Of a DNA stretch of 43,763 nucleotides, positions 1 to 43,763 are shown piece by piece. The position numbers and the translations under genes are program-made. The notes beneath the pieces are model-generated. The model had not been told where the DNA came from. It made no database searches and was given only the letters and a program-made list of their open reading frames with translations. The stretch is from positions 1-43,763 of the forward strand of contig CAYRRR010000005.1 in the NCBI GenBank assembly GCA_964426755.1, read 5' to 3'. The first letter of the stretch is position 1. Every line of letters starts with the position of its first letter. The DNA comes from an uncultured Candidatus Saccharibacteria bacterium. Its GTDB lineage: Bacteria; Patescibacteriota; Saccharimonadia; Saccharimonadales; JAGQNJ01.

Positions 1-2
1 TG

Positions 3-1283
3 GGTCGAAACACTTATAATAAACCAGGAGAATATGGTGTAGATATTCCGGGAGCCGGTCATTTCTACCTCCGCCCGTTATCAAGCTGGGGCAGAAGCAA
101 TAACTACAAAATGCTCGTTACCCAAACTTCAGACAGTCAACCCTTCATGATAATGTACGATTGTGCAAATATTGTCATCAAGCGAGGCTATACTCCACCC
201 AAGAAAGCCGAACCACCATCGAAGCTATCGATTGCAAAATCAAATAAACCAACCGGCTCTGTTAAGCCGGGGGATATCATTGAATATACGCTAGCATTCA
301 GTAATAAAGGTGGTACTGCTGCCCTCTTTTCAGTTAACGATGAATTGCCGAACCAGGTAGAGTTTGTAAGCTCTAGTCATGGCAATTGGATATTCGAGCG
401 TAACGGCAGCAACCTTAGGTGGTCTAATAACACTCCCCCGCTCTACACGTTTGGCAACACCGATGCATTTGGTGCGCCAGGCTTCATCAAAATACGCGTA
501 CGCGTTAAGCAGGGTGTCACCACGGGAACCACGATTTGTAACAAGGCATGGCTAGTTGATTACAGCCCCAAAACTAAGCAGTTTAAGACATGGAACAAAG
601 TAACCGTATGCAATAAAGTCAAGGTTGAGTGCCCGCCTAATACCGTTCCGAATGAAAAAGGTGACTGCGTCAAACCGCCAAAACCGGCAGACACTACACC
701 TATCCTCACTATAGAAAAGAAAGCATCTAATCTAACTCAGGATATCGACGATGCTCATGGCACCGTAGCACAGCCAGGTGACGTAATTGAATATCAACTT
801 ACTACCACTAATTTTGGCGATGGCGTATCGAAAGATACAGTTTTAACCCCCGAGAATGTGGCTGATATTCTTGAATACGCTACACTCGACCTTAATTCAC
901 TTGATGGAGGCATTTATGATGAAGAAACCCAAACCATTGCCTGGAACAAGCCCGTCACTATTAGGCCAAAAGAAAAAGTCGTCAAAACTTTTAAAGTTAC
1001 TATTAAAAATCCCTTGCCGCAGACTCCCACCCCTACAGGCAATCCGGGGTCATTTGACCTAACCCTTACCAATGTCTATGGTAATACCATTGAAATCAAA
1101 CTACCGCCGAGCGTTACTAAAACCACAGAACAAGTCACCCAAACTCTGCCTAATACCGGTCCAGGAGAGGCGTTATTAATCGGTACGACGCTCACGGTAT
1201 TGATCGGCTACTTTTTTGCGAGAAGTCGCATAATGGCAAAAGAAATGGAGCTTATAAAACATGAGTACGCAACAGGAAGTTAA
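3..1283 (+). CDS. 5'-truncated cell-surface protein with DUF11/Ig-like repeat domains and C-terminal LPxTG sortase signal
   Basis: Frame is open from base 3, so the true start is upstream of the window. Two 'IEYTL/IEYQL...N.G' DUF11-like repeats; C-terminal LPNTG followed by a hydrophobic helix and basic residues (RSR). Confidence 0.75.
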   Translation, partial: GRNTYNKPGEYGVDIPGAGHFYLRPLSSWGRSNNYKMLVTQTSDSQPFMIMYDCANIVIKRGYTPPKKAEPPSKLSIAKSNKPTGSVKPGDIIEYTLAFSNKGGTAALFSVNDELPNQVEFVSSSHGNWIFERNGSNLRWSNNTPPLYTFGNTDAFGAPGFIKIRVRVKQGVTTGTTICNKAWLVDYSPKTKQFKTWNKVTVCNKVKVECPPNTVPNEKGDCVKPPKPADTTPILTIEKKASNLTQDIDDAHGTVAQPGDVIEYQLTTTNFGDGVSKDTVLTPENVADILEYATLDLNSLDGGIYDEETQTIAWNKPVTIRPKEKVVKTFKVTIKNPLPQTPTPTGNPGSFDLTLTNVYGNTIEIKLPPSVTKTTEQVTQTLPNTGPGEALLIGTTLTVLIGYFFARSRIMAKEMELIKHEYATGS

Positions 1284-1285
1284 CT

Positions 1286-1849
1286 ATGAGTGAAAAAATA
1301 CGTACACCCTCACCAGAACGTCGCCAAACCTCCCCTGAGCATAACCATGGTAAAGAGCAGCAAAAGCTGAAAGAACTTAAAGAACGGGCTGAAAATGCTT
1401 CAGAAATAAGCCAAGATCAACTGAGCTCAATTAAGCAGAGCATTGAAAAAACCGCCTTAAGTGGCAAAGAGTATACGGTAGGCGAAAAAGAACACCGCCC
1501 TGCGCAAACTTCAGCATATCCCAATACTAAGGAGCTAAAACAGCAAGCTTACCGGCGAACAATTAAAAAGGCACAATCCCACCTTAGAGGGCCAGAAAAA
1601 AGTTTTAGCAAGGCGATACATAACCCTACCGTTGAAAGAGTTAGTGATGTCGCGGCCAAGACCATCGCACGACCCAGCGGCTTTCTACTGGGTAGCATAT
1701 GTGCATTTATAGCTAGCAGTATCATACTGTACATCAGTAAACGCAGTGGTTTTACCTATAACTATCTTTTGTTTGTGATTGTATTTGCCGGAGGATATGT
1801 AGTGGGTGTAATTATTGAATTGGCTCTTCGACCGTTTCGCAAGTCTTAG
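1286..1849 (+). CDS. hypothetical membrane protein (charged N-terminus, two C-terminal TM helices)
   Basis: 187-aa ORF starting 2 nt after the upstream stop; hydrophobic pair at the C-terminus. Confidence 0.75.
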   Translation: MSEKIRTPSPERRQTSPEHNHGKEQQKLKELKERAENASEISQDQLSSIKQSIEKTALSGKEYTVGEKEHRPAQTSAYPNTKELKQQAYRRTIKKAQSHLRGPEKSFSKAIHNPTVERVSDVAAKTIARPSGFLLGSICAFIASSIILYISKRSGFTYNYLLFVIVFAGGYVVGVIIELALRPFRKS

Positions 1850-4698
1850 TTTGCCTCTTGTTTTGTGGAGAAGTTTCCCTCTTCATCAATATAAATTGAA
1901 TCGCCATCGTGGGGTTGCTTAAGATCAATCTCGCCTGCCTGCTTGTGTGGTGAGGCAGAGTTATTATTCGGCGCAGCCACAACATTAGCTGGAGTCCCCG
2001 GCTTCTGCGATGGTTGTTGGTTCTGGCTCGGCTGCTTTACTGGCGCAGTGCCCGACGGCGGCACCGGTGGACTGTACGGCTGTCGAGCCGCTGCAGGGTT
2101 AGCAGGCATCATTTGTTGAACTCGTTTTTTTGCCAACCATTCATCTAAGAACGAAGCACCACCGGGCTTAGGCGCCGAAGCAGCACCCATAGCTGGACGC
2201 GTACCGTCCGTTGGCGGTCCAGCGCCGTAGGCTGGACGTGGCGCCTCCTTGGTTGCCAACCGAGCAAAGATCTCAGCCTCAACTTTAGCCTTAGGACGGC
2301 CATACTTAGCCGCTGAGAGCTGCTTAAGGGCATCTGCAAGCTTTTCATTAGGTGTGCCCAGCGGCGGCAAGGTAGTCATGCTAAAGGGCTGTGTAGGCAC
2401 ACCGCCAATGAGCGTCCTCACAATTGTGTTAAAGTTTGGCACGCGCAAGAGATCATCACCATCAAATAATGGCTGGAAGTAACGAGACAGCGACTCTACA
2501 TCATTTTGACCAATACGAAACGCTACAATCGTACCCATATTACCAAATACTGCATCTCGTATTTCTTCTGTCAGCTGGGTTGTAAACTGGTTAGCCACAA
2601 TTAAATTAAGTCGATATTTTCGTGCTTCGGACATGATAGTGGCAAACGAATCGGTCGAAAAATTCTGAAACTCATCAACATATAAACAAAAATCTTTACG
2701 CTGATCTTCCGGAATGCTAGCCCGACTCATTGCTGCAACCTGAAACTGCATCACAAAGATCATTCCCAGCAGTTTCGAGTTTAGGTCGCCTGTCCTACCC
2801 TTACTTAAGTTAACGATCAAAATCTTCTTGTTATCCATTATATCGCGCAAATTAAAAGAGCTCTTAGTTTGGCCAATGATATTTCGCATCATTTCATTTG
2901 CCATAAATGCCCCGAACTTACTAACGAACCACCCTAGTACTTCTGATTTATGATAGTCGCTCGTTTGAGCCATTTCTTTATTCCAGAAGTCTAAAACTAT
3001 CTGATCTTTTACGTGCTGTTTAAGCTCGCGCTCATACTGTTTATCAGTAAAAACTTTTGGAATATCGATAAACGTACCCCCAGCAGGGTTAGCCATGACC
3101 GTTCTGGCAGCCATTCTAAACCAATGTTCATAACGCGGCCCAATGATGCCTTGTCGTTGGGGGTCATACAGTTTATAAAGCATATTGATAGCTTCTTGAA
3201 TTAAAAAGTCCTGCTGCTCTTCGCTTTGATACTCAAACATATTAAGCCCCATAGGATAATCCATGTCTGCCGGACAAAAATAAATCACGTCTTCGGTACG
3301 CTCTTTTGGCACCATGGCCAGCAAACGTTCGGCTACGTCACCATGCGGATCAATAAAGGCAAAACCTTCGCCGTTCAGCATATCCTGGAGCGCAAGATTT
3401 TCAATATAGGTAGACTTACCTGTACCCGTTTGACCGACAACATACATGTGCCGTTGTCGATCACCCATCGCCAACCGGATTGGCTTTTTGGCTCCTCGAA
3501 AAACGTTATAACCGAGCAGCAAGCCGTCATTAGGAATATTGCGCGGAGCATCAACCTGCTTTGATGCTTGCCGCTCCAGTTGCGACGTTGGGATGCTACG
3601 CTGATCAGGAAAGTGGAAAATACCGGCTAACTCGACTGAGTTTAAAATATTTTGATTGTTTTCGGGCGGAAAGAAACGCAATATATACGACGTTACAAAA
3701 CTATCTACATCTTTAGCCGGCGTGTATTTAAAACCGTTGCGGCCAGGCGCATCAAACAACGAAAAAGAAGCCACTACATGATTCAGAATATTTTGGGCTC
3801 GCGACGAAACGTTTGAGGAGGCAACGATTCTAATAAGCGTTTCATAACCGGGATGCCTGGTCTTATCGTCAATAGCGTCAATAATTGCTTGTTCCATATT
3901 CGATAAGTCCGGCTTATCGGAACCTCCGTCTTTACCGTCCTTGGAGTCTGGCGGCTTCCACAACGAAACAAATAATTGCTTTACCCACCAGAAAGCTTCT
4001 TCCCTTGGTTTTTTTGAATCGCTACCCTTTCGTTTTTTACTGGCTTTTTCAGATGCGCGCTTACGCCAACTAGGATCAGCTGGGCGCAAAAGTATCTGAA
4101 TACCAATACCATCATCATTATCAAGCTCTGAAAGTGCATTAAGCAACGATTGAATCGGATCACGTTTTATATCTTGATAAGAAGCAATTGGATAGGCGAA
4201 TGACTCCTTGAGCGTTAACTCGCCACCGATAGTACCTGATAACTTTCCGACTTCACTAAAAATATTATGCTCCGCCACCTCTTCAAGTCGCGCCGAAGGA
4301 TAAGCACTAATCACTGCCTGTTTAACGACATCCACCAACACCACAGGTACTGCTGCATAAAACTTAACAAATCCTTGATGACCGATTATCTCAAAGGCGA
4401 AGTGTCGCTGACCATAAAACTTTGTTTTAAAGCCTTTTTGTAATGTGCTTGCAATAATGCCATACATTATTTGAGCTTTTGAGATATTTTCATCAATTAA
4501 TTCACGCTCATCGCGAGCACCCACCTCTTTATCGTCACTAGGTGGCGGTAAGTGAATAAGTAGCGGCACCATCTTAAGGCCACGTTCGTAATTTTTTTGT
4601 TCACGTAGCAGGTTTCGTGAATGAAGATATATAAGCGGCCCCGCTATCAAGCCGGCACATACAACCAAAAAAATGACAAACAAAAAGGCTGGCATCAC
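1846..4698 (-). CDS. VirD4/TraG/HerA-like (DUF87) membrane-anchored ATPase
   Basis: N-terminal TM helix; Walker A GQTGTGKS; 'FIDPHGD'; Walker B LYVDEFQNF; 'SEARKYRL' and 'AVFGNMGT' coupling-protein motifs; Pro/Gln-rich tail. Confidence 0.85.
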   Translation of the reverse strand: MMPAFLFVIFLVVCAGLIAGPLIYLHSRNLLREQKNYERGLKMVPLLIHLPPPSDDKEVGARDERELIDENISKAQIMYGIIASTLQKGFKTKFYGQRHFAFEIIGHQGFVKFYAAVPVVLVDVVKQAVISAYPSARLEEVAEHNIFSEVGKLSGTIGGELTLKESFAYPIASYQDIKRDPIQSLLNALSELDNDDGIGIQILLRPADPSWRKRASEKASKKRKGSDSKKPREEAFWWVKQLFVSLWKPPDSKDGKDGGSDKPDLSNMEQAIIDAIDDKTRHPGYETLIRIVASSNVSSRAQNILNHVVASFSLFDAPGRNGFKYTPAKDVDSFVTSYILRFFPPENNQNILNSVELAGIFHFPDQRSIPTSQLERQASKQVDAPRNIPNDGLLLGYNVFRGAKKPIRLAMGDRQRHMYVVGQTGTGKSTYIENLALQDMLNGEGFAFIDPHGDVAERLLAMVPKERTEDVIYFCPADMDYPMGLNMFEYQSEEQQDFLIQEAINMLYKLYDPQRQGIIGPRYEHWFRMAARTVMANPAGGTFIDIPKVFTDKQYERELKQHVKDQIVLDFWNKEMAQTSDYHKSEVLGWFVSKFGAFMANEMMRNIIGQTKSSFNLRDIMDNKKILIVNLSKGRTGDLNSKLLGMIFVMQFQVAAMSRASIPEDQRKDFCLYVDEFQNFSTDSFATIMSEARKYRLNLIVANQFTTQLTEEIRDAVFGNMGTIVAFRIGQNDVESLSRYFQPLFDGDDLLRVPNFNTIVRTLIGGVPTQPFSMTTLPPLGTPNEKLADALKQLSAAKYGRPKAKVEAEIFARLATKEAPRPAYGAGPPTDGTRPAMGAASAPKPGGASFLDEWLAKKRVQQMMPANPAAARQPYSPPVPPSGTAPVKQPSQNQQPSQKPGTPANVVAAPNNNSASPHKQAGEIDLKQPHDGDSIYIDEEGNFSTKQEAN

Positions 4699-5120
4699 TC
4701 TTTACTCTTAGCTATATCCTTGTTATAGCGCTTCTTAATATAATCTGCTTTTATCTCGCTTATTGCTTTATTTTGAAGATAAGGATTTTCCTTCGTTTTT
4801 TCTACGATTTCTTTAGCTTTTTCTACCCATTCTTTTTCAATAAGGTCGGCATCATCGGCAATCTGTGGCGTTTGCAACGCCATTTGGGAGCTATTAGACA
4901 CTGGAGGCGTCGAAGTGGCCAAGGGCAAGCTTGGAGCTACCTGATTAGCCACACCCGTGGCAGGCATCTGCCCCTGGGGTTGAGCCGCACCTGTTGTCTG
5001 GGGAGGTAAAAATTCAGGATTACGCTCACTGCCCTGTTGCTTACTGGTATCGGGTGTCTCTGTGTGCTCTACTGACGGCAGCTCCATAGGCGCTAAAGTT
5101 TCTTTTTCGCTCGGATGCAT
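4695..5120 (-). CDS. hypothetical protein (low-complexity N-terminus, helical C-terminal 'ADDADLIEKEWV' domain)
   Basis: 141-aa ORF overlapping the ATPase start by 4 nt; TGT-TATAAT upstream. Confidence 0.75.
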   Translation of the reverse strand: MHPSEKETLAPMELPSVEHTETPDTSKQQGSERNPEFLPPQTTGAAQPQGQMPATGVANQVAPSLPLATSTPPVSNSSQMALQTPQIADDADLIEKEWVEKAKEIVEKTKENPYLQNKAISEIKADYIKKRYNKDIAKSKE

Positions 5121-5165
5121 ATCAGAGATAATTATAACAACAACCCCTAGCTTTTACTATTACAA

Positions 5166-5525
5166 TTATGCTGCAGATCCGGACTTGGAAACGTACCATA
5201 CTAAAATAAGAATAATAGCTAATGTTAGCAGCACATCCCGCAGAGTTAGTTGAGTAATTGATTGAATAATTAGAAGTAGTACGGGCAAAACGCTTAACAC
5301 CAACGCCAGCCATCGACGCACACCCGTCTTAAGGCTCAAAAAACGCCGAAGCGCTATATTTATGCCTGTATAAAGAACAAAAAATATTAAGATAAACGGC
5401 ACAAGCATAAAAATAACCGGAAGGTTATCAGGATGCACTGCTACAAAAAAACTCACGGTTAAAAAAAGTAGAAACAAGTAACCTATAAGACTTTTTCTGG
5501 AAGATTCCATATATACATTATCCAT
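5166..5525 (-). CDS. hypothetical 4-TM membrane protein
   Basis: 119-aa ORF with four hydrophobic segments, same strand as the ATPase. Confidence 0.7.
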   Translation of the reverse strand: MDNVYMESSRKSLIGYLFLLFLTVSFFVAVHPDNLPVIFMLVPFILIFFVLYTGINIALRRFLSLKTGVRRWLALVLSVLPVLLLIIQSITQLTLRDVLLTLAIILILVWYVSKSGSAA

Positions 5526-5542
5526 TAAATGTCTGAAAAATT

Positions 5543-5677
5543 AAAAAGCCGGACGGCAAATCCGCTCTGTATTATTTATTACTTATGTAGCGCTTACCGT
5601 CCTGACTATGACTGACCGCTCAAATTTGCTATTCGCAAATAATGAGCGCCGACACACATTTTTGTTTTAACTCCACT
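5543..5677 (-). ncRNA. structured leader or small RNA of unknown class
   Basis: Follows the promoter. Nested hairpin CGCTCA/TTTGC-GAATA-GCAAA/TGAGCG, then GGACGGTAA..TTGCCGTCC followed by a U-tract. Confidence 0.45.
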
Positions 5678-5683
5678 GCTTAC

Positions 5684-5712
5684 AGACTACTACAAATACA
5701 CATATAAGTCAA
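5684..5712 (-). promoter_or_regulatory. sigma70-type promoter TTGACT-N17-TAGTCT
   Basis: Minus strand: -35 at 5712-5707, 17-nt spacer, -10 at 5689-5684. Confidence 0.6.
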
Positions 5713-6431
5713 CTGTATTTGTTGTACTTATTATATTTATATCTGTTATCTTTGCCAGGTAATTTCACTTTGTTGTATTTTTTTTGTTGTTATTTTAATT
5801 ACAGATACTGAAACACAAAGACCGTTTATAACAATTATGTCTTTAAATAAATCTCTTTTTAACATTAACTATTTTTATTTGCCACTTTATTATATTAATA
5901 ATTTAGTGCTTTCGTGTTAATTTTAGGACGTATTTTTTGTTAACTAGATTTTTTAAATATCAATTGTTACATAGTTCGTCATAAGAATTTGCGTAATACC
6001 CATGAGCCAGCTTGCATATAATATTTTTATTGTTTGTAAACATGAAATTTTGAACAAGTTTTTCTTTATATTAATAGAATTATTTTCCTCCGCATTTTAA
6101 ATCAATTTACAATATCTAGACCATAAAACTCAGCCTAACGCTTTGGTGGTATTATACGGCTGGTTTTAATTTTGTAATCTTGACCAGATTTTCTAGGCTA
6201 TCCTAAGCCGCAAAAAGCTAGACTCTTTCTGCATAAAATTAAGGTGCCATTTTAACATTACGATCACGCAAATTTGAGGCTCGTTTAAATAAGACAAATT
6301 GGGTGAATTCGTAGACAACTTGGTTCCATTGCGCAGTTTTATGCTCAGCACTTTTTCTAACTATAGGTACTTTGCGGCAGAATAAAAAAGAAAGTTATAC
6401 ACAGGTTTATGAAAAAACAACCATAAACTAG

Positions 6432-6460
6432 TTGACAGTCTTTTTTGTAATTTATAAGAT
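6432..6460 (+). promoter_or_regulatory. sigma70-type promoter TTGACA-N17-TAAGAT
   Basis: Consensus -35 at 6432-6437, 17-nt spacer, -10 at 6455-6460. Confidence 0.7.
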
Positions 6461-6466
6461 GTTAAC

Positions 6467-6646
6467 AGCACTTGAATAAAAAAAGTGCTCAAAAACAAAA
6501 ACGACCACAAAAACAACGGCTTCTCGCAAGCCGTTGTTCCATCAAAAGACAAAATTAAAAAATCAAAGCCTTAACAAACAACTTTCAAAACCAAACAACT
6601 ATACTCGCAAAAACTCATCGCCCTACCGCGATGAGTTTTGCTTTTG
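6467..6646 (+). ncRNA. putative A/C-rich small RNA with three hairpins
   Basis: Promoter upstream. Hairpins at 6467-6489, 6512-6538 (11 bp) and 6610-6639 (12 bp, then GCTTTTG). No ORF in the transcript. Confidence 0.55.
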
Positions 6647-6685
6647 CTTAACATTTATTGACTTGATACAATCTGCAATATCGTT

Positions 6686-8212
6686 ATGGGAGCTGGCATA
6701 AAAAGCGTACTCGAAACTGGCCTAAGCGGGCTTGTTGTTGATGTAGAGTGCCAGCTGTCGAACGGGTTGCCAAATATCATCATTGTAGGATATGCAAATA
6801 AAGCCGTTGATGAGGCAAAGGAGCGTGTCAGGAATGCCTTTGCCTCCACCTCCATTGCCTTGCCCAAAAAGCGAATTACAATTAATCTTGCACCGGCAGA
6901 CCTACCAAAAGATAGCACCAGTCTCGACCTGGCAATTGCCCTGTCAATCTTAAATTGCATGGCAGCTGTACCCTCTTTATCAAAAACCCCGATAGTCATT
7001 GGCGAACTTGGTCTTGATGGTTCCGTTCGGCCGGTGCGCGGCATCATTGGCAAAATTCTTACCGCAAAACAAAAAGGCTACACAGACTTTTTGATACCTT
7101 CTGGAAATGTACGCCAAGCACAGCTAATACCAAACATAGCCATAACCCCTATTCCATCACTGTCTGTTCTTTATCAACACTTGACCGGAAATGCTTCGTT
7201 GAAGCCAATACATATTGCCGAAAGTAGCCTTTCGTTACCCCTAGAGGCTTCTGCCGCTCTGACAACGGACTATAACGAAGTAATTGGCCAGGCAAGAGCT
7301 AAGCGAGCCCTAGAAATTGCTGCGGCTGGTGGGCACAATATCCTCCTCAATGGCCCTCCAGGGACTGGTAAAAGCATGCTCGCAAAGGCTACCGTAAGTA
7401 TCTTGCCCCCATTGGACTCAACAGAAGCTCTTGAAGTAACCCATATGCATAGCCTCGCTAGTCCAGAGTTCGATAAAATTGTTGCTTCAAGGCCGTTTCG
7501 AGCACCTCATCACAGCGCTAGCGACATTGCAATCATTGGCGGCGGCAAAAACCCTCGTCCCGGCGAGATAAGTCTTAGTCACCGTGGTATTCTCTTTTTT
7601 GACGAGTTTCCCGAATTTAGTCGACCAGCCCTTGAAGCATTAAGGCAGCCCCTGGAAGATAGGGTTATAACTGTAGCTCGTGCTAAAGATACGGTTACTT
7701 TTCCTGCTAATTTTATGCTGATTGCTACCGCTAATCCGTGTCCCTGTGGTTATTTTGGTACACACAAAGAGTGTACCTGCCAACCCCAGCAAATAGTCCG
7801 CTACCAACGCAAAATGTCCGGCCCTATTCTCGACAGGATCGATATCTTTACCGATGTTGAAAATGTTGAACATAATAAGCTTCTTGGCGACAACCGGGCG
7901 ACTGAATCAAGTAACTTGGTCGCAAAGCGCGTTCGTGAAGCCCGTAAACGTCAACAAGAGCGCTTTGGCACTACGTCAAAAACTAACAGTGACATGACAA
8001 GCACAGAACTAAGGAAACTCGCCTATTTAACTCCTGATGGTCAGAATATTTTAAACGCAGCCGCAGAAAAACTAGAGCTTTCTCCAAGAAGCTACATGCG
8101 AACCCTTAAAGTCGCGAGAACCATTGCTGATTTAGATAATAGTCACGCCATAACTATCAAGCATGTTACTGAAGCAGTGCAGTATCGCCCCAAAAAAGTG
8201 GTAATGTTATAA
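6686..8212 (+). CDS. comM: YifB/ComM family Mg-chelatase-like AAA+ ATPase
   Basis: N-terminal 'INLAPADLPKD' Lon-like domain; Walker A GPPGTGKS; 'RPFRAPHHSAS'; 'NPCPCG' Zn motif. Confidence 0.92.
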   Translation: MGAGIKSVLETGLSGLVVDVECQLSNGLPNIIIVGYANKAVDEAKERVRNAFASTSIALPKKRITINLAPADLPKDSTSLDLAIALSILNCMAAVPSLSKTPIVIGELGLDGSVRPVRGIIGKILTAKQKGYTDFLIPSGNVRQAQLIPNIAITPIPSLSVLYQHLTGNASLKPIHIAESSLSLPLEASAALTTDYNEVIGQARAKRALEIAAAGGHNILLNGPPGTGKSMLAKATVSILPPLDSTEALEVTHMHSLASPEFDKIVASRPFRAPHHSASDIAIIGGGKNPRPGEISLSHRGILFFDEFPEFSRPALEALRQPLEDRVITVARAKDTVTFPANFMLIATANPCPCGYFGTHKECTCQPQQIVRYQRKMSGPILDRIDIFTDVENVEHNKLLGDNRATESSNLVAKRVREARKRQQERFGTTSKTNSDMTSTELRKLAYLTPDGQNILNAAAEKLELSPRSYMRTLKVARTIADLDNSHAITIKHVTEAVQYRPKKVVML

Positions 8213-8221
8213 ATGATTTTC

Positions 8222-8250
8222 TTGACCCCTGTTGTAGTATCTGTTAAACT
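8222..8250 (+). promoter_or_regulatory. promoter of infC-rpmI-rplT (TTGACC-N17-TAAACT)
   Basis: Near-consensus hexamers with 17-nt spacing upstream of the infC SD. Confidence 0.7.
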
Positions 8251-8285
8251 TTACGGAAGTCACTAATTATTAAAAGGAGACGAGT

Positions 8286-8816
8286 ATTAGCAAAGAGGCA
8301 CGCCTGAATACAGCCATTCGGGCACCGCAGCTTCGGGTGATTACCGATGACGGGAAGCAACTTGGAATTCTAAGCCGCACAGATGCATTGCGGGCGGCTC
8401 AAGAACATGGACTTGACCTTGTAGAGGTTTCCCCAAACGCCAACCCTCCGGTTGCAAAAATAATTGACTGGGGTAAATATAACTACCAGAGAACAAAGCA
8501 GCTGCAAAAGAGTAAACGGAGTGCAAAGGCGACTGACGTTAAACAAATACGTCTCGGTTTGAAAATTGGTGAACACGATCTTGAGGTAAAGCTGCGCAAA
8601 GTAGCCGGCTTTTTAGAGGACGGGCACAAAGTAAAGTTTGCAATTTTTTATCGAGGACGTGAACTTGCGCATAAAGATATCGGATTTGCCCTTGCCAACA
8701 AGATCATAGAGCGCCTCGGTGAAACAATCATTGTTGAACAATCACCTCAGTTCAGCGGCAAACAATTAATATTCGTAGTAAGGAGTAATACTCATGCCAA
8801 AACTAAAAACTCATAG
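8286..8816 (+). CDS. infC: translation initiation factor IF-3 (ATT start)
   Basis: In-frame ATT at 8286, 6 nt after AGGAG; 'RLNTAIR', 'GLDLVEV', 'AKIIDWGKY' and 'KIGEHDLEVK' motifs; operon position. Confidence 0.95.
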   Translation: MSKEARLNTAIRAPQLRVITDDGKQLGILSRTDALRAAQEHGLDLVEVSPNANPPVAKIIDWGKYNYQRTKQLQKSKRSAKATDVKQIRLGLKIGEHDLEVKLRKVAGFLEDGHKVKFAIFYRGRELAHKDIGFALANKIIERLGETIIVEQSPQFSGKQLIFVVRSNTHAKTKNS

Positions 8817-8988
8817 CGGAACTAAAGACCGGATAAAAGTAACTAAAACTGGTAAGGTGCAACATGGCCACGCCTTTAAAAGCCACAATCTTTCAAAAAA
8901 GAGCGCCTCACGAAAGCGCACCTTTAGTATCCGAACAACCGTTACCGGTAAGGCTGCTAAATCAATAAAACGAAAGCTAGGAGTCTAA
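8794..8988 (+). CDS. rpmI: 50S ribosomal protein L35
   Basis: MPKLKTHSGTKDRIKVTKTGKV; lies between infC and rplT. Confidence 0.95.
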   Translation: MPKLKTHSGTKDRIKVTKTGKVQHGHAFKSHNLSKKSASRKRTFSIRTTVTGKAAKSIKRKLGV

Positions 8989-8989
8989 C

Positions 8990-9334
8990 ATGAGAGTAAA
9001 ACGCGGCGTAACCACCCGTCATAAGCATAATAAGATCCGCAAAGCCACAAAAGGCATGAGTCATGGTAATCGTGTAAGTATTCGTCGTGGCAAACAAGCG
9101 ATCGTACGATCACTGCAAAATGCCACACGAGACCGAAAAAATCGTAAGCGCACCTTCAGACAGCTCTGGAATATCCGCATCAACGCTGCTGCCAGAGAGA
9201 ACGGCACAACCTATAGCAAACTCATACCAGCCCTAAAATCGGCTGGCATCACCCTTGATCGCAAGATATTAGCGGAACTCGCTGTAAATGAGCCTAAAGC
9301 CTTCACCTCAGTGGTAAATGCAACCAAAAAGTAA
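8990..9334 (+). CDS. rplT: 50S ribosomal protein L20
   Basis: MRVKRGV...LWNIRINAAAR...LDRKILAELAV. Confidence 0.97.
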   Translation: MRVKRGVTTRHKHNKIRKATKGMSHGNRVSIRRGKQAIVRSLQNATRDRKNRKRTFRQLWNIRINAAARENGTTYSKLIPALKSAGITLDRKILAELAVNEPKAFTSVVNATKK

Positions 9335-9355
9335 CGTTTAAAGTTAGGTACAGAG

Positions 9356-9386
9356 AAAAACCACCTCTTGCTCGGGGTGGTTTTTC
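9356..9386. terminator. bidirectional intrinsic terminator between rplT and rnpB
   Basis: AAAAACCACC-TCTTGCTCGG-GGTGGTTTTT inverted repeat between convergent genes. Confidence 0.8.
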
Positions 9387-9389
9387 ATG

Positions 9390-9741
9390 TGCCAGCCTAT
9401 CTATAAGCCGGGTTCTGTTATTGCTAGCTATCTATCTAGCCTGTTAGTTGCCTAACAGATCAAGCGGGTTATGTACGCATATCTTAGCGGGAAACTATCG
9501 CCAAAAGGCAAATAGATATGCTACCTTGCAGCAGACAGGGTTTACCTCTCTTCTATGTCGCCATAGAAGACTGTGAGCTCTTACCTCACTCGTTTCACCT
9601 TTACCCCTTGTTAAAGAGGAAGTTTTGTTTCTGTGGCACTTTCCCTGGGGTTACCCCCGGTTGCCGTTAGCAACTGTCCTTCCCTATGCTGCCCGGACTT
9701 TCCTCCTCAAATAATTGAGGCAGCTAGCCGATAACCTGGCA
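9390..9741 (-). ncRNA. rnpB: RNase P RNA, bacterial type A
   Basis: Minus strand has GAGGAAAGTCCGGGC, GAAAGTGCCACAGAAA, GGTAAACCC and ACAGAACCCGGCTTA; ends pair (TGCCAG/CTGGCA); TGG-TATAAT at 9752-9747. Confidence 0.95.
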
Positions 9742-9747
9742 GCAATA

Positions 9748-10554
9748 TTATACCATATTTACATTACTATCTAGAATCCGGTTGACTTCACCATCGGCAA
9801 GTTTGTTAAGCTCGCGGGGTACGTGCGTAAAATCAACGTGCTTGAAATCTTTTACCAGTGACTGGACGATTGCGTATACAGGTTTTAAATCTTTATTTTT
9901 AACCTTATAGGTTCCTTTCATTTGATTTATAACGAGCAAACTATCCATATACACGTGGACTACTTCCGCGCCAAGTTGACGGGCGCGCTCTAGACCAAGT
10001 CGCAACGAGTGATATTCTGCCTGATTGTTAGTTGTGATATTTAAATATTCACCGTTTGTTTCTAAAACATTATCCTGCATATCCATGAGTACGTACCCAC
10101 TAGCTGACGGACCAGGATTACCCCTGGAACCTCCGTCTCCATAGAGTTTGATTTCGCGTACTATTGTAGACATATTTACATCATTATTATTTAGTTTTTG
10201 TGGTTTTTGGAGTGGCCTGAAATCAAATTCGATGACTTTTACCGGCGTGTTAACATCAATTGGATCGCCATAGAAAATTGCCATTTGCTCATATAATTCT
10301 GCAGTCGATCCAAATTGTTCAAACGCTACGCCATCATCTAGACTTAAATCACCGAACCGCTGCTCTGTAACCTTATTGACACGCGCGTTGCCTACTACCT
10401 GCCATGATGTTGGGTCACTTTCTTTTACCTTATCGATGATAGCCACATTATCATTTACTGAAATATTTTTATCATCATGAACGCGTAAGGTTGCCGTTTG
10501 AACACCTTTTTGTACGTTTTCAGCTTCAATATGGTTAAACTTTAGGGTTTTCAT
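9748..10554 (-). CDS. ASCH-like domain fused to ribonuclease HI
   Basis: N-terminal 'GVQTATLR' ASCH/PUA-like motif. C-terminal RNase H with YGDGGSRGNPG, NNQAEY, VYMDS and N.LAD acidic residues intact. Confidence 0.85.
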   Translation of the reverse strand: MKTLKFNHIEAENVQKGVQTATLRVHDDKNISVNDNVAIIDKVKESDPTSWQVVGNARVNKVTEQRFGDLSLDDGVAFEQFGSTAELYEQMAIFYGDPIDVNTPVKVIEFDFRPLQKPQKLNNNDVNMSTIVREIKLYGDGGSRGNPGPSASGYVLMDMQDNVLETNGEYLNITTNNQAEYHSLRLGLERARQLGAEVVHVYMDSLLVINQMKGTYKVKNKDLKPVYAIVQSLVKDFKHVDFTHVPRELNKLADGEVNRILDSNVNMV

Positions 10555-10584
10555 TCTTATCTATTCTACCCTAGAATAGACTGC

Positions 10585-11613
10585 GTGCATATTAATGACT
10601 TTGATTACAAGTTGCCACAGAGCAAGATAGCTGTCCATCCGCCTGCTCAACGCGGTAAAAGTAAGCTTCTGATACTTAATAGAGATACCGGTAGTATAAG
10701 TCACAAAACATATACTAAAATGTGCGAATTTGTTCGTCCGGGAGATGTGGTAGTTCTTAATGACACTAGGGTGATAAAAGCTCGTCTGCTTGCAACTTCA
10801 GAAGATGGCAAAAAACGAGAATTCCTGCTACTAGAACGACATTCTCAAAATCTTAACACACACCGCTGGAAAGTACTCTACAAGGGCAAGGTTAAGGCGG
10901 GCCAGCTATATAAGGTTAATAAGGCGATTATTGCGGTAGATGCTGTTGAAGCTCATGGAATTGCTGAAATCTCGTCTGATGATGATTTATTAGCGCTCAG
11001 CGAGCAGGCCGGACATGTACCCTTGCCTCCGTACATACACAGAGAAGATACAGCTGAAGATACCTTACGCTACCAAACAGAGTTCGCTCGAGAGGTTGGC
11101 TCTGTCGCAGCGCCCACGGCGTCTTTAAATTTGACTCAAGAGCTCATCAATCAAATTAAAGCTAAGGGGGCGAACATTGCTTATCTTACCCTCCATGTAG
11201 GCATCGGAACCTTTTTGCCCATTCGCGTTAATATCATAGAGAATCATAAAATGCATAGTGAATACTTTGAGATACCTTCACGTACAACTGAGATGATACA
11301 AAAAGCTAAGGCAAGTGGTAATCGTGTTATCGCAGTCGGTACTACCGTTACCCGCACCCTTGAGCACTGTGCACCGCAAATTTTATCACAAAAACCTTCT
11401 GCCCTATCAGGAGAAGCCGATATTTTTATCTACCCTGGATACAAATTCAAAGTAATCGATGCTCTCGTCACTAACTTCCACGCTCCTAAAACGACCGTTT
11501 TAATGCTAGCAGCTGCGTTTGCGGGCTGGAACAACCTCAGGCCTGCCTATGAAGAAGCACTGGCACGTGACTATACATTTCTCTCATACGGCGATTCAAT
11601 GCTTATACACTAA
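10585..11613 (+). CDS. queA: S-adenosylmethionine:tRNA ribosyltransferase-isomerase
   Basis: 'DFDYKLP', 'VLNDTRVIKARL', 'PLPPYI', 'GSVAAPTA', 'LTLHVGIGTF', 'TNFHAPKTT', 'FLSYGDSM'. Confidence 0.95.
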   Translation: MHINDFDYKLPQSKIAVHPPAQRGKSKLLILNRDTGSISHKTYTKMCEFVRPGDVVVLNDTRVIKARLLATSEDGKKREFLLLERHSQNLNTHRWKVLYKGKVKAGQLYKVNKAIIAVDAVEAHGIAEISSDDDLLALSEQAGHVPLPPYIHREDTAEDTLRYQTEFAREVGSVAAPTASLNLTQELINQIKAKGANIAYLTLHVGIGTFLPIRVNIIENHKMHSEYFEIPSRTTEMIQKAKASGNRVIAVGTTVTRTLEHCAPQILSQKPSALSGEADIFIYPGYKFKVIDALVTNFHAPKTTVLMLAAAFAGWNNLRPAYEEALARDYTFLSYGDSMLIH

Positions 11614-12212
11614 TTATCGAATAAATCTTCTTTTCGGCTATCAATGTAATCAAGTAATTCTTTATACCACCGTGCAACCACTGGATGTGCAGACACCTTC
11701 TCGAGCATTTCTACTGCTTTCTCACGATGCATCTCATAGCTAATATTATTCTTTCTCCAGAAATATCCATCTGCTTCAACAATCATTATCACTGCTAATA
11801 ATTTATCAAGCGCATACACGAAACGAGACTCTTCATCTTCCTGAGCCTCATAAAGTAATATTGCTCTCTGTAGGCCAGGAGTTGCAATAAACTCAATACC
11901 GATCTTTTCAATTGCAGCCTCTTCTCGTTCTGCTTTTGTCTCACGCCCCACCCTATCCTAAACAGAGGTGTCGCCGGCATACAGTTCAGGTAAATCATGG
12001 ACAGTTGCATAATAAGTAATCTTGCCCGGATCCAATCCCAATTTCTCACCGAGTGCCATACCAACGAGCGTCAAGGAATAAGAGTGCTCTGCATCATTTT
12101 CGGCACGGCCCTCTGAATATGGCCACGGAATTGCGCGCTCGATTTCTGCAAATGGAACATAGGCACTATGAACCAAATGAGTAACATCTTCTAATAATAG
12201 TTTTTCTTGCAT
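11610..12212 (-). pseudogene. HD-domain (YfbR-like 5'-deoxynucleotidase family) gene interrupted by an in-frame TAG at 11958-11960
   Basis: ATG at 12212 gives ...ENDAEHSY...TVHDLPELYAGDTSV*DRVGRETKAERE...DKL. The two track ORFs are one frame separated by a single TAG. Confidence 0.8.
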
Positions 12213-12223
12213 TGACTTCCTTT

Positions 12224-12300
12224 TGGTCGGGGTGACAGGACTTGAACCTGCGACCTCACGGCCCCCAGCCGTACGCGCTAGCCAACTGCGCCACACCCCG
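12224..12300 (-). tRNA. tRNA-Pro(GGG)
   Basis: 77-nt cloverleaf CGGGGTG...CACCCCG-ACCA; anticodon loop CTGGGGG; T-loop TTCAAGT. Confidence 0.95.
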
Positions 12301-12350
12301 ATAAGGTAAGTTTACTACAGATTATCAAATGTACGAGCCGCTCGGTCCTC

Positions 12351-12504
12351 ACGGTCACCTTCGGCGACCCCGTCGCAACTTCTTTCAAAACAAGTTTTGA
12401 AGAGTTGACTCCCTTGCGGATTGCCACCGGCAATCCTCACCCCAGCCGTACCCGTATGTCCAACTGCGCCACACCCCGTCGTCAGAATCGACGGTCGCCT
12501 TCGG
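12351..12504 (-). repeat. degenerate 5'-half copy of tRNA-Pro within a hairpin-rich element bounded by 14-nt direct repeats
   Basis: 12460-12478 and 12440-12451 are exact copies of tRNA-Pro segments. ACGGTCACCTTCGG (12351) and ACGGTCGCCTTCGG (12491) lie 140 bp apart. Confidence 0.75.
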
Positions 12505-12589
12505 AAAACTACATTTTCATCTACGTTATAGTCGCTTCTTCCTCTCAAATTTGCAAATCCTCTCGCAAATTTGTATTAGACCGTAATCT

Positions 12590-12722
12590 AAAAACCGGGC
12601 CATCACCCTTGATTAATCTGATAAATCTAAGTGGGTTCTCTCAAGCAGTTACCACGGTAGCTACTGTATATAAGATCCCTATCAGAAGCTGTTAGATAAT
12701 CATTGATGGGCGATGACCCAGC
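12590..12722 (-). ncRNA. rod-shaped small RNA, 6S-like candidate
   Basis: TATAAT at 12734-12729. The first 15 nt GCTGGGTCATCGCCC pair with GGGTGATGGCCCGGT, followed by a U-tract. Further internal helices are present. Confidence 0.6.
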
Positions 12723-12750
12723 ACTTACATTATACGCCCTGACCGGGTGA

Positions 12751-13377
12751 CTAGCCTAGCAAAATCTCAAAGAAAAAGGCATTCACAAAACTTACTATGG
12801 GAATTAATACAGGGAATAGAATGAACATGAAGAGAAAAATTCCAGCTAGCCCAAAAGCTTCGATTTGCTCCATTACTCTTCTAAGCGGTTCAGGCGCTAC
12901 CGCATAGAGCACACGAGAACCGTCCAGTGGCGGAAACGGAATCATATTAAACACAAACACCGCAACATTAATTTGTAAAAAGAGTGCTACGGCTTCATAT
13001 AAGTCTGTACCAATTGCAATTGAAAAGATCCTGATCAGTGCAGCTGCTACAAAAGCAAGCAATAAATTGCTTAACGGACCAGCAAGACCCACCATTGCCG
13101 CACCAAACTCCCCGCCGCGTACGCGGTAGGGATTGAACGGTACCGGTTTTGCAATCAAGAACGGGGGCAGGCCTAACAGTAAAAGCACTAAAGGAAGCAA
13201 AATCGTTGTAAAAGGATCAATGTGTTGAAGGGGATTGAGCGTTAACCTTCCGAGGTCTTTAGCAGTAGTATCACCCAGCCAATGCGCTGCAAACGCATGC
13301 ATTGCCTCATGAAAGCTCAGTGAAATTATTATACTAACCAATATTATCGCAATTGCGTTTATGCTAAATCCGTCCAT
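12751..13377 (-). CDS. site-2 protease family (M50) Zn metalloprotease
   Basis: HEAMH and NMIPFPPLDG motifs. Start moved to ATG 13377 (MDGFS), which follows TGT-TATACT. Confidence 0.9.
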   Translation of the reverse strand: MDGFSINAIAIILVSIIISLSFHEAMHAFAAHWLGDTTAKDLGRLTLNPLQHIDPFTTILLPLVLLLLGLPPFLIAKPVPFNPYRVRGGEFGAAMVGLAGPLSNLLLAFVAAALIRIFSIAIGTDLYEAVALFLQINVAVFVFNMIPFPPLDGSRVLYAVAPEPLRRVMEQIEAFGLAGIFLFMFILFPVLIPIVSFVNAFFFEILLG

Positions 13378-13417
13378 GGCTTTTAAAGTATAACAAGTAA
13401 GTCTCTTGCTCAAAATA

Positions 13418-13446
13418 TTGACATATAAGAGGTAAACCAGTACAAT
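13418..13446 (+). promoter_or_regulatory. rpmB promoter TTGACA-N17-TACAAT
   Basis: Near-perfect sigma70 consensus upstream of rpmB. Confidence 0.8.
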
Positions 13447-13457
13447 TAACACTTGTC

Positions 13458-13676
13458 ATGCAAAAATGCGAATTAACCGGTAAAGGCAAACAGTTCGGCC
13501 ACAACGTGAGCTTTTCTCAAAGACACACTAAAAAGGTGTGGAAGCCTAATTTACAGACTAAAACATTAGTTATCGATGGTAAAAAGGTGCGTATGAAGGT
13601 TAGTACCCAAGCAATTCGTACACTCAAAAAGAAAGGGCTTTTAGAGCCCGCACCGGCTTCATCAACTGAAAAATAA
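13458..13676 (+). CDS. rpmB: 50S ribosomal protein L28
   Basis: KCELTGK..FGHNVSFSQRHTKKVWKPNLQ. Confidence 0.95.
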   Translation: MQKCELTGKGKQFGHNVSFSQRHTKKVWKPNLQTKTLVIDGKKVRMKVSTQAIRTLKKKGLLEPAPASSTEK

Positions 13677-13698
13677 AAAGCCCCGAGGGGCTTTTTTT
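13676..13698. terminator. intrinsic terminator after rpmB
   Basis: AAAAGCCC-CGAG-GGGCTTTTTTT. Confidence 0.85.
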
Positions 13699-13741
13699 GT
13701 TTTAGTCACACCGCGGACGCAATAAATCGTTCACAAAATTA

Positions 13742-14368
13742 TTATTGTTTCTCGAGCACTGTTAGCGAAGTTATCTCTGGTAAATCGCTCCTTTTTACTT
13801 TAAGCTTAGGTACCGTTTCTTTCGCCTCCATACCTAGTTGGCTGATCGCTTCAGATAACTCTAACTGTGGTACAGGATAATTCATGCCTTTAACGGCATA
13901 ATTTGTGGGGATGATAAGCTTTGGTTCAACTGTTTTTATCACTTTTAGGGCGCCTACGGGGTCAAGAGTATAGCCATTTCCACCTACCGGAACCAGCATA
14001 ATATCAATAAGGCCGATCTCCTCAAGCTGCTCGTCGGTCAGCTCAGGATAAATATGCCCGACGATCAGCACCGTAATATCTTCAGCCGTAACCTTATATA
14101 TAGTTGCGGATTTTTTGCCTTCTTCATCAACATGAGAACGAGCAGCTACACCCTTGATCGACATGTATGAAACTTCGTACTCACCAGGCTGATCAATAAC
14201 GATCTTTGGCTCTGACGCAGGTAAGCCGTGTGCTGACGTATATAGCGCGATATCACCCGACTTCAGAGGCGACTTGCCTCCAAGTTCCGCCACGTTGTCA
14301 TCAACAACAAGAGCAGCCTGTTTAGTTGCTATCCGTACACAGTTAGCGCCAAAATATTGAAGTTCCAT
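13742..14368 (-). CDS. MBL-fold metallo-hydrolase (degenerate HxHxDH)
   Basis: 'PGEYEV', 'IDIMLVPVGGNGYTLD' and 'PKLIIPTNY' are typical of the short lactamase-B-like family. Confidence 0.75.
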   Translation of the reverse strand: MELQYFGANCVRIATKQAALVVDDNVAELGGKSPLKSGDIALYTSAHGLPASEPKIVIDQPGEYEVSYMSIKGVAARSHVDEEGKKSATIYKVTAEDITVLIVGHIYPELTDEQLEEIGLIDIMLVPVGGNGYTLDPVGALKVIKTVEPKLIIPTNYAVKGMNYPVPQLELSEAISQLGMEAKETVPKLKVKRSDLPEITSLTVLEKQ

Positions 14369-14382
14369 TCTTTCTTTACCTC

Positions 14383-14988
14383 CTAGTTATCAAAACGATG
14401 TTTCTTATCAATCAGGATTTGCTTCTTTGCAGCGGCCAGCTTAACCAAAAACCTATCTTTAACCTGCTCACGATAATCGTACTCTTTATCATCCATTATG
14501 ACAAAGCGGATCTCTTTACCCTCTTTGGCTTCCATTTCGCTGATGTATTTATTCATTTTAGTTTGATTAATATCACCGACCACTAGCATGTCAATCCCGC
14601 TAGACTCATCTCTTGTAAATTGCCCTGTTAGTATAGCTAGCTCTACGTTGCCAACTTTTTTTAATGCCGCAATTTCGTCGGTGTCTTCAGGTGCAGACAC
14701 CTCTTTGCCAACTTGCGTAAGCATCTTTGCTCCGCCTCTGCCAAAGATGGCCGCTAAAGCTTTGTAATAATCATATTGCTGATTTACCTCATAATACAGA
14801 CGATTGTTATTGTTATCTGACGAAATAATACCGATACTTAAGAGGTTTGCGAGCTCTCTGCGTACTGAGTTTATCTGCTCATCAATCTTTCGTGTTATCT
14901 CACGAACATAAAAAGAACGGTTGGGGTTAGAAAAGAACAGCTGTAGCAGCTTTACCCTTGTCTTAGACCCAAACAGTTGTTCAACCAT
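14383..14988 (-). CDS. winged-HTH protein fused to a minimal nucleotidyltransferase-like domain
   Basis: 'FYVREITRKIDEQINSVRRELANL' wHTH; 'LTGQFTRD...GIDMLVVGD' resembles the pol-beta/MNT fold. Confidence 0.7.
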   Translation of the reverse strand: MVEQLFGSKTRVKLLQLFFSNPNRSFYVREITRKIDEQINSVRRELANLLSIGIISSDNNNNRLYYEVNQQYDYYKALAAIFGRGGAKMLTQVGKEVSAPEDTDEIAALKKVGNVELAILTGQFTRDESSGIDMLVVGDINQTKMNKYISEMEAKEGKEIRFVIMDDKEYDYREQVKDRFLVKLAAAKKQILIDKKHRFDN

Positions 14989-15012
14989 ATGAACATTGTA
15001 ACAGAAACGGAC

Positions 15013-15738
15013 TCAACTTTTTCGCAATAATGTTGTTACAAGTTCAACAGCTTCACTCTGTTTTTCAACCCAGTGAATACTTTTATTACGCTTAAACCAG
15101 GTTCGCTGACGCTTGGCCAAATCTTTATCGCCCTTAATAAATCGTTCTTTTGCCTCATGGAGGGTAATACGACCATGGATATACTCTGCAAATGCTCGAT
15201 ACCCGATACCTGTCATCGCAGGCGCATCCCAACCATACTTCTTACCCAATCCCTTTACTTCTTCTATAAAGCCCTCTTCGATCATTTTTTCAATCCGTAG
15301 GGTGATACGTTGCGTAAGGTCGTCTTTTTCTCGTCTCACACCAATCACTAGCGTATCTGAACGCAATTCTTGCATTGTTTTGTTGTCAAAATTATAGCTA
15401 TAAATCACTGAATCAATATACAAACCCGTTCCACCCGCCATTATGGGCAGTTTACCGCGCGAATAAATATCAGTAATTGCCGCTTTAGCATCTTTCTGAA
15501 AGCGTGCTGCGTTGTATTTTTGATCAGGCGTAGTTACATCAAGCAAATGATGCTTAACTCGCGCCCGATCATCCGAGCTTGGTTTTGCAGTACCAATGTC
15601 CATGCCCTTATAGACCGTACGAGAATCAGCGGCAATAATCTCTCCATCGAATCGTTCGGCCAGATACATCGCCAAGTCGCTTTTGCCACTAGCCGTTTCG
15701 CCAACAATCACAACTAGGGGCGCTACTCTGGTTGCCAT
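15013..15738 (-). CDS. miaA: tRNA dimethylallyltransferase (short form)
   Basis: GETASGKS, ADSRTVYKGMDIGTAKP, GGTGLY, GIGYR and LAKRQRTWFK motifs; only 241 aa. Confidence 0.92.
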   Translation of the reverse strand: MATRVAPLVVIVGETASGKSDLAMYLAERFDGEIIAADSRTVYKGMDIGTAKPSSDDRARVKHHLLDVTTPDQKYNAARFQKDAKAAITDIYSRGKLPIMAGGTGLYIDSVIYSYNFDNKTMQELRSDTLVIGVRREKDDLTQRITLRIEKMIEEGFIEEVKGLGKKYGWDAPAMTGIGYRAFAEYIHGRITLHEAKERFIKGDKDLAKRQRTWFKRNKSIHWVEKQSEAVELVTTLLRKS

Positions 15739-16025
15739 AGCAGCCCTACAATATCAACTTGGTAATCTTTAACCTTGATTCCTTCTTGCTCGAGCACTTG
15801 TTGATGACCGGCTTTACCGCCAGGATAACCACTAGCTAAACCGCCGTGTTTATTTACGACACGATGCCATGGCAAATTTGGGTCACCAAAATGAGCTATG
15901 CCACCTACAATCCGTGCCGCCCTTGGATTGCCGCACAAAGCAGCCAGTTGACCATAGGTCATAAGTCTACCCTCTGGTATTTGGGCTACTATGGCCTCAA
16001 CGTTGACCTTAAGGTTTTTTTCCAT
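15723..16025 (-). CDS. alkyltransferase-like (ATL/YbaZ-type) O6-alkylguanine DNA-binding protein
   Basis: IPEGRLMTYGQLA...ARIVG...PWHRVVN. Trp replaces the catalytic Cys. Start taken at ATG 16025. Confidence 0.85.
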   Translation of the reverse strand: MEKNLKVNVEAIVAQIPEGRLMTYGQLAALCGNPRAARIVGGIAHFGDPNLPWHRVVNKHGGLASGYPGGKAGHQQVLEQEGIKVKDYQVDIVGLLWQPE

Positions 16026-16290
16026 TAGCTTTAGATTGTTTTGCCACACCGATAATAAGACAAGCTACCAACAACACAGCCAGTAGAGGCAAGGCAATTG
16101 CAATGACATCGACCGCCAACTCAGCATTGCGTAACTTGGCCTCTGCCCCAGAACCTCCTTCACCCACAGATCCGTAAACAGGCAAAAGTACTGCCGGCAC
16201 TATAGCGACAGGGATTAGAAATAGCAGAATGCCGCAGATTATGGAAATCTTCAGATAAATATTCAGTTTTTTCTTTGGCTTAGCGAGCAT
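16009..16290 (-). CDS. small 2-TM hypothetical protein
   Basis: ATG directly after the thrS stop; two hydrophobic helices. Confidence 0.6.
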   Translation of the reverse strand: MLAKPKKKLNIYLKISIICGILLFLIPVAIVPAVLLPVYGSVGEGGSGAEAKLRNAELAVDVIAIALPLLAVLLVACLIIGVAKQSKANGKKP

Positions 16291-16291
16291 T

Positions 16292-18118
16292 TTAGAAATT
16301 ACTGCCTTCTTGTGCGACTTTTTGCAATAACTCATCAACGGTAAGCTCGGCTATCTCTTCCAAATCTCTACGGACGCGAGGGGTAACTTTGCCGCTTGCC
16401 ATTTCTTTTTCACCTATAACAAGCGTGTAGGGTATCTTCATCATTTCGGCGGCGCGAATTTTTTTACCAACAGATTCGTTTGCATTGTCTATTTCTGCTC
16501 GCAGACCGGATTCTTTAGCTTGCTTGGCTAGTTCTTCTGCGAATTTAACAGTAGGTTCTTCTTGATTAACCGTAATAATCCGAACTTGTTCAGGTGACAG
16601 CCAAACTGGTAAGTTTCCGGCAGTCTTTTCAAGCAAGAAAGCCATAAAGCGCTCGAACGCCCCCATGATAGATTTATGAATAACGTATGGGTGTTTTTCT
16701 TTACCATCGGCGTCAACATACGTAAGGCCCATTCTCTCGGGTACAAGAACATCTATTTGCACAGTTGCAATGGTATCTTCTTTACCAAGCACATTATTAG
16801 TTTGGACATCAAGCTTCGGACCATAAAAAGCTGCTTCGCCCACACCCTCTTCGTATTTGAGCTCTAATTCATCCAGCACTTCTCTGATTACTTGTGCGGC
16901 ATGGTCCCATTTGCTACTCTCTTCAGCAAATTTATCTTTTTCAAAATCAGGTAACGACAATCTGAACCAATAATCATCTATGCCCGTCTGGCCGTAAACT
17001 TCTTTAAACATCTTTAGTATTGCAATAAATTCATCTTTTAGTTGATTCTCGGTCGCATAGGTATGCGAGTCATTTTGCGTTATCGGACCGCGCATGCGAA
17101 TTAAGCCTGTTAAGGTGCCAGAAAGCTCATACCGATACAGTCCCGCGTGTTCACTTAAGCGCAGTGGTAAATCACGATAACTTTCTACCATACGTTCATA
17201 AATCATATGGTGATGAGGACAATTCATAGGTTTAATGAAGAACTGATTGCCCTCTTCGTCTTCTTTGGTGGCATACATGTTCTCAAGGTAATAATCGGCG
17301 TGACCCGATCGTTCATACAGTTTGCGCTGCGTTAAAACCGGTGTAGCAACATATTGATAGCCAGCTGCCTCTTCTTTATCACGCATATAGTCCATCAAGA
17401 TTTTCTTAATACGCTCACCTCGTGGCATAAGAAGAGGCAAGCCTGCACCCACATCCGGCGTAATAAAGAACAGTTTAAGTTTTTCGCCTAAGATCCGATG
17501 ATCACGACTCTTAGCTTCTTCAAGCAGCTTGAGGTATTCATCAAGCTCTTCTTGAGTTTCAAATGCCACGCCGTAAACACGTTGCATCTGGCGGTTTGAC
17601 TCTTTGCCGCGCCAGTAGGCACCGCTAACTCGGAGCAGCTTAAATGCTCCGACCTTACCAGTACTTTCAACGTGCGGGCCACGACATAAGTCCGTAAACG
17701 AACCGTTCTTATAAAACGACACTGCTTCTACCTTACTATCTTCACCTGCTTCAACCCCCAATTCATCGGTATCAATATCTTTTGCGGCGGTCGTTCCAGC
17801 TCTTTTTAGGTCATTCAACAATTCTTCTTTATATGGTTGGTTATTTTCTTTTGCCCATTTAATGGCTTGGTCGATCGGCAGCTCAAATTTTTCAAACAAG
17901 TCATCAGCAGCTATGATCTGCTTCATGTCTGACTCTAATGTCGCAAAATCTTCATCCGACAGTGTGTTGTCACCTAGATCTACATCGTAATAAAAACCAT
18001 GCTCTACTACGGGCCCGACCCCAAACTTGGCCTCTGGCCACCTCTGCTGAATAGCGGTTGCCATAATATGAGCCAAGCTGTGACGCATCGCATATAAATG
18101 TTGATCGTTATCTGTCAT
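16292..18118 (-). CDS. thrS: threonyl-tRNA synthetase (no TGS domain)
   Basis: RHSLAH, DLCRGPHV, KPMNCPHH, R.E.SG.L.GL.R.R, EAAFYGPKLD motifs. Confidence 0.97.
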   Translation of the reverse strand: MTDNDQHLYAMRHSLAHIMATAIQQRWPEAKFGVGPVVEHGFYYDVDLGDNTLSDEDFATLESDMKQIIAADDLFEKFELPIDQAIKWAKENNQPYKEELLNDLKRAGTTAAKDIDTDELGVEAGEDSKVEAVSFYKNGSFTDLCRGPHVESTGKVGAFKLLRVSGAYWRGKESNRQMQRVYGVAFETQEELDEYLKLLEEAKSRDHRILGEKLKLFFITPDVGAGLPLLMPRGERIKKILMDYMRDKEEAAGYQYVATPVLTQRKLYERSGHADYYLENMYATKEDEEGNQFFIKPMNCPHHHMIYERMVESYRDLPLRLSEHAGLYRYELSGTLTGLIRMRGPITQNDSHTYATENQLKDEFIAILKMFKEVYGQTGIDDYWFRLSLPDFEKDKFAEESSKWDHAAQVIREVLDELELKYEEGVGEAAFYGPKLDVQTNNVLGKEDTIATVQIDVLVPERMGLTYVDADGKEKHPYVIHKSIMGAFERFMAFLLEKTAGNLPVWLSPEQVRIITVNQEEPTVKFAEELAKQAKESGLRAEIDNANESVGKKIRAAEMMKIPYTLVIGEKEMASGKVTPRVRRDLEEIAELTVDELLQKVAQEGSNF

Positions 18119-18180
18119 GTATTCTTCCTTAAAAGTAATAATATCAGTTTAGCGACCTCTTATAAAGGAAAAAGAGTAGC

Positions 18181-18310
18181 CCGGGCAAAAATCATACTTT
18201 TTGCCCGGCTCTGGTGAGAAAAACCGTAGGTTTACTCACATCAAATTAAAAGTACCGCTTCAATGTTCTCGCAAATACATTTAAACGGTACTTCTGTGGT
18301 GTTTAGTATA
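18181..18310 (-). promoter_or_regulatory. structured thrS leader (extended -10 plus three hairpins, the last terminator-like)
   Basis: TGT-TATACT at 18313-18305; stems at 18250-18293, 18214-18239 and 18181-18208 (11 bp perfect). Confidence 0.5.
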
Positions 18311-18499
18311 ACACACCTCGGCAAAATGCCACCTAACACATTGTTAGTATACATAGGCTAGTATTAAAATGCTAGTACTTTGTTAACTTTCTTTTCCACA
18401 GCTTTTTGCTTTGTAAAAGGACTCCCTCCTGTTTCCGGACAGAAACCACTCAATGAGAAGATTCATTGAGCTGAAAGAAGGACGGCTGGAAGGCCAAAC

Positions 18500-18529
18500 T
18501 AAAAAACACGCTACTCGATCGCGTGTTTT
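18500..18529 (-). terminator. intrinsic terminator downstream of tRNA-Val and its repeat
   Basis: AAAACACGC-N9-GCGTGTTTTTT on the minus strand. Confidence 0.7.
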
Positions 18530-18556
18530 AAGGGTTGGTCGGACTCACCTCCGACG

Positions 18557-18574
18557 TGTTGGGCGGTACAGGAT
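18557..18574 (-). repeat. displaced copy of the tRNA-Val 3' end (att-like)
   Basis: GGGCGGTACAGGAT at 18561-18574 is identical to 18720-18733; the ACCA end reads AACA. Confidence 0.8.
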
Positions 18575-18715
18575 ATCGCCCATTGGGCTCTTCCCTGCGG
18601 TGCTCGAAATAACTCTGAACAAGCTCAATTACTTCTGCGCTCCTCGTTCACCGAACCTTTGCCTCGAATCAATACGATCGACCAGTTTCTATGCAGCCGA
18701 TGGCTCCGCAGAAAC

Positions 18716-18792
18716 TGGTGGGCGGTACAGGATTCGAACCTGTCACCTCAACAACGTCAATGTTGCGCTCTAGCCAAATGAGCTAACCGCCC
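18716..18792 (-). tRNA. tRNA-Val(GAC)
   Basis: 77-nt cloverleaf; anticodon arm CAACA-TTGACGT-TGTTG; CCA encoded. Confidence 0.95.
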
Positions 18793-18834
18793 TTTTTACT
18801 TGATAATTTTACCAAAAACAGGGGTAAATATCAA

Positions 18835-19095
18835 TTATTCCCTCGATATTTTAATGAAGCGTGGCATATTATCAACCTCTTCCATCCAGCTAGAAACTGG
18901 GCGCACAAACTCAACACTAGGTTCATCGACATTGACATAACGAACCGCAACCTCATCAGTCGCCTCTGTGACAACGAAGCCCAGCACTTTATATATGTGC
19001 TCATTTTTATAGTGTTGATACTCACCGCTAACCTCTATAAATTCAGATGCGCGAAAAATCTCTAACCTCAGCTCGTTAAGCGATTTATGACTCAT
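18835..19095 (-). CDS. DUF1653-family small protein
   Basis: 'GEYQHYKNEHIYKV...VAVRY...FVRPVSSWMEEV..PRF'; overlaps the tgt stop. Confidence 0.8.
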   Translation of the reverse strand: MSHKSLNELRLEIFRASEFIEVSGEYQHYKNEHIYKVLGFVVTEATDEVAVRYVNVDEPSVEFVRPVSSWMEEVDNMPRFIKISRE

Positions 19096-20186
19096 CCTCT
19101 ATACTCCTCGCAGATGCGTTGGAGATAGCGGATATTATGGATGCTTGCCAGTGTGCCCGCTAAAGGCTCCCCTACTTTAAACTGATGACGCAAGAAGCCC
19201 TTACTAAAGCCTTCAGTGCACGCATAACAATCGCAGCCGGGATCAATTACAGAGGTATCCGTTGCAAATTTTTCATTCGTGAGATGCAGCTTCTTGTCAC
19301 CCGCTACCCAAACAGTGGCATGGCGAGCGTTTCTGGTTGGCAAAACGCAATCGAGCATATCGATGCCATGCTCTATAGCAAAGCGAAGATCGACCGGGTC
19401 GCCTACTCCTAGCAAAAAGCGTGGGCGTGGCGAATTGTCATACAACGGTGCTAAGCACGCCAAGATGTCGTGCATATCTTCTCTTGACTCACCAACAGAT
19501 AACCCCCCAATCGCTACGCCATCTACCGGCAAGCTTTGCACAATCTCTAAGCTTTGTTTGCGTAAAGCTTTATCAAGGCCACCTTGTACGACCCCAAACA
19601 GTAACGGCCTGTCTTCTGGCTTCATATCTTTTGTCAAACGCTGGAACTCTTTTAATGAGCGCTCTAACCAGCGATGCGTTCTATCAAACGCTTCTTTGGT
19701 GCGCGACCTACCCTGATCATCCAGCGCGGTTACATCATCGAAGGCAACCATCATGTCGGCACCTAGCTTTATTTGTATCTGCATAGACTTCTCGGGCGAA
19801 AGAAATACGTTATCACCGGTACGAGGGTCTTTAAAATACACCCCCTCTTCGGTAATTTTGTTGATATGTGCCAAACTAAACACTTGAAAACCGCCAGAAT
19901 CAGTTAAAATCGGCAATGTTTGCTTTGTAAACTCGTGTAAACCACCTAAAGAAGCGACTGTGTCTTCACCCGGCTGCAAATGCAAATGATAGGTATTTGC
20001 CAGCACTGCCCCAACACCAGTATTTTTTACCATATCTGGAGTTAATGACTTCACGGCACCTCTTGTACCGTCCGGCATAAAGGTGGGTGTCAGCATGTTT
20101 CCTGCTCGCGTTCGCACAATGCCATGCCTTATACCGTTTATGGTATTATGTAGCGTAAATACAGGGGTAGTCGTCGTGGGTGTCAT
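19092..20186 (-). CDS. tgt: tRNA-guanine transglycosylase
   Basis: TPTFMP.GT, LANTYHL, LTDSGGFQVFSL, GGLSVGE, DCVLPTRNARH, CDCYAC...H Zn site. Confidence 0.95.
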   Translation of the reverse strand: MTPTTTTPVFTLHNTINGIRHGIVRTRAGNMLTPTFMPDGTRGAVKSLTPDMVKNTGVGAVLANTYHLHLQPGEDTVASLGGLHEFTKQTLPILTDSGGFQVFSLAHINKITEEGVYFKDPRTGDNVFLSPEKSMQIQIKLGADMMVAFDDVTALDDQGRSRTKEAFDRTHRWLERSLKEFQRLTKDMKPEDRPLLFGVVQGGLDKALRKQSLEIVQSLPVDGVAIGGLSVGESREDMHDILACLAPLYDNSPRPRFLLGVGDPVDLRFAIEHGIDMLDCVLPTRNARHATVWVAGDKKLHLTNEKFATDTSVIDPGCDCYACTEGFSKGFLRHQFKVGEPLAGTLASIHNIRYLQRICEEYRG

Positions 20187-20219
20187 TGTTGTTATTATAT
20201 CATCTTCTACCCACCTATA

Positions 20220-20248
20220 TTGACACTTTGTGGGTAGATTGGTAGTAT
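20220..20248 (+). promoter_or_regulatory. promoter TTGACA-N17-TAGTAT
   Basis: Consensus -35, 17-nt spacer; divergent from tgt. Confidence 0.75.
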
Positions 20249-20275
20249 GTATTCGTTAAACGAGGCAACTCATTA

Positions 20276-20407
20276 ATGAGTAGCAACCAGCATAAGTCTT
20301 CGTTAGAGGACTTTAAGCTGTTCTACGAGGAGCTCGTGTTTACAGCCGGAAAGCGATCAGTTAACCGGTTACGAAGAACTCGTTTAACAGCGGCTGCCTC
20401 AAAGTAA
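20276..20407 (+). CDS. putative 43-aa small protein (or structured sRNA) absent from the ORF track
   Basis: MSSNQHKSSLEDFKLFYEELVFTAGKRSVNRLRRTRLTAAASK*, with GAGG upstream, its own promoter and a terminator. Confidence 0.5.
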   Translation: MSSNQHKSSLEDFKLFYEELVFTAGKRSVNRLRRTRLTAAASK

Positions 20408-20424
20408 CATTTAGGTAGCAAATG

Positions 20425-20469
20425 AAACCCTTTTGCGGTACTTGAGAGACATCGTAAGAGGGTTTTTTG
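20425..20469 (+). terminator. intrinsic terminator
   Basis: AAACCCTTTTGCGGT pairs with ATCGTAAGAGGGTTT (15 bp including G-U), followed by a U-tract. Confidence 0.8.
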
Positions 20470-20523
20470 TTTTCCCCACATATTTTCATAAGTTATCCAC
20501 TAGCATTATTTATAGCGTTATGA

Positions 20524-20533
20524 CAATATATAG
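20524..20533. promoter_or_regulatory. candidate NrdR box core CAATATATAG
   Basis: Matches the CwAtATaTwG core 2 nt upstream of the nrdR start codon. Confidence 0.4.
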
Positions 20534-20535
20534 AC

Positions 20536-20949
20536 ATGGTATGCATATTTTGTGATGGAGATACGGCCGTTGTAAACTCTCGCTTGCAAAAGCGTGAGAA
20601 CAGCGTGTGGCGTCGCCGTAAATGCCCAAACTGTCTCGCAATTTTTACTACCATAGAAGAAGCAGACCTGTCGTATAGCATACGGGTTGCCCCTGAGAGC
20701 CAAAATGAGGCCCTTACGCCGTTTTCAAAGCCTAAACTCCTCATGAGTATATATGAGTGCTGCAAACACCTTGAGGAGCCTGAGAATACCTCTGAGGCGC
20801 TAACCCGAACCGTTATATCCAAGCTGCTGAACAAAAAGTCTGCCCTAATTCGTAAACAAGATATAAAGCAGACTACGTACGAGGTGCTGCATCGCTTTAA
20901 TGCGGCTGCCGGCGTGCAATACGCTGCCTTTCACCCTATAAAAAACTAA
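20536..20949 (+). CDS. nrdR: NrdR-family transcriptional repressor
   Basis: CxxC...V.NSR...VWRRRKCPNC...FTTIE Zn ribbon followed by an ATP-cone-like domain. Confidence 0.85.
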   Translation: MVCIFCDGDTAVVNSRLQKRENSVWRRRKCPNCLAIFTTIEEADLSYSIRVAPESQNEALTPFSKPKLLMSIYECCKHLEEPENTSEALTRTVISKLLNKKSALIRKQDIKQTTYEVLHRFNAAAGVQYAAFHPIKN

Positions 20950-22575
20950 TCACTCAGTACTATGCCCCGTAACAGTCTTGCCGGTATCAGTCTTCACGGC
21001 CTTCTCTGTCACGTCAAACTTATCAAGATACTTGCCAATCAATAATCTGGTTTGCGCATTTATGGCCGACAAAGAACTGTAAACAATACTTGTTAACGGC
21101 AATAATACCCATTGCACCATCATCCACAGCGTTCTGCGCCGCTTATAGCGCTTTGGCTTTGGCGGTAACGCTTTTACCCCTAAGAAGAATGTCACCAAAA
21201 TACCGGTCAGGGCTATGGTCTGAATACGGCTTGCAAGTAACGGTAACTGGTTAGAAGCATAATCATTCGGGTTAAACAGTGCCGGTATAAAGGCAGCAAA
21301 GGCCAAGATTAAAGGTGCGGTTGACCAGCTAATGTGCCCCTCTAATAACCGTAAGAACTTAAAGAGTTTGTCCATTTTAGGAATATTGTTGGGTGTAAAC
21401 CAAGCTTTATCAGCCACATAGGCTATATCTGAGGCTCCGTATGCCCAACGGCGCATCTGGATAAATTGAGCACGTAGTGTCTTGCGGTAGGTTTTATCTA
21501 AGACAGCATCCTGATAAACCGGCAAATAAATCGGGTATACCTCGTATTTTCCTTCAAACGCGAAATAGCTACGCCAAAACTGATGACCATCTTCTACGAT
21601 AGTGCGCACGCTCCAGTAGTCGGTCTCTATTAACCCTTGCATACTTTGCGCATGAGAGGCAAAATTTCTCAACATATGCGGCCGAAGCGACAAAATTATA
21701 TTCCAAAACGAGTTACCCGTCGCCACAACACGCATAGGTGCAGGTACGTCCCAAATATTGCTTGTATATTGCGGTATCGGCTGATATGAAACATGGATCG
21801 GGTCAATTGATAACACAAACGTATAAGTTAAAGCCGCCAAATAGTTAATATGCGGCCGATTATCAGAATCTAACGTAGTCACTATCACGTTTTTTGGTTC
21901 GATTTTCTGCTTGGCAAGATACCGCTCAAGCTCTCTTGCGGCATACGTTATGTTGCCGCCTTTACCGATAACTTCATTTGGAATGTCTTGAGGATGCTTG
22001 ACTGCAAAAATATGCCCAAACTTGCTTTTATAATCCTTCATTAACTGTTCGGCCTGCTTCTCTACCGCTTCGCCGCCTCGCTCTTCATAGGCCAGCACCA
22101 AAATCACCTTATCCATATCGTAATGAGAATCAAGCACCGATTGAAATGTGGGCTCTAATACTTCACGACTCTCGTTATAGGTAGCAATAATAACCGCATG
22201 ATAAATATCATCCGGCTTAAAGGTCTGGCTGTTTGCGAGGCGCTTTAGGTTATCAAAGTGCCAGTTGGGTAAATCTTTTGTTTTTTGATAGTCTTTCTCT
22301 GGACTTTCTAGCTGAGTTAACATTTTTGGCCAGTTAAGCTTTTGGTGCTGTTGCATTGTTCTCCACCCCTGAATAACGCGCACATTAAGCCCCACAGCTC
22401 GCGCAAACCACAGCAAGAAGAAAGCAATAACCAAAATGGCCGTTACGTGAGGAGCAAACAAACTCAGCACAAACGGCAAAATTAAGATAGACCACGTAAT
22501 CAAGCCTGGCAGCATTTCAAAGAAACGATAATGCCGGCTTTTTTCAGATTGTAGGGGTATTTCGATGTTTTTCAT
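20950..22575 (-). CDS. membrane glycosyltransferase family 2
   Basis: IATYNES, TTLDSD (DxD-like), IVEDGH and QMRRW motifs; flanking TM helices. Confidence 0.85.
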   Translation of the reverse strand: MKNIEIPLQSEKSRHYRFFEMLPGLITWSILILPFVLSLFAPHVTAILVIAFFLLWFARAVGLNVRVIQGWRTMQQHQKLNWPKMLTQLESPEKDYQKTKDLPNWHFDNLKRLANSQTFKPDDIYHAVIIATYNESREVLEPTFQSVLDSHYDMDKVILVLAYEERGGEAVEKQAEQLMKDYKSKFGHIFAVKHPQDIPNEVIGKGGNITYAARELERYLAKQKIEPKNVIVTTLDSDNRPHINYLAALTYTFVLSIDPIHVSYQPIPQYTSNIWDVPAPMRVVATGNSFWNIILSLRPHMLRNFASHAQSMQGLIETDYWSVRTIVEDGHQFWRSYFAFEGKYEVYPIYLPVYQDAVLDKTYRKTLRAQFIQMRRWAYGASDIAYVADKAWFTPNNIPKMDKLFKFLRLLEGHISWSTAPLILAFAAFIPALFNPNDYASNQLPLLASRIQTIALTGILVTFFLGVKALPPKPKRYKRRRTLWMMVQWVLLPLTSIVYSSLSAINAQTRLLIGKYLDKFDVTEKAVKTDTGKTVTGHSTE

Positions 22576-22928
22576 TATCGTAAGGCCAGTAACGCGTTAC
22601 CGACAATTATGGTTAACATCAGCAGTAATATGCAAACCGCCGATATTGCAATAGCATACGGACGGCGGATTTTGTAAGCCCTCATACTTAAGAGCACCTG
22701 TATGCCCAGGACAATGATGCCAAACAGCACAAAACTGATAAAGGTGGTGCTGTCGCCTACTTTAAATGCACCTAAGCCCAGGTTGGCACGATATTGCACA
22801 ATGTAGCTACCGCGGCTGCTATCAAGCCGTAACAGTACGAGAAAGGTGTTCAAGACGGTTAAAAACACGCCCGAACTTAAAAGCAACAAAATTAAACGGT
22901 CGTGAAAATAATTTTTTGGTATATGCAT
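22575..22928 (-). CDS. hypothetical 3-TM membrane protein
   Basis: 117 aa, hydrophobic; TATAAT 8 nt upstream of the ATG; stop abuts the GT2 start. Confidence 0.75.
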   Translation of the reverse strand: MHIPKNYFHDRLILLLLSSGVFLTVLNTFLVLLRLDSSRGSYIVQYRANLGLGAFKVGDSTTFISFVLFGIIVLGIQVLLSMRAYKIRRPYAIAISAVCILLLMLTIIVGNALLALR

Positions 22929-22976
22929 TTGAATAAATTATAGTGCTTCAGCCTGAAATTATCTAGAACGAGTTAC

Positions 22977-23050
22977 TGGTGCGGGATACGAGAATCAAAC
23001 TCGTACCTCTTGCTTGGGAAGCAAGCGTACTATCACTATACTAATCCCGC
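22977..23050 (-). tRNA. tRNA-Gly(CCC)
   Basis: 74-nt cloverleaf; CTTGC-TTCCCAA-GCAAG; atypical D-loop AGTGATA and T-loop TTTGATT. Confidence 0.9.
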
Positions 23051-23052
23051 AT

Positions 23053-23128
23053 TGGAGCCACCTGCCGGGATTGAACCGGCGACCTACACGTTACGAATGT
23101 GTCGCTCTACCAACTGAGCTAAGGTGGC
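23053..23128 (-). tRNA. tRNA-Thr(CGT)
   Basis: 76-nt cloverleaf; anticodon loop TTCGTAA; CCA encoded. Confidence 0.93.
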
Positions 23129-23212
23129 ACGTTAACTTCAATATTGTAACAGATTGCCAACAGATACAAATTCTGCTAAAATTTTATGGTTGTGTTTAGG
23201 ATTTAGATTGTT

Positions 23213-23289
23213 GGGCTCGTGGTGTAGAGGCCTAACATGCCTCCCTGTCACGGAGGAGATCGCCGGTTCGAATCCGGTCGGGCCCGCCA
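23213..23289 (+). tRNA. tRNA-Asp(GTC)
   Basis: 77-nt cloverleaf; CCTCC-CTGTCAC-GGAGG; CCA encoded. Confidence 0.95.
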
Positions 23290-23292
23290 TAG

Positions 23293-23326
23293 AAAACGCC
23301 TCAATCCTTGCGATTGGGGCTTTTTC
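23293..23326 (+). terminator. terminator after tRNA-Asp
   Basis: GCCTCAATC-CTTGC-GATTGGGGC followed by TTTTT. Confidence 0.7.
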
Positions 23327-23451
23327 TATTTTGAGACTTGTCTCGTGTTGCGAAGTGATGATGCCGGTGCGTTCGCAACGAAAGCGCGCAGGTACTTGTA
23401 CCGAGCACATGAGGAAGCGGTTCGATAGAACCATCCGATTAGATCTGCCTA

Positions 23452-23480
23452 TTGACTTTTTATACTGTTTATGCTAATAT
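23452..23480 (+). promoter_or_regulatory. promoter TTGACT-N17-TAATAT
   Basis: Hexamers with 17-nt spacing upstream of ORF 23508. Confidence 0.65.
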
Positions 23481-23507
23481 GTATTTATACACCATTAAAC
23501 CAAACAT

Positions 23508-24368
23508 ATGATAAACACCACCTTACCCGCAGACGAAGAACAGCTTACGCAAACTGAAAACACCATAAAAGAGGTGCTTGAATCGGTTGAGCTTAACCCA
23601 TCTGCGCTTGACCCAATTATAATTGAGCGCCTGGCGATATTGCATGAGGCCACCCCTACTGTAGAAGATGAGTTGCGAGCCATTACTATGTCTCAGGCTG
23701 TTTTTGACACCGCGGCCGAAGCTGGTCATGCTTACTCTGAAGAAGAAAAACGAACCGTAATCATAGGCTCACTATTTACTGATATTGGTAAAAGCGGCCC
23801 TAAATCAGCTACGCCCGAACAGTCTAAGCTGATAGCATCTATTTTTAATGTCGAGAACCTGCCGCCAGAAACAGTCAACGGACCAATTGAAAGTTTTATT
23901 GATAATTATTTTGGTGAAGATGCAGAAGCGGCTAAATCACAATTAGCAAAACTAGGGCTCGACCTTACAAAGCTAAAAATGAGAGATCTCTACAACCTCC
24001 ATACCCTTTGGACACTAGAGTTAACGGTTGATTCTGGCATTCCTGAAGAAGCCGTCGCTGCGGCTGCTTCACATCATAGATTGCGCGGCGATAACCCGGG
24101 ATCTATCTTGAATGATGATGACACATTTACGCATGAGTTTGGCACTAACGGCAAATTTGATCGAGCAGAAAAATTAATTGCCGCCCTTGATATGTATGAC
24201 GCCTTTACCCGCAGGTCTGGGCTCAGTCACGAAGAAGCGCTATCTGCTCTTTCGGGTTGGCTGCAAAAAACGGCTGGCGGTAAATATGCCGATGACACTG
24301 AACTGAAACAAATTCTTCAAGACCTTGATGCAGCCACATCAGCCAAAGTGTCTGATACTGCCAACTAA
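23508..24368 (+). CDS. HD/HD-GYP-like phosphohydrolase-fold protein with degenerate motifs
   Basis: 'SLFTDIGKS' (cf. LHDIGK), 'HTLWTLEL', 'SHHRLRGDNP' (cf. HHE..dG.GYP), 'LDMYDAFTRR'. Confidence 0.65.
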   Translation: MINTTLPADEEQLTQTENTIKEVLESVELNPSALDPIIIERLAILHEATPTVEDELRAITMSQAVFDTAAEAGHAYSEEEKRTVIIGSLFTDIGKSGPKSATPEQSKLIASIFNVENLPPETVNGPIESFIDNYFGEDAEAAKSQLAKLGLDLTKLKMRDLYNLHTLWTLELTVDSGIPEEAVAAAASHHRLRGDNPGSILNDDDTFTHEFGTNGKFDRAEKLIAALDMYDAFTRRSGLSHEEALSALSGWLQKTAGGKYADDTELKQILQDLDAATSAKVSDTAN

Positions 24369-24399
24369 AGCACCGGTACAATACCCTACAAAAGCCGCA

Positions 24400-24573
24400 T
24401 TATTTTGGCTTTGAGGTAAGGTGCCAGCCAGAACAGACTGGGCATTTATACACCCGTGACGGCCTCCCTAATTTTTTGAGCAGATTGATTTTCTTTATGG
24501 CTGCTTGTGCTGCGGCATCGCTAGAATACCGTGTTTTACGCTTACACACCTCTTTTTCTTTTGCTGTAGACAT
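24400..24573 (-). CDS. 57-aa basic protein with Cys/His Zn-finger-like motif
   Basis: C.RKTRY...VYKCPVCSGWHLTS; TGC-TACTAT 6 nt upstream of ATG 24573. Confidence 0.75.
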   Translation of the reverse strand: MSTAKEKEVCKRKTRYSSDAAAQAAIKKINLLKKLGRPSRVYKCPVCSGWHLTSKPK

Positions 24574-24647
24574 GAATGTATAGTAGCAAAGAGGTGCTGC
24601 TAGAAAAAAATAAATCAATGCGTTACATTGGTGATCGCGATAGATCT

Positions 24648-24839
24648 TTAGTGCTTATCAAGGAATGCGCTAACTTGAGGTTCTACTTCTGGCGGTAAGC
24701 CTTGGCGCTCGCGCAATTGTCTTGTTATTGCTGCTACCACCGATGTGATAATTTCTTCTTTTGATAGTGGCGTGAACTCAACAAAGGTATTGCCACGATC
24801 AAGCACGTTATCGCGCGGTGCATGAGGAACGCTCTCCAT
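24648..24839 (-). CDS. hypothetical ~63-aa protein
   Basis: 3' part of track ORF 24648..25019; start uncertain (24839 or 24860). Confidence 0.4.
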   Translation of the reverse strand: MESVPHAPRDNVLDRGNTFVEFTPLSKEEIITSVVAAITRQLRERQGLPPEVEPQVSAFLDKH

Positions 24840-24907
24840 ATTTGCTGCATGGCCACTCATAGACTCTATTTTAGAGCTTTTTCTATGTTGTTGCTTGCGA
24901 TTAGTGC

Positions 24908-24973
24908 TTAAAATATCCATGATAAAACAACAAGTAGACCAATTACTGCCAGAATGCCCCAGACTATGTTCAT
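24908..24973 (-). CDS. 21-aa hydrophobic peptide
   Basis: MNIVWGILAVIGLLVVLSWIF*, preceded by AAAGGAGGTGATT-ATG. Confidence 0.65.
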   Translation of the reverse strand: MNIVWGILAVIGLLVVLSWIF

Positions 24974-25232
24974 AATCACCTCCTTTCAGTTGACCATGAT
25001 ATTGTAAGCCGAGCGGCAATTGCCTTCAGCGATAATTCTTACAGATCACTAAATAGCCATGTGCGTACACGATAATCACTTACTGTAAAATAATTAATTA
25101 AGCGTTATAAGTTTTTTTGATATGGTTTAGAAATGATACGGGTATTATTTGGGCGAGTTTTTTTGATCATACAACTGGCTATAGTAGTCCGTCGAATGCT
25201 AAAACTGCTTGGTAAATTTCAGCAGCAAAAAT

Positions 25233-25265
25233 AAAAACTTCCCGGTTTTTTTGCGGGAAGTTTTT
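25233..25265. terminator. terminator after the RRM gene
   Basis: AAAAACTTCCCG-N9-CGGGAAGTTTTT. Confidence 0.85.
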
Positions 25266-25271
25266 ACTGCT

Positions 25272-25598
25272 TTATCGTTGTCGGAACGATGAGCCGCGAT
25301 TGAAGCCGCCGCCACCGCCTGAACGAAAACCGCCACCAGATGGGCGCTCTTCGCGTGGGCGTGCCTCGTTGACGACAATTTTGCGTCCACCAAGATCACT
25401 ACCATCAAGTGCCTTGATAGCAGCTTGTGCTTCTTCAGCAGATTCAAACTCCACAAAACCAAAGCCTTTTGAGCGGCCTGATTCTCGGTCTTGGATCACT
25501 GTCGCTGAAGCAACCGAGCCGTGAGCTGCAAATAAATCTTGTAACTCTTGGTCGGTAGTACTGTAGGGTAAACCCCCTACGTATAACTTACTAGCCAT
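25272..25598 (-). CDS. RRM (RNP-1) RNA-binding protein with Gly/Arg-rich tail
   Basis: RNP-2 LYVGGL, RNP-1 KGFGFVEF, 'VVNEARPRE'; SD AAGGA. Confidence 0.95.
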   Translation of the reverse strand: MASKLYVGGLPYSTTDQELQDLFAAHGSVASATVIQDRESGRSKGFGFVEFESAEEAQAAIKALDGSDLGGRKIVVNEARPREERPSGGGFRSGGGGGFNRGSSFRQR

Positions 25599-25712
25599 TA
25601 GATATTCCTTCTTATTTTTCTAAACCAGGTCGACCTATCTTAACTCACACACTAAAAACAATGGCTAGCAAGAATCCTGTTGCCTAATTTTACCTTTTTT
25701 TGGTCAATAATG

Positions 25713-26816
25713 CTACCGTCTTTCGCCAATTGGCACATCAGCCGCCTCTGGCTCTGGCAGCTTAATGTATGTGCGGGTTGGCTGCTTGTCTTTGCTATCA
25801 TTTAAAAACTCGTTTATGTCTTTAAAATTAAAGACAATGTGGGCCGCTTTTGCCTTGTTGCCTTCTTGAATCTCGAGTAACTTATATATTTCTAAACCAT
25901 TGCCAGTGTGCACGATATCTGAAGTCTGGCCGGGTTGTAGCGTAAATATGGCGTTGAGTGCCTTCGGGTTAAGATCTCGGTTAGACTTTTCAATCAAAAA
26001 GCCAAACTCTCCGCCCGCATCTTTAGAAGACACATCGTCAGAGTAACGCTTAGCAATCTCGGCAAAATCTCCGCCCGCTTTTATTTCAGCTAAAGCGGCA
26101 TCAGCCCTACCCTTTGTGTCGGTATCAAGTGTAGCCAGTACTTTTTGACGCAATAAGTTATCACGTGCGTAGCGCTTGAAGTCAGCTCGCGACCAACCAA
26201 AGTATTGCCGCAACACGTCTTCAAGCACCTCATCGGTACTACCAAGCCGCTCCTGGTTGCGTAGCAAGGTAATTTGATCCTCTACCTCTCTGTCCGAAAC
26301 TGTGATGTTTTTATCTTTAGCGATTTTTTTAATATATGCATCGTCAATAACCTTCTCAAGCGCACGACGCTTATACTCATCAAGCTGCTGTTTGCCCACT
26401 TCGCTGTTAAAATCAAGTTTCTGTTGATTTTCGTAGTAGTGCATGTAACGCCGAACCTCAAACAGGTAGTTTTCGTATGCTATAAACCGCCCACCCTGCC
26501 GTGCAATCGGAAACGGAATCACTTGCGTAGCCTTATATAGAAAGGTAGAAGTTGATTGCAAACGGTACAGCGCAATTGTGCAATAGGTAAAGAAGGCCAC
26601 CAAAGTAATTAAAACAATCGACACCGTTAACAAAACAATCTTGTGCTTTGAATGCTGCAATGGATAGATGTATTTGCGGGCACTACCTAGTACCTCTTCA
26701 CGGTGTTCTGCCACTGTATCATTGGTGATGCGCGGCAAACTCGTGACAGGTATAGCCTCTTGTTGTTTCTTGCGTCGAAGCTTTGGTTTTTTAAATTTCT
26801 TCAAGTGTTTCTTCAT
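25713..26816 (-). CDS. SurA/PrsA-like parvulin peptidyl-prolyl isomerase
   Basis: TM anchor, SurA-N-like helical region, 'FAEIAKRYSDD..SKDAGGEFGF'. Start probably ATG 26816. Confidence 0.85.
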   Translation of the reverse strand: MKKHLKKFKKPKLRRKKQQEAIPVTSLPRITNDTVAEHREEVLGSARKYIYPLQHSKHKIVLLTVSIVLITLVAFFTYCTIALYRLQSTSTFLYKATQVIPFPIARQGGRFIAYENYLFEVRRYMHYYENQQKLDFNSEVGKQQLDEYKRRALEKVIDDAYIKKIAKDKNITVSDREVEDQITLLRNQERLGSTDEVLEDVLRQYFGWSRADFKRYARDNLLRQKVLATLDTDTKGRADAALAEIKAGGDFAEIAKRYSDDVSSKDAGGEFGFLIEKSNRDLNPKALNAIFTLQPGQTSDIVHTGNGLEIYKLLEIQEGNKAKAAHIVFNFKDINEFLNDSKDKQPTRTYIKLPEPEAADVPIGERR

Positions 26817-27363
26817 TTTCATCCCCACTCTTAATTTCTGCTTCATCCATAGGCTCAGCCTCAATCCCCTCTTGCCTCAAAATTTCATTAATCTTTCTAA
26901 TGACTTCTGCAGGATGATATACCTCGTGAACAACCAAGTCCCCCATGTATGTTTGTATAATTATTGTACCAAATCCAAGCAGCGTTGCCTGCACTCCCTT
27001 AATTTCATAGTTAGTTGACTGGATTTTATTTAGCCCTATATCTACTACCGATTTGCTAAAGAAACCCTTTTGCGATATCTGCACAAACCGTTGGTCAGTA
27101 ACAATAAAGATGCTGTAATACCATAAAATCCATGAGGGTAAAAATAATAAAAAAGCCAATACAAGCCCGCCAGCCATCCCCCCGTAAAAATACGACATTT
27201 CCGGCTTAATAAGAGCCGGGATGGTGCCGAGTAGTATGGCAAACATTGATATCACCAAGCCCTTACGCATAACGATGGGGTGTTTTCTAAACGTGTATAA
27301 CACCTCTTCATCATCAAACTGGTCTGCAAATTCTTTTTGAGCGGCTTTTTCTTTTTTTGCCAT
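26791..27363 (-). CDS. membrane protein with bacterial PH (bPH_2) domain
   Basis: Two TM helices then 'IFIVTDQRFVQISQKGFF...IQS...LLGFGTIIIQT'. Confidence 0.8.
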   Translation of the reverse strand: MAKKEKAAQKEFADQFDDEEVLYTFRKHPIVMRKGLVISMFAILLGTIPALIKPEMSYFYGGMAGGLVLAFLLFLPSWILWYYSIFIVTDQRFVQISQKGFFSKSVVDIGLNKIQSTNYEIKGVQATLLGFGTIIIQTYMGDLVVHEVYHPAEVIRKINEILRQEGIEAEPMDEAEIKSGDENEETLEEI

Positions 27364-27394
27364 AACCCTATTCTACTCTACTTTGACTTATAGA

Positions 27395-27470
27395 TGGTAC
27401 CCTGGGAGGGAGTCGAACCCCCAACCTTTTCCTTAGGACGGAACCGCTCTATCCATTGAGCTACCAGGGC
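27395..27470 (-). tRNA. tRNA-Arg(CCT)
   Basis: 76-nt cloverleaf; loop GTCCTAA; CCA encoded. Confidence 0.92.
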
Positions 27471-27546
27471 GGATTCATATTATTATAGCGGAGAGTACTA
27501 TAGGTCTGAGCGTATAATTGACAGGCCATCATGCAAGCACTCCTAA

Positions 27547-28104
27547 TTAAGCTTGAGTTAATTGCTCGTGAACTGTCTTGTATGCAAATAGTTCGTTTTC
27601 GTCAAACCACATCTTTATTTCTTGTTCGGCCTCTTTAACAGAGCCAGAAGCATGAACAATATTTGCAGCACCCTTCTTTTGCAACGAAGCCCTACCAAGA
27701 CTGAGGTGCGCATAGTCTCCACGAATTGTGCCTGGCAAAGAATCTTTAGGCCCGGTGTTTCCTACCATCTTGCGAACAATCTCAACCGCATGGCCACCTT
27801 CAAGCACAACGGCAATCACGGGAGCGCTCTTCATAAAGTCGCGGGTAGCCTCTACAATCATTTTGCCAATCTCTTCTACAGACTCGCTGTACTCAACACC
27901 ATAGTTATCCCAGTCTTCTTTAGTTTTGTTACCCACTATCGGAATAAGGTCATCGGGGTAATGATTTCGGAGCAACTCCATCTCAGGTATCATCATCTTC
28001 ATCCCAATTATCTTAAGGCCAACTCGCTCAAACCGCGTGATTATCTCACCCGCAATCGCTCTTTGCACGGTATCAGGTTTCAAAATAACTAAAGTTCTTT
28101 CCAT
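27547..28104 (-). CDS. ndk: nucleoside-diphosphate kinase (with internal insertion)
   Basis: MERTLVILKPD.VQR; PGTIRGDY; NIVHASGS with the catalytic His. Confidence 0.93.
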   Translation of the reverse strand: MERTLVILKPDTVQRAIAGEIITRFERVGLKIIGMKMMIPEMELLRNHYPDDLIPIVGNKTKEDWDNYGVEYSESVEEIGKMIVEATRDFMKSAPVIAVVLEGGHAVEIVRKMVGNTGPKDSLPGTIRGDYAHLSLGRASLQKKGAANIVHASGSVKEAEQEIKMWFDENELFAYKTVHEQLTQA

Positions 28105-28195
28105 TATTAATGCTTCCTTACAATTTAGTGTTACTGTTTATTCTAACAGATAGCACCGCCCTGATAAACCCCATACATTCAAAGTGTCTTAAGAG

Positions 28196-28213
28196 CTAGT
28201 CCGGCCGGACTAG
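28196..28213. repeat. perfect 18-bp palindrome between ndk and xer
   Basis: CTAGTCCGG|CCGGACTAG, with no loop. Confidence 0.85.
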
Positions 28214-28261
28214 TTATGTGATTGTGAGTGAAGTCATTTGGTAATGTCGTACAATATAGAT

Positions 28262-29188
28262 ATGTTGTTTTCAAAAGCAAAAACTGATTTTCTAGAATAT
28301 CTTGAAATTGAGCAAAATCGCTCACAGCGAACAATCCACAATTATGACCATTACCTTACCCGATTAGAAGATTACGGCGGAGACATTCAAGTTGAAAATA
28401 TTGATCAAGAATTTATTCGCAAGTGGCGTTTGTGGCTAAACAGGCTCGGCACCAACACCAGCGAAGAACTGCAAAAAAACACTCTTAATTATCATCTTAT
28501 TGCACTCAGAAGTTTTTTAAAGTGGTGCGCTAAACGCGACATTAAAGCTTTACCTGCAGACAAAATAGAGTTAGCAAAAGTTGTTCGTAAGCAAGTTACG
28601 TTTTTAAATAACGATGAGTTGAATAATTTATTTGCTCAACCAGACACCCACACGTTACAGGGGTTACGAGACCGCGCAATTCTAGAATTACTTTTTTCAA
28701 GTGGTCTGCGCGTTTCTGAACTCGTTAGCCTTAACAAAGAACACGTTAATTTAAAACGCCAAGAATTTATGGTGCGCGGCAAAGGCCAAAAAGACCGTCC
28801 AATATTTATTAGTAATGCTGCTGCGGACTGGCTGAGCAAATATATAGAAACGCGAAACGATACTATCCCTGCCCTCTTTATACGTCATGGCAATAAAAAA
28901 GAAAGTCCTGATAGGACAGGCAATTACCAGCGACTTACCGCACGAAGCGTACAGCGCATGGTTAGTCGTTATGCGTTGCTGGCGGGTATAACCAAACATG
29001 TTTCACCGCACACACTGCGCCACAGCTTTGCCACCGACCTGCTTATGAACGGCGCTGATCTTAGAAGCGTACAAGCCTTGCTTGGGCACAGCAATATTGC
29101 CACCACCCAAATCTATACACACGTAACTGACCCCCACCTAAAACAGGTCCATCAAAAATATCACAGCAAAGACAAAGCATCCCGCTGA
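28262..29188 (+). CDS. XerC/XerD-type tyrosine recombinase
   Basis: SAM-like N-terminal domain; RDRAILELLFSSGLRVSEL; V.GKG.K.R; HTLRHSFAT; LLGHSNIATTQIYTHV. Start at 28262 follows TACAAT by 6 nt. Confidence 0.92.
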   Translation: MLFSKAKTDFLEYLEIEQNRSQRTIHNYDHYLTRLEDYGGDIQVENIDQEFIRKWRLWLNRLGTNTSEELQKNTLNYHLIALRSFLKWCAKRDIKALPADKIELAKVVRKQVTFLNNDELNNLFAQPDTHTLQGLRDRAILELLFSSGLRVSELVSLNKEHVNLKRQEFMVRGKGQKDRPIFISNAAADWLSKYIETRNDTIPALFIRHGNKKESPDRTGNYQRLTARSVQRMVSRYALLAGITKHVSPHTLRHSFATDLLMNGADLRSVQALLGHSNIATTQIYTHVTDPHLKQVHQKYHSKDKASR

Positions 29189-29226
29189 TGATACAGAGAG
29201 CTATGGGTGTAGATTATATTTGAGCC

Positions 29227-30369
29227 TTAAGGAGCAATTGAAGTACTTTTGCTTCTAGTCTGAGTTGGTGACGAGCAGAGATTACGCACCTCAGCACTAT
29301 CGACTTCAAATTTCTTACAAATTGAGTCAGTCGTCTCTAGCGCCGCTTCCGGCATAAATCCACCATAATTATGCTGAAGGCTGCTGTCATTGTAGGGGAT
29401 GCGCATTCTTACACGACGTAATACATCCGCCGCCTTGCCTGTAACATCAATATTTATTTGTCCACCCACTAAACTAACCCGTTGATTCGAAGCATCGAAC
29501 CCCTCGATATCAAGGCTCATCTTTTTATACAATGGCTTTATATGTAAATAAAATTCTCTTTGAGGATTCGTAATGTTGATCTCGACATTACAATATTTAG
29601 GAGTGCTGGCTGCATTGCATCTACCATCTACAAACGCACCTTGTTGTGGCCTTACTTGACCAAGCGCGTCACCCGGATTATATGCAACCTGCCCAGATTG
29701 GCCTGAAACGCTATGCGCAGCCGGATATAAGAACATGGTTTGAGATTCGCTTAATAACCGGTCCCTCGTTAAGCTACCGCCGTTAAACCCTGGAATTATA
29801 GTTGCCCTGACGACACCAGTTTTAGTGGTACGATCATTCAGCGGAAATGATTTTTGCGGTAGGGCATGTTCAGTTGCCCGAGGTCCAGATTCAAATGATA
29901 CACTTCCGTCAACGTTTTGCCAGCTAATGCGAATTTTTTGAATTGGGCTACCATTTGAGTTAACAGGCACCACGAAAGAACCATCAATCGGGTCAAGCGA
30001 AGAATATGTCAGATTTGGCGGGTCTTGATCTATGAGAACGCAGGTATACTCAACATTATCTTTTATGACATTGTTGAAACTAAGGCCATTAACGGCAGCT
30101 GGGTTCTTAAAATCCTGACAATTATTGATATTGCCCGTCAGCAAGCCTGAACGAATTGCAAGCGCGACATCTTGAGCGGCTGATTCTGCGGCGTATAACG
30201 CCTGAGAACTCAGTTGCCTATCTAGTGCTTGTCGTTGCTCGCGCCTTACAACAAGCGCAAAACTCGTAACGATTAGCGTGACCAGCACCATAATTATGAT
30301 CGTTACCGTTATGGCTACCGCTCCGCTTTCATCCCTTGATAATCTGAAGTATTTACCGAATACTTTCAT
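29227..30369 (-). CDS. PilX-like minor pilin
   Basis: SG|AVAITV N-terminal helix lacking Glu5, then 'A..AAESA', typical of PilX N-termini. Confidence 0.75.
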   Translation of the reverse strand: MKVFGKYFRLSRDESGAVAITVTIIIMVLVTLIVTSFALVVRREQRQALDRQLSSQALYAAESAAQDVALAIRSGLLTGNINNCQDFKNPAAVNGLSFNNVIKDNVEYTCVLIDQDPPNLTYSSLDPIDGSFVVPVNSNGSPIQKIRISWQNVDGSVSFESGPRATEHALPQKSFPLNDRTTKTGVVRATIIPGFNGGSLTRDRLLSESQTMFLYPAAHSVSGQSGQVAYNPGDALGQVRPQQGAFVDGRCNAASTPKYCNVEINITNPQREFYLHIKPLYKKMSLDIEGFDASNQRVSLVGGQINIDVTGKAADVLRRVRMRIPYNDSSLQHNYGGFMPEAALETTDSICKKFEVDSAEVRNLCSSPTQTRSKSTSIAP

Positions 30370-30388
30370 AGTTATGCTTATTGTACAC

Positions 30389-31060
30389 CTAGAGGCGTCT
30401 CAATACCACCGTATTATACTGAGCCACTGCACACCATTGACTCCCAGCTACTGCCGTTTTGCACCTGCCGGTTCCTAAATCAATCAATTCTTTATCGCCG
30501 TAAATCACGGTTACTTTAACTTCATATAAGTTATCTGCTTTAGGGGTTATCTCAAACTCATGTAACCGCATGTTTTCGCCTAGCAAACTCTCACCGTTAC
30601 TAGCAGGAGGATTGCTTGATAGATTTAATGGCGGATTAGTTGCGCACTCTGCAGCATTGCCAACTTTGTCTCGCCAGACAGCATGCCTAATTTTACCCTG
30701 ACTAATGCCACTTGGAAGACTCTTATTTACCTGCATATTTTTTGTAATAGTATATCGTTGGTTGCCGAGACAATAAGACTTTCTAGTTGCAGAGCTACCC
30801 ATCTCATTATTAATTCCGCCGCCAAATGAAGTAGAGGTTGACTCCATATACTGCGATCCTTCAAATTGAATCGGGCGCGAAATATTCTCTACCAATGTAC
30901 GGGCAGCATCCTGCGTACGCGACATAACAACACCTTTGTAGTACATTTTACTGATATGCAATACGGATATACTGGCGCCCACCAAAATAGTCGACAGAAT
31001 TGCAGTAGCAATTAACAACTCTACTATGGTGAATCCTTTACTATCTAGCTTTAGCTTCAT
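30389..31060 (-). CDS. PilW-like minor pilin
   Basis: KG|FTIVELLIA class III signal peptide. Confidence 0.85.
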   Translation of the reverse strand: MKLKLDSKGFTIVELLIATAILSTILVGASISVLHISKMYYKGVVMSRTQDAARTLVENISRPIQFEGSQYMESTSTSFGGGINNEMGSSATRKSYCLGNQRYTITKNMQVNKSLPSGISQGKIRHAVWRDKVGNAAECATNPPLNLSSNPPASNGESLLGENMRLHEFEITPKADNLYEVKVTVIYGDKELIDLGTGRCKTAVAGSQWCAVAQYNTVVLRRL

Positions 31061-31582
31061 TTAATATGTTCCTTTATAGACAAGGTAAAGAACTTCTTGA
31101 CCGCCACCACCTGAACGATCCCAGGTTGCATTAACGGTATAAATAACCTCTCTGTATGTAAACGATCCGACTGCTACAGGGGGCTTTCGCTCAGTTTGAA
31201 TGGCGATATGATACCTGCCACTCACAACACATTCACTCGGATAAGAAGTTAGGTTATTCACGGTACTGCTTGCCGCAGCGTTTGCCGTGGTAAGATCATC
31301 TTTCATGCAGTAAAATGGCGGCCTACCTGGTACAGGAGCCGACTCTAGCTGGTTATACTGGCTTATGTCACCAGAGCTGTCGATAATATTCATCCTGGTT
31401 CGCAGCTTTTCAATCTGAGACTCTGCGGCTTTTAAAGCTTCGCTGCGCTCAAAGGCTATTCTTGTAGTATTCAGGCTTCTGGTTGCGATAGAAAAAGCAC
31501 CGCCAATAATTGCGCCCAATACAGCCACTGAAATCATCACCTCTACAATTGTATCGCCCAGTTCGTTCAATTTTATGCGCAT
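31061..31582 (-). CDS. PilV-like minor pilin
   Basis: LG|DTIVEVMISV prepilin motif; start probably ATG 31582. Confidence 0.8.
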   Translation of the reverse strand: MRIKLNELGDTIVEVMISVAVLGAIIGGAFSIATRSLNTTRIAFERSEALKAAESQIEKLRTRMNIIDSSGDISQYNQLESAPVPGRPPFYCMKDDLTTANAAASSTVNNLTSYPSECVVSGRYHIAIQTERKPPVAVGSFTYREVIYTVNATWDRSGGGGQEVLYLVYKGTY

Positions 31583-32433
31583 CGCGAACTCCAACCTGTA
31601 CTGTTCTCAAAGATTTCAATTTTAGTTGCATTTGTGGTACTGGATTCACCCAAGGTTATTATGGCGTGCTGATTGGTCGTACCGCTTTTTAGACAAATAG
31701 CTACGCCCTGAGCAGGGTTGATAGGGGGTGATGCCGAACCAAGCTGTGAGCTTGCCTGACTTGAAAAAGGGTTTGTATTCAACCCTAGTTGCCCACTAAG
31801 TGGTATCAGTTGAATTTGGGCGCTACCTTGCGGCTCGTTGCTTCCACCCATGCTAACCGTACTGCTACCAAAGGTCTGTACGTAAGCTACCCCGTTGTGA
31901 TTATCAGGACTAGTGCCCACTTTTACTTTTCTTACATGTAATCCATGGCCTAATTTATACTCTTCAATATTTTGTGGAATTGTAATTAGGCCTGGATTTG
32001 CCTCTGAAAGCTTCGTAGCTATCTGATTTGCATTTACACTTTTACGTCCATATATTGTGAATACCTTAATGGTGTCACACTTTTCTGCACTACTGCCAGG
32101 ATTACAGCCTGTACCATCGCCACTACCAAATTGAATTGCCTTACCAAGAAATATACAGTCTACGTTTGTTCCTTGCTCGGCAGTTCCACCAACAACACCT
32201 CCACCAGTACATGTAAAGTTATTATTGGTCGGATAAAATCCGGTCGCGACATCATTATTTATTTGGCGCATTTTGGCTTCTAGATCGTTAACAGCATTTG
32301 TAAAATGAGTTCGTGGAATTCTAAACTGGAATAAAGCTAGACTAGAACCAACTAAAGCTATAGTAATAGCTAGCACTATCATGGTTTCAACCATCGTAAA
32401 TCCGTCAACCTTGCGACGAACGCAGTGATTCAT
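31573..32433 (-). CDS. FimT/FimU-like minor pilin
   Basis: DG|FTMVETMIVLAI; Cys-rich globular domain. Confidence 0.8.
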   Translation of the reverse strand: MNHCVRRKVDGFTMVETMIVLAITIALVGSSLALFQFRIPRTHFTNAVNDLEAKMRQINNDVATGFYPTNNNFTCTGGGVVGGTAEQGTNVDCIFLGKAIQFGSGDGTGCNPGSSAEKCDTIKVFTIYGRKSVNANQIATKLSEANPGLITIPQNIEEYKLGHGLHVRKVKVGTSPDNHNGVAYVQTFGSSTVSMGGSNEPQGSAQIQLIPLSGQLGLNTNPFSSQASSQLGSASPPINPAQGVAICLKSGTTNQHAIITLGESSTTNATKIEIFENSTGWSSRCA

Positions 32434-32461
32434 AGGAGAATTATAGCATAAGCACTGTCTA

Positions 32462-33253
32462 TTATGCGTATAAAATAGCCCTTGAGTACCACTGTACGAT
32501 TGTCGGTTCTGCCAAGAAAATAATCACGGTAGCAGTAATTAACAGCGGACCAAAGGGTATCATTGCCTTGGCACTTAATCGTTTCGTAAAAAGGAGCGGC
32601 AAAATTATAATTGTTCCAATTATAGAAGCTACAAATAAAAGCACGAGTGCGCTAATCGGACTCCCTGCCATCATACCAAGTGCAAATGCTATTTTGACGT
32701 CTCCCCCGCCAATCCATTTACCTTTTGACGCTTGAAATAATATCCAAAATAAACCTGCAAGTACCGCACCACCTGAAATAGCCACTAAGACATTTGTAAA
32801 ACTTGATGTATGAATACCTCGTAAGATAGTTGTGAGACTAGCCATAATCGTAACGGCAGCTACCAGGCTATTCGGCAATATCATCCATTTTATATCATAC
32901 ACAAGCAAGGCTATTAATATGACTAGAGTCATCAGCCAAGCGACAAACAGCAGCATACCGTAGAACGTAAAATCGTATGGCCATAAAATAAAAGACATAA
33001 CAAACAGTAGGCCTGTCAATAATTCAACTAATGGGTACTGTTTTGATATAGGCTTTTTACAGTAACGACATCTACCTTTTAGAAGAACCCAGCTAACAAC
33101 CGGTATCAGGTCTTTAGGCGTCAATACTTTCTTGCAGTTTGGGCAAATAGAACGTTCTGTCTTCCAGTTTTTGTGGTGCTTTAGGCGCCACACAAGAGCA
33201 TTAATAAAGCTACCGAGAATAATGCCCAGGATCCCTATTAAATAAATACTCAT
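32462..33253 (-). CDS. pilD: prepilin peptidase
   Basis: GSFINAL, RSICPNC, GRCRYC, YD..WMILP, GGGDVK, IPFGP. Confidence 0.95.
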   Translation of the reverse strand: MSIYLIGILGIILGSFINALVWRLKHHKNWKTERSICPNCKKVLTPKDLIPVVSWVLLKGRCRYCKKPISKQYPLVELLTGLLFVMSFILWPYDFTFYGMLLFVAWLMTLVILIALLVYDIKWMILPNSLVAAVTIMASLTTILRGIHTSSFTNVLVAISGGAVLAGLFWILFQASKGKWIGGGDVKIAFALGMMAGSPISALVLLFVASIIGTIIILPLLFTKRLSAKAMIPFGPLLITATVIIFLAEPTIVQWYSRAILYA

Positions 33254-33284
33254 TTATCTTATATAGTAGCTTTTTATGTGCGTT

Positions 33285-33313
33285 AAAAAAAGAGCGTATT
33301 GTACGCTCTTTTT
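33285..33313. terminator. terminator after the major pilin
   Basis: AAAAAAAGAGCGTA-TTG-TACGCTCTTTTT. Confidence 0.85.
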
Positions 33314-33333
33314 ATTTAAGTTAAATCTCTACC

Positions 33334-33843
33334 TTAATTAACTTGTTGGCATTGTGCGACAAAGTTCGCAGGTGCGGGGTTGGCGGCAGGAGCGCCTGGA
33401 GACTCAATTAAGTAGGTGACTGTGACATCACGAACTGTTCCGCCGGTAGTACCAATTTGTCCACCACCACCAGCTGCACATCGCGAAGAAGAGCGAACAT
33501 ATGCGGTATCACGCACTAATGGATTGGGCAAAGCCTGGAATGCTCGGCTAGCAGGGATGTTCCAGTTTGGGTCAGCCATGCGACTATAGGATGCGTTTGC
33601 AACCTGCAGTTGAGGAGGCATAGCACCGGTTGGTATTTGCCCATTATTATTATTGATTAGCTCTTGAACAATACCGCCTACTTTACTGGCATCATTCTTA
33701 ACTGCTGTATTTCGTGAATTACGCTGCAGCGCAGGTACTGCCAAAAATACAATAAGTATTATCAAACCCGCAATTGCTAAAACAATCAAGACTTCAATAA
33801 TCGTAAAGCCTTCTTCTCTTTTAGTTTTATATTTTTGTAACAT
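33334..33843 (-). CDS. pilA: major type IV pilin
   Basis: EG|FTIIEVLIVLAIAGLI; C-terminal Cys pair; own TTGCAT-N17-TAGTAT promoter, SD and terminator. Confidence 0.85.
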   Translation of the reverse strand: MLQKYKTKREEGFTIIEVLIVLAIAGLIILIVFLAVPALQRNSRNTAVKNDASKVGGIVQELINNNNGQIPTGAMPPQLQVANASYSRMADPNWNIPASRAFQALPNPLVRDTAYVRSSSRCAAGGGGQIGTTGGTVRDVTVTYLIESPGAPAANPAPANFVAQCQQVN

Positions 33844-33938
33844 GCCTTGTTCCCCCTTTAAGGATATTTATTAAAGCATAATTGCTTATGGTTAAAATAC
33901 TATGCCTTTTTACGTTTAAATGCAAGTTTTTTAATGTG

Positions 33939-35156
33939 CTAGATAATGTTCGTCTGATTAACCAAGCCGTATACCGGTAGCAAGACTGCCGCCACAATAA
34001 TAAATGCGGTGATACCAAGTAGCACCATTAACACCGGCTCAATAATGGTTGAAATAGTCTTAATTTGGTTATCGACTTCTTTCTCATAGTAATCAGCCGT
34101 CTTGGCAAGCATATCTTCTAGTGACCCAGACTCTTCACCAATATGAATCATGTCGGGCACAAGTGTTAAAAAGTTCGGATCCCCCTTCAGTGACTCAGAT
34201 AGTGATTTACCACCCTTCACCTTTTCTACTGCTTTATGTATTGAGCTTTCTACATGAACGTTACTAATTGATCTTGCTACAATCTCTAGCATTTGAATTA
34301 AAGGAACACCGCTCGCCACCAAAGTAGTACCAGTACGCGAGAACCGGGCCATATACACCTTCATAAAAAGCGGCCCAAACATAGGAGCCTTCATCTTCAC
34401 CCGATCTATAACTCGCTTTCCGCCAAGTGTACGTACCCACCTGGTTGTCAAGAAAAACAATAACGCAACAGCAATGAGCACAATCCACCAGTAATCAATA
34501 ATGAAGTGTGATATAGCCAATAGTACGACCGTTATTAATGGCAGGTTTGCGCCCGGTAGGTCTTTGTATATTTGCTCAACTTGCGGCAAAACAGAAACTA
34601 TCATGAATCCAACCACACCAATCATAACTACAATAACAATTGCGGGATATATCATAGCGCCACGAATTTTACTTAAAATTTCTGCGTCTTTTTCTTGCTG
34701 GTTAGCAAGCCGCTCAAGCGCTAAATCTAGCGTGCCTGATGCCTCGCCAGCTGCAACCAAGCTCACGAATACTTCATTAAATACTCTTGGATGCTTTGCT
34801 AGCGCCCTCGAGAATGACGTACCCGCCTCTACATCGACGATAATCTTGCCTATAACAAGCTGTAGAGCTTTATTTTGTGTTTGGCTTGAAACGTTTCGAA
34901 GCGACTGAACCAGTGGCAAACCGGCATTTATAAGGGTTGATAACTGTCGAGAAAACAGCACCTTATCTTTGGTGCCAATCCTGTTTTTGATCCTTCCAAA
35001 TATATTATTGCTAGAGCGCGTAGCTTTAATATTAATTGGTGTATAACCCTGCTGTTTTATTAATTTAGCAGCAGCATGCTCGCTATCAGCCTGAATTTCT
35101 GAAGAAACTTTTTCGCCGGTTTTTGGGTTTTTGGCTTCGTACTTAAAAGACTGCAT
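33939..35156 (-). CDS. pilC: type IV pilus platform protein (GspF family)
   Basis: FSRQLSTLINAGLPL; AGEASGTLD; IGEESGSLEDML. Confidence 0.93.
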   Translation of the reverse strand: MQSFKYEAKNPKTGEKVSSEIQADSEHAAAKLIKQQGYTPINIKATRSSNNIFGRIKNRIGTKDKVLFSRQLSTLINAGLPLVQSLRNVSSQTQNKALQLVIGKIIVDVEAGTSFSRALAKHPRVFNEVFVSLVAAGEASGTLDLALERLANQQEKDAEILSKIRGAMIYPAIVIVVMIGVVGFMIVSVLPQVEQIYKDLPGANLPLITVVLLAISHFIIDYWWIVLIAVALLFFLTTRWVRTLGGKRVIDRVKMKAPMFGPLFMKVYMARFSRTGTTLVASGVPLIQMLEIVARSISNVHVESSIHKAVEKVKGGKSLSESLKGDPNFLTLVPDMIHIGEESGSLEDMLAKTADYYEKEVDNQIKTISTIIEPVLMVLLGITAFIIVAAVLLPVYGLVNQTNII

Positions 35157-35157
35157 T

Positions 35158-36225
35158 TTAGCCTCTCATTAACCTATCGAGCTCATCAAGATCTACGGCA
35201 TAGTTACGAGCCTCATCATAGGTTATTGTGCCACTATGTATTAATGACACGAGGGTTTTATCCATAGATTGCATGCCGAACTCTGCGCCAGTCTGAATAA
35301 CAGCTTCTAGCTGATGTGTTTTACCTTCACGAATAATATTACGCACTGCCGGCGTAGCAATAAGAATTTCTGCCGCTGCCACACGACCACCCCCAATTGA
35401 TGGAATTAAGCGCTGTGAACAAATGGCCATTAAAATATTTGATAGCTGAGCGCGAATCTGAGGCTGCTGATGCGGTGGAAACACGTCAATCATACGGTCA
35501 ATACTCTGAGACGCAGAGTTGGTGTGTAGGGTTGCAAACACCAAGTGGCCGGTCTCGGCAATGGTTATGGCCGAAGCAATTGTTTCAAGGTCGCGCATTT
35601 CACCAATTAGCACTACATCGGGGTCTTCTCGTAAGGTGCTGCGAAGAGCAGCAGAAAATGAGAACGTATCATAGTGCACTTCTCTTTGTGCGACAACTGA
35701 TTTTTTTGATTTATGCGTGTACTCAATAGGGTCCTCAATGGTAATAATATGATCTGCTCGCTCGCTGTTGATTTTGTCTACCAGCGCTGCCAGCGTTGTG
35801 GATTTTCCTGAGCCGGTAGGACCGGTTACCAACACAAGACCTCGAGGATGCTGGGCGAACTTATTAATTACAGGAGGCAGTCCCAGCTGCTCAATCGTTC
35901 TGATTTCATTAGGAATAAGACGCAGGGCTGCCGCCATGTTGCCGCGTTCATGAAACGCGTTAACGCGGAATCGGCCAAGATCGCCAAAAGCAAAACTAAA
36001 GTCAAACTCTTTGTCTTTTAATAGTATTTGTTTTTGATCTTCATCAAGGATCGAAAACACTAATGATTCTACAACATCTTCAGTTAAGGCATCTTGACCT
36101 TGAACAGGTATTAATTTGCCATCGACACGCAACATCGGTGGTAAGCCCACTTGTATATGCAGGTCGGAGGCCTTCTTTTTAACGACTTCTTCGAGTAAAA
36201 GTTCTATTCTTGGTTGATTGTTCAT
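35158..36225 (-). CDS. pilT: pilus retraction ATPase
   Basis: GPTGSGKSTT; TIEDPIE; LREDPD (the AIRNLIRE-like motif 'AVRNIIREGK'); HTNSA. Confidence 0.95.
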   Translation of the reverse strand: MNNQPRIELLLEEVVKKKASDLHIQVGLPPMLRVDGKLIPVQGQDALTEDVVESLVFSILDEDQKQILLKDKEFDFSFAFGDLGRFRVNAFHERGNMAAALRLIPNEIRTIEQLGLPPVINKFAQHPRGLVLVTGPTGSGKSTTLAALVDKINSERADHIITIEDPIEYTHKSKKSVVAQREVHYDTFSFSAALRSTLREDPDVVLIGEMRDLETIASAITIAETGHLVFATLHTNSASQSIDRMIDVFPPHQQPQIRAQLSNILMAICSQRLIPSIGGGRVAAAEILIATPAVRNIIREGKTHQLEAVIQTGAEFGMQSMDKTLVSLIHSGTITYDEARNYAVDLDELDRLMRG

Positions 36226-36243
36226 GTTTTTTGGTTCCCACCT

Positions 36244-38073
36244 TTATACACTTTCGTCCGCAGCTACGCGGTTAACCTCTGCTAAAGTAGTACCGCCCTC
36301 TAAAGCTTTCAGAAAGCCGTCTTGACGCATACTGACCATACCTTGCTGCAATGCCAGATTCTGGATTTCATTGCTGGTTGACCGTTTAAGAATGAGTTGC
36401 TGAATTTCGGGCGTTACATTAAACACCTCATACAAGCCCATTCTTCCCTTATAACCGCCAGGTGCAGAGCTATTATCGTCGCCCTTGTATAAAGTATAAG
36501 CGTTTTGCCCTCTTAGTGGCAAGGTTTTATACCCAAGATCAGCTGCATATTTAGGTATATCTTGTTGACTAGGAGGCAGTAACGGGCCAAGAACTTGCTG
36601 AATTGCTTGCGTTTCAGACGGTGATGACTGATACGCAACTGCACCTGGTGCTAACCTTCTAACCAGACGCTGCCCAATCACCGTTCGAACGGTAGACGCA
36701 ATTAGAAACGGCTCTATCCCCATATCGAGCAGACGAGGCAAAATACCTGCCGCTGAGTTAGTGTGAAGCGTAGAGAAGACGAGGTGACCAGTAAGGGCGG
36801 CTTGCACAGCCAAAGTCGCTGTTTCTTTATCACGAATTTCACCCACCATAACCACATTGGGGTCTTGGCGCAAAATTGAACGCAAGCCAGATGCAAACGT
36901 CAAGCCGATATCTGCGTTAACCTGAATTTGGTTAATACCTTCCATCTTGTATTCAACCGGATCTTCTAGCGTAACAATATTTATCGAGTCGCTCTTAATC
37001 TCTTGTAAAAGCGCATACATTGAGGTCGACTTTCCTGAACCGGTTGGGCCCGACGTTAAAACCATACCGTTCGGGTGTTTAAGAGCCTCTCTGATGGATC
37101 TAAGCGCTCGCCCCTTATAGCCCATGTCTTCAAGCTTTAGGCTTGTTCCGGTCTTATCTAACAAGCGGATTACTACTTGCTCACCCCAAACGACCGGAGA
37201 AATTGCAATACGAAGGTCAATACTTCTCCCTGCCACATTGACCGTAAACTGACCGTCTTGTGGTAAGCGATGTTCATCAATTTTAAGGTTAGATAAAATC
37301 TTCACCCTCGATACCAATGGAGGCTCTGCTGCTTTTGGTAAGCGCATCACTTCTCGCAATACGCCATCTATACGACAACGAATTTTAAGCTCTTGCTCTA
37401 ACGGCTCAATGTGAATATCACTGGCGCCATTAGTGGCCGCGTAGTCTAGAATTGCTGAAAGTACTTTGCTAATCGGTGAATCTTGCACGATAGTTTTGAT
37501 GTCGTGCTTTTCTGTCTTAAGCTGCCCCCTGGAGCCAGGTGTGTCTTTCATATTTCTTACTTCAGAAGATACCTCAAGCCCGCCGGTGACATCCTGGCCA
37601 GAAATAGCCATTTTTAATGCTGAAGAGACGTCTGCCCGGTACTGCTTTAAAACATTGCGTATACCCGTCTCACTGGCCGCAAACACCTTAACTGGGCGAC
37701 CTATCTTATTGGATAAAAAATCAATTGCCTGTACATTGTCAGCGTCAAGCATCGCAACAACTAAGCGGTTCTGCATTTCACCTAACGGAACAGCCATATA
37801 GCGCTCGGCAACTTCTTTAGGAAGCAAATCAAGTGTCTTAATCGGTATGACTGCCTTGCTAAGATTAACGTATGGTACGCCCGATGCATGAGCAATGGTC
37901 TTTGTTAATACTTCATCTGTGATATGAGCATCACTTAAGAGTAAAGAGAAAAACGGCTTCCCTTCAAGTTTTGACTTCTTTTTTAAGTTTCGGATTATGT
38001 CCGTGGTCAACAACCCCTCGGCTACCAAGGCATCCTCTACTTTTTTCTGTATCTCTGTTGACAGAACACTCAT
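36244..38073 (-). CDS. pilB: pilus extension ATPase (GspE/PilB family)
   Basis: ASDIHIEP; RLPQDG; GPTGSGKST; LRQDPN; GYKGRMGLYEV. Confidence 0.93.
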   Translation of the reverse strand: MSVLSTEIQKKVEDALVAEGLLTTDIIRNLKKKSKLEGKPFFSLLLSDAHITDEVLTKTIAHASGVPYVNLSKAVIPIKTLDLLPKEVAERYMAVPLGEMQNRLVVAMLDADNVQAIDFLSNKIGRPVKVFAASETGIRNVLKQYRADVSSALKMAISGQDVTGGLEVSSEVRNMKDTPGSRGQLKTEKHDIKTIVQDSPISKVLSAILDYAATNGASDIHIEPLEQELKIRCRIDGVLREVMRLPKAAEPPLVSRVKILSNLKIDEHRLPQDGQFTVNVAGRSIDLRIAISPVVWGEQVVIRLLDKTGTSLKLEDMGYKGRALRSIREALKHPNGMVLTSGPTGSGKSTSMYALLQEIKSDSINIVTLEDPVEYKMEGINQIQVNADIGLTFASGLRSILRQDPNVVMVGEIRDKETATLAVQAALTGHLVFSTLHTNSAAGILPRLLDMGIEPFLIASTVRTVIGQRLVRRLAPGAVAYQSSPSETQAIQQVLGPLLPPSQQDIPKYAADLGYKTLPLRGQNAYTLYKGDDNSSAPGGYKGRMGLYEVFNVTPEIQQLILKRSTSNEIQNLALQQGMVSMRQDGFLKALEGGTTLAEVNRVAADESV

Positions 38074-38100
38074 ACTACTACCGAGCCTGAAGCCGGCAAC

Positions 38101-38337
38101 CTAAAATGGTTGCGGGTTATCTTGATTACCGATTTGTATTAACTGCGTAGGATTGATAGAATTCGCATTAAAGTACTTTTGATCAATAGGTGGCAGGTCA
38201 GAGGCTATTGGCTCAACAACCTCAACTTGTGTATTGCGATTTTCGGGTGAAGTAAACAGCATATTAGAAACAAAAAAAGATAATACCCCTGATACGAATA
38301 CGACAACAATGATTAAAATAATGTCTTTTTGTTTCAT
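38101..38337 (-). CDS. small single-TM pilus accessory protein (PilP position)
   Basis: 78 aa, N-terminal TM, overlaps the pilO-like stop. Confidence 0.7.
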   Translation of the reverse strand: MKQKDIILIIVVVFVSGVLSFFVSNMLFTSPENRNTQVEVVEPIASDLPPIDQKYFNANSINPTQLIQIGNQDNPQPF

Positions 38338-39053
38338 TTGATTTCCTTCTTGTCTATAGCTACGCCCTTTTCTGCCTGATAATAAGACATAGCATCGACA
38401 TTAATTGATATAGAATCTTGATTACCACTTGAAATATCAACCTTTTTTATTTTGACCGGACGAATAGACTGCTCTAGCGCTATAAGAAGATCCCTTGCTT
38501 TATCAAAGCCTCCAACCTCACTTTCAAATTGAAAGGGCATCTCGATCGGATCTTTTGAGTTAGCGGTACTTTGCCCAACTTCATCATCTGTTCCTCCAAT
38601 AGAATTTAGAGGAAAATTACGTATTTTCATGAGTTTTTCTACACTGGTTATTAGTGCAGGAAAATCATATTTGCTCGGCAAAGCATCAAGAACTATCTTG
38701 GCGTTATCTCCGTCTTTGTCACCGGTGCCATTAGGATTACCGCCTATAACATTATCTGGCGTTTCAATAAACGCCCTATAAGAGGTCGCTAGTTGATTTA
38801 CGGCTGTGAGGTTATCTTGCAATTGTTGTACTGCTTTTTCTTTCTCATCAATTACACGTTCTTGATAACTCCGTTGGCTTAGCAAAGCTCGGCTAGCGAC
38901 GAGAGCAAACATCACAAAGAAGGCCGCAGCTGCTACCGCAATCACCATATTTTGATTCGCCTTTTCGATGAGCTCTTTTTTTCCGGTTGTGACATTATTT
39001 GATTTCATGAAACTTAGTCCCTTATTGTGAGTTAGGTTGTGGCTTAGGTACAA
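38334..39053 (-). CDS. PilO-like alignment protein
   Basis: TM helix, coiled coil, 'ALPSKYDFPAL', 'LEQSIRPVKI'; follows the pilN-like gene. Confidence 0.75.
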   Translation of the reverse strand: MYLSHNLTHNKGLSFMKSNNVTTGKKELIEKANQNMVIAVAAAAFFVMFALVASRALLSQRSYQERVIDEKEKAVQQLQDNLTAVNQLATSYRAFIETPDNVIGGNPNGTGDKDGDNAKIVLDALPSKYDFPALITSVEKLMKIRNFPLNSIGGTDDEVGQSTANSKDPIEMPFQFESEVGGFDKARDLLIALEQSIRPVKIKKVDISSGNQDSISINVDAMSYYQAEKGVAIDKKEIK

Positions 39054-39792
39054 ATAGATCGGTGGGTTTTTCGGTTACAGAACGTGTCGATATGATATTG
39101 GGCACTACTAGTTCAACATCCTTGGTATTGTCAAAGATCACAGCATTGTATTTAAATTGGACGCTGTACTGATTAGCTCCTCCGTCAGAACCGTCCGATG
39201 ACCCGCTTACTCCAAAATTTGTGAGGACGACTTCAGAAAAAGCTTTGTCAACTGGCGTAACCGGTTGAACAACAGATCCATCAGGATTACGAGTCACCTC
39301 AGCATACTGAGTAAACTTAATAATATCTACAAATCTATTTATTGATTCAAGACTATTCGTTGTTCCATCAATGGTTATCTGAGTTTGGTCAAAATCAAAA
39401 CTTGCATCTGAAATTTTAATGTCCTTTGGAGTGATTTGTATAAGATAGGTATATATACGGCTTGCCCCTGGCTTTGATTGATGTAATCCTGGCAATGCCT
39501 TTAGCTGATTTTGGATTGTCAGCACCTTCTCTAAATCAGGAATATCTTTCAACTCTTTGGTTTTCTGCTCAATATCAGTGTTAAGATTACCTAGGTGTTG
39601 CTTCTGAAAGACATTGACAACCATAAATAAAAGTATAAAAACAAATACCGCTAAAGCTGTAGCAGCAAGACTAGCAAGCATAACGAGTCGTTTAGTACGC
39701 TGTGCCTTTATATACTCTAATTTTACGTCTGGTAATAAGTTAAACTGAACCATGCTACTCCTCTCGCTCCGCAAGACCAGCAGCCACTGCAA
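39022..39792 (-). CDS. PilN-like alignment protein
   Basis: 'QFNLLP' N-terminus, TM helix, coiled coil, 'ITIDG'. Confidence 0.8.
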   Translation of the reverse strand: MQWLLVLRSERSSMVQFNLLPDVKLEYIKAQRTKRLVMLASLAATALAVFVFILLFMVVNVFQKQHLGNLNTDIEQKTKELKDIPDLEKVLTIQNQLKALPGLHQSKPGASRIYTYLIQITPKDIKISDASFDFDQTQITIDGTTNSLESINRFVDIIKFTQYAEVTRNPDGSVVQPVTPVDKAFSEVVLTNFGVSGSSDGSDGGANQYSVQFKYNAVIFDNTKDVELVVPNIISTRSVTEKPTDLFVPKPQPNSQ

Positions 39793-40792
39793 AATTAGGA
39801 GACATTGCCATCAAATCACTCTGCTGTGCCGAACCCGGATTAATGTTCCTCCACGCATTGCCTATTTCTACATTCAATCCAGATTTGGTTGCAATATAGG
39901 CTGGCATTTCTGGCAACGTAGCGGCGGTGCCCGCTACTATAATGCGCTCTAAATTAGTTTGGTATCTATTTGCGAAGAACTTAATAGATTTTTCTATCTC
40001 GGTTGTCAGAATATCGATGGTACCGATAATAGCGTTAAAGATCTGACCCTCTAAGCGATCACGACTGAGGCCAAATTTATAAACGAACTGATTGGCCTGC
40101 AATTGATCAATGCTTAAGTTTTGCATGGCAGCACGTATAATCGCTTCTGAACCTGTGGCAATTGACCTGGTTAGACGAGGTGCACCGTTCATAGTGATCA
40201 CCAAATCTGTACTAACACTACCAACTTCTACTATCATTTGTGGCGCAGTCGCGTCTGGTGCCGCTAAGGCGCGTACAAGTGCCATATTGTCAGGCTCAAA
40301 AGCTATCACATTTAGACCGATTGATTCAAGCAAATCTAAGCGGCCCTCAATATACTTGTTCGGAACACTAGTAAGTAAAACTTCAACCTTGCCTTGCTCT
40401 TTAGGAGAATCTCCTAAAACCGCCCAGTCAACTTTTGAATCTTCAATTGAAGTCGGGATGATCGAGTCTGCCTGGTATTTTATTGAATTTGCCAGTTCAG
40501 ACTCATCTAGCTTTTCTATATCTACAACTGTTGTAAAAACGCGCTGCGATGGAATGCCAACCACGGTATTACGGCTCGAGACCTTAGCTTGAGTGAGTAA
40601 GTCCTGTATGATTTGAGCTACTTTTTGTTGATCTGCCTTGGCGTCACTCATAGCAAGCTTGATATCAATCGGCACGTAGCCATATCGAACAAGCTGCTTT
40701 ACTGGCCCGCCCCCTCTAAGTTCTACTAATCTAACTGCTGAGGTGCCGATGTCCAGTCCAAAAAAATCGGAGACGCCGGATATTAAACTCAT
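39755..40792 (-). CDS. pilM: type IV pilus assembly protein PilM
   Basis: FGLDIGTSAVRLVEL actin-like fold; 'IIVAGTAA'; 'AVAAGLA'. Confidence 0.92.
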   Translation of the reverse strand: MSLISGVSDFFGLDIGTSAVRLVELRGGGPVKQLVRYGYVPIDIKLAMSDAKADQQKVAQIIQDLLTQAKVSSRNTVVGIPSQRVFTTVVDIEKLDESELANSIKYQADSIIPTSIEDSKVDWAVLGDSPKEQGKVEVLLTSVPNKYIEGRLDLLESIGLNVIAFEPDNMALVRALAAPDATAPQMIVEVGSVSTDLVITMNGAPRLTRSIATGSEAIIRAAMQNLSIDQLQANQFVYKFGLSRDRLEGQIFNAIIGTIDILTTEIEKSIKFFANRYQTNLERIIVAGTAATLPEMPAYIATKSGLNVEIGNAWRNINPGSAQQSDLMAMSPNFAVAAGLAEREE

Positions 40793-40848
40793 TACAGTTG
40801 ATTATAGCATAAGCGCATTTATTTTTTTCAAGCATTTATGTACATATT

Positions 40849-42846
40849 TTAAAGCACAGGGGGCAAGCTAACGATTGAGTCGTATGCACCAGGCTGCCGA
40901 GTTGGCAACGGCCAGGTTACAGGATTGCCCAACCAATATTCCGGAGAGAATACAAACGTTTCGGCGGCATGGTTATTTACATTATGATCTTCATTTGACA
41001 CGGCTTGGGTGTCTAAATCTCCTCCTAAGCGATTGAGCTCAATTTTTTTAGCAATTACCGCGCCTTTTACCGATAGTGGCTGGTCGCAATCTGCTAAAGT
41101 TCTTCCGTAATCGGCGCAAGTATTAAATATACCCTTGCTGCCGTCATTTCGCGGCTGCGCAATATATATACCATTTAGTTCAGTAACACCTGGCGCTACA
41201 TAGATATTGCCGCGCACAACAACATAAACCTTAGGTATCGCCTCTGGGCTACTCCAGGTAGTGCTATAAGTCATTGGTCCAGTAATGATCAGATCGCCAT
41301 CATAGTAATAAACCATAGGATCATTTGGACCTACCGCTCTACCGCCATACTTTCGTACAGGCTGGCCGGGCGTAACCGTCACTGTTGGAGCAAGATTTAC
41401 GGCGCCACTCTGTGCACTAAATTCTTCATAATAATTTGGCATGCAGTTCATTAGACTGCCGCCATCTTGACCTGCTGGATAAGTTGTAATTTTACCGCTT
41501 GGGGCATAGTTTCCAAACGTCGTGCCCAAAGGCGGCAATGAACCGTTCGCGACAGCATGATGCGGAATATTTAGGTTGTGCATCGAATTTGACATAAATT
41601 CATTTATTACTCCTGTCGCCGTAACCGCAAATTGAGAACCGGCACCAGCATAACCGAACGGAGTTGATTTAGTAAACGACTCTATTCCGGCATTATTATT
41701 AAATGTGCATGCATTATTAAGCGTGAATCCTCTGCCGACAGCTATGTCATTTCGATAAACCCGAGGATAGGGCTTAGTAAATGGCAGCTTGACTTGGAAT
41801 GTTAAGGGACATGATTGTCCATCCCAATGGGGGTTAGTGCCACCAGTACTGTACCCAAAGATGCGCCAATTAAATGTATACGTGCCCGGTGCAAGGCTTG
41901 CTGGTACGGTTATGTCGTATCGCCAAGATGTTGCCCTTCCTCCACGTAAGACTGGCCCAAAAACCGTATCCTCTACACCAGTACCTCTGATCTCTAATTC
42001 TGTAGGTGCACCCGGCCAAGGGGCTGGGTTTTGATTTCGTAATCTATGTCTAGTGCTGTGGGCTGGATTAACACTCCAAGCTTGTTCACCTTGATTATAA
42101 AAGGAGTAGTCTACTCTTCTTGTTTCTCCTGGCTCTAGGACTGGGGCTCCGGTCAGGGCAACAGTGCAGGTCCCCTTATCTTCAAGCTCAACGCTCCAAG
42201 ATACCGTAATGCTCATATTGACGCATCGGCTGTTATTTACAGAAGTATTAAAATTTGCACCCGTTTTATAAAATTGGCACATTTGACTGCCAATCGTACG
42301 TGAGCCCGCCGATTGCTTTACAGTAGGCCAATTAGAAATCAGGTACGACATTGGAATAACCGCAGAGTCTGGAAAAGTTGGCGGTTCTTGTGCGGTTCTT
42401 ATTGCACTAAAGAATTCCGTTGTAACGCAGTCCCCATTCTGACCCTGCGGACAACTCAGACCATTACCTGCACCTTGATGAGGCGGGTTTCCAACATACT
42501 TTACGCAATCAGTAGCAATACCATTTTCTCCATACCAGCCTGATACGGGGCAAATTTGTGGAGACGCCCAAATAGCGTAAGCCCGGGTATCATCAATATT
42601 GTTGCAGCTTTTCCAGCCCACCCTTACTTGGTATGATATTCTACCACTTGTAAGGTTAAGGCTAACATTTGTGATATAGGCTGCAAAATCTACCGGTACG
42701 CCACCATTACAAGTTGTTCGCGGCAAAGCAGGGCTGTGAGTTTCGCCTTGAAATATTGTTGTTGCGGCTTCAGCTTTTACGCTAAACAGCAACATAGATG
42801 CAAGAAATACACCCGCTATAATCATAAATTTGTGAAATTTATTCAT
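40849..42846 (-). CDS. large secreted Cys-rich protein with Ig-like domain, candidate pilus-associated adhesin
   Basis: Signal peptide (MNKF...AEA); many Cys; 'LEPGE...F.N.G...W' Ig-like repeat; C-terminus 'YDSIVSLPPVL'. ATG 42846 overlaps the upstream stop. Confidence 0.7.
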   Translation of the reverse strand: MNKFHKFMIIAGVFLASMLLFSVKAEAATTIFQGETHSPALPRTTCNGGVPVDFAAYITNVSLNLTSGRISYQVRVGWKSCNNIDDTRAYAIWASPQICPVSGWYGENGIATDCVKYVGNPPHQGAGNGLSCPQGQNGDCVTTEFFSAIRTAQEPPTFPDSAVIPMSYLISNWPTVKQSAGSRTIGSQMCQFYKTGANFNTSVNNSRCVNMSITVSWSVELEDKGTCTVALTGAPVLEPGETRRVDYSFYNQGEQAWSVNPAHSTRHRLRNQNPAPWPGAPTELEIRGTGVEDTVFGPVLRGGRATSWRYDITVPASLAPGTYTFNWRIFGYSTGGTNPHWDGQSCPLTFQVKLPFTKPYPRVYRNDIAVGRGFTLNNACTFNNNAGIESFTKSTPFGYAGAGSQFAVTATGVINEFMSNSMHNLNIPHHAVANGSLPPLGTTFGNYAPSGKITTYPAGQDGGSLMNCMPNYYEEFSAQSGAVNLAPTVTVTPGQPVRKYGGRAVGPNDPMVYYYDGDLIITGPMTYSTTWSSPEAIPKVYVVVRGNIYVAPGVTELNGIYIAQPRNDGSKGIFNTCADYGRTLADCDQPLSVKGAVIAKKIELNRLGGDLDTQAVSNEDHNVNNHAAETFVFSPEYWLGNPVTWPLPTRQPGAYDSIVSLPPVL

Positions 42847-43408
42847 TTGTATCCTCAGCATTTTCTTCCATTGCTTGTTGGATTCTTTCTTTGGTTCGAG
42901 ACCGTATCGCATCTCTAATTTCTTGATTGATTCCGTAACTATTATTATTTATATCAAGCCCGCTGGCCCCTGCGCTTTCTATATATGCTAACAACGAAGC
43001 GGTCTGCGTAGTAGCACTCATCTTATCTGCGTATAGTAAGGCGACGCAGGCATCATCAAGCATTGCCTTGTCCCATTCTGCAGGGTTAGACTGAAGTACT
43101 TTTGATGATTTATCATCAAATTGTGAGCCATAACGTTCTACTAAATTGCTGATTGTGGCGTCGCTATTATCGCTCTCTATAAACTCTTGTGTATATTTTT
43201 GTTGCTCAGTTTTTTGCGTAGGCTTTTTAGTCTCACCGTATATATACAAAGCCCCTAATCCTAAGATTGCAATCAACACAAAAATACCGGCGATAGCTAT
43301 TCGCTGCTTTGGTGTAGTAGCTTTTATTTTACGTCGAAGCGTAGCTAACGTCTTTTCTCTTCTGCCAACTACCACTCCAGATTCTGGCTGCTGTTTCTTA
43401 AACGCCAT
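42839..43408 (-). CDS. hypothetical single-TM protein
   Basis: 189 aa; basic N-terminus, TM helix, helical C-terminus; TTCAAA-N17-TAAAAT upstream. Confidence 0.75.
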   Translation of the reverse strand: MAFKKQQPESGVVVGRREKTLATLRRKIKATTPKQRIAIAGIFVLIAILGLGALYIYGETKKPTQKTEQQKYTQEFIESDNSDATISNLVERYGSQFDDKSSKVLQSNPAEWDKAMLDDACVALLYADKMSATTQTASLLAYIESAGASGLDINNNSYGINQEIRDAIRSRTKERIQQAMEENAEDTNE

Positions 43409-43683
43409 GATTAAGCTTATTTTACACTACAATGCTAGTGCTTTGAAATTTTTCGATAATTATAAGCCATGACCCCTATTATTTGAGTGCCGCCCGTATA
43501 GCCGCCATTGAAAACATGATGGATGCAGTGGTTATAAATGTCGTCAGAAACAGTGCCCTAAATTCAAAAAATATAATCAAGCATCCTTGTAATATTAAAA
43601 ATATTGCAAGCGTTGCTAACGAAAATCTAATTTCTTCTGTTGAGTGCTGTAGTAAACTTTCGTATTTTTAGGTCTATCATTTT

Positions 43684-43712
43684 ATTATAGCACACTCGCA
43701 CACATTTGTCAA
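43684..43712 (-). promoter_or_regulatory. perfect consensus promoter TTGACA-N17-TATAAT
   Basis: Minus strand reads TTGACA aatgtgtgcgagtgtgc TATAAT. Confidence 0.85.
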
Positions 43713-43763
43713 CTACTACTACCTCTGTTATAATAAACAGACATGAGTTTATCAATCGGTATT

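Follow-up and report, generated by a model that had tools for sequence, protein, structure and literature searches.

The 1.16-kb spacer between two divergently transcribed genes in the genome of an uncultured Saccharibacterium raises the question of whether it houses a gene of its own and, if so, what the product of this gene might do. Within the window (the whole stretch of DNA analysed, 43,763 nt), the minus-strand side of the spacer is occupied by an unknown 119-aa membrane-like ORF, which ends at 5525, followed by a VirD4/TraG-like ATPase, while the plus-strand side carries comM (from 6686; assigned through its Pfam domain, Mg_chelatase/ChlI), with infC, rplT and the RNase P RNA coming after it. 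The initial annotation had proposed that this spacer encodes a so far unannotated small RNA, with a promoter and a terminator of its own, a view that both the features of the RNA unit and their conservation support. Judging from sequence comparisons, we are highly confident that the flagged stretch is a free-standing, single-copy small non-coding RNA gene with a sigma-70-type promoter and an intrinsic terminator, and that it belongs to a class-wide family outside Rfam.

The putative promoter on the plus strand (6432-6460) has the form TTGACA-N17-TAAGAT and agrees with 10 of 12 consensus positions; its -35 box TTGACA (6432-6437), detected in a consensus scan, is separated by a 17-nt spacer from the -10 box TAAGAT (6455-6460). 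The transcription start at about 6467 is predicted from this spacing only. An RNA beginning there would open with a 5' hairpin, H1 (6467-6489), in which AGCACTT (6467-6473) pairs with AAGTGCT (6483-6489) around the loop GAAUAAAAA. It is followed by the 13-mer CAAAAACAAAAAC (6490-6502), which lies between H1 and H2 and is predicted to be unpaired, and then by H2 (6512-6538), a perfect 11-bp stem formed by 6512-6522 and 6528-6538 and capped by the loop CUCGC. A tail starting with the letters CCAU and distinguished by its G-depleted, A/C-rich and unstructured character extends over 6539-6609 and leads into H3 (6610-6649), which both scanning and folding identify as an intrinsic terminator with a 12-bp stem (6610-6639), the loop CCUACC and a trailing GCUUUUGCUU; at the DNA level, the consensus scan finds GCTTTTGCTT after the stem at 6610-6639. 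We infer that H3 provides the 3' end of a long form with a predicted length of about 182 nt (roughly 6467-6648). The promoter, the three hairpins and the terminator given in the initial annotation were all recovered in this reanalysis.

Folding of the plus strand yields -42.6 kcal/mol compared with -19.0 ± 3.2 for shuffled sequences (z = -7.3, with none of 200 shuffles equalling it), while the minus-strand fold is less exceptional (z = -4.0). Both the minimum-energy and the centroid structures of the plus strand consist of the three hairpins only, with the remainder unpaired, in agreement with the earlier description of the linkers as unfolded. The G-poor, A/C-rich linker was likewise confirmed on recounting: positions 6539-6606 (68 nt) comprise 37 A, 17 C, 12 T and 2 G. 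The reiterated ACAA/CAAAAAC motifs reported alongside it hold up as a matter of composition but not as conserved repeats, the conserved element being a single 13-mer, CAAAAACAAAAAC. The absence of an ORF also stands, in that no conserved ORF is present among the aligned loci and indels of 1-3 nt in the linker break every frame between members. A small protein was rejected as the product on the same grounds for the plus-strand frames, and the 63-aa ORF on the minus strand (6361-6552) lacks a Pfam match. The region contains 9 promoter-like sites against 5.7 expected, so that the promoter match taken alone is not significant; its significance derives from its conservation in relatives rather than from the match in a single sequence.

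The unit is present once in its own 804-kb assembly, and blastn searches recovered it from at least 59 of 61 relatives, which represent 38 families of the order. Its core (6467-6538) shows 80-94% identity in these relatives, as against only 50-60% for the adjacent ComM protein. We fetched 58 loci and aligned them with MAFFT. H1 and H2 are present throughout the alignment, and AAAACAAAAA, usually contained within CAAAAACAAAAAC, is nearly invariant across it. All related loci whose upstream sequence is complete (about 56) contain a promoter of the form TTGACN-N16-18-TANNNT. As a check on the gene, it had been proposed earlier to look ahead of comM in other Saccharibacteria for hairpins that are conserved and joined by A/C-rich linkers; these were found in 50 of the 58 loci.

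The hairpins were examined further with R1, a covariance model that represents the core by 80 positions and 18 pairs, and 77 of its matches were realigned to it, with compensatory changes in H1 counted over 76 sequences. Standard pairs occupy 96.6% of the cells in this realignment (98% in H2), compared with only 25-51% in a control with the 3' partners slid, and none of 500 shuffles reached the observed pairing values. Compensatory double changes occur in all 18 pairs (7/7 in H1 and 11/11 in H2), although these counts come from a model-fitted alignment, which is biased towards the structure; the plain MAFFT alignment, however, already displays such changes (e.g. in loci L010, L039, L051-L053 and L055). 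Some lineages adopt an alternative register of H1, pairing UGAAUA with UAUUCA, and the CUCGC loop of H2 is conserved within the order, not across the class. The G·U pairs in these stems fit the plus strand only, as they become A·C mismatches when read from the minus strand. These observations bear on the view that there is no RNA gene and that the divergent spacer instead contains sites acting at the DNA level, such as protein-binding sites or bidirectional terminators. H2 and H3 do form hairpins on the minus strand as well, and a conserved DnaA-box-like site lies nearby; but compensation in every pair, the strand-specific G·U pairs, the difference in folding between the strands and a promoter conserved at a fixed spacing are all at odds with it. 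Moreover, as both flanking genes point away from the spacer, there is no incoming transcription that would need a terminator. Hence, we hold a purely DNA-level explanation to be barely credible.

Searches with R1 detected the RNA in at least 164 of 301 sampled genomes of the class, including members of other orders, and most of the sampled families carry it. In a sample of 400 genomes from the phylum, it was found in at least 19 of the 25 genomes of the class (17/23 from the order and 2/2 from other orders), and outside the class there were two borderline cases among approximately 375 other Patescibacteria. The E-values of R1 are rough and stricter filters were applied in searches of more than 40 genomes, so these genome counts are lower bounds. 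Misses and weak matches are concentrated in family f39, which carries a divergent form. R1 recovered no phage or viral copies from IMG/VR, and a phage collection was also without a match. Six IMG/VR matches to an 18-mer, lying in K/Q-rich coding sequence where R1 is negative, were dismissed as chance occurrences.

In Rfam 15 no family reaches its gathering score at the RNA locus, and under permissive settings the best match over the element is RF03532, which scores 18.3 bits (E = 2.1) where its gathering score is 100. The smpB gene directly upstream of the RNA in basal lineages, together with a negative ARAGORN result, had suggested a tmRNA or split tmRNA. This identity was rejected, as the RF00023 model finds a normal tmRNA at 35143-35540 of contig C1 of the source genome (G000; 75 bits) and in relatives too.

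The family appears to exist in two forms. A T-run immediately 3' of H2 was observed in 11 of the 58 loci, all from more distant families, which implies that H2 itself is the terminator there and predicts a short form of about 80 nt. The other 47 loci share the long-form layout, in which H2 is followed by CCA[U/C/A], a tail of 43-87 nt and a terminator hairpin of freely variable sequence at the position of H3. Their tails are conserved in composition (on average A 53%, C 26%, G 6% and T 15%; the median number of G is 2 per approximately 59 nt) and not in sequence, and the only enriched words in them are CCAUGAA at the start and A(A/C)CUCC near the end, both of which are missing from the RNA of the source genome. 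The basal lineages thus probably end at H2, while most families, including that of the source genome, would have added a tail and a second terminator. In two loci (L026 and L041) the tail and terminator are themselves a weak match to R1, and the terminator loop of L026 reads ACUCGCA, a string that recurs just 5' of H3 in the subclade of the source genome. These weak matches and the recurrence of ACUCGCA suggest that the tail may have originated by tandem duplication of the linker-H2 module. The G-poor but C-containing tail also brings to mind a Rho utilisation site, which is unlikely because the RNA-binding domain of Rho was not found (see below).

The conservation of the stem and CUCGC loop of H2 far exceeds what a terminator requires, and this might indicate that H2 is the centre of the function, serving as a protein-binding or processing element (e.g. 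a substrate for RNase P or the CCA-enzyme), or that the transcript is a housekeeping RNA associated with the ribosome or an RNase. The CCA[UCA] which follows H2 in most long forms resembles a tRNA acceptor minihelix, and the genomic context can be read in the same direction: in the members from other orders the RNA is encoded just after smpB, and smpB is adjacent with ssrA nearby in several lineages, a position we take as ancestral. On the other hand, the short forms have a U-run after H2 instead of CCA, the loop is not a T-loop and changes outside the order, and adjacency to smpB holds for only a minority of loci. We therefore regard a role centred on H2 as rather improbable.

Elsewhere the predominant neighbor is comM, located downstream on the same strand in 50 of the 58 loci, at 70-190 nt after H2. 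As promoter, leader, terminator and gene follow one another in the order typical of attenuators, the RNA could be read as a cis-acting leader of comM, regulated through read-through of the terminator. However, antiterminator pairing is impossible, because the upstream RNA is A/C-rich and the terminator sequences vary freely, leaving no alternative pairing with the terminator arms in either of the predicted folds; nor is there a match to any riboswitch family. Furthermore, comM seems to possess a promoter element outside the RNA, namely the -10-like box TACAAT (6667-6672, plus strand) 13 nt before its ATG at 6686, and a box of the form TA[CTAG]AAT is conserved at this place, after the terminator and before comM, across the family alignment. 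The RNA also persists without comM in three loci (L038, L047 and L049), where infC-rplT comes next instead, as well as after smpB in the other orders, and in two loci (G055 and G056) a tmRNA gene is placed on its comM side. A duplex scan uncovered no complementarity between the RNA and the comM start region (z = +0.5 and -0.1). An attenuator role is accordingly unlikely, with a very slim chance of being correct.

A more promising lead to the function is the 13-mer, which recurs in the leaders of other transcripts. A second copy of AAAACAAAAA lies on the minus strand at 5659-5668, close to the start of the divergent leader RNA of the operon coding for the membrane protein and the VirD4-like ATPase. 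Of the 58 loci, 28 have an exact AAAACAAAAA on the opposite strand at a distance of 430-1000 nt upstream from the sRNA, against about 0.02 expected per locus, and it is nearly always found just 3' of a promoter resembling TTGAC[TA]-N17-TAGTAG. In these divergent leaders the motif is often displayed in the loop of a hairpin whose stem differs from case to case (GUAAG/CUUAC, AUGGUU/AGCCAU or GAUCAAU/AUUGAUC). The leader of rsmH, in the division and cell-wall (dcw) operon, offers a further example. We fetched the rsmH loci of 30 relatives, and in all 28 that were informative the leader contains 2-6 exact copies of the motif within 200 nt before rsmH, the first of which is usually a complete CAAAAACAAAAAC. 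Across 41 genomes there are 92 exact 13-mers, 22 in the sRNA and 34 in rsmH leaders; these two locations, which make up far below 0.1% of the DNA, together hold 56 of the 92. In the source genome, 12 of the 27 occurrences of the 10-mer AAAACAAAAA fall within the 8.6% of the sequence that has no long ORF. Among them are sites in two short 5' UTRs on contig C3, in the mraZ and ftsL-like 5' UTRs, and in the hairpin loop of a unit at 20199-20469. A general A-rich enhancer of ribosome binding was rejected as the explanation, since the motif occurs between -40 and -1 of only 5 of 716 gene starts; the words enriched upstream of gene starts are AAGGAG and TATAAT.

Throughout these contexts the motif is always in transcript sense and is at times looped out by varying stems, which makes recognition at the RNA level most likely. 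CAAAAACAAAAAC is the presumed functional site of the sRNA, and as this 13-base signal is shared between the sRNA and two operon leaders, all three probably bind one common partner. We tentatively propose that the sRNA is a trans-acting decoy which would display the same single-stranded motif as is repeated in the rsmH leader, and would compete with the leaders of the rsmH and VirD4-like operons for a single factor that reads it; we lean towards this explanation while judging the odds to be somewhat against it. The role of the A/C-rich tail would be to prevent folding, and it might contribute additional, weaker sites. The protein sponge suggested by the initial annotation survives in this form to the extent that an unpaired 13-mer is common to the sRNA and the rsmH and VirD4-operon leaders, but the sRNA has a single perfect copy of it. 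One motif in the sRNA against up to six in the rsmH leader is the reverse of the arrangement in classical sponges. The decoy model also leaves the conservation of H2 and its loop, which goes far beyond the needs of a terminator, unexplained. Alternatively, the shared motif could be recognised by an RNase, act as a standby site for ribosomes or form a seed that pairs with U-rich targets.

The reader of the motif would most likely be a single-stranded-RNA-binding protein, given that the usual factors Hfq, CsrA and Rho went undetected. Neither Hfq (PF17209) nor CsrA (PF02599) was found in any of 31 genomes of the order, in searches that did detect the positive controls, and tblastn was also negative for both. 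CspA was not found by tblastn, and for Rho a tblastn search with an approximate version of the E. coli protein as query produced just a weak match to the ATPase domain and none to the N-terminal RNA-binding domain. One possible reader is the small single-RRM protein (PF00076) encoded at 25272-25598, which had been put forward as a ligand. In the order, 16 genomes have both the protein and the RNA, two have only the protein, one has only the RNA (a weak match) and four have neither (Fisher p = 0.008); the exceptions are all in f39, pointing to one or a few evolutionary events and to an association confounded by phylogeny. The protein is moreover far wider in distribution than the RNA (at least 280 of 401 Patescibacteria genomes) and their joint absence is limited to a part of f39, so that the proposed partnership receives no specific support.

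An RNA is an unlikely reader, because no conserved complement of the motif exists apart from the antisense strands. The only perfect 12-mer complements elsewhere in the genome are two, one antisense to the rsmH leader and the other on contig C4, neither of them at a gene start, and a duplex scan of 710 gene starts gave no outstanding target. The companion suggestion of a sponge for G/U-rich RNAs accordingly found no conserved complementary RNA to act upon. The same results weigh on the main rival to the decoy model, namely that the sRNA acts in trans by base-pairing. The A-rich 13-mer, joined in many lineages by an A(A/C)CUCC motif of the tail that resembles an anti-Shine-Dalgarno sequence, would pair with U-rich or Shine-Dalgarno regions of mRNAs and thereby control their translation or stability. 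The architecture of a 5' hairpin, a conserved single-stranded stretch and a Rho-independent terminator is the classical one for such regulators; AACCTC occurs 10 times against 2.0 expected and ACCTCC six times against 0.9 expected in the 47 tails, and family f39 has AACUCCAC between the 13-mer and H2. Yet a seed made of A and C only is limited to A-U and C-G pairs and would be weak and unspecific, and comM, like the other scanned starts, fails to stand out as a target. The CUCC motif is missing from the RNA of the source genome, which has ACUUUCA instead, and the presence of the 13-mer motif in the same sense in two leaders points to a common reader rather than to pairing among these RNAs. We therefore view base-pairing as doubtful, though less so than a role centred on H2.

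A clue to the control of the sRNA comes from a conserved box, GTTATACACAG, a candidate operator situated on the plus strand at 6394-6404, 28 nt before the -35 box. Within it, TTATACACA at 6395-6403 perfectly matches the DnaA-box consensus TTATNCACA and is the sole exact copy of that consensus in the window. About 51 of 56 related loci carry the consensus ahead of the promoter, and the variation of the GTTATNCACAG box is confined to the N position of the consensus, which suggests DnaA-dependent control and hence that synthesis of the sRNA is tied to DnaA. This box and the 1.1-kb gap also raised the possibility of a replication origin, which was rejected: the box is single and isolated, the assembly contains no cluster of DnaA boxes, and the GC skew is negative throughout the window, with no flip. 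In the decoy model, the site upstream of the promoter would couple synthesis of the competitor to DnaA. Carried to its full extent, the model sketches a post-transcriptional network of the Hfq- and CsrA-less Saccharibacteria, in which a single-stranded-RNA reader, possibly the RRM protein, would act on CAAAAACAAAAAC in the rsmH/dcw and VirD4-like leaders, with the DnaA-box sRNA serving as a titrating decoy. The complete scheme is a speculative one that we expect to fail in at least some of its parts; if true, it would make cell division and DNA transfer in these ultra-small epibionts responsive to the state of replication.

No description of this RNA was found in Rfam or the searchable literature, and the TM7x transcriptome paper presents Saccharibacteria as being without validated small RNAs. 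Nor is a validated small RNA known from the other Patescibacteria. Natural transformation now permits the modification of some Saccharibacteria (PMC10633639) and brings deletion, pull-down and reporter tests within reach. More conserved than the neighbouring proteins and sharing its 13-mer with the leaders of a cell-division and a DNA-transfer operon, the RNA offers an entry point to gene regulation in bacteria without the usual RNA chaperones.

Comparison with better-known systems places the proposed decoy among several partial analogs. One group consists of CrcZ, CrcY and CrcX of Pseudomonas, sRNAs which sequester Hfq/Crc on A-rich CA motifs (AAnAAnAA). As in CrcZ, the sRNA described here stands alone, its functional elements would be unpaired A-rich motifs with interspersed C, and the motif also occurs in 5' leaders of the mRNAs that it would regulate, competition being the expected logic. 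In contrast to CrcZ, it shows no homology in sequence or structure and no Rfam match, Hfq is missing from all 31 genomes, and the promoter is of the sigma-70 type rather than the RpoN/CbrB type. CrcZ carries about six motifs whereas the sRNA has a single perfect one; when examined for CrcZ-type motifs, it offers one invariant CAAAAACAAAAAC and a tail that fits the loose AAnAAnAA pattern while being unconserved in sequence.

The initial annotation had drawn its comparison with CsrB, which together with CsrC, RsmY and RsmZ forms the group of sponges for CsrA/RsmA. This analogy remains valid for the architecture, in which hairpins are spaced by single-stranded segments and a terminator stands at the end. 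It breaks down in the absence of GGA motifs from the loops (GAAUAAAAA, CUCGC and CCUACC), in the tail with its 2 G, and in the lack of CsrA from the genomes searched. RocR of Legionella, a highly conserved 66-nt sRNA, acts together with the FinO-domain protein RocC to silence competence genes, among them comM. The RNA studied here is likewise very small and unusually conserved, belongs to a naturally competent lineage and adjoins comM; unlike RocR, it lacks detectable complementarity to the comM start region, and its conserved single strand is A-rich and not a seed for pairing with competence mRNAs.

The RRM proteins of Bacteroidota (RbpA/B/C) are substitutes for Hfq/ProQ. The Saccharibacteria resemble them in that Hfq and CsrA are missing and a small single-RRM protein is encoded, a likeness in gene content; this protein is phylum-wide and the RNA confined to the class. 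In more general terms, with its own promoter, a Rho-independent terminator, no conserved ORF and a unit conserved as a whole, the locus has the hallmarks of a stand-alone bacterial sRNA gene.

The single-stranded A-rich motif AAAACAAAAA of the sRNA, the predicted ~182-nt non-coding RNA encoded upstream of comM, is also present in the leaders of two further transcription units. The first is the 500-nt mraZ-rsmH spacer of the same genome (contig C12, 8963-9462; positions 1464-1963 of the rsmH locus L086), in which three copies of the motif lie on the flanks of a conserved GUUGACUGCUGAAUAGGUGACCUU block containing an extended Shine-Dalgarno (SD)-like AGGUGA. This block is followed by an AUG-UAA start-stop pair about 16 nt upstream of the rsmH ATG, and the same layout of motif copies, GUUGACUGCUGAAUAGGUGACCUU block and start-stop pair is found in most of 28 relatives. 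A comparison of the rsmH leader of this genome with Rfam returned no matching family. The second is a predicted leader RNA on the minus strand (window 5543-5712), with a divergent promoter (TTGACT-N17-TAGTCT) upstream of the membrane-protein/VirD4-like operon, in which the motif (5659-5668, minus strand) lies about 15 nt past the predicted transcript start. The motif is also found in this leader in 28 of the 58 related sRNA loci; across these loci it frequently forms the loop of a short hairpin, the stems of which are lineage-specific. The window contains additional minus-strand copies: AAAACAAAAA(A) at ~20464-20473 occupies the loop of a GGGG/CCCU hairpin inside a separate promoter-to-terminator unit (20199-20469), and another at ~13694-13703 is situated immediately upstream of a terminator.

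The 3' part of the sRNA itself varies between lineages. In loci L026 (genome G028) and L041 (genome G049) the tail together with a second terminator weakly matches the core model, i.e. the covariance model of the H1-linker-H2 region, and the loop of the second terminator in L026 is ACUCGCA. Loci L033, L041 and L043 show an additional CCAUGA...UCAUGG hairpin immediately 3' of H2. Taken together, the matches to the core model, the ACUCGCA loop and the extra hairpins suggest a tandem duplication of the linker-hairpin module.

Most genomes of the order carry both the sRNA and the RRM protein (window 25272-25598), and neither is detectable in part of family f39 (e.g. G098, G261, G321 and G388). This co-loss is weak evidence for a link between the two, as it is confined to a single clade.

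Across the predicted gene starts of the genome, TATAAT, TACAAT and TATACT, along with AAGGAG, rank among the hexamers that show the strongest enrichment in the 28 nt preceding the start codon, and an SD-like word is found at about 30% of the genes. Many mRNAs of this organism probably lack a leader or have only a very short one; comM, with TACAAT 13 nt upstream of its ATG, is one example. Separately, the gene-start regions on contigs C14, C21, C23 and C32 appear far more G+C-rich than the remainder (44% G+C for the genome); the contamination rating of the assembly is 0%, and these may be foreign contigs or islands.

The Rfam tmRNA model recovered a tmRNA gene at 35143-35540 of contig C1 (75 bits), and an ARAGORN run on this genome reported none; Saccharibacteria tmRNAs seem to escape ARAGORN. 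In several distant relatives (G048, G055, G056 and G044) the tmRNA gene is located 60-650 nt from the sRNA. Upstream of the sRNA promoter lies the box GTTATACACAG (window 6394-6404), which fits the DnaA-box consensus and is retained upstream of the promoter in about 51 of 56 loci. The long form of the box has one more copy in the genome, directly ahead of a TATAAT (contig C30, position 483).

Follow-up and report, generated by a model that had tools for sequence, protein, structure and literature searches.

A small structured repeat lodged in partial tRNA copies beside tRNA genes of Saccharibacteria, a candidate for an undescribed protein-less family

A partial tRNA repeat next to an intact tRNA classically marks an integrated element, and Williams is said to have placed, in 2002, integrase sublocations at T-loop and anticodon-loop positions. 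The 178-bp tyrT repeats of E. coli, with the rtT RNA, are copies of the tRNA 3' end that lie downstream of the tRNA gene and are co-transcribed. Rickettsia palindromic elements, about 100 nt long and stably folded, are found inside functional genes of a reduced genome, their mover being unknown. In the present work, a stretch of 43,763 nucleotides (the window) from an uncultured Candidatus Saccharibacteria bacterium, whose genome is referred to as G000, was analysed; upstream of its intact tRNA-Pro(GGG) gene, a partial copy of the same tRNA carries a folded core, here called E, which together with the surrounding tRNA parts forms a module (Table 1).

E modules resemble attL/attR partial tRNA repeats and cis-mobilisable elements in that a partial copy lies beside a working tRNA, in their loop junctions, and in the islands present at the same loci. 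However, E has no linked integrase, its folded core lies within the repeated stretch of tRNA, where the crossover would be, copies of the 5' part occur as well as copies of the 3' part, an antisense copy of the site is added, and the islands at E loci use a junction at the CCA end instead. With PATEs (derived from IS200/IS605) and REPIN/RAYT, E shares the character of a short, hairpin-rich, strand-specific and protein-less repeat, and a likeness to insertion at short single-stranded-DNA motifs without classical target duplication. In contrast to E, those systems need a Y1 (HUH) transposase, which is absent from G000 and from the genomes richest in E; moreover, E does not end in a matching pair of subterminal hairpins, and it is accompanied by a duplicated part of its target. 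Size, stable fold and a reduced genome are common to E and the Rickettsia elements, but the latter stay in a working gene product, whereas nearly all copies of E occupy tRNA loops of spare partial copies. The tyrT/rtT arrangement is alike in that copies of tRNA ends are repeated beside a tRNA gene; it is, however, a single locus of tandem units with no folded insert, while the E family spans many tRNAs and genomes. Finally, tRNA introns (bacterial group I; archaeal bulge-helix-bulge, at non-canonical positions) are likewise inserts in the anticodon, D- or T-loop. A spliced intron is nevertheless excluded for E: its deletion, in seven junction variants scored with ARAGORN, gave a full tRNA in one of 104 copies (a tRNA-Lys of G040) and none in the other 103, and 86 nt is far below group I size. 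Full-text searches of the literature gave no description of the element.

Table 1. Parts of the tRNA-Pro(GGG) locus and their positions in the window.
Feature	Position	Strand	Basis
Intact tRNA-Pro (anticodon GGG), CCA encoded	12224..12300	(-)	ARAGORN; Rfam tRNA 60.3 bits
Spacer 5' of intact tRNA-Pro, with -10-like hexamer TGTAGT at 12319..12314	12301..12330	(-)	Four orthologous modules aligned
Degenerate antisense 'clamp' ACCGAGCGGCTCGTAC	12331..12346	(-)	Family-wide antisense segment adjoins short flank
Short 3' flank CCGTGAGG = tRNA-Pro positions 40-47	12347..12354	(-)	Exact match
E core, 86 nt, three hairpins	12353..12438	(-)	Model R1 and covariation
E hairpin 1	12436..12418	(-)	
E hairpin 2	about 12413..12372	(-)	
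E hairpin 3	12369..12353	(-)	
Partial tRNA-Pro copy, positions 1-38	12440..12478	(-)	Exact blocks 1-19 and 27-38
Different dispersed leader repeat (GAGAGGAAGAAGCGAC ... GACCGTCGATTCTGACG)	12479-12560	(-)	Own-genome matches; abuts position 1 of tRNA-Pro copy

An earlier note on this DNA, made from its letters, had described an upstream copy of the 5' part of tRNA-Pro with exact matches of 19 and 12 nt, and both were recovered: positions 1-19 of the tRNA at 12478..12460 and positions 27-38 at 12451..12440, with a decayed D-arm (its 3' half) between them at 12459..12452. The copy stops at the anticodon-loop GG, reading CTGGGG and then T-GAGG, and E follows G37. On the far side of E, the tRNA sequence is rejoined in CCGTGAGG, which completes the anticodon stem closing E and shares its first two C with hairpin 3; as the note had also observed, T-arm and acceptor 3' strand are missing 3' of this segment. 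Neither ARAGORN nor Rfam RF00005, even at an E-value of up to 10, called the partial copy, the intact tRNA at 12224-12300 being the only one returned. The same tRNA was the sole Rfam match, both at the gathering threshold and, over 12150-12800, at E-values of up to 10, with no intron or ribozyme model, which excludes a known RNA family. The intact tRNA-Pro(GGG) begins 53 nt past E on the same strand. Where the window spacer has TGTAGT the orthologous Pro modules have TATAGT, and a strict sigma-70 scan of 12301..12330 gave no match. The window clamp contains CGTAC, able to pair with GTACG in the 5' flank; this is a remnant, and the pairing in this copy is at shuffle level (duplex energy z = -0.17).

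Of the hairpins named previously, all three pairs are present (GGATTGCC/GGCAATCC, CTCTTCAAAAC/GTTTTGAAAGAAG and GGTCGCC/GGTGACC), although the conserved unit has three hairpins and not four or five. The 14-nt direct repeat (13 of 14 identical, at 12351 and 12491, 140 nt apart) likewise exists, as does the twofold occurrence of ACCCCGTCG. However, the 14-nt repeats do not flank an element of about 140 bp, as had been thought; the conserved unit is the 86-nt core, 12438..12353. A target duplication was rejected as their origin, since the 3' strand of hairpin 3 accounts for one of them and the 3' end of the separate leader repeat for the other.

The leader repeat has further matches in its own genome, on contig C44 before tRNA-Arg and on C15 and C1. 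Genuine tRNA 5' ends are abutted there by the C44 copy and, in other genomes, by the copies at tRNA-Lys in G001 and G040 and at tRNA-His in G021. The sequence at its 3' end, GAAGGCGACCG, is similar to the 3' strand of E hairpin 3 and can pair with CGACGGGGTCGCC within E. A third leader motif, GATGAGAAAAACCGTAGGTTTGTCTCAT, lies directly before tRNA-Lys(UUU) on C6, tRNA-Ile on C29 and tRNA-His on C48, and also before tRNA-Pro(UGG) in G006.

Folded alone, the sequence at this locus is unremarkable (z = -1.4), neither strand reaching significance; the structure of E is established by comparison of copies. A MAFFT alignment of 29 copies yielded a consensus of three hairpins with 32 pairs, 23 of which show compensating double changes, and was the source of covariance model R1, to which the window E matches with 109.7 bits (E-value 7e-30) over 12340-12445(-). 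When 104 distinct copies were aligned by fitting to R1, 97.4% of stem cells paired, compared with 30-48% after sliding the partners by 1-3 columns, and both sides had changed in 27 of 32 pairs; the independent MAFFT alignment gives the same picture. Within hairpin 3, 89 of 104 copies have G·U at one pair, which indicates that selection acts on the fold of the tRNA-sense strand, in RNA or single-stranded DNA, and not on a duplex protein site. The T that precedes GAG forms a further covarying pair (U:A in 92 copies, G:C in 7) with an A in the linker from hairpin 1 to hairpin 2. In the window this T is 12439, part of the E fold, and its covariation implies that the core starts there. Adjoining hairpin 1 there is likely a tandem G·A internal loop, a common protein-binding motif. 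The core measures 86 nt in most copies (range 85-89, with one exception of 99 nt), and a well-formed fold is kept in all of them.

A BLAST search with the window insert detected a second site in the same genome, on contig C29 and 3' of tRNA-Ile; fragments of the tRNA-Ile T-arm flank it, and all three hairpins show compensating changes. Among 61 relatives, more than 150 matches to the insert were obtained, mostly adjoining tRNA genes. With model R1, four solid copies are found in the window's own genome (at Pro-GGG, Ile-GAU, Val-UAC and Gln-CUG), together with a fifth, weak relative beside 5S rRNA (14.5 bits, E-value 0.18). Within the same order, 44 of the 61 relatives possess E, with 0-16 copies per genome, and the remaining 17, some from the same genera, have none at an E-value of 0.001 or below; outside that order, E was detected in none of about 190 sampled genomes (201 were sampled across the phylum). 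All genomes other than the window's own are samples. A protein encoded near E in the window has its best relative in an uncultured Candidatus Saccharibacteria bacterium, and the taxon names used here rest partly on that one match. The copy-rich ones are G021 (16), G028 (14), G032 (13) and G016 (12), with G011 and G060 also within 10-16, and across the family more than 20 tRNA species and three loops are used. The search of the own genome and its relatives thus reveals a core that is multicopy and present across the order. The earlier proposal of a tRNA-targeting micro-element or a tRNA-mimic RNA is supported in part, by copy number, covariation and tRNA linkage, but its boundaries and flanking repeats were wrong.

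Throughout the family, GG precedes E, which occupies a loop of a partial tRNA copy, and the 5' border falls between ...GG-T and GAG. In T-loop copies, GTGAC-C precedes the 3' border and GA(A/G)TCC follows it, so that E takes the place of TTC in the T-loop. The T-loop is the usual site; the anticodon loop is used in Pro-GGG, Leu-UAG and Glu-CUC, and the D-loop in others. The long flank of the partial copy terminates exactly at a mature tRNA end (position 1 or CCA), and the other side ends just past the stem closing E. Beside this short flank there is usually, whichever loop is used, a reverse-complement copy of the uninterrupted site, the clamp, whose pairing with both flanks is only moderately above that of shuffles (family mean z about -1.7). 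In the upstream type, to which the window copy belongs, positions 1 to x of the tRNA are followed by E, the short flank and, 35-70 nt later, the intact tRNA. In the downstream type, the end of the intact tRNA lies 66-92 nt before E in most modules (24-39 nt in three), and past E the tRNA resumes at x+2 and runs to the CCA end. A -10-like hexamer (at least five of six matches to TATAAT) stands 3-24 nt before the tRNA in 22 of 29 upstream-type modules, compared with 22% of shuffles, and an intrinsic terminator directly 3' of the intact tRNA in 33 of 45 downstream-type modules. An intact cognate tRNA was located within about 100 nt of most analysed copies, on the same strand in all but one of those, which confirms the linkage to tRNA genes. 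At one locus (L014), E lies with identical layout in the antisense strand of a tRNA-Phe, which points to an origin at the DNA level and not to insertion into tRNA molecules.

The sole full-length tRNA interrupted by E is a tRNA-Lys(UUU) in G040 (L043, G040:C2:68500-75500). An identical intact tRNA-Lys with its own downstream module is situated 3.6 kb upstream, the two E cores are identical, and the two tRNA-Lys copies are separated by a two-component system and a GNAT gene.

The Pro(GGG) module is common to G000, to G001 of the same genus, and to G028 and G047 of other families. These orthologous modules have the same junction and show compensating changes in hairpin 1; tRNA blocks 1-12 and 26-38 are kept, and the D-arm between them drifts freely. 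Orthologues spread across families and carrying compensating changes show that the window copy is old and that its fold has been maintained. For the family at large, 10 of 74 cores share the tRNA species with their nearest relative and 5 of 74 share the genome. Core identities between loci reach 0.95 (the Ile copy of G000 and the Met copy of G001 are 94% identical), and upstream and downstream types both occur at the same tRNA species in different genomes. Nearest relatives at other tRNAs or in other genomes, together with both types at one tRNA, indicate that cores were copied between loci. Near-identical pairs of E at two different tRNAs of one genome were not seen, and there is thus no sign of recent jumps. 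Comparison of G000 with G001, and of G015 with G008, G018 and G021, did not yield a clean pair of filled and empty alleles, nucleotide synteny stopping at the tRNA or at contig ends; in E-free relatives, the tRNA has a terminator after it or directly adjoins a gene.

Two enzyme families were profiled against E copy number, the Y1 transposase (PF01797) and reverse transcriptase (PF00078). The Y1 HUH transposase had no match in G000, G021, G028, G032, G016, G011 and G060, and reverse transcriptase none in G000 and the genomes richest in E; neither correlates with the number of E copies. Their absence excludes an IS200/IS605 miniature element on the one hand and, on the other, a retro-copy that needs a resident reverse transcriptase (retron, DGR or group II). 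Searches of IMG/VR (with two patterns), GenBank phages and PLSDB plasmids did not find E.

The explanation we lean towards, tentatively, is that E constitutes an undescribed family of small protein-less structured repeats, confined to one order of Saccharibacteria, which would have spread through DNA copying into tRNA-gene loops containing GG, a working tRNA being left each time, and whose window copy would have been vertically inherited. According to this hypothetical scenario, (i) the family would have spread among tRNA loci through DNA-level copying; (ii) this copying would use GG(T)...C microhomology at exposed tRNA-gene loops; (iii) a functional tRNA would be left behind, either rebuilt or spared; and (iv) host replication or recombination functions would probably serve in place of a dedicated transposase. 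We infer a step that would yield the partial copy, the fold-back and the intact tRNA. In the window, E would be transcribed within the tRNA-Pro leader and then freed by RNase P. Continued selection on the fold suggests that the single-stranded form has kept a role, in spread or in the host. The proposal is weakened by the fact that no known transposition chemistry explains how a tRNA is duplicated or spared, by the absence of Y1 and reverse transcriptase from G000 and the richest genomes, by the absence of copies from the phage, plasmid and viral collections, and by the fact that neither near-identical pairs within one genome nor a clean pair of filled and empty alleles came to light.

Close to this DNA-level reading stands a second one, which we consider a realistic if less probable possibility, an attachment-site remnant being less likely than either. 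Here the modules would be host-used RNAs tied to their cognate tRNA, with E as a folded scaffold or protein handle on a tRNA-derived stem; an exact tRNA part and an antisense clamp would be fused in one molecule that acts on tRNA maturation, turnover or protection, in cis (in the precursor) or in trans. It is favoured by a very strong strand-specific structure with its conserved G·U pair, by the extra covarying U:A pair beside the likely tandem G·A internal loop, and by Pro orthologues kept over three families with compensating changes. That the tRNA blocks 1-12 and 26-38 are conserved around a drifting D-arm argues for selection and not gene conversion. The modules are placed within tRNA transcription units or next to them, accompanied by -10 boxes and terminators; no mobility enzyme was found among those profiled (Y1 and reverse transcriptase), and up to 16 copies are retained in genomes of 0.8 Mb. 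A fold kept everywhere, with compensated orthologues in very reduced genomes, fits a working RNA better than dead selfish DNA. However, the presence of E is patchy, 17 of 61 relatives (same genera included) being without it, which suggests that the family is dispensable. Furthermore, tRNA species, loop and side all differ among genomes, the copy at L014 is antisense to a tRNA gene, and the clamp pairing is moderate over the family (mean z about -1.7) and no better than in shuffles for the window copy.

For signs of integration scars, loci in G040, G033, G028, G001 and G004 were inspected. In G004 (L133/L134, G004:C3:87200-109500), a 20.7-kb island between tRNA-Gln and its downstream E module carries genes for a large serine recombinase, an MmeI-type restriction-modification enzyme (one protein for both restriction and methylation), a KAP NTPase, helicases and a ParB-methylase, and in G001 (L129, G001:C1:304400-306400) a 0.78-kb cassette with a single ORF occupies the same place at tRNA-Gln. 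Both inserts join exactly after the tRNA-Gln CCA, with their own ends ...GCTCAGCCA, and leave the downstream E module intact, so that E is not their attachment site. In G040, a 3.4-kb segment lies between the two E-bearing Lys copies. Such islands and segments at module loci, the partial tRNA repeat beside an intact tRNA, and T-loop and anticodon-loop positions that match the reported integrase sublocations are consistent with the modules being leftovers of site-specific integration, that is, attL/attR-type repeats of gene-less cis-mobilisable mini-elements with E as an arm beside the crossover. We regard this as unlikely, because the G004 and G001 junctions are at the CCA end with E untouched, E lies within the would-be core and does not flank it, the window copy is a 5' part and not a 3' part with no recombinase nearby (the adjoining genes encode a peptidase M50 and an HD-domain protein), and more than 20 tRNA species and three loops would require many target switches of one element. 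At the tRNA-Pro locus, no element with a recombinase gene lies between the tRNA and its partial copy, and the suggestion that the locus is the scar of a larger integrated element gained no evidence.

Far more speculatively, and with little probability in our view, E and the tRNA arms could together form an RNA or single-stranded-DNA device aimed at one tRNA or its gene: a new small catalytic or protein-recruiting module with a four-way fold, for which clamp and tRNA part would provide the address, and which would insert into or act on exposed GG-containing tRNA loops without encoding an enzyme. A decayed tandem tRNA-Pro duplication with chance hairpins, or an assembly artefact, is hardly credible and was rejected: the D-arm of the copy is indeed decayed and single-sequence folding is not significant, but E is neither unique nor devoid of covariation, with hundreds of copies and strongly covarying pairs, and the Pro(GGG) module has been assembled independently in four genomes (the window's own and at least three others, across three families), which also disposes of the doubts that the earlier note itself had voiced.

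The genomes of Saccharibacteria are among the smallest and most streamlined in bacteria, yet up to one third of their tRNA loci bear an add-on of about 190 nt. In our view, few small folds outside known RNA families covary as strongly as the E core. As selfish DNA, if that is what it is, E would represent a new way to occupy essential single-copy tRNA genes non-lethally, apparently without an enzyme of its own; if it is a working RNA, a new class of tRNA-linked RNA. Since many copies of E are found at contig ends, the repeats may break assemblies at tRNA loci, and such breaks could help to explain missing tRNAs in Saccharibacteria bins. The modules also mark spots where islands and cassettes accumulate.

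Several other features of the window and its genome were recorded. At 18540-18715 (-) in the window, about 150 nt of hairpins separate tRNA-Val(GAC) from a downstream ATCCTGTACCGCCCA, a copy of the tRNA's own end from T-loop to acceptor, in a layout of the downstream type; the filler differs from E, has no match to R1, and contains GCGCAG ... CGAGCAC. On contig C25 (5478-5590, minus strand) of the same genome, the 5S rRNA and its terminator are followed by a 14-nt antisense copy of the 5S 3' region, a hairpin with the apex AAAACTTGTTTT as in E hairpin 2, a sense copy of the last 18 nt of the 5S and a second terminator. Short contigs of this genome (C14, C23, C32, C50, C61 and C62) appear, from snippets of their sequence, much richer in G+C than the rest of the bin and may be foreign and mis-binned. 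Downstream of tRNA-Pro, the HD-domain gene (11610-12212, minus strand) is split into ORFs of 84 and 113 aa that match the N- and C-terminal parts of PF13023, possibly as a frameshift or pseudogene. At 10585-11613 (+), the window encodes queA (queuosine biosynthesis), whose best relative is in another Saccharibacteria genome (62%); as all of the next relatives are from Firmicutes, with 44-46% identity, the gene may have been acquired horizontally.

Follow-up and report, generated by a model that had tools for sequence, protein, structure and literature searches.

A probable miniaturized 6S RNA in a Saccharibacterium and the predicted exchange of its release helix

In a 43,763-nt stretch of the genome of an uncultured Saccharibacterium (hereafter the window), we found a stand-alone gene for a rod-shaped RNA that is probably the 6S RNA (ssrS) of this organism, miniaturized and diverged (~133 nt versus ~185 nt), with its own promoter and a predicted cycle of the 6S type. 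In most bacteria, transcription is regulated globally by 6S RNA, which imitates an open promoter and holds back RNA polymerase. We know of no annotated 6S RNA in the Candidate Phyla Radiation, and our literature search for 6S RNA in Saccharibacteria-type lineages found no paper on the subject. We class as new here the natural miniaturization of a 6S RNA, together with a change in the type of its release helix in the clade to which the window belongs.

Gene and fold of the RNA in the window

The RNA (Table 1) is encoded by a gene present in one copy in the genome, between an open reading frame for an M50-type membrane peptidase (positions 12751 to 13452) and tRNA-Pro(GGG) (12224 to 12300), all on the same strand. 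An earlier note on this DNA had placed a TATAAT hexamer with the predicted start 7 nt later, and this was borne out (12734 to 12729, then six bases, then G at 12722). The 30 nt upstream of the RNA contain an exact TATAAT in 63 of the 94 homologues collected, whereas 2.3% of shuffles contain one, and its position peaks 7 to 9 nt before the closing helix. We found no convincing -35 box. At the other end, many homologues, not all, have a U-rich tail after the closing stem, and the first U of the U5 tail in the window (12594) is able to pair with G1. In the families represented by loci L021, L035, L037, L038, and L055, the closing helix found by the model has only ~5 bp and TATAAT lies 20 to 35 nt further upstream. 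Their RNAs probably have longer closing stems, with a total of ~150 to 170 nt, so that the size of "130 nt" is not uniform across the family.

Table 1. Coordinates of the 6S-like RNA gene and of its structural elements in the window, ordered along the RNA.
Feature	Positions	Strand	Basis or remark
-10 promoter hexamer, TATAAT	12729..12734	-	Exact sequence; 6 nt before the predicted start G at 12722
6S-like RNA, ~133 nt, shortened	12590..12722	-	Ends predicted: 5' from the promoter, 3' from the U-run
Closing stem P1, 5' strand, nt 1-15, GCUGGGUCAUCGCCC	12708..12722	-	Pairs with 12594-12608
Helix P2 ("downstream helix"), 5' strand, nt 21-29, UGAUUAUCU	12694..12702	-	MFE and alifold consensus
Central bubble, 5' strand, nt 30-43, AACAGCUUCUGAUA	12680..12693	-	Aligns with the 13- to 14-nt 5' bubble of the homologues
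UCUGAUA, distal 5' bubble, 5' half of the predicted bubble-collapse helix	12680..12686	-	Pairs with UAUCAGA when the template is blocked
Apical (upstream) arm	12633..12679	-	95-98% of cells paired, with compensatory changes (94 homologues)
Central bubble, 3' strand, nt 91-103, ACUUAGAUUUAUC	12620..12632	-	First base is the invariant A (12632), unpaired, that follows CCC
UAUCAGA, nt 100-106, 3' half of the predicted collapse helix	12617..12623	-	Overlaps the 3' strand of P2
Helix P2, 3' strand, nt 104-113, one bulged U, AGAUUAAUCA	12610..12619	-	MFE, alignment, and covariation
Closing stem P1, 3' strand, nt 115-129, GGGUGAUGGCCCGGU	12594..12608	-	Pairs with nt 1-15
U5 tail after the closing stem	12590..12594	-	Sequence; possible terminator or 3' end

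Evaluation of the fold revealed a minimum free energy (MFE) of -51.7 kcal/mol for the minus strand, versus -31.1 ± 3.5 kcal/mol in 200 dinucleotide shuffles (z = -5.9), none of which (0/200) was as good; the plus-strand fold reached -39.4 (z = -3.3). Nucleotides 1 to 15 pair fully with nucleotides 115 to 129, followed by U5, exactly as the earlier note had drawn them. Four of these 15 pairs are G-U wobbles, and since the plus strand would have C-A mismatches in their place, the RNA is assigned to the minus strand. Compensatory changes were found at 10 of 14 P1 pairs in ten relatives. The apical arm starts with GGG/CCC; the conserved A.A mismatch, UCUU/GAGA, and an internal loop follow, and the arm ends in a stem with the tetraloop CGUG (12653 to 12656). 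Its GGG and CCCA are invariant across the 94 homologues; the unpaired A that follows CCC (12632), conserved in 94/94 sequences, has its counterpart in "CCCACCUgg", part of the Rfam consensus for 6S RNA. As a lead only, we note that this A sits at the equivalent of the promoter -11 A and might play a -10-like role. The arm of the window's RNA is equivalent to only ~21 bp, a length that makes a -35-like contact doubtful; truncated B. subtilis 6S-1 RNAs that are missing this region still go through the entire 6S cycle in vitro (PMC8876501).

The inner helices that had been described before (UGAUUA/UAAUCA, CUGAUA/UAUCAG, GGG/CCC, and CAGU/ACUG) and an 11-nt 5' bulge (UCUAACAGCUU) are all present in the sequence. 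As a ground state, however, the rod drawn with UGAUUA/UAAUCA and CUGAUA/UAUCAG did not hold, as the MFE fold and the alignment consensus both use a longer helix, UGAUUAUCU/AGA-U-UAAUCA, plus UCUGA/UUAGA. Because their helices overlap, the earlier rod and the MFE fold are alternative states and not one structure. The bubble of the window's RNA measures 14 by 13 nt. The UCUGA/UUAGA pairing of the free fold is a 5-bp helix that closes much of it, leaving a 7/6 loop, the helix, and a 2/2 loop, and this modeled fold looks less like an open promoter than that of a canonical 6S RNA.

Conservation and competing helices

Homologues were found by blastn in 10 of 41 relatives, a reach that made a covariance model necessary. 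Model R1 was built from alignment A1, which holds ten sequences from the window's own family, and R2 is an order-wide covariance model; the E-values of both are rough, because their calibration was shortened. They score the window's RNA (12590 to 12721) with 145.8 bits (R1) and 77.6 bits (R2). One copy was found by R1 in 165 of 201 genomes of the order, covering 125 of 152 genera, and one full-length copy (~125 to 140 nt) by R2 in 108 of 301 genomes across the phylum. Together with the z-score of the fold, these distributions establish that the RNA is a real, conserved, single-copy gene.

The earlier note had suggested looking for covariation across Saccharibacteria, and the helices do covary, both in the ten relatives, where 21 of the 44 predicted pairs are changed on both sides (A1), and in the 94 homologues. 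In the latter, 92% of cells were paired, against 76% in shuffles (0/500) and 34 to 47% with slid partners; these counts rest on MAFFT alignments, in which an offset in the UUAA/UUG region understates the pairing of P2. The pairing measures for the apical arm, P2, and the hairpins described below beat 500 shuffles and all slid-partner controls. Read 5' to 3', the consensus of the order starts with P1, variable and covarying, followed by AUGAUAAUCUG (S1) and AAUACUUAUCAUU (S2, the 5' bubble strand). It continues with the apical arm, GGGAGYUC-AAUAUUY-stem-C(CGUG)G-stem-GUGC-GRRCACCC, which contains the A.A mismatch, and ends with the invariant A, CCUGG...(loop)...CCAGG-UUGUCAU (S4, S5), and the 3' strand of P1. 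The bubble of the family measures 13 to 14 by 13 to 17 nt.

Three pairings involve S1 and S5, each of them backed by compensatory change in the order. P2 (S1:S5) is 87% paired in the 94 sequences and occurs in variants such as UUGAUUUCCUG/CAGGUUAAAUCAA and UAAAUUUUCUG/CAGAGUAAAUUUA. A 3'-bubble hairpin (S4:S5) is also 87% paired, with the variants UCUGCC/GGCAGA and CUUGG/CCAAG; where S4:S5 is CUUGG/CCAAG, S1 becomes UCUUG, which amounts to a triple covariation. The third pairing, "hairpin A" (S1:S2), joins the 5' strand of P2 with the 5' bubble, as in AAUGAUAA/UUAUCAUU at nt 16 to 40 of L042:1501-1635(-); it is 75% paired, with an AU-to-UA change in 22 sequences. The majority of families can form hairpin A, which is missing from several clades, the window's among them. 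The textbook 6S cycle does not explain this hairpin, and the 6S descriptions of PMC8876501 make no mention of it. Hairpin A and the 3'-bubble hairpin make up a cruciform alternative to the rod, and the family can adopt two folds, a rod with a bubble of ~13 by 15 nt or a form with local hairpins in place of P2.

The CCUGG/CCAGG hairpin is lost in the window's clade (mean of -3.9 kcal/mol versus -9.3 in other families), and the UCUGAUA/UAUCAGA duplex has a mean of -7.1 kcal/mol there versus -2.1 in other families. We found one compensatory variant of this collapse helix (UUUGCU/AGCAGA, in G006); the CUGAUA motif is unconserved outside the clade. P2 and the collapse helix are mutually exclusive, as UAUCAGA overlaps the 3' strand of P2. 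Upon blocking of the predicted template of the product RNA (pRNA) in silico, the window's RNA took up the structure drawn in the earlier note, with the 7-bp collapse helix stacked on the apical arm, and RNAs of the majority type formed the 3'-bubble hairpin. B. subtilis 6S-1 and A. aeolicus 6S have been described as forming a "central bubble collapse helix", in which the distal 5' bubble pairs with the 3' strand of P2, and an extended 3'-bubble hairpin is the release type of E. coli (PMC8876501). Judging from the sequences, the window's clade is a derived form, in which the 3'-bubble hairpin was swapped for the collapse helix. The idea of a conformational switch, already put forward for this RNA, holds in its broad outline, with P2 versus CUGAUA/UAUCAG as the best-supported switch. 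The pairing that had been named for it, AUCUAA/UUAGAU, is present but weakly supported, as it shows no compensatory change and is broken in 3 of 10 relatives. An H-type pseudoknot made of AUCUAA/UUAGAU and CUGAUA/UAUCAG was rejected as sterically implausible, its linker being 1 nt long.

Homology to 6S RNA and alternative readings

The Rfam 6S model (RF00013) gave no match at E ≤ 10 to the window's RNA, searched as 701 nt or as 141 nt, and none in the whole genome. The only Rfam matches of the RNA at E ≤ 10 were chance ones of ~12 bits, to one microRNA and two snoRNA families. Five genera of the window's family, its closest clade, were also without an RF00013 match at E ≤ 10, and G008, another genus in the same taxonomic family, matched with 27.8 bits. 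Outside the family, RF00013 matched 13 of 20 loci from the other families of the order (21 to 39.6 bits, E down to 1.6e-5) and 6 of 18 R2 loci from other classes (31.5 to 41.9 bits); the E-value was 3.7e-7 when 156 nt were searched alone. A scan of 40 whole genomes of the order returned three significant matches, all of them R1 loci. The matches run end to end (model positions 1 to 187), on the same strand and coordinates as the R1/R2 loci, and RF00013 is the only Rfam family that recurs on the homologues. Such full-length matches on the right strand and coordinates, in homologues outside the window's clade, support the "candidate minimal 6S RNA" of the earlier note, whose proposed check with the Rfam 6S and SRP models yielded sub-threshold 6S matches on homologues, none on the window, and no SRP match. 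No member of the family reaches the RF00013 gathering score of 46.4 bits, which is an annotation threshold and no biological property, and the gene therefore goes unannotated. As the window's RNA has no direct match to RF00013, its 6S identity is transitive, from its own clade to the other families via R1 and from these to RF00013.

In the RF00013 alignment, GGGAG falls on "GGGag", CACCCACCUGG on "caCCCACCUgg", CCAGGUUG on "CaGGuUCa", and UAAUCUG (the 5' strand of P2) on "CuGAgCC", and the 5' bubble of the homologues falls on the unpaired stretch of the model. The homologues carry the best-conserved signature of 6S RNA, GGGAG...CACCCACCUGG...CAGGUU, with an exact match to the Rfam consensus around the bubble. 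The window's RNA keeps GGGA...ACCCAC, and CUUAG...CAGAUU replaces CCUGG...CAGGUU. As to the architecture expected of a 6S RNA, the family has a rod with a closing stem, a large central bubble, and an apical stem, in which P1, P2, and the apical arm covary. It also has conserved sequence around the bubble (GGG plus CCCACCUGG...CAGGUU in the homologues) and an alternative helix that forms in silico once P2 is unwound (the 3'-bubble hairpin or the collapse helix). The genome encodes RpoD (TIGR02393, 370.5 bits versus a cut-off of 354).

The sub-threshold scores of every family match and the lack of an RF00013 match in the window's own clade would also fit a structured small RNA that is peculiar to this lineage and has a different function or partner, such as a riboregulator that is bistable between rod and cruciform or a sponge for a protein. 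Its likeness to 6S RNA would then reflect remote ancestry or convergence, and the window's clade may have left the 6S function. The mostly paired bubble of the free fold, the loss of the conserved CCUGG/CCAGG hairpin in the window's clade, and covariation that backs the cruciform (hairpins A and C) as strongly as the rod are in line with this reading. We nevertheless consider it unlikely, as the 6S matches are global, recurrent, strand-correct, and centered on the best-conserved 6S positions, and no other Rfam family recurs. Moreover, the invariant GGG/CCCA core and P2 are kept in the window's clade, together with a release helix that stands in for the lost hairpin and is of a type already described for B. 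subtilis 6S-1 (PMC8876501).

In most relatives, tRNA-Pro(GGG) is located ~10 to 200 nt 3' of the RNA, and this linkage is kept across many families of the order, with an orientation that flips between tandem and convergent (loci L013-L042). The position of the tRNA just 3' of the RNA, sometimes ~10 nt away, is what one would expect if the rod were a co-transcribed 5' leader or processing partner of tRNA-Pro(GGG), serving only the maturation or expression of the tRNA. This is highly improbable, given that the tRNA is convergent, on the opposite strand, at L013, L017, L021, L024, and L036, that some families have no tRNA within 1.5 kb, that a spacer of ~290 nt (12301 to 12589) separates the two genes in the window, and that the RNA keeps its own promoter and U-run. 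With the tRNA 3' in most families but either tandem or convergent, the RNA is a stand-alone gene and no leader. The spacer in the window is GC-rich, filled with hairpins, and missing from most relatives, and it carries a copy of the 5' half of tRNA-Pro (~12440 to 12478, minus strand; CGGGGUGUGGCGCAGUUGG...ACGGCUGGGG). At a distance of 3 kb from the 6S-like gene, the window also encodes a class A RNase P RNA (9388 to 9739, minus strand, 259 bits), and RNase P RNA is found within ~1 to 1.5 kb of this gene in at least two relatives (L009 and L122).

The genome has no annotated SRP RNA, and an RNA of ~130 nt that is hairpin-like and present in one copy would fit a divergent SRP (4.5S) RNA in size and shape; the SRP models RF00169 and RF01854 had no match at E ≤ 10 in the window and none in the genome or relatives. 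We rejected this reading, to which we give next to no credence. The window's RNA has no GGAA/GNAR tetraloop and no AGCA or AGG loops, and the family has a YNNG apical loop on a long regular stem, with a variable apex and a conserved middle. The protein partners are missing too. The Ffh M domain (PF02978) is absent from the genome, neither the 9 genomes searched from the order nor the 61 from the phylum contain an SRP54-type GTPase (PF00448; controls detected in 14/14 cases), and no DTAGR motif was found among the open reading frames of at least 150 aa in the genome. Weak 450-aa matches in the SRP GTPase search correspond to RadA. With SRP motifs, Ffh, and FtsY all absent, the earlier note was correct to exclude SRP RNA from the missing GGAA of helix 8. 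The loss of SRP has been published for Parcubacteria (PMC4508563), and the pathway seems to be missing from our whole phylum sample, which would extend that report.

Other candidates were also rejected. The conserved AUGAUUAUCUAA could be read as a tiny open reading frame (M-I-I-stop), but all its positions are invariant, including the third ones, it lacks a Shine-Dalgarno sequence, and it forms helix P2. A hammerhead-like core (CUGAUA) or another self-cleaving ribozyme was dismissed because the motif is unconserved beyond the clade and has no Rfam match, and neither Rfam nor ARAGORN supported a 5S rRNA, a tmRNA, or a Y-RNA-like RNA. The window contains a second, unassigned small-RNA locus (6432 to 6646), A/C-rich and with one terminator-like hairpin. 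It was rejected as a 6S candidate for being A/C-rich and unstructured, and by its sequence alone it resembles neither 6S nor SRP RNA.

Proposed cycle and comparison with known 6S-type systems

Taking E. coli 6S and B. subtilis 6S-1 as models, we propose that the 6S-like RNA is transcribed stand-alone from its own TATAAT promoter and folds into a rod composed of the closing stem (P1 and P2), a central region of 14 nt/13 nt, and a short apical arm. This rod would occupy the DNA channel of the RpoD-RNA polymerase holoenzyme by mimicking an open promoter, and the enzyme would be sequestered. Upon a rise in NTPs, the polymerase would copy the RNA from the proximal 5' bubble into the 5' strand of P2, yielding a short pRNA with a predicted sequence of about 5'-GUUAGAUAAUCAU in the window's clade and 5'-(G)UAUUCAGAUUAUCAU... 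in the majority type. The pRNA hybrid would free the 3' strand of P2. In the window's clade, the freed UAUCAGA may then pair with UCUGAUA of the 5' bubble, which would give a collapse helix of the central bubble like that of B. subtilis. For most other Saccharibacteria, pairing of CCAGG, once freed, with CCUGG of the 3' bubble may give a release hairpin of the E. coli kind. With both release types, collapse of the bubble would let the RNA leave the polymerase.

For the phylum as a whole (Patescibacteria), we tentatively suggest a joint reading, in which a natural minimal 6S RNA of ~130 nt has an apical arm too short for a full -35-like contact and is bistable between rod and cruciform, with hairpins A and C competing for P2. 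Its release device would have been exchanged from the E. coli type to the B. subtilis type inside one Saccharibacteria family. If this is true, these RNAs mark a lower size limit for the capture of RNA polymerase, and two textbook release mechanisms are interconvertible over short evolutionary distances, the exchange of the release helix inside one family being a neat evolutionary case. If a 6S RNA persists in these epibionts with ~1-Mb genomes, their RNA polymerase remains under growth-phase control despite the loss of the SRP pathway. The ~130-nt RNA fits predictions from truncations of B. subtilis 6S-1 and would be a compact natural substrate for structural biology. With a covariance model tailored to the lineage, such as R2, annotation pipelines could label the gene in thousands of metagenome-assembled genomes.

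Like the 6S RNA of E. coli and other gammaproteobacteria (SsrS, RF00013), the RNA described here is the product of a stand-alone, single-copy gene and forms a rod of closing stem, central bubble, and apical stem, with the signature GGG...CCCACCUGG...CAGGUU around the bubble. Most Saccharibacteria also have a 3'-bubble hairpin that can form only after unwinding of P2, like the release hairpin of E. coli (PMC8876501). The differences reside in size, ~130 nt here versus ~185 nt, with ~27 apical-arm and ~15 closing-stem positions of RF00013 missing in the homologues, and in the window's clade, which is without the 3'-bubble hairpin and undetected by RF00013, whereas homologues score 21 to 42 bits. 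With B. subtilis 6S-1, the window's RNA shares a 7-bp complementarity (UCUGAUA/UAUCAGA) that fits the definition of the collapse helix (PMC8876501) and forms in silico. In contrast to 6S-1, it has much shorter arms and a free-fold bubble partly closed by a 5-bp cross-bubble helix, and no sequence similarity between the two is detectable.

The Ms1 RNA of Actinobacteria is reported to be related to 6S RNA in structure only and to bind the core of RNA polymerase, not the holoenzyme (PMC9130861). Ms1 resembles the Saccharibacteria RNA as a rod-shaped RNA that replaces canonical 6S in a lineage where the Rfam 6S model fails, and differs from it in that the Saccharibacteria RNA has kept homology to 6S at the sequence level. 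Engineered truncated 6S-1 RNAs, reduced to the bubble and two short arms, bind sigma-A polymerase, template pRNA, and are released in vitro, with a ~10-fold lower affinity (PMC8876501). By analogy, these constructs are a functional precedent for a natural mini-6S RNA. They were made in the laboratory, whereas the short form described here occurs naturally, as the conserved state of an entire phylum.

Follow-up and report, generated by a model that had tools for sequence, protein, structure and literature searches.

Here we show that the window, by which we mean the whole 43,763-nt stretch of Saccharibacteria DNA under analysis, carries on its minus strand at 18715-18557 a unit of class A, from a family of units without genes that sit at tRNA 3' ends in the Saccharimonadales (Saccharibacteria/TM7). 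The units share one anatomy, their helices covary and are biased towards one strand, and a sibling of the window's unit is polymorphic for insertion or deletion within its genus. The reading that best accounts for these data, to which we assign a probability of roughly 0.55, is an insertion unit without genes of its own that depends on activities supplied in trans and targets the T-loop and 3' end of tRNA genes; its conserved core would work as a folded single strand. The family is apparently undescribed: no account of these tRNA-linked units was found in the literature searched or in Rfam.

The source assembly comprises 0.80 Mb in 63 contigs, is 92.7% complete and has a GC content of 45%. Read on the minus strand, tRNA-Val ends in ...ATCCTGTACCGCCCACCA, with its last base at 18716 (laid out before the spacer, this terminus reads ...GGTTCGAATCCTGTACCGCCCACCA), and is followed by a spacer of 141 nt (18715-18575) and then by a copy of its own 3' end (Table 1). 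The copy starts at T-loop position 59 and spans the last two T-loop bases through the CCA; it agrees with its parent over 14 consecutive bases and departs from it in the change of C74 to A. A 17/18 match inside the 283 nt that follow the tRNA has a chance expectation of ~1.3e-7. The first-pass annotation of this DNA had described an intact tRNA, 141 nt too small to encode anything and a T-loop-initiated 3' copy with an altered ACCA, and each of these points was confirmed, the spacer holding no gene. Its further claim of a perfect 10-bp stem that takes in the ACCA is equally borne out by the sequence: ACCAGTTTCT (18681-18690) and AGAAACTGGT (18710-18719) form a perfect inverted repeat which includes the complement of the tRNA-Val ACCA. 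The motifs GGTTCG and GATTCGA, also reported there, are both present in the spacer. When folded as RNA, a 167-nt stretch of the locus reaches -58 kcal/mol (z = -2.7), a value equalled by 1 of 200 shuffles.

Table 1. Features of the tRNA-Val locus, in the direction of the minus strand
Feature	Position	Strand	Basis
Promoter-like site TTGATA-17-TAAAAT with TG, directly 5' of tRNA-Val (putative)	18806-18834	minus	consensus scan
tRNA-Val(GAC), intact, CCA encoded	18716-18792	minus	ARAGORN; Rfam RF00005, 64.3 bits
Hairpin S: 10-bp outer stem ACCAGTTTCT/AGAAACTGGT including the tRNA ACCA, plus inner stem; no T-run	18681-18719	minus	sequence, fold
Decayed antisense copy of tRNA-Val nt 52-76, TGGTCGATCGTATTGATTCGAGGC, 16/25 match	18661-18684	minus	alignment to reverse complement of the tRNA 3' third
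Class-A core: GGTTCG, conserved GGTGAACGAGGAGCGCAG, helix P3, long hairpin P4 with GCTTGT cap, conserved CGAGCACCGCAGGGAAGAG	18588-18670	minus	covariance model R1, 83.9 bits, E = 5.6e-19; covariation
Short hairpin P5 (GCCCAATGGGC) and GAT linker closing the core	18575-18588	minus	fold
Copy of tRNA-Val nt 59-76, ATCCTGTACCGCCCAACA, CCA changed to ACA	18557-18574	minus	17/18 identical
Flank block F, outside the unit proper: hairpin, T-run terminator (18526-18501), conserved stretch, third hairpin (18471-18448)	18440-18556	minus	homology to a relative's tRNA-Phe 3' flank

Five pieces recur in the units, namely hairpin S, an antisense copy of tRNA nt 52-76, the hexamer GGTTCG, a core of ~80 nt and a sense copy of nt 59-76, so that the full order reads tRNA (...52-76), S, the reverse complement of 76-52, a loop, 52-57, core, 59-76. 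Hairpin S begins at or within the tRNA CCA across the family; S-equivalent hairpins occur in 31/31 units with a mean stem of 17.9 bp, at least two nucleotides of the CCA are paired in 27/31, and a T-run follows in the manner of an intrinsic terminator in 19/31. In some units the antisense arm can be recognised from end to end (21/25 in L021, 20/25 in L042); its mean identity to the expected sequence is ~67%, even where the 18-nt copy is perfect. The CCA that had been noticed as sequestered at tRNA-Val forms the inner end of an inverted repeat made by the tRNA end and its antisense copy. A loop of ~3 nt separates the antisense arm from GGTTCG, which corresponds to sense T-arm nt 52-57, as shown by two loci (L064 and L059) where a pseudo-tRNA with a complete 5' part has the core placed directly in its T-loop. 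Most cores terminate in GCGAT, and the position of P5 is occupied by hairpins of different sequence in other units, among them that of G020, a genome of another genus in the source family.

The two loci just named mirror the usual layout, the pseudo-tRNA with its core (Asp in L064, 331-411; Glu-like in L059, 331-414) lying upstream of the real tRNA. This arrangement resembles a unit that precedes tRNA-Pro in the window (12330-12504), a region in which the class-A core model gave no match even at E <= 1.

That model (R1, a covariance model of the 84-nt class-A core) defines class A as an R1 core 3' of a tRNA followed by a copy of nt 59-76; the window's unit shows 83.9 bits, a 141-nt spacer and a 17/18 copy. 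This is the single R1 match in the source genome and it ranks among the ten best of 51 cores. Across the order the distribution is patchy, with matches in 33/151 sampled genomes and 32/121 genera (1-5 copies each), and in 3/24 genomes of the source family. Nearly all copies of the core lie directly 3' of a tRNA, and 16 kinds of tRNA are represented. Among the 30 units with an identified parent tRNA, the spacer measures 141-169 nt (median 149, the window's being the shortest), and the distal copy of nt 59-76, which tracks the local tRNA variant, is intact (18/18) in 15 and matches at 17/18 or better in 19. The source genome itself extends beyond class A: when its tRNA 3' duplications were listed genome-wide, as had been proposed from the sequence, 7 of 31 tRNAs (~1/4) had their own 3' end repeated 121-166 nt downstream, and the cores of these seven units fall into at least three classes with one common order of parts. 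The early suggestion of a family of ~140-nt non-coding elements targeted to tRNAs is thus supported, for units of about 140-170 nt, in this genome, in 33/151 genomes of the order and at 16 kinds of tRNA, with no enzyme gene of their own.

Beyond the sampled genomes, an exact pattern of the core found 16 loci among 185,579 species genomes, most of them ~60 nt past a tRNA; 15 of the titles name Saccharibacteria or Saccharimonadales and one names Parcubacteria. Two of ten matches to the core pattern in metagenomes were discarded as chance hits in GC-rich DNA. In IMG/VR viral contigs the exact pattern gave no match and a looser one gave four chance matches that fail the model. A search of 18480-18730 against Rfam, at the gathering threshold and at E <= 10, returned nothing credible beyond noise. 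One class-A unit (L023 1399-1479, in G041) is an orphan, ending in a tRNA-like 18-mer, ATCCTCGCCCCAAGACCA, and lying more than 8 kb from any tRNA; the 17-mer has no second copy in G041, where no parent tRNA was found.

Comparison of relatives reveals filled and empty sites. G020 has the same tRNA-Val with a homologous spacer of 144 nt and a perfect 18-nt copy, and its hairpins differ in sequence from those of the window with pairing preserved. In the congener G001 and in G014, G017 and G023, tRNA-Val stands without an insert; around the "empty" site of G001 the flank has diverged so far that bases cannot be compared exactly. A large island was found at tRNA-Val in none of these five genomes. 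The first-pass annotation would have given way to a mere deletion scar had other tRNAs lacked such spacers and relatives carried a large island here; instead, the relatives have either an empty site or a 144-nt unit, and other tRNAs do have spacers. A base-exact comparison is available in the genus g42, where G055 carries tRNA-Thr(TGT), a 150-nt class-A unit, the 18-nt copy, tac and tRNA-Tyr, and where tRNA-Thr and tRNA-Tyr are separated by ttgc in G115, by a single t in G152 and by 86 unrelated nucleotides in G172. Taking the unit and one 18-mer away from the filled site gives the empty site, the mark left either by an insertion that creates an 18-bp repeat or by a precise deletion between the repeats. 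Loss by slippage between 18-nt repeats would yield empty sites identical to those expected from gain.

Units also occur in series. Behind a tRNA-Asn (L018 1-3100) they alternate with cargo cassettes, in the order unit, 18-mer, two-gene cargo, 18-mer, unit, 18-mer, a 315-aa open reading frame, partial 18-mer and third unit, with four perfect 18-mers at the boundaries and no recombinase gene. The two-gene cargo encodes a metallophosphoesterase-like protein (GDxH/GNHD motifs) and a 117-aa protein. Behind a tRNA-Asp, in another genome (L050, G045:C5, ~280-600 in tRNA orientation), a class-A unit is followed by a core of another class within a sense partial copy of tRNA-Asp, which is interrupted again before a final GGTCGGGCCCGCC; these are stacked or nested insertions.

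As a course of events we propose that DNA was inserted into the T-loop of tRNA-Val(GAC) between nt 58 and 59. A new 3' end may have been brought in with the DNA, or the target may have been duplicated over 18 bp; either way the tRNA would be left whole and a second copy of nt 59-76 would land behind the core. An 18-bp duplication copied from the target, as in casposons, would account for the constant match between the copy and the local tRNA variant. The inserting enzyme would be encoded outside the unit and act in trans, and the unit would do its work as a folded single strand, either as a transcript made together with the tRNA or as the sense DNA strand at the time of insertion.

The case for a folded single strand comes from the helices. 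The ~80-nt core has three covarying helices, and in a set of 51 cores the 13 pairs of P3 and P4 are formed in 92.7% of cases, against 66.8% in shuffles (none of 500 as high); 12 of the 13 pairs show changes on both sides, and sliding the partner by 1-3 columns as a control leaves 35-50% paired. On the tRNA-sense strand, G.U pairs in the core outnumber A.C pairs 30 to 6 (p = 7e-5). Hairpin S has the same leaning, with 41 G.U pairs in the sense fold vs 13 in the antisense fold, and the sense fold is the stabler one in 22 units, the reverse holding in 8 (p = 2.5e-4). Covariation together with the G.U bias, in core and S alike, argues that the fold matters as a single tRNA-sense strand, be it RNA or single-stranded DNA, and helices maintained on that strand suggest that the unit works in this form. 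Where a gene runs in the direction of replication, its sense strand serves as the template for lagging-strand synthesis. A K-turn in the internal loop between P3 and P4 was considered and rejected, the G after the loop forming a covarying Watson-Crick pair.

The antisense arm behaves differently from the core. Its changes are biased from GC to AT (C>T 35, G>A 28, A>G 9, T>C 6) and only the part complementary to the T-stem remains cognate. A decayed arm beside a perfect 18-nt copy implies that the arm is older, or freer to change, than the copy, and that either each insertion renews the copy or the copy is under constraint. We also tried arm and copy as a selected "minihelix", as an outer helix and as a long guide, and set these ideas aside: cognate duplex energies are overall no better than non-cognate ones, and the arm has changed by GC-to-AT decay and not in a wobble-preserving way.

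Whether the unit is transcribed can be judged from its terminators. The window's S has no T-run, which suggests that the core is transcribed together with tRNA-Val; the first T-run hairpin lies at 18526-18501 and a second terminator-like site at 18471-18448, and co-transcription probably extends up to the former, a predicted terminator. Units are also found between closely spaced tRNAs, as Thr-unit-Tyr in three families and as Ser-unit-Ser in two genomes, and S is without a T-run in all five; this fits read-through to the downstream tRNA, with the unit lying within the precursor. In most other units, S would halt transcription ahead of the core.

These observations bear directly on the main rival to the insertion unit, in which the core is chiefly a small RNA gene, cut from the tRNA precursor by tRNA-processing enzymes and serving the cell, for example in tRNA metabolism, its spread being secondary (duplication, gene conversion, or natural transformation with homologous recombination). 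We consider this possible, if on balance unlikely. Covarying helices with a sense-strand G.U bias are what such a gene would show, P4 is capped by CUUG-type loops in several unit classes, and the units inside tRNA operons, like that of the window, have an S without T-run. Furthermore, the window's core is in the top ten of 51 by score although its genome lacks mobility enzymes, and the distal copy stays perfect in units whose S and P4 have diverged past alignment. Against it stand a terminator-like S ahead of the core in 19/31 units, presence in only 22% of the order's genomes and 3/24 in the family, congeners that do without the unit at no visible cost, and decay of the CCA of the copy in several units, the window's included.

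One conserved core at 16 different tRNAs is hard to reconcile with ordinary sequence-specific integrases, which counts against the insertion reading. In a more specific form of that reading, the unit might be a programmable, nucleic-acid-directed insertion device: the sense and antisense tRNA arms displayed on the core, folded as sense single-stranded DNA or as RNA, would mimic, or guide to, the double-stranded tRNA target, insertion and the 18-bp duplication would be the work of an enzyme from the host or a helper, and a change of arms would retarget the unit to any tRNA. We regard this as doubtful; if tRNA-derived arms do set targeting, it would be a new principle of site choice. The integron attC site and the attP(+) hairpin of CTX phage are recombination sites that act as folded single-stranded DNA; like the units they conserve structure over sequence and are strand-specific, with arrays resembling cassettes (as in L018), and the inverted target copies of the units could likewise fold into a mimic of a double-stranded target. 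The units differ in that they come with no IntI gene, their target is not dif, and an attC stem is much simpler than their core. No attC family matched in Rfam at E <= 10, and an Xer-type gene was found but no integron integrase.

Among established tRNA-associated elements, tyrosine-integrase islands and prophages are close to the units. They too insert at the tRNA 3' end, leave the tRNA intact, produce a direct repeat starting in the T-loop and form tandem arrays, and the window displays the corresponding marks of a tRNA-targeting element, a 17/18 copy (18574-18557) and a restored tRNA. The attR interpretation given earlier holds to the extent of this direct repeat; its other half, the integrase, was not found, and a resemblance is what is left of it. 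Neither in nor beside the unit is there an integrase gene, the 141-nt spacer being geneless and the nearest PF00589 gene lying 9.4 kb away. In addition, the units differ from such islands in their uniform length of 141-169 nt, their covarying and strand-biased core, their antisense target copy and the at least 16 tRNAs used by one core family. CIMEs share with the units the lack of recombination genes, and would be expected to have an autonomous relative; no core-bearing autonomous relative was seen near 22 loci or in viral contigs, and more than 30 units are uniform in size and in the order of their parts.

Casposons, whose integrase is a solo Cas1, and CRISPR spacer integration offer a further comparison: some casposons use tRNA 3' ends as their target, of which 14-15 bp become duplicated. 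Unlike casposons, the units have no terminal inverted repeats detectable by eye and their source genome has no Cas1 gene. MITEs and other non-autonomous transposons are, like the units, small, non-coding and repeated, with the enzyme acting in trans. The units stand apart in their strict specificity for the tRNA T-loop, in their 18-bp repeat and in the absence of visible terminal inverted repeats: inspection of the aligned units by eye revealed no inverted repeat between their ends (the start of S vs ...GCGAT).

The same hosts also carry cassettes of large serine recombinases at tRNA 3' ends, and the unit might be explained as a deletion scar, the attL and attR ends of a once large island, borne by an integrase or a serine recombinase, that has lost its interior. 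An insert flanked by direct repeats of a tRNA 3' end is what such a loss would leave. Large serine recombinases are common, occurring in 101/151 sampled genomes of the order at 1-9 copies per ~1-Mb genome, and they sit at tRNA 3' ends between long inverted repeats, of which hairpin S could be a remnant. In the cassette that we examined (L073), the recombinase lies between 138-nt inverted repeats of 99% identity (689-826 / 2380-2517) that start 8 nt inside tRNA-Ser(TGA). Such cassettes thus resemble the units in host, in their position at the tRNA 3' end and in having an inverted copy of the attachment region beside the tRNA end. They differ from the units in carrying a recombinase between inverted repeats of 100-150 bp that begin ~8 nt inside the tRNA and in having no 18-nt copy, while the units are geneless, duplicate nt 59-76 and have a 39-nt hairpin as S. 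The L073 cassette, the one examined, leaves no 18-nt direct copy, a footprint unlike that of class-A units. Independent deletions would not give more than 30 units at 16 kinds of tRNA with a uniform length of 141-169 nt and one internal order, and no relative has a large island at the tRNA-Val site. A tie between class A and the serine recombinases can also be dismissed: they are present in 19/33 class-A genomes vs 82/118 genomes without class A, with no association. Taken together, a deletion scar appears very unlikely.

A search of the source assembly for an enzyme that could move the unit returned little. There was no match for resolvase-type or large serine recombinase domains (PF00239, PF07508), nor for reverse transcriptase, the IS110 DEDD transposase, TnpB, Cas1 or the Y1 HUH transposase. 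Because retroviral primer-binding sites likewise measure 18 nt, tRNA-primed reverse transcription was considered, and it was rejected for want of a reverse transcriptase gene in the source genome. PF00589 matched twice, in the Xer-type gene 9.4 kb from the unit and on a 5.4-kb contig. The latter (C36 of the source genome, L047, 1-5384) carries a tyrosine recombinase scoring 69 bits, and its Arg/Ala-rich reading frames suggest a high GC content, so that the contig looks foreign to a genome of 45% GC; perhaps it comes from an actinobacterial host or is a mis-binned element. No protein family recurs beside 22 unit loci, where only syntenic housekeeping genes are seen. With no dedicated mobility enzyme in the assembly, its copies of the unit may be old and immobile.

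The 316-aa protein encoded at 28238-29188 is the only credible site-specific recombinase of the assembly. This Xer-like gene (28262) had been put forward as the only candidate mobiliser in view; the units would then be moved as IMEX elements are, which exploit XerCD. By its score it is an ordinary XerC/XerD/XerA-type enzyme and looks like the single housekeeping Xer of the genome. Known Xer-exploiting elements integrate at dif and not at tRNA genes, the insertion here is at a tRNA gene, the targets vary in sequence among 16 tRNAs, and nothing connects a housekeeping-type Xer to sites in so many; we hold mobilisation by the host Xer to be extremely improbable.

Hardly any probability attaches to hairpin S as a cis regulator that controls 3' maturation of tRNA-Val by sequestering the CCA, an idea voiced earlier and unsupported in that form: the CCA does lie in a perfect 10-bp stem, but its pairing is family-wide (27/31 units with at least two nucleotides) and is better explained by the position of S next to the antisense copy of the tRNA terminus, most S hairpins resemble simple terminators, congeners manage without the unit, and the core, antisense arm and 18-nt copy would be left unexplained.

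The units may be mobile elements without a recognised engine, or a new kind of structured RNA linked to tRNA genes, and both could be true. Either way they bear on the gain and reshuffling of DNA at tRNA genes in ultra-small symbiotic bacteria and on the processing of their tRNA operons, and thousands of Saccharibacteria genomes carry annotation in which such units are unmarked.

Past the copy, the ~115 nt of block F consist of a hairpin GTCGGA..TCCGAC, a conserved TTCCAG..TCC stretch and a covarying third hairpin. Homologues are found directly after tRNA-Phe in G009 and after a "...CTCCACCA" remnant in the congener G001, with the junction exactly at the CCA in the window, G009 and G001; the block is missing from the tRNA-Val locus of G001. 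It could be a movable flank cassette or a plus-strand small RNA gene. The tRNA-Val(GAC) gene of the window (18716-18792) shares its upstream flank with G001 and differs from that congener's gene (L014 547-624) in the acceptor stem, the D-loop and the whole T-stem, and it is identical to the tRNA-Val(GAC) of G020, G014, G017 and G023, which belong to other genera.
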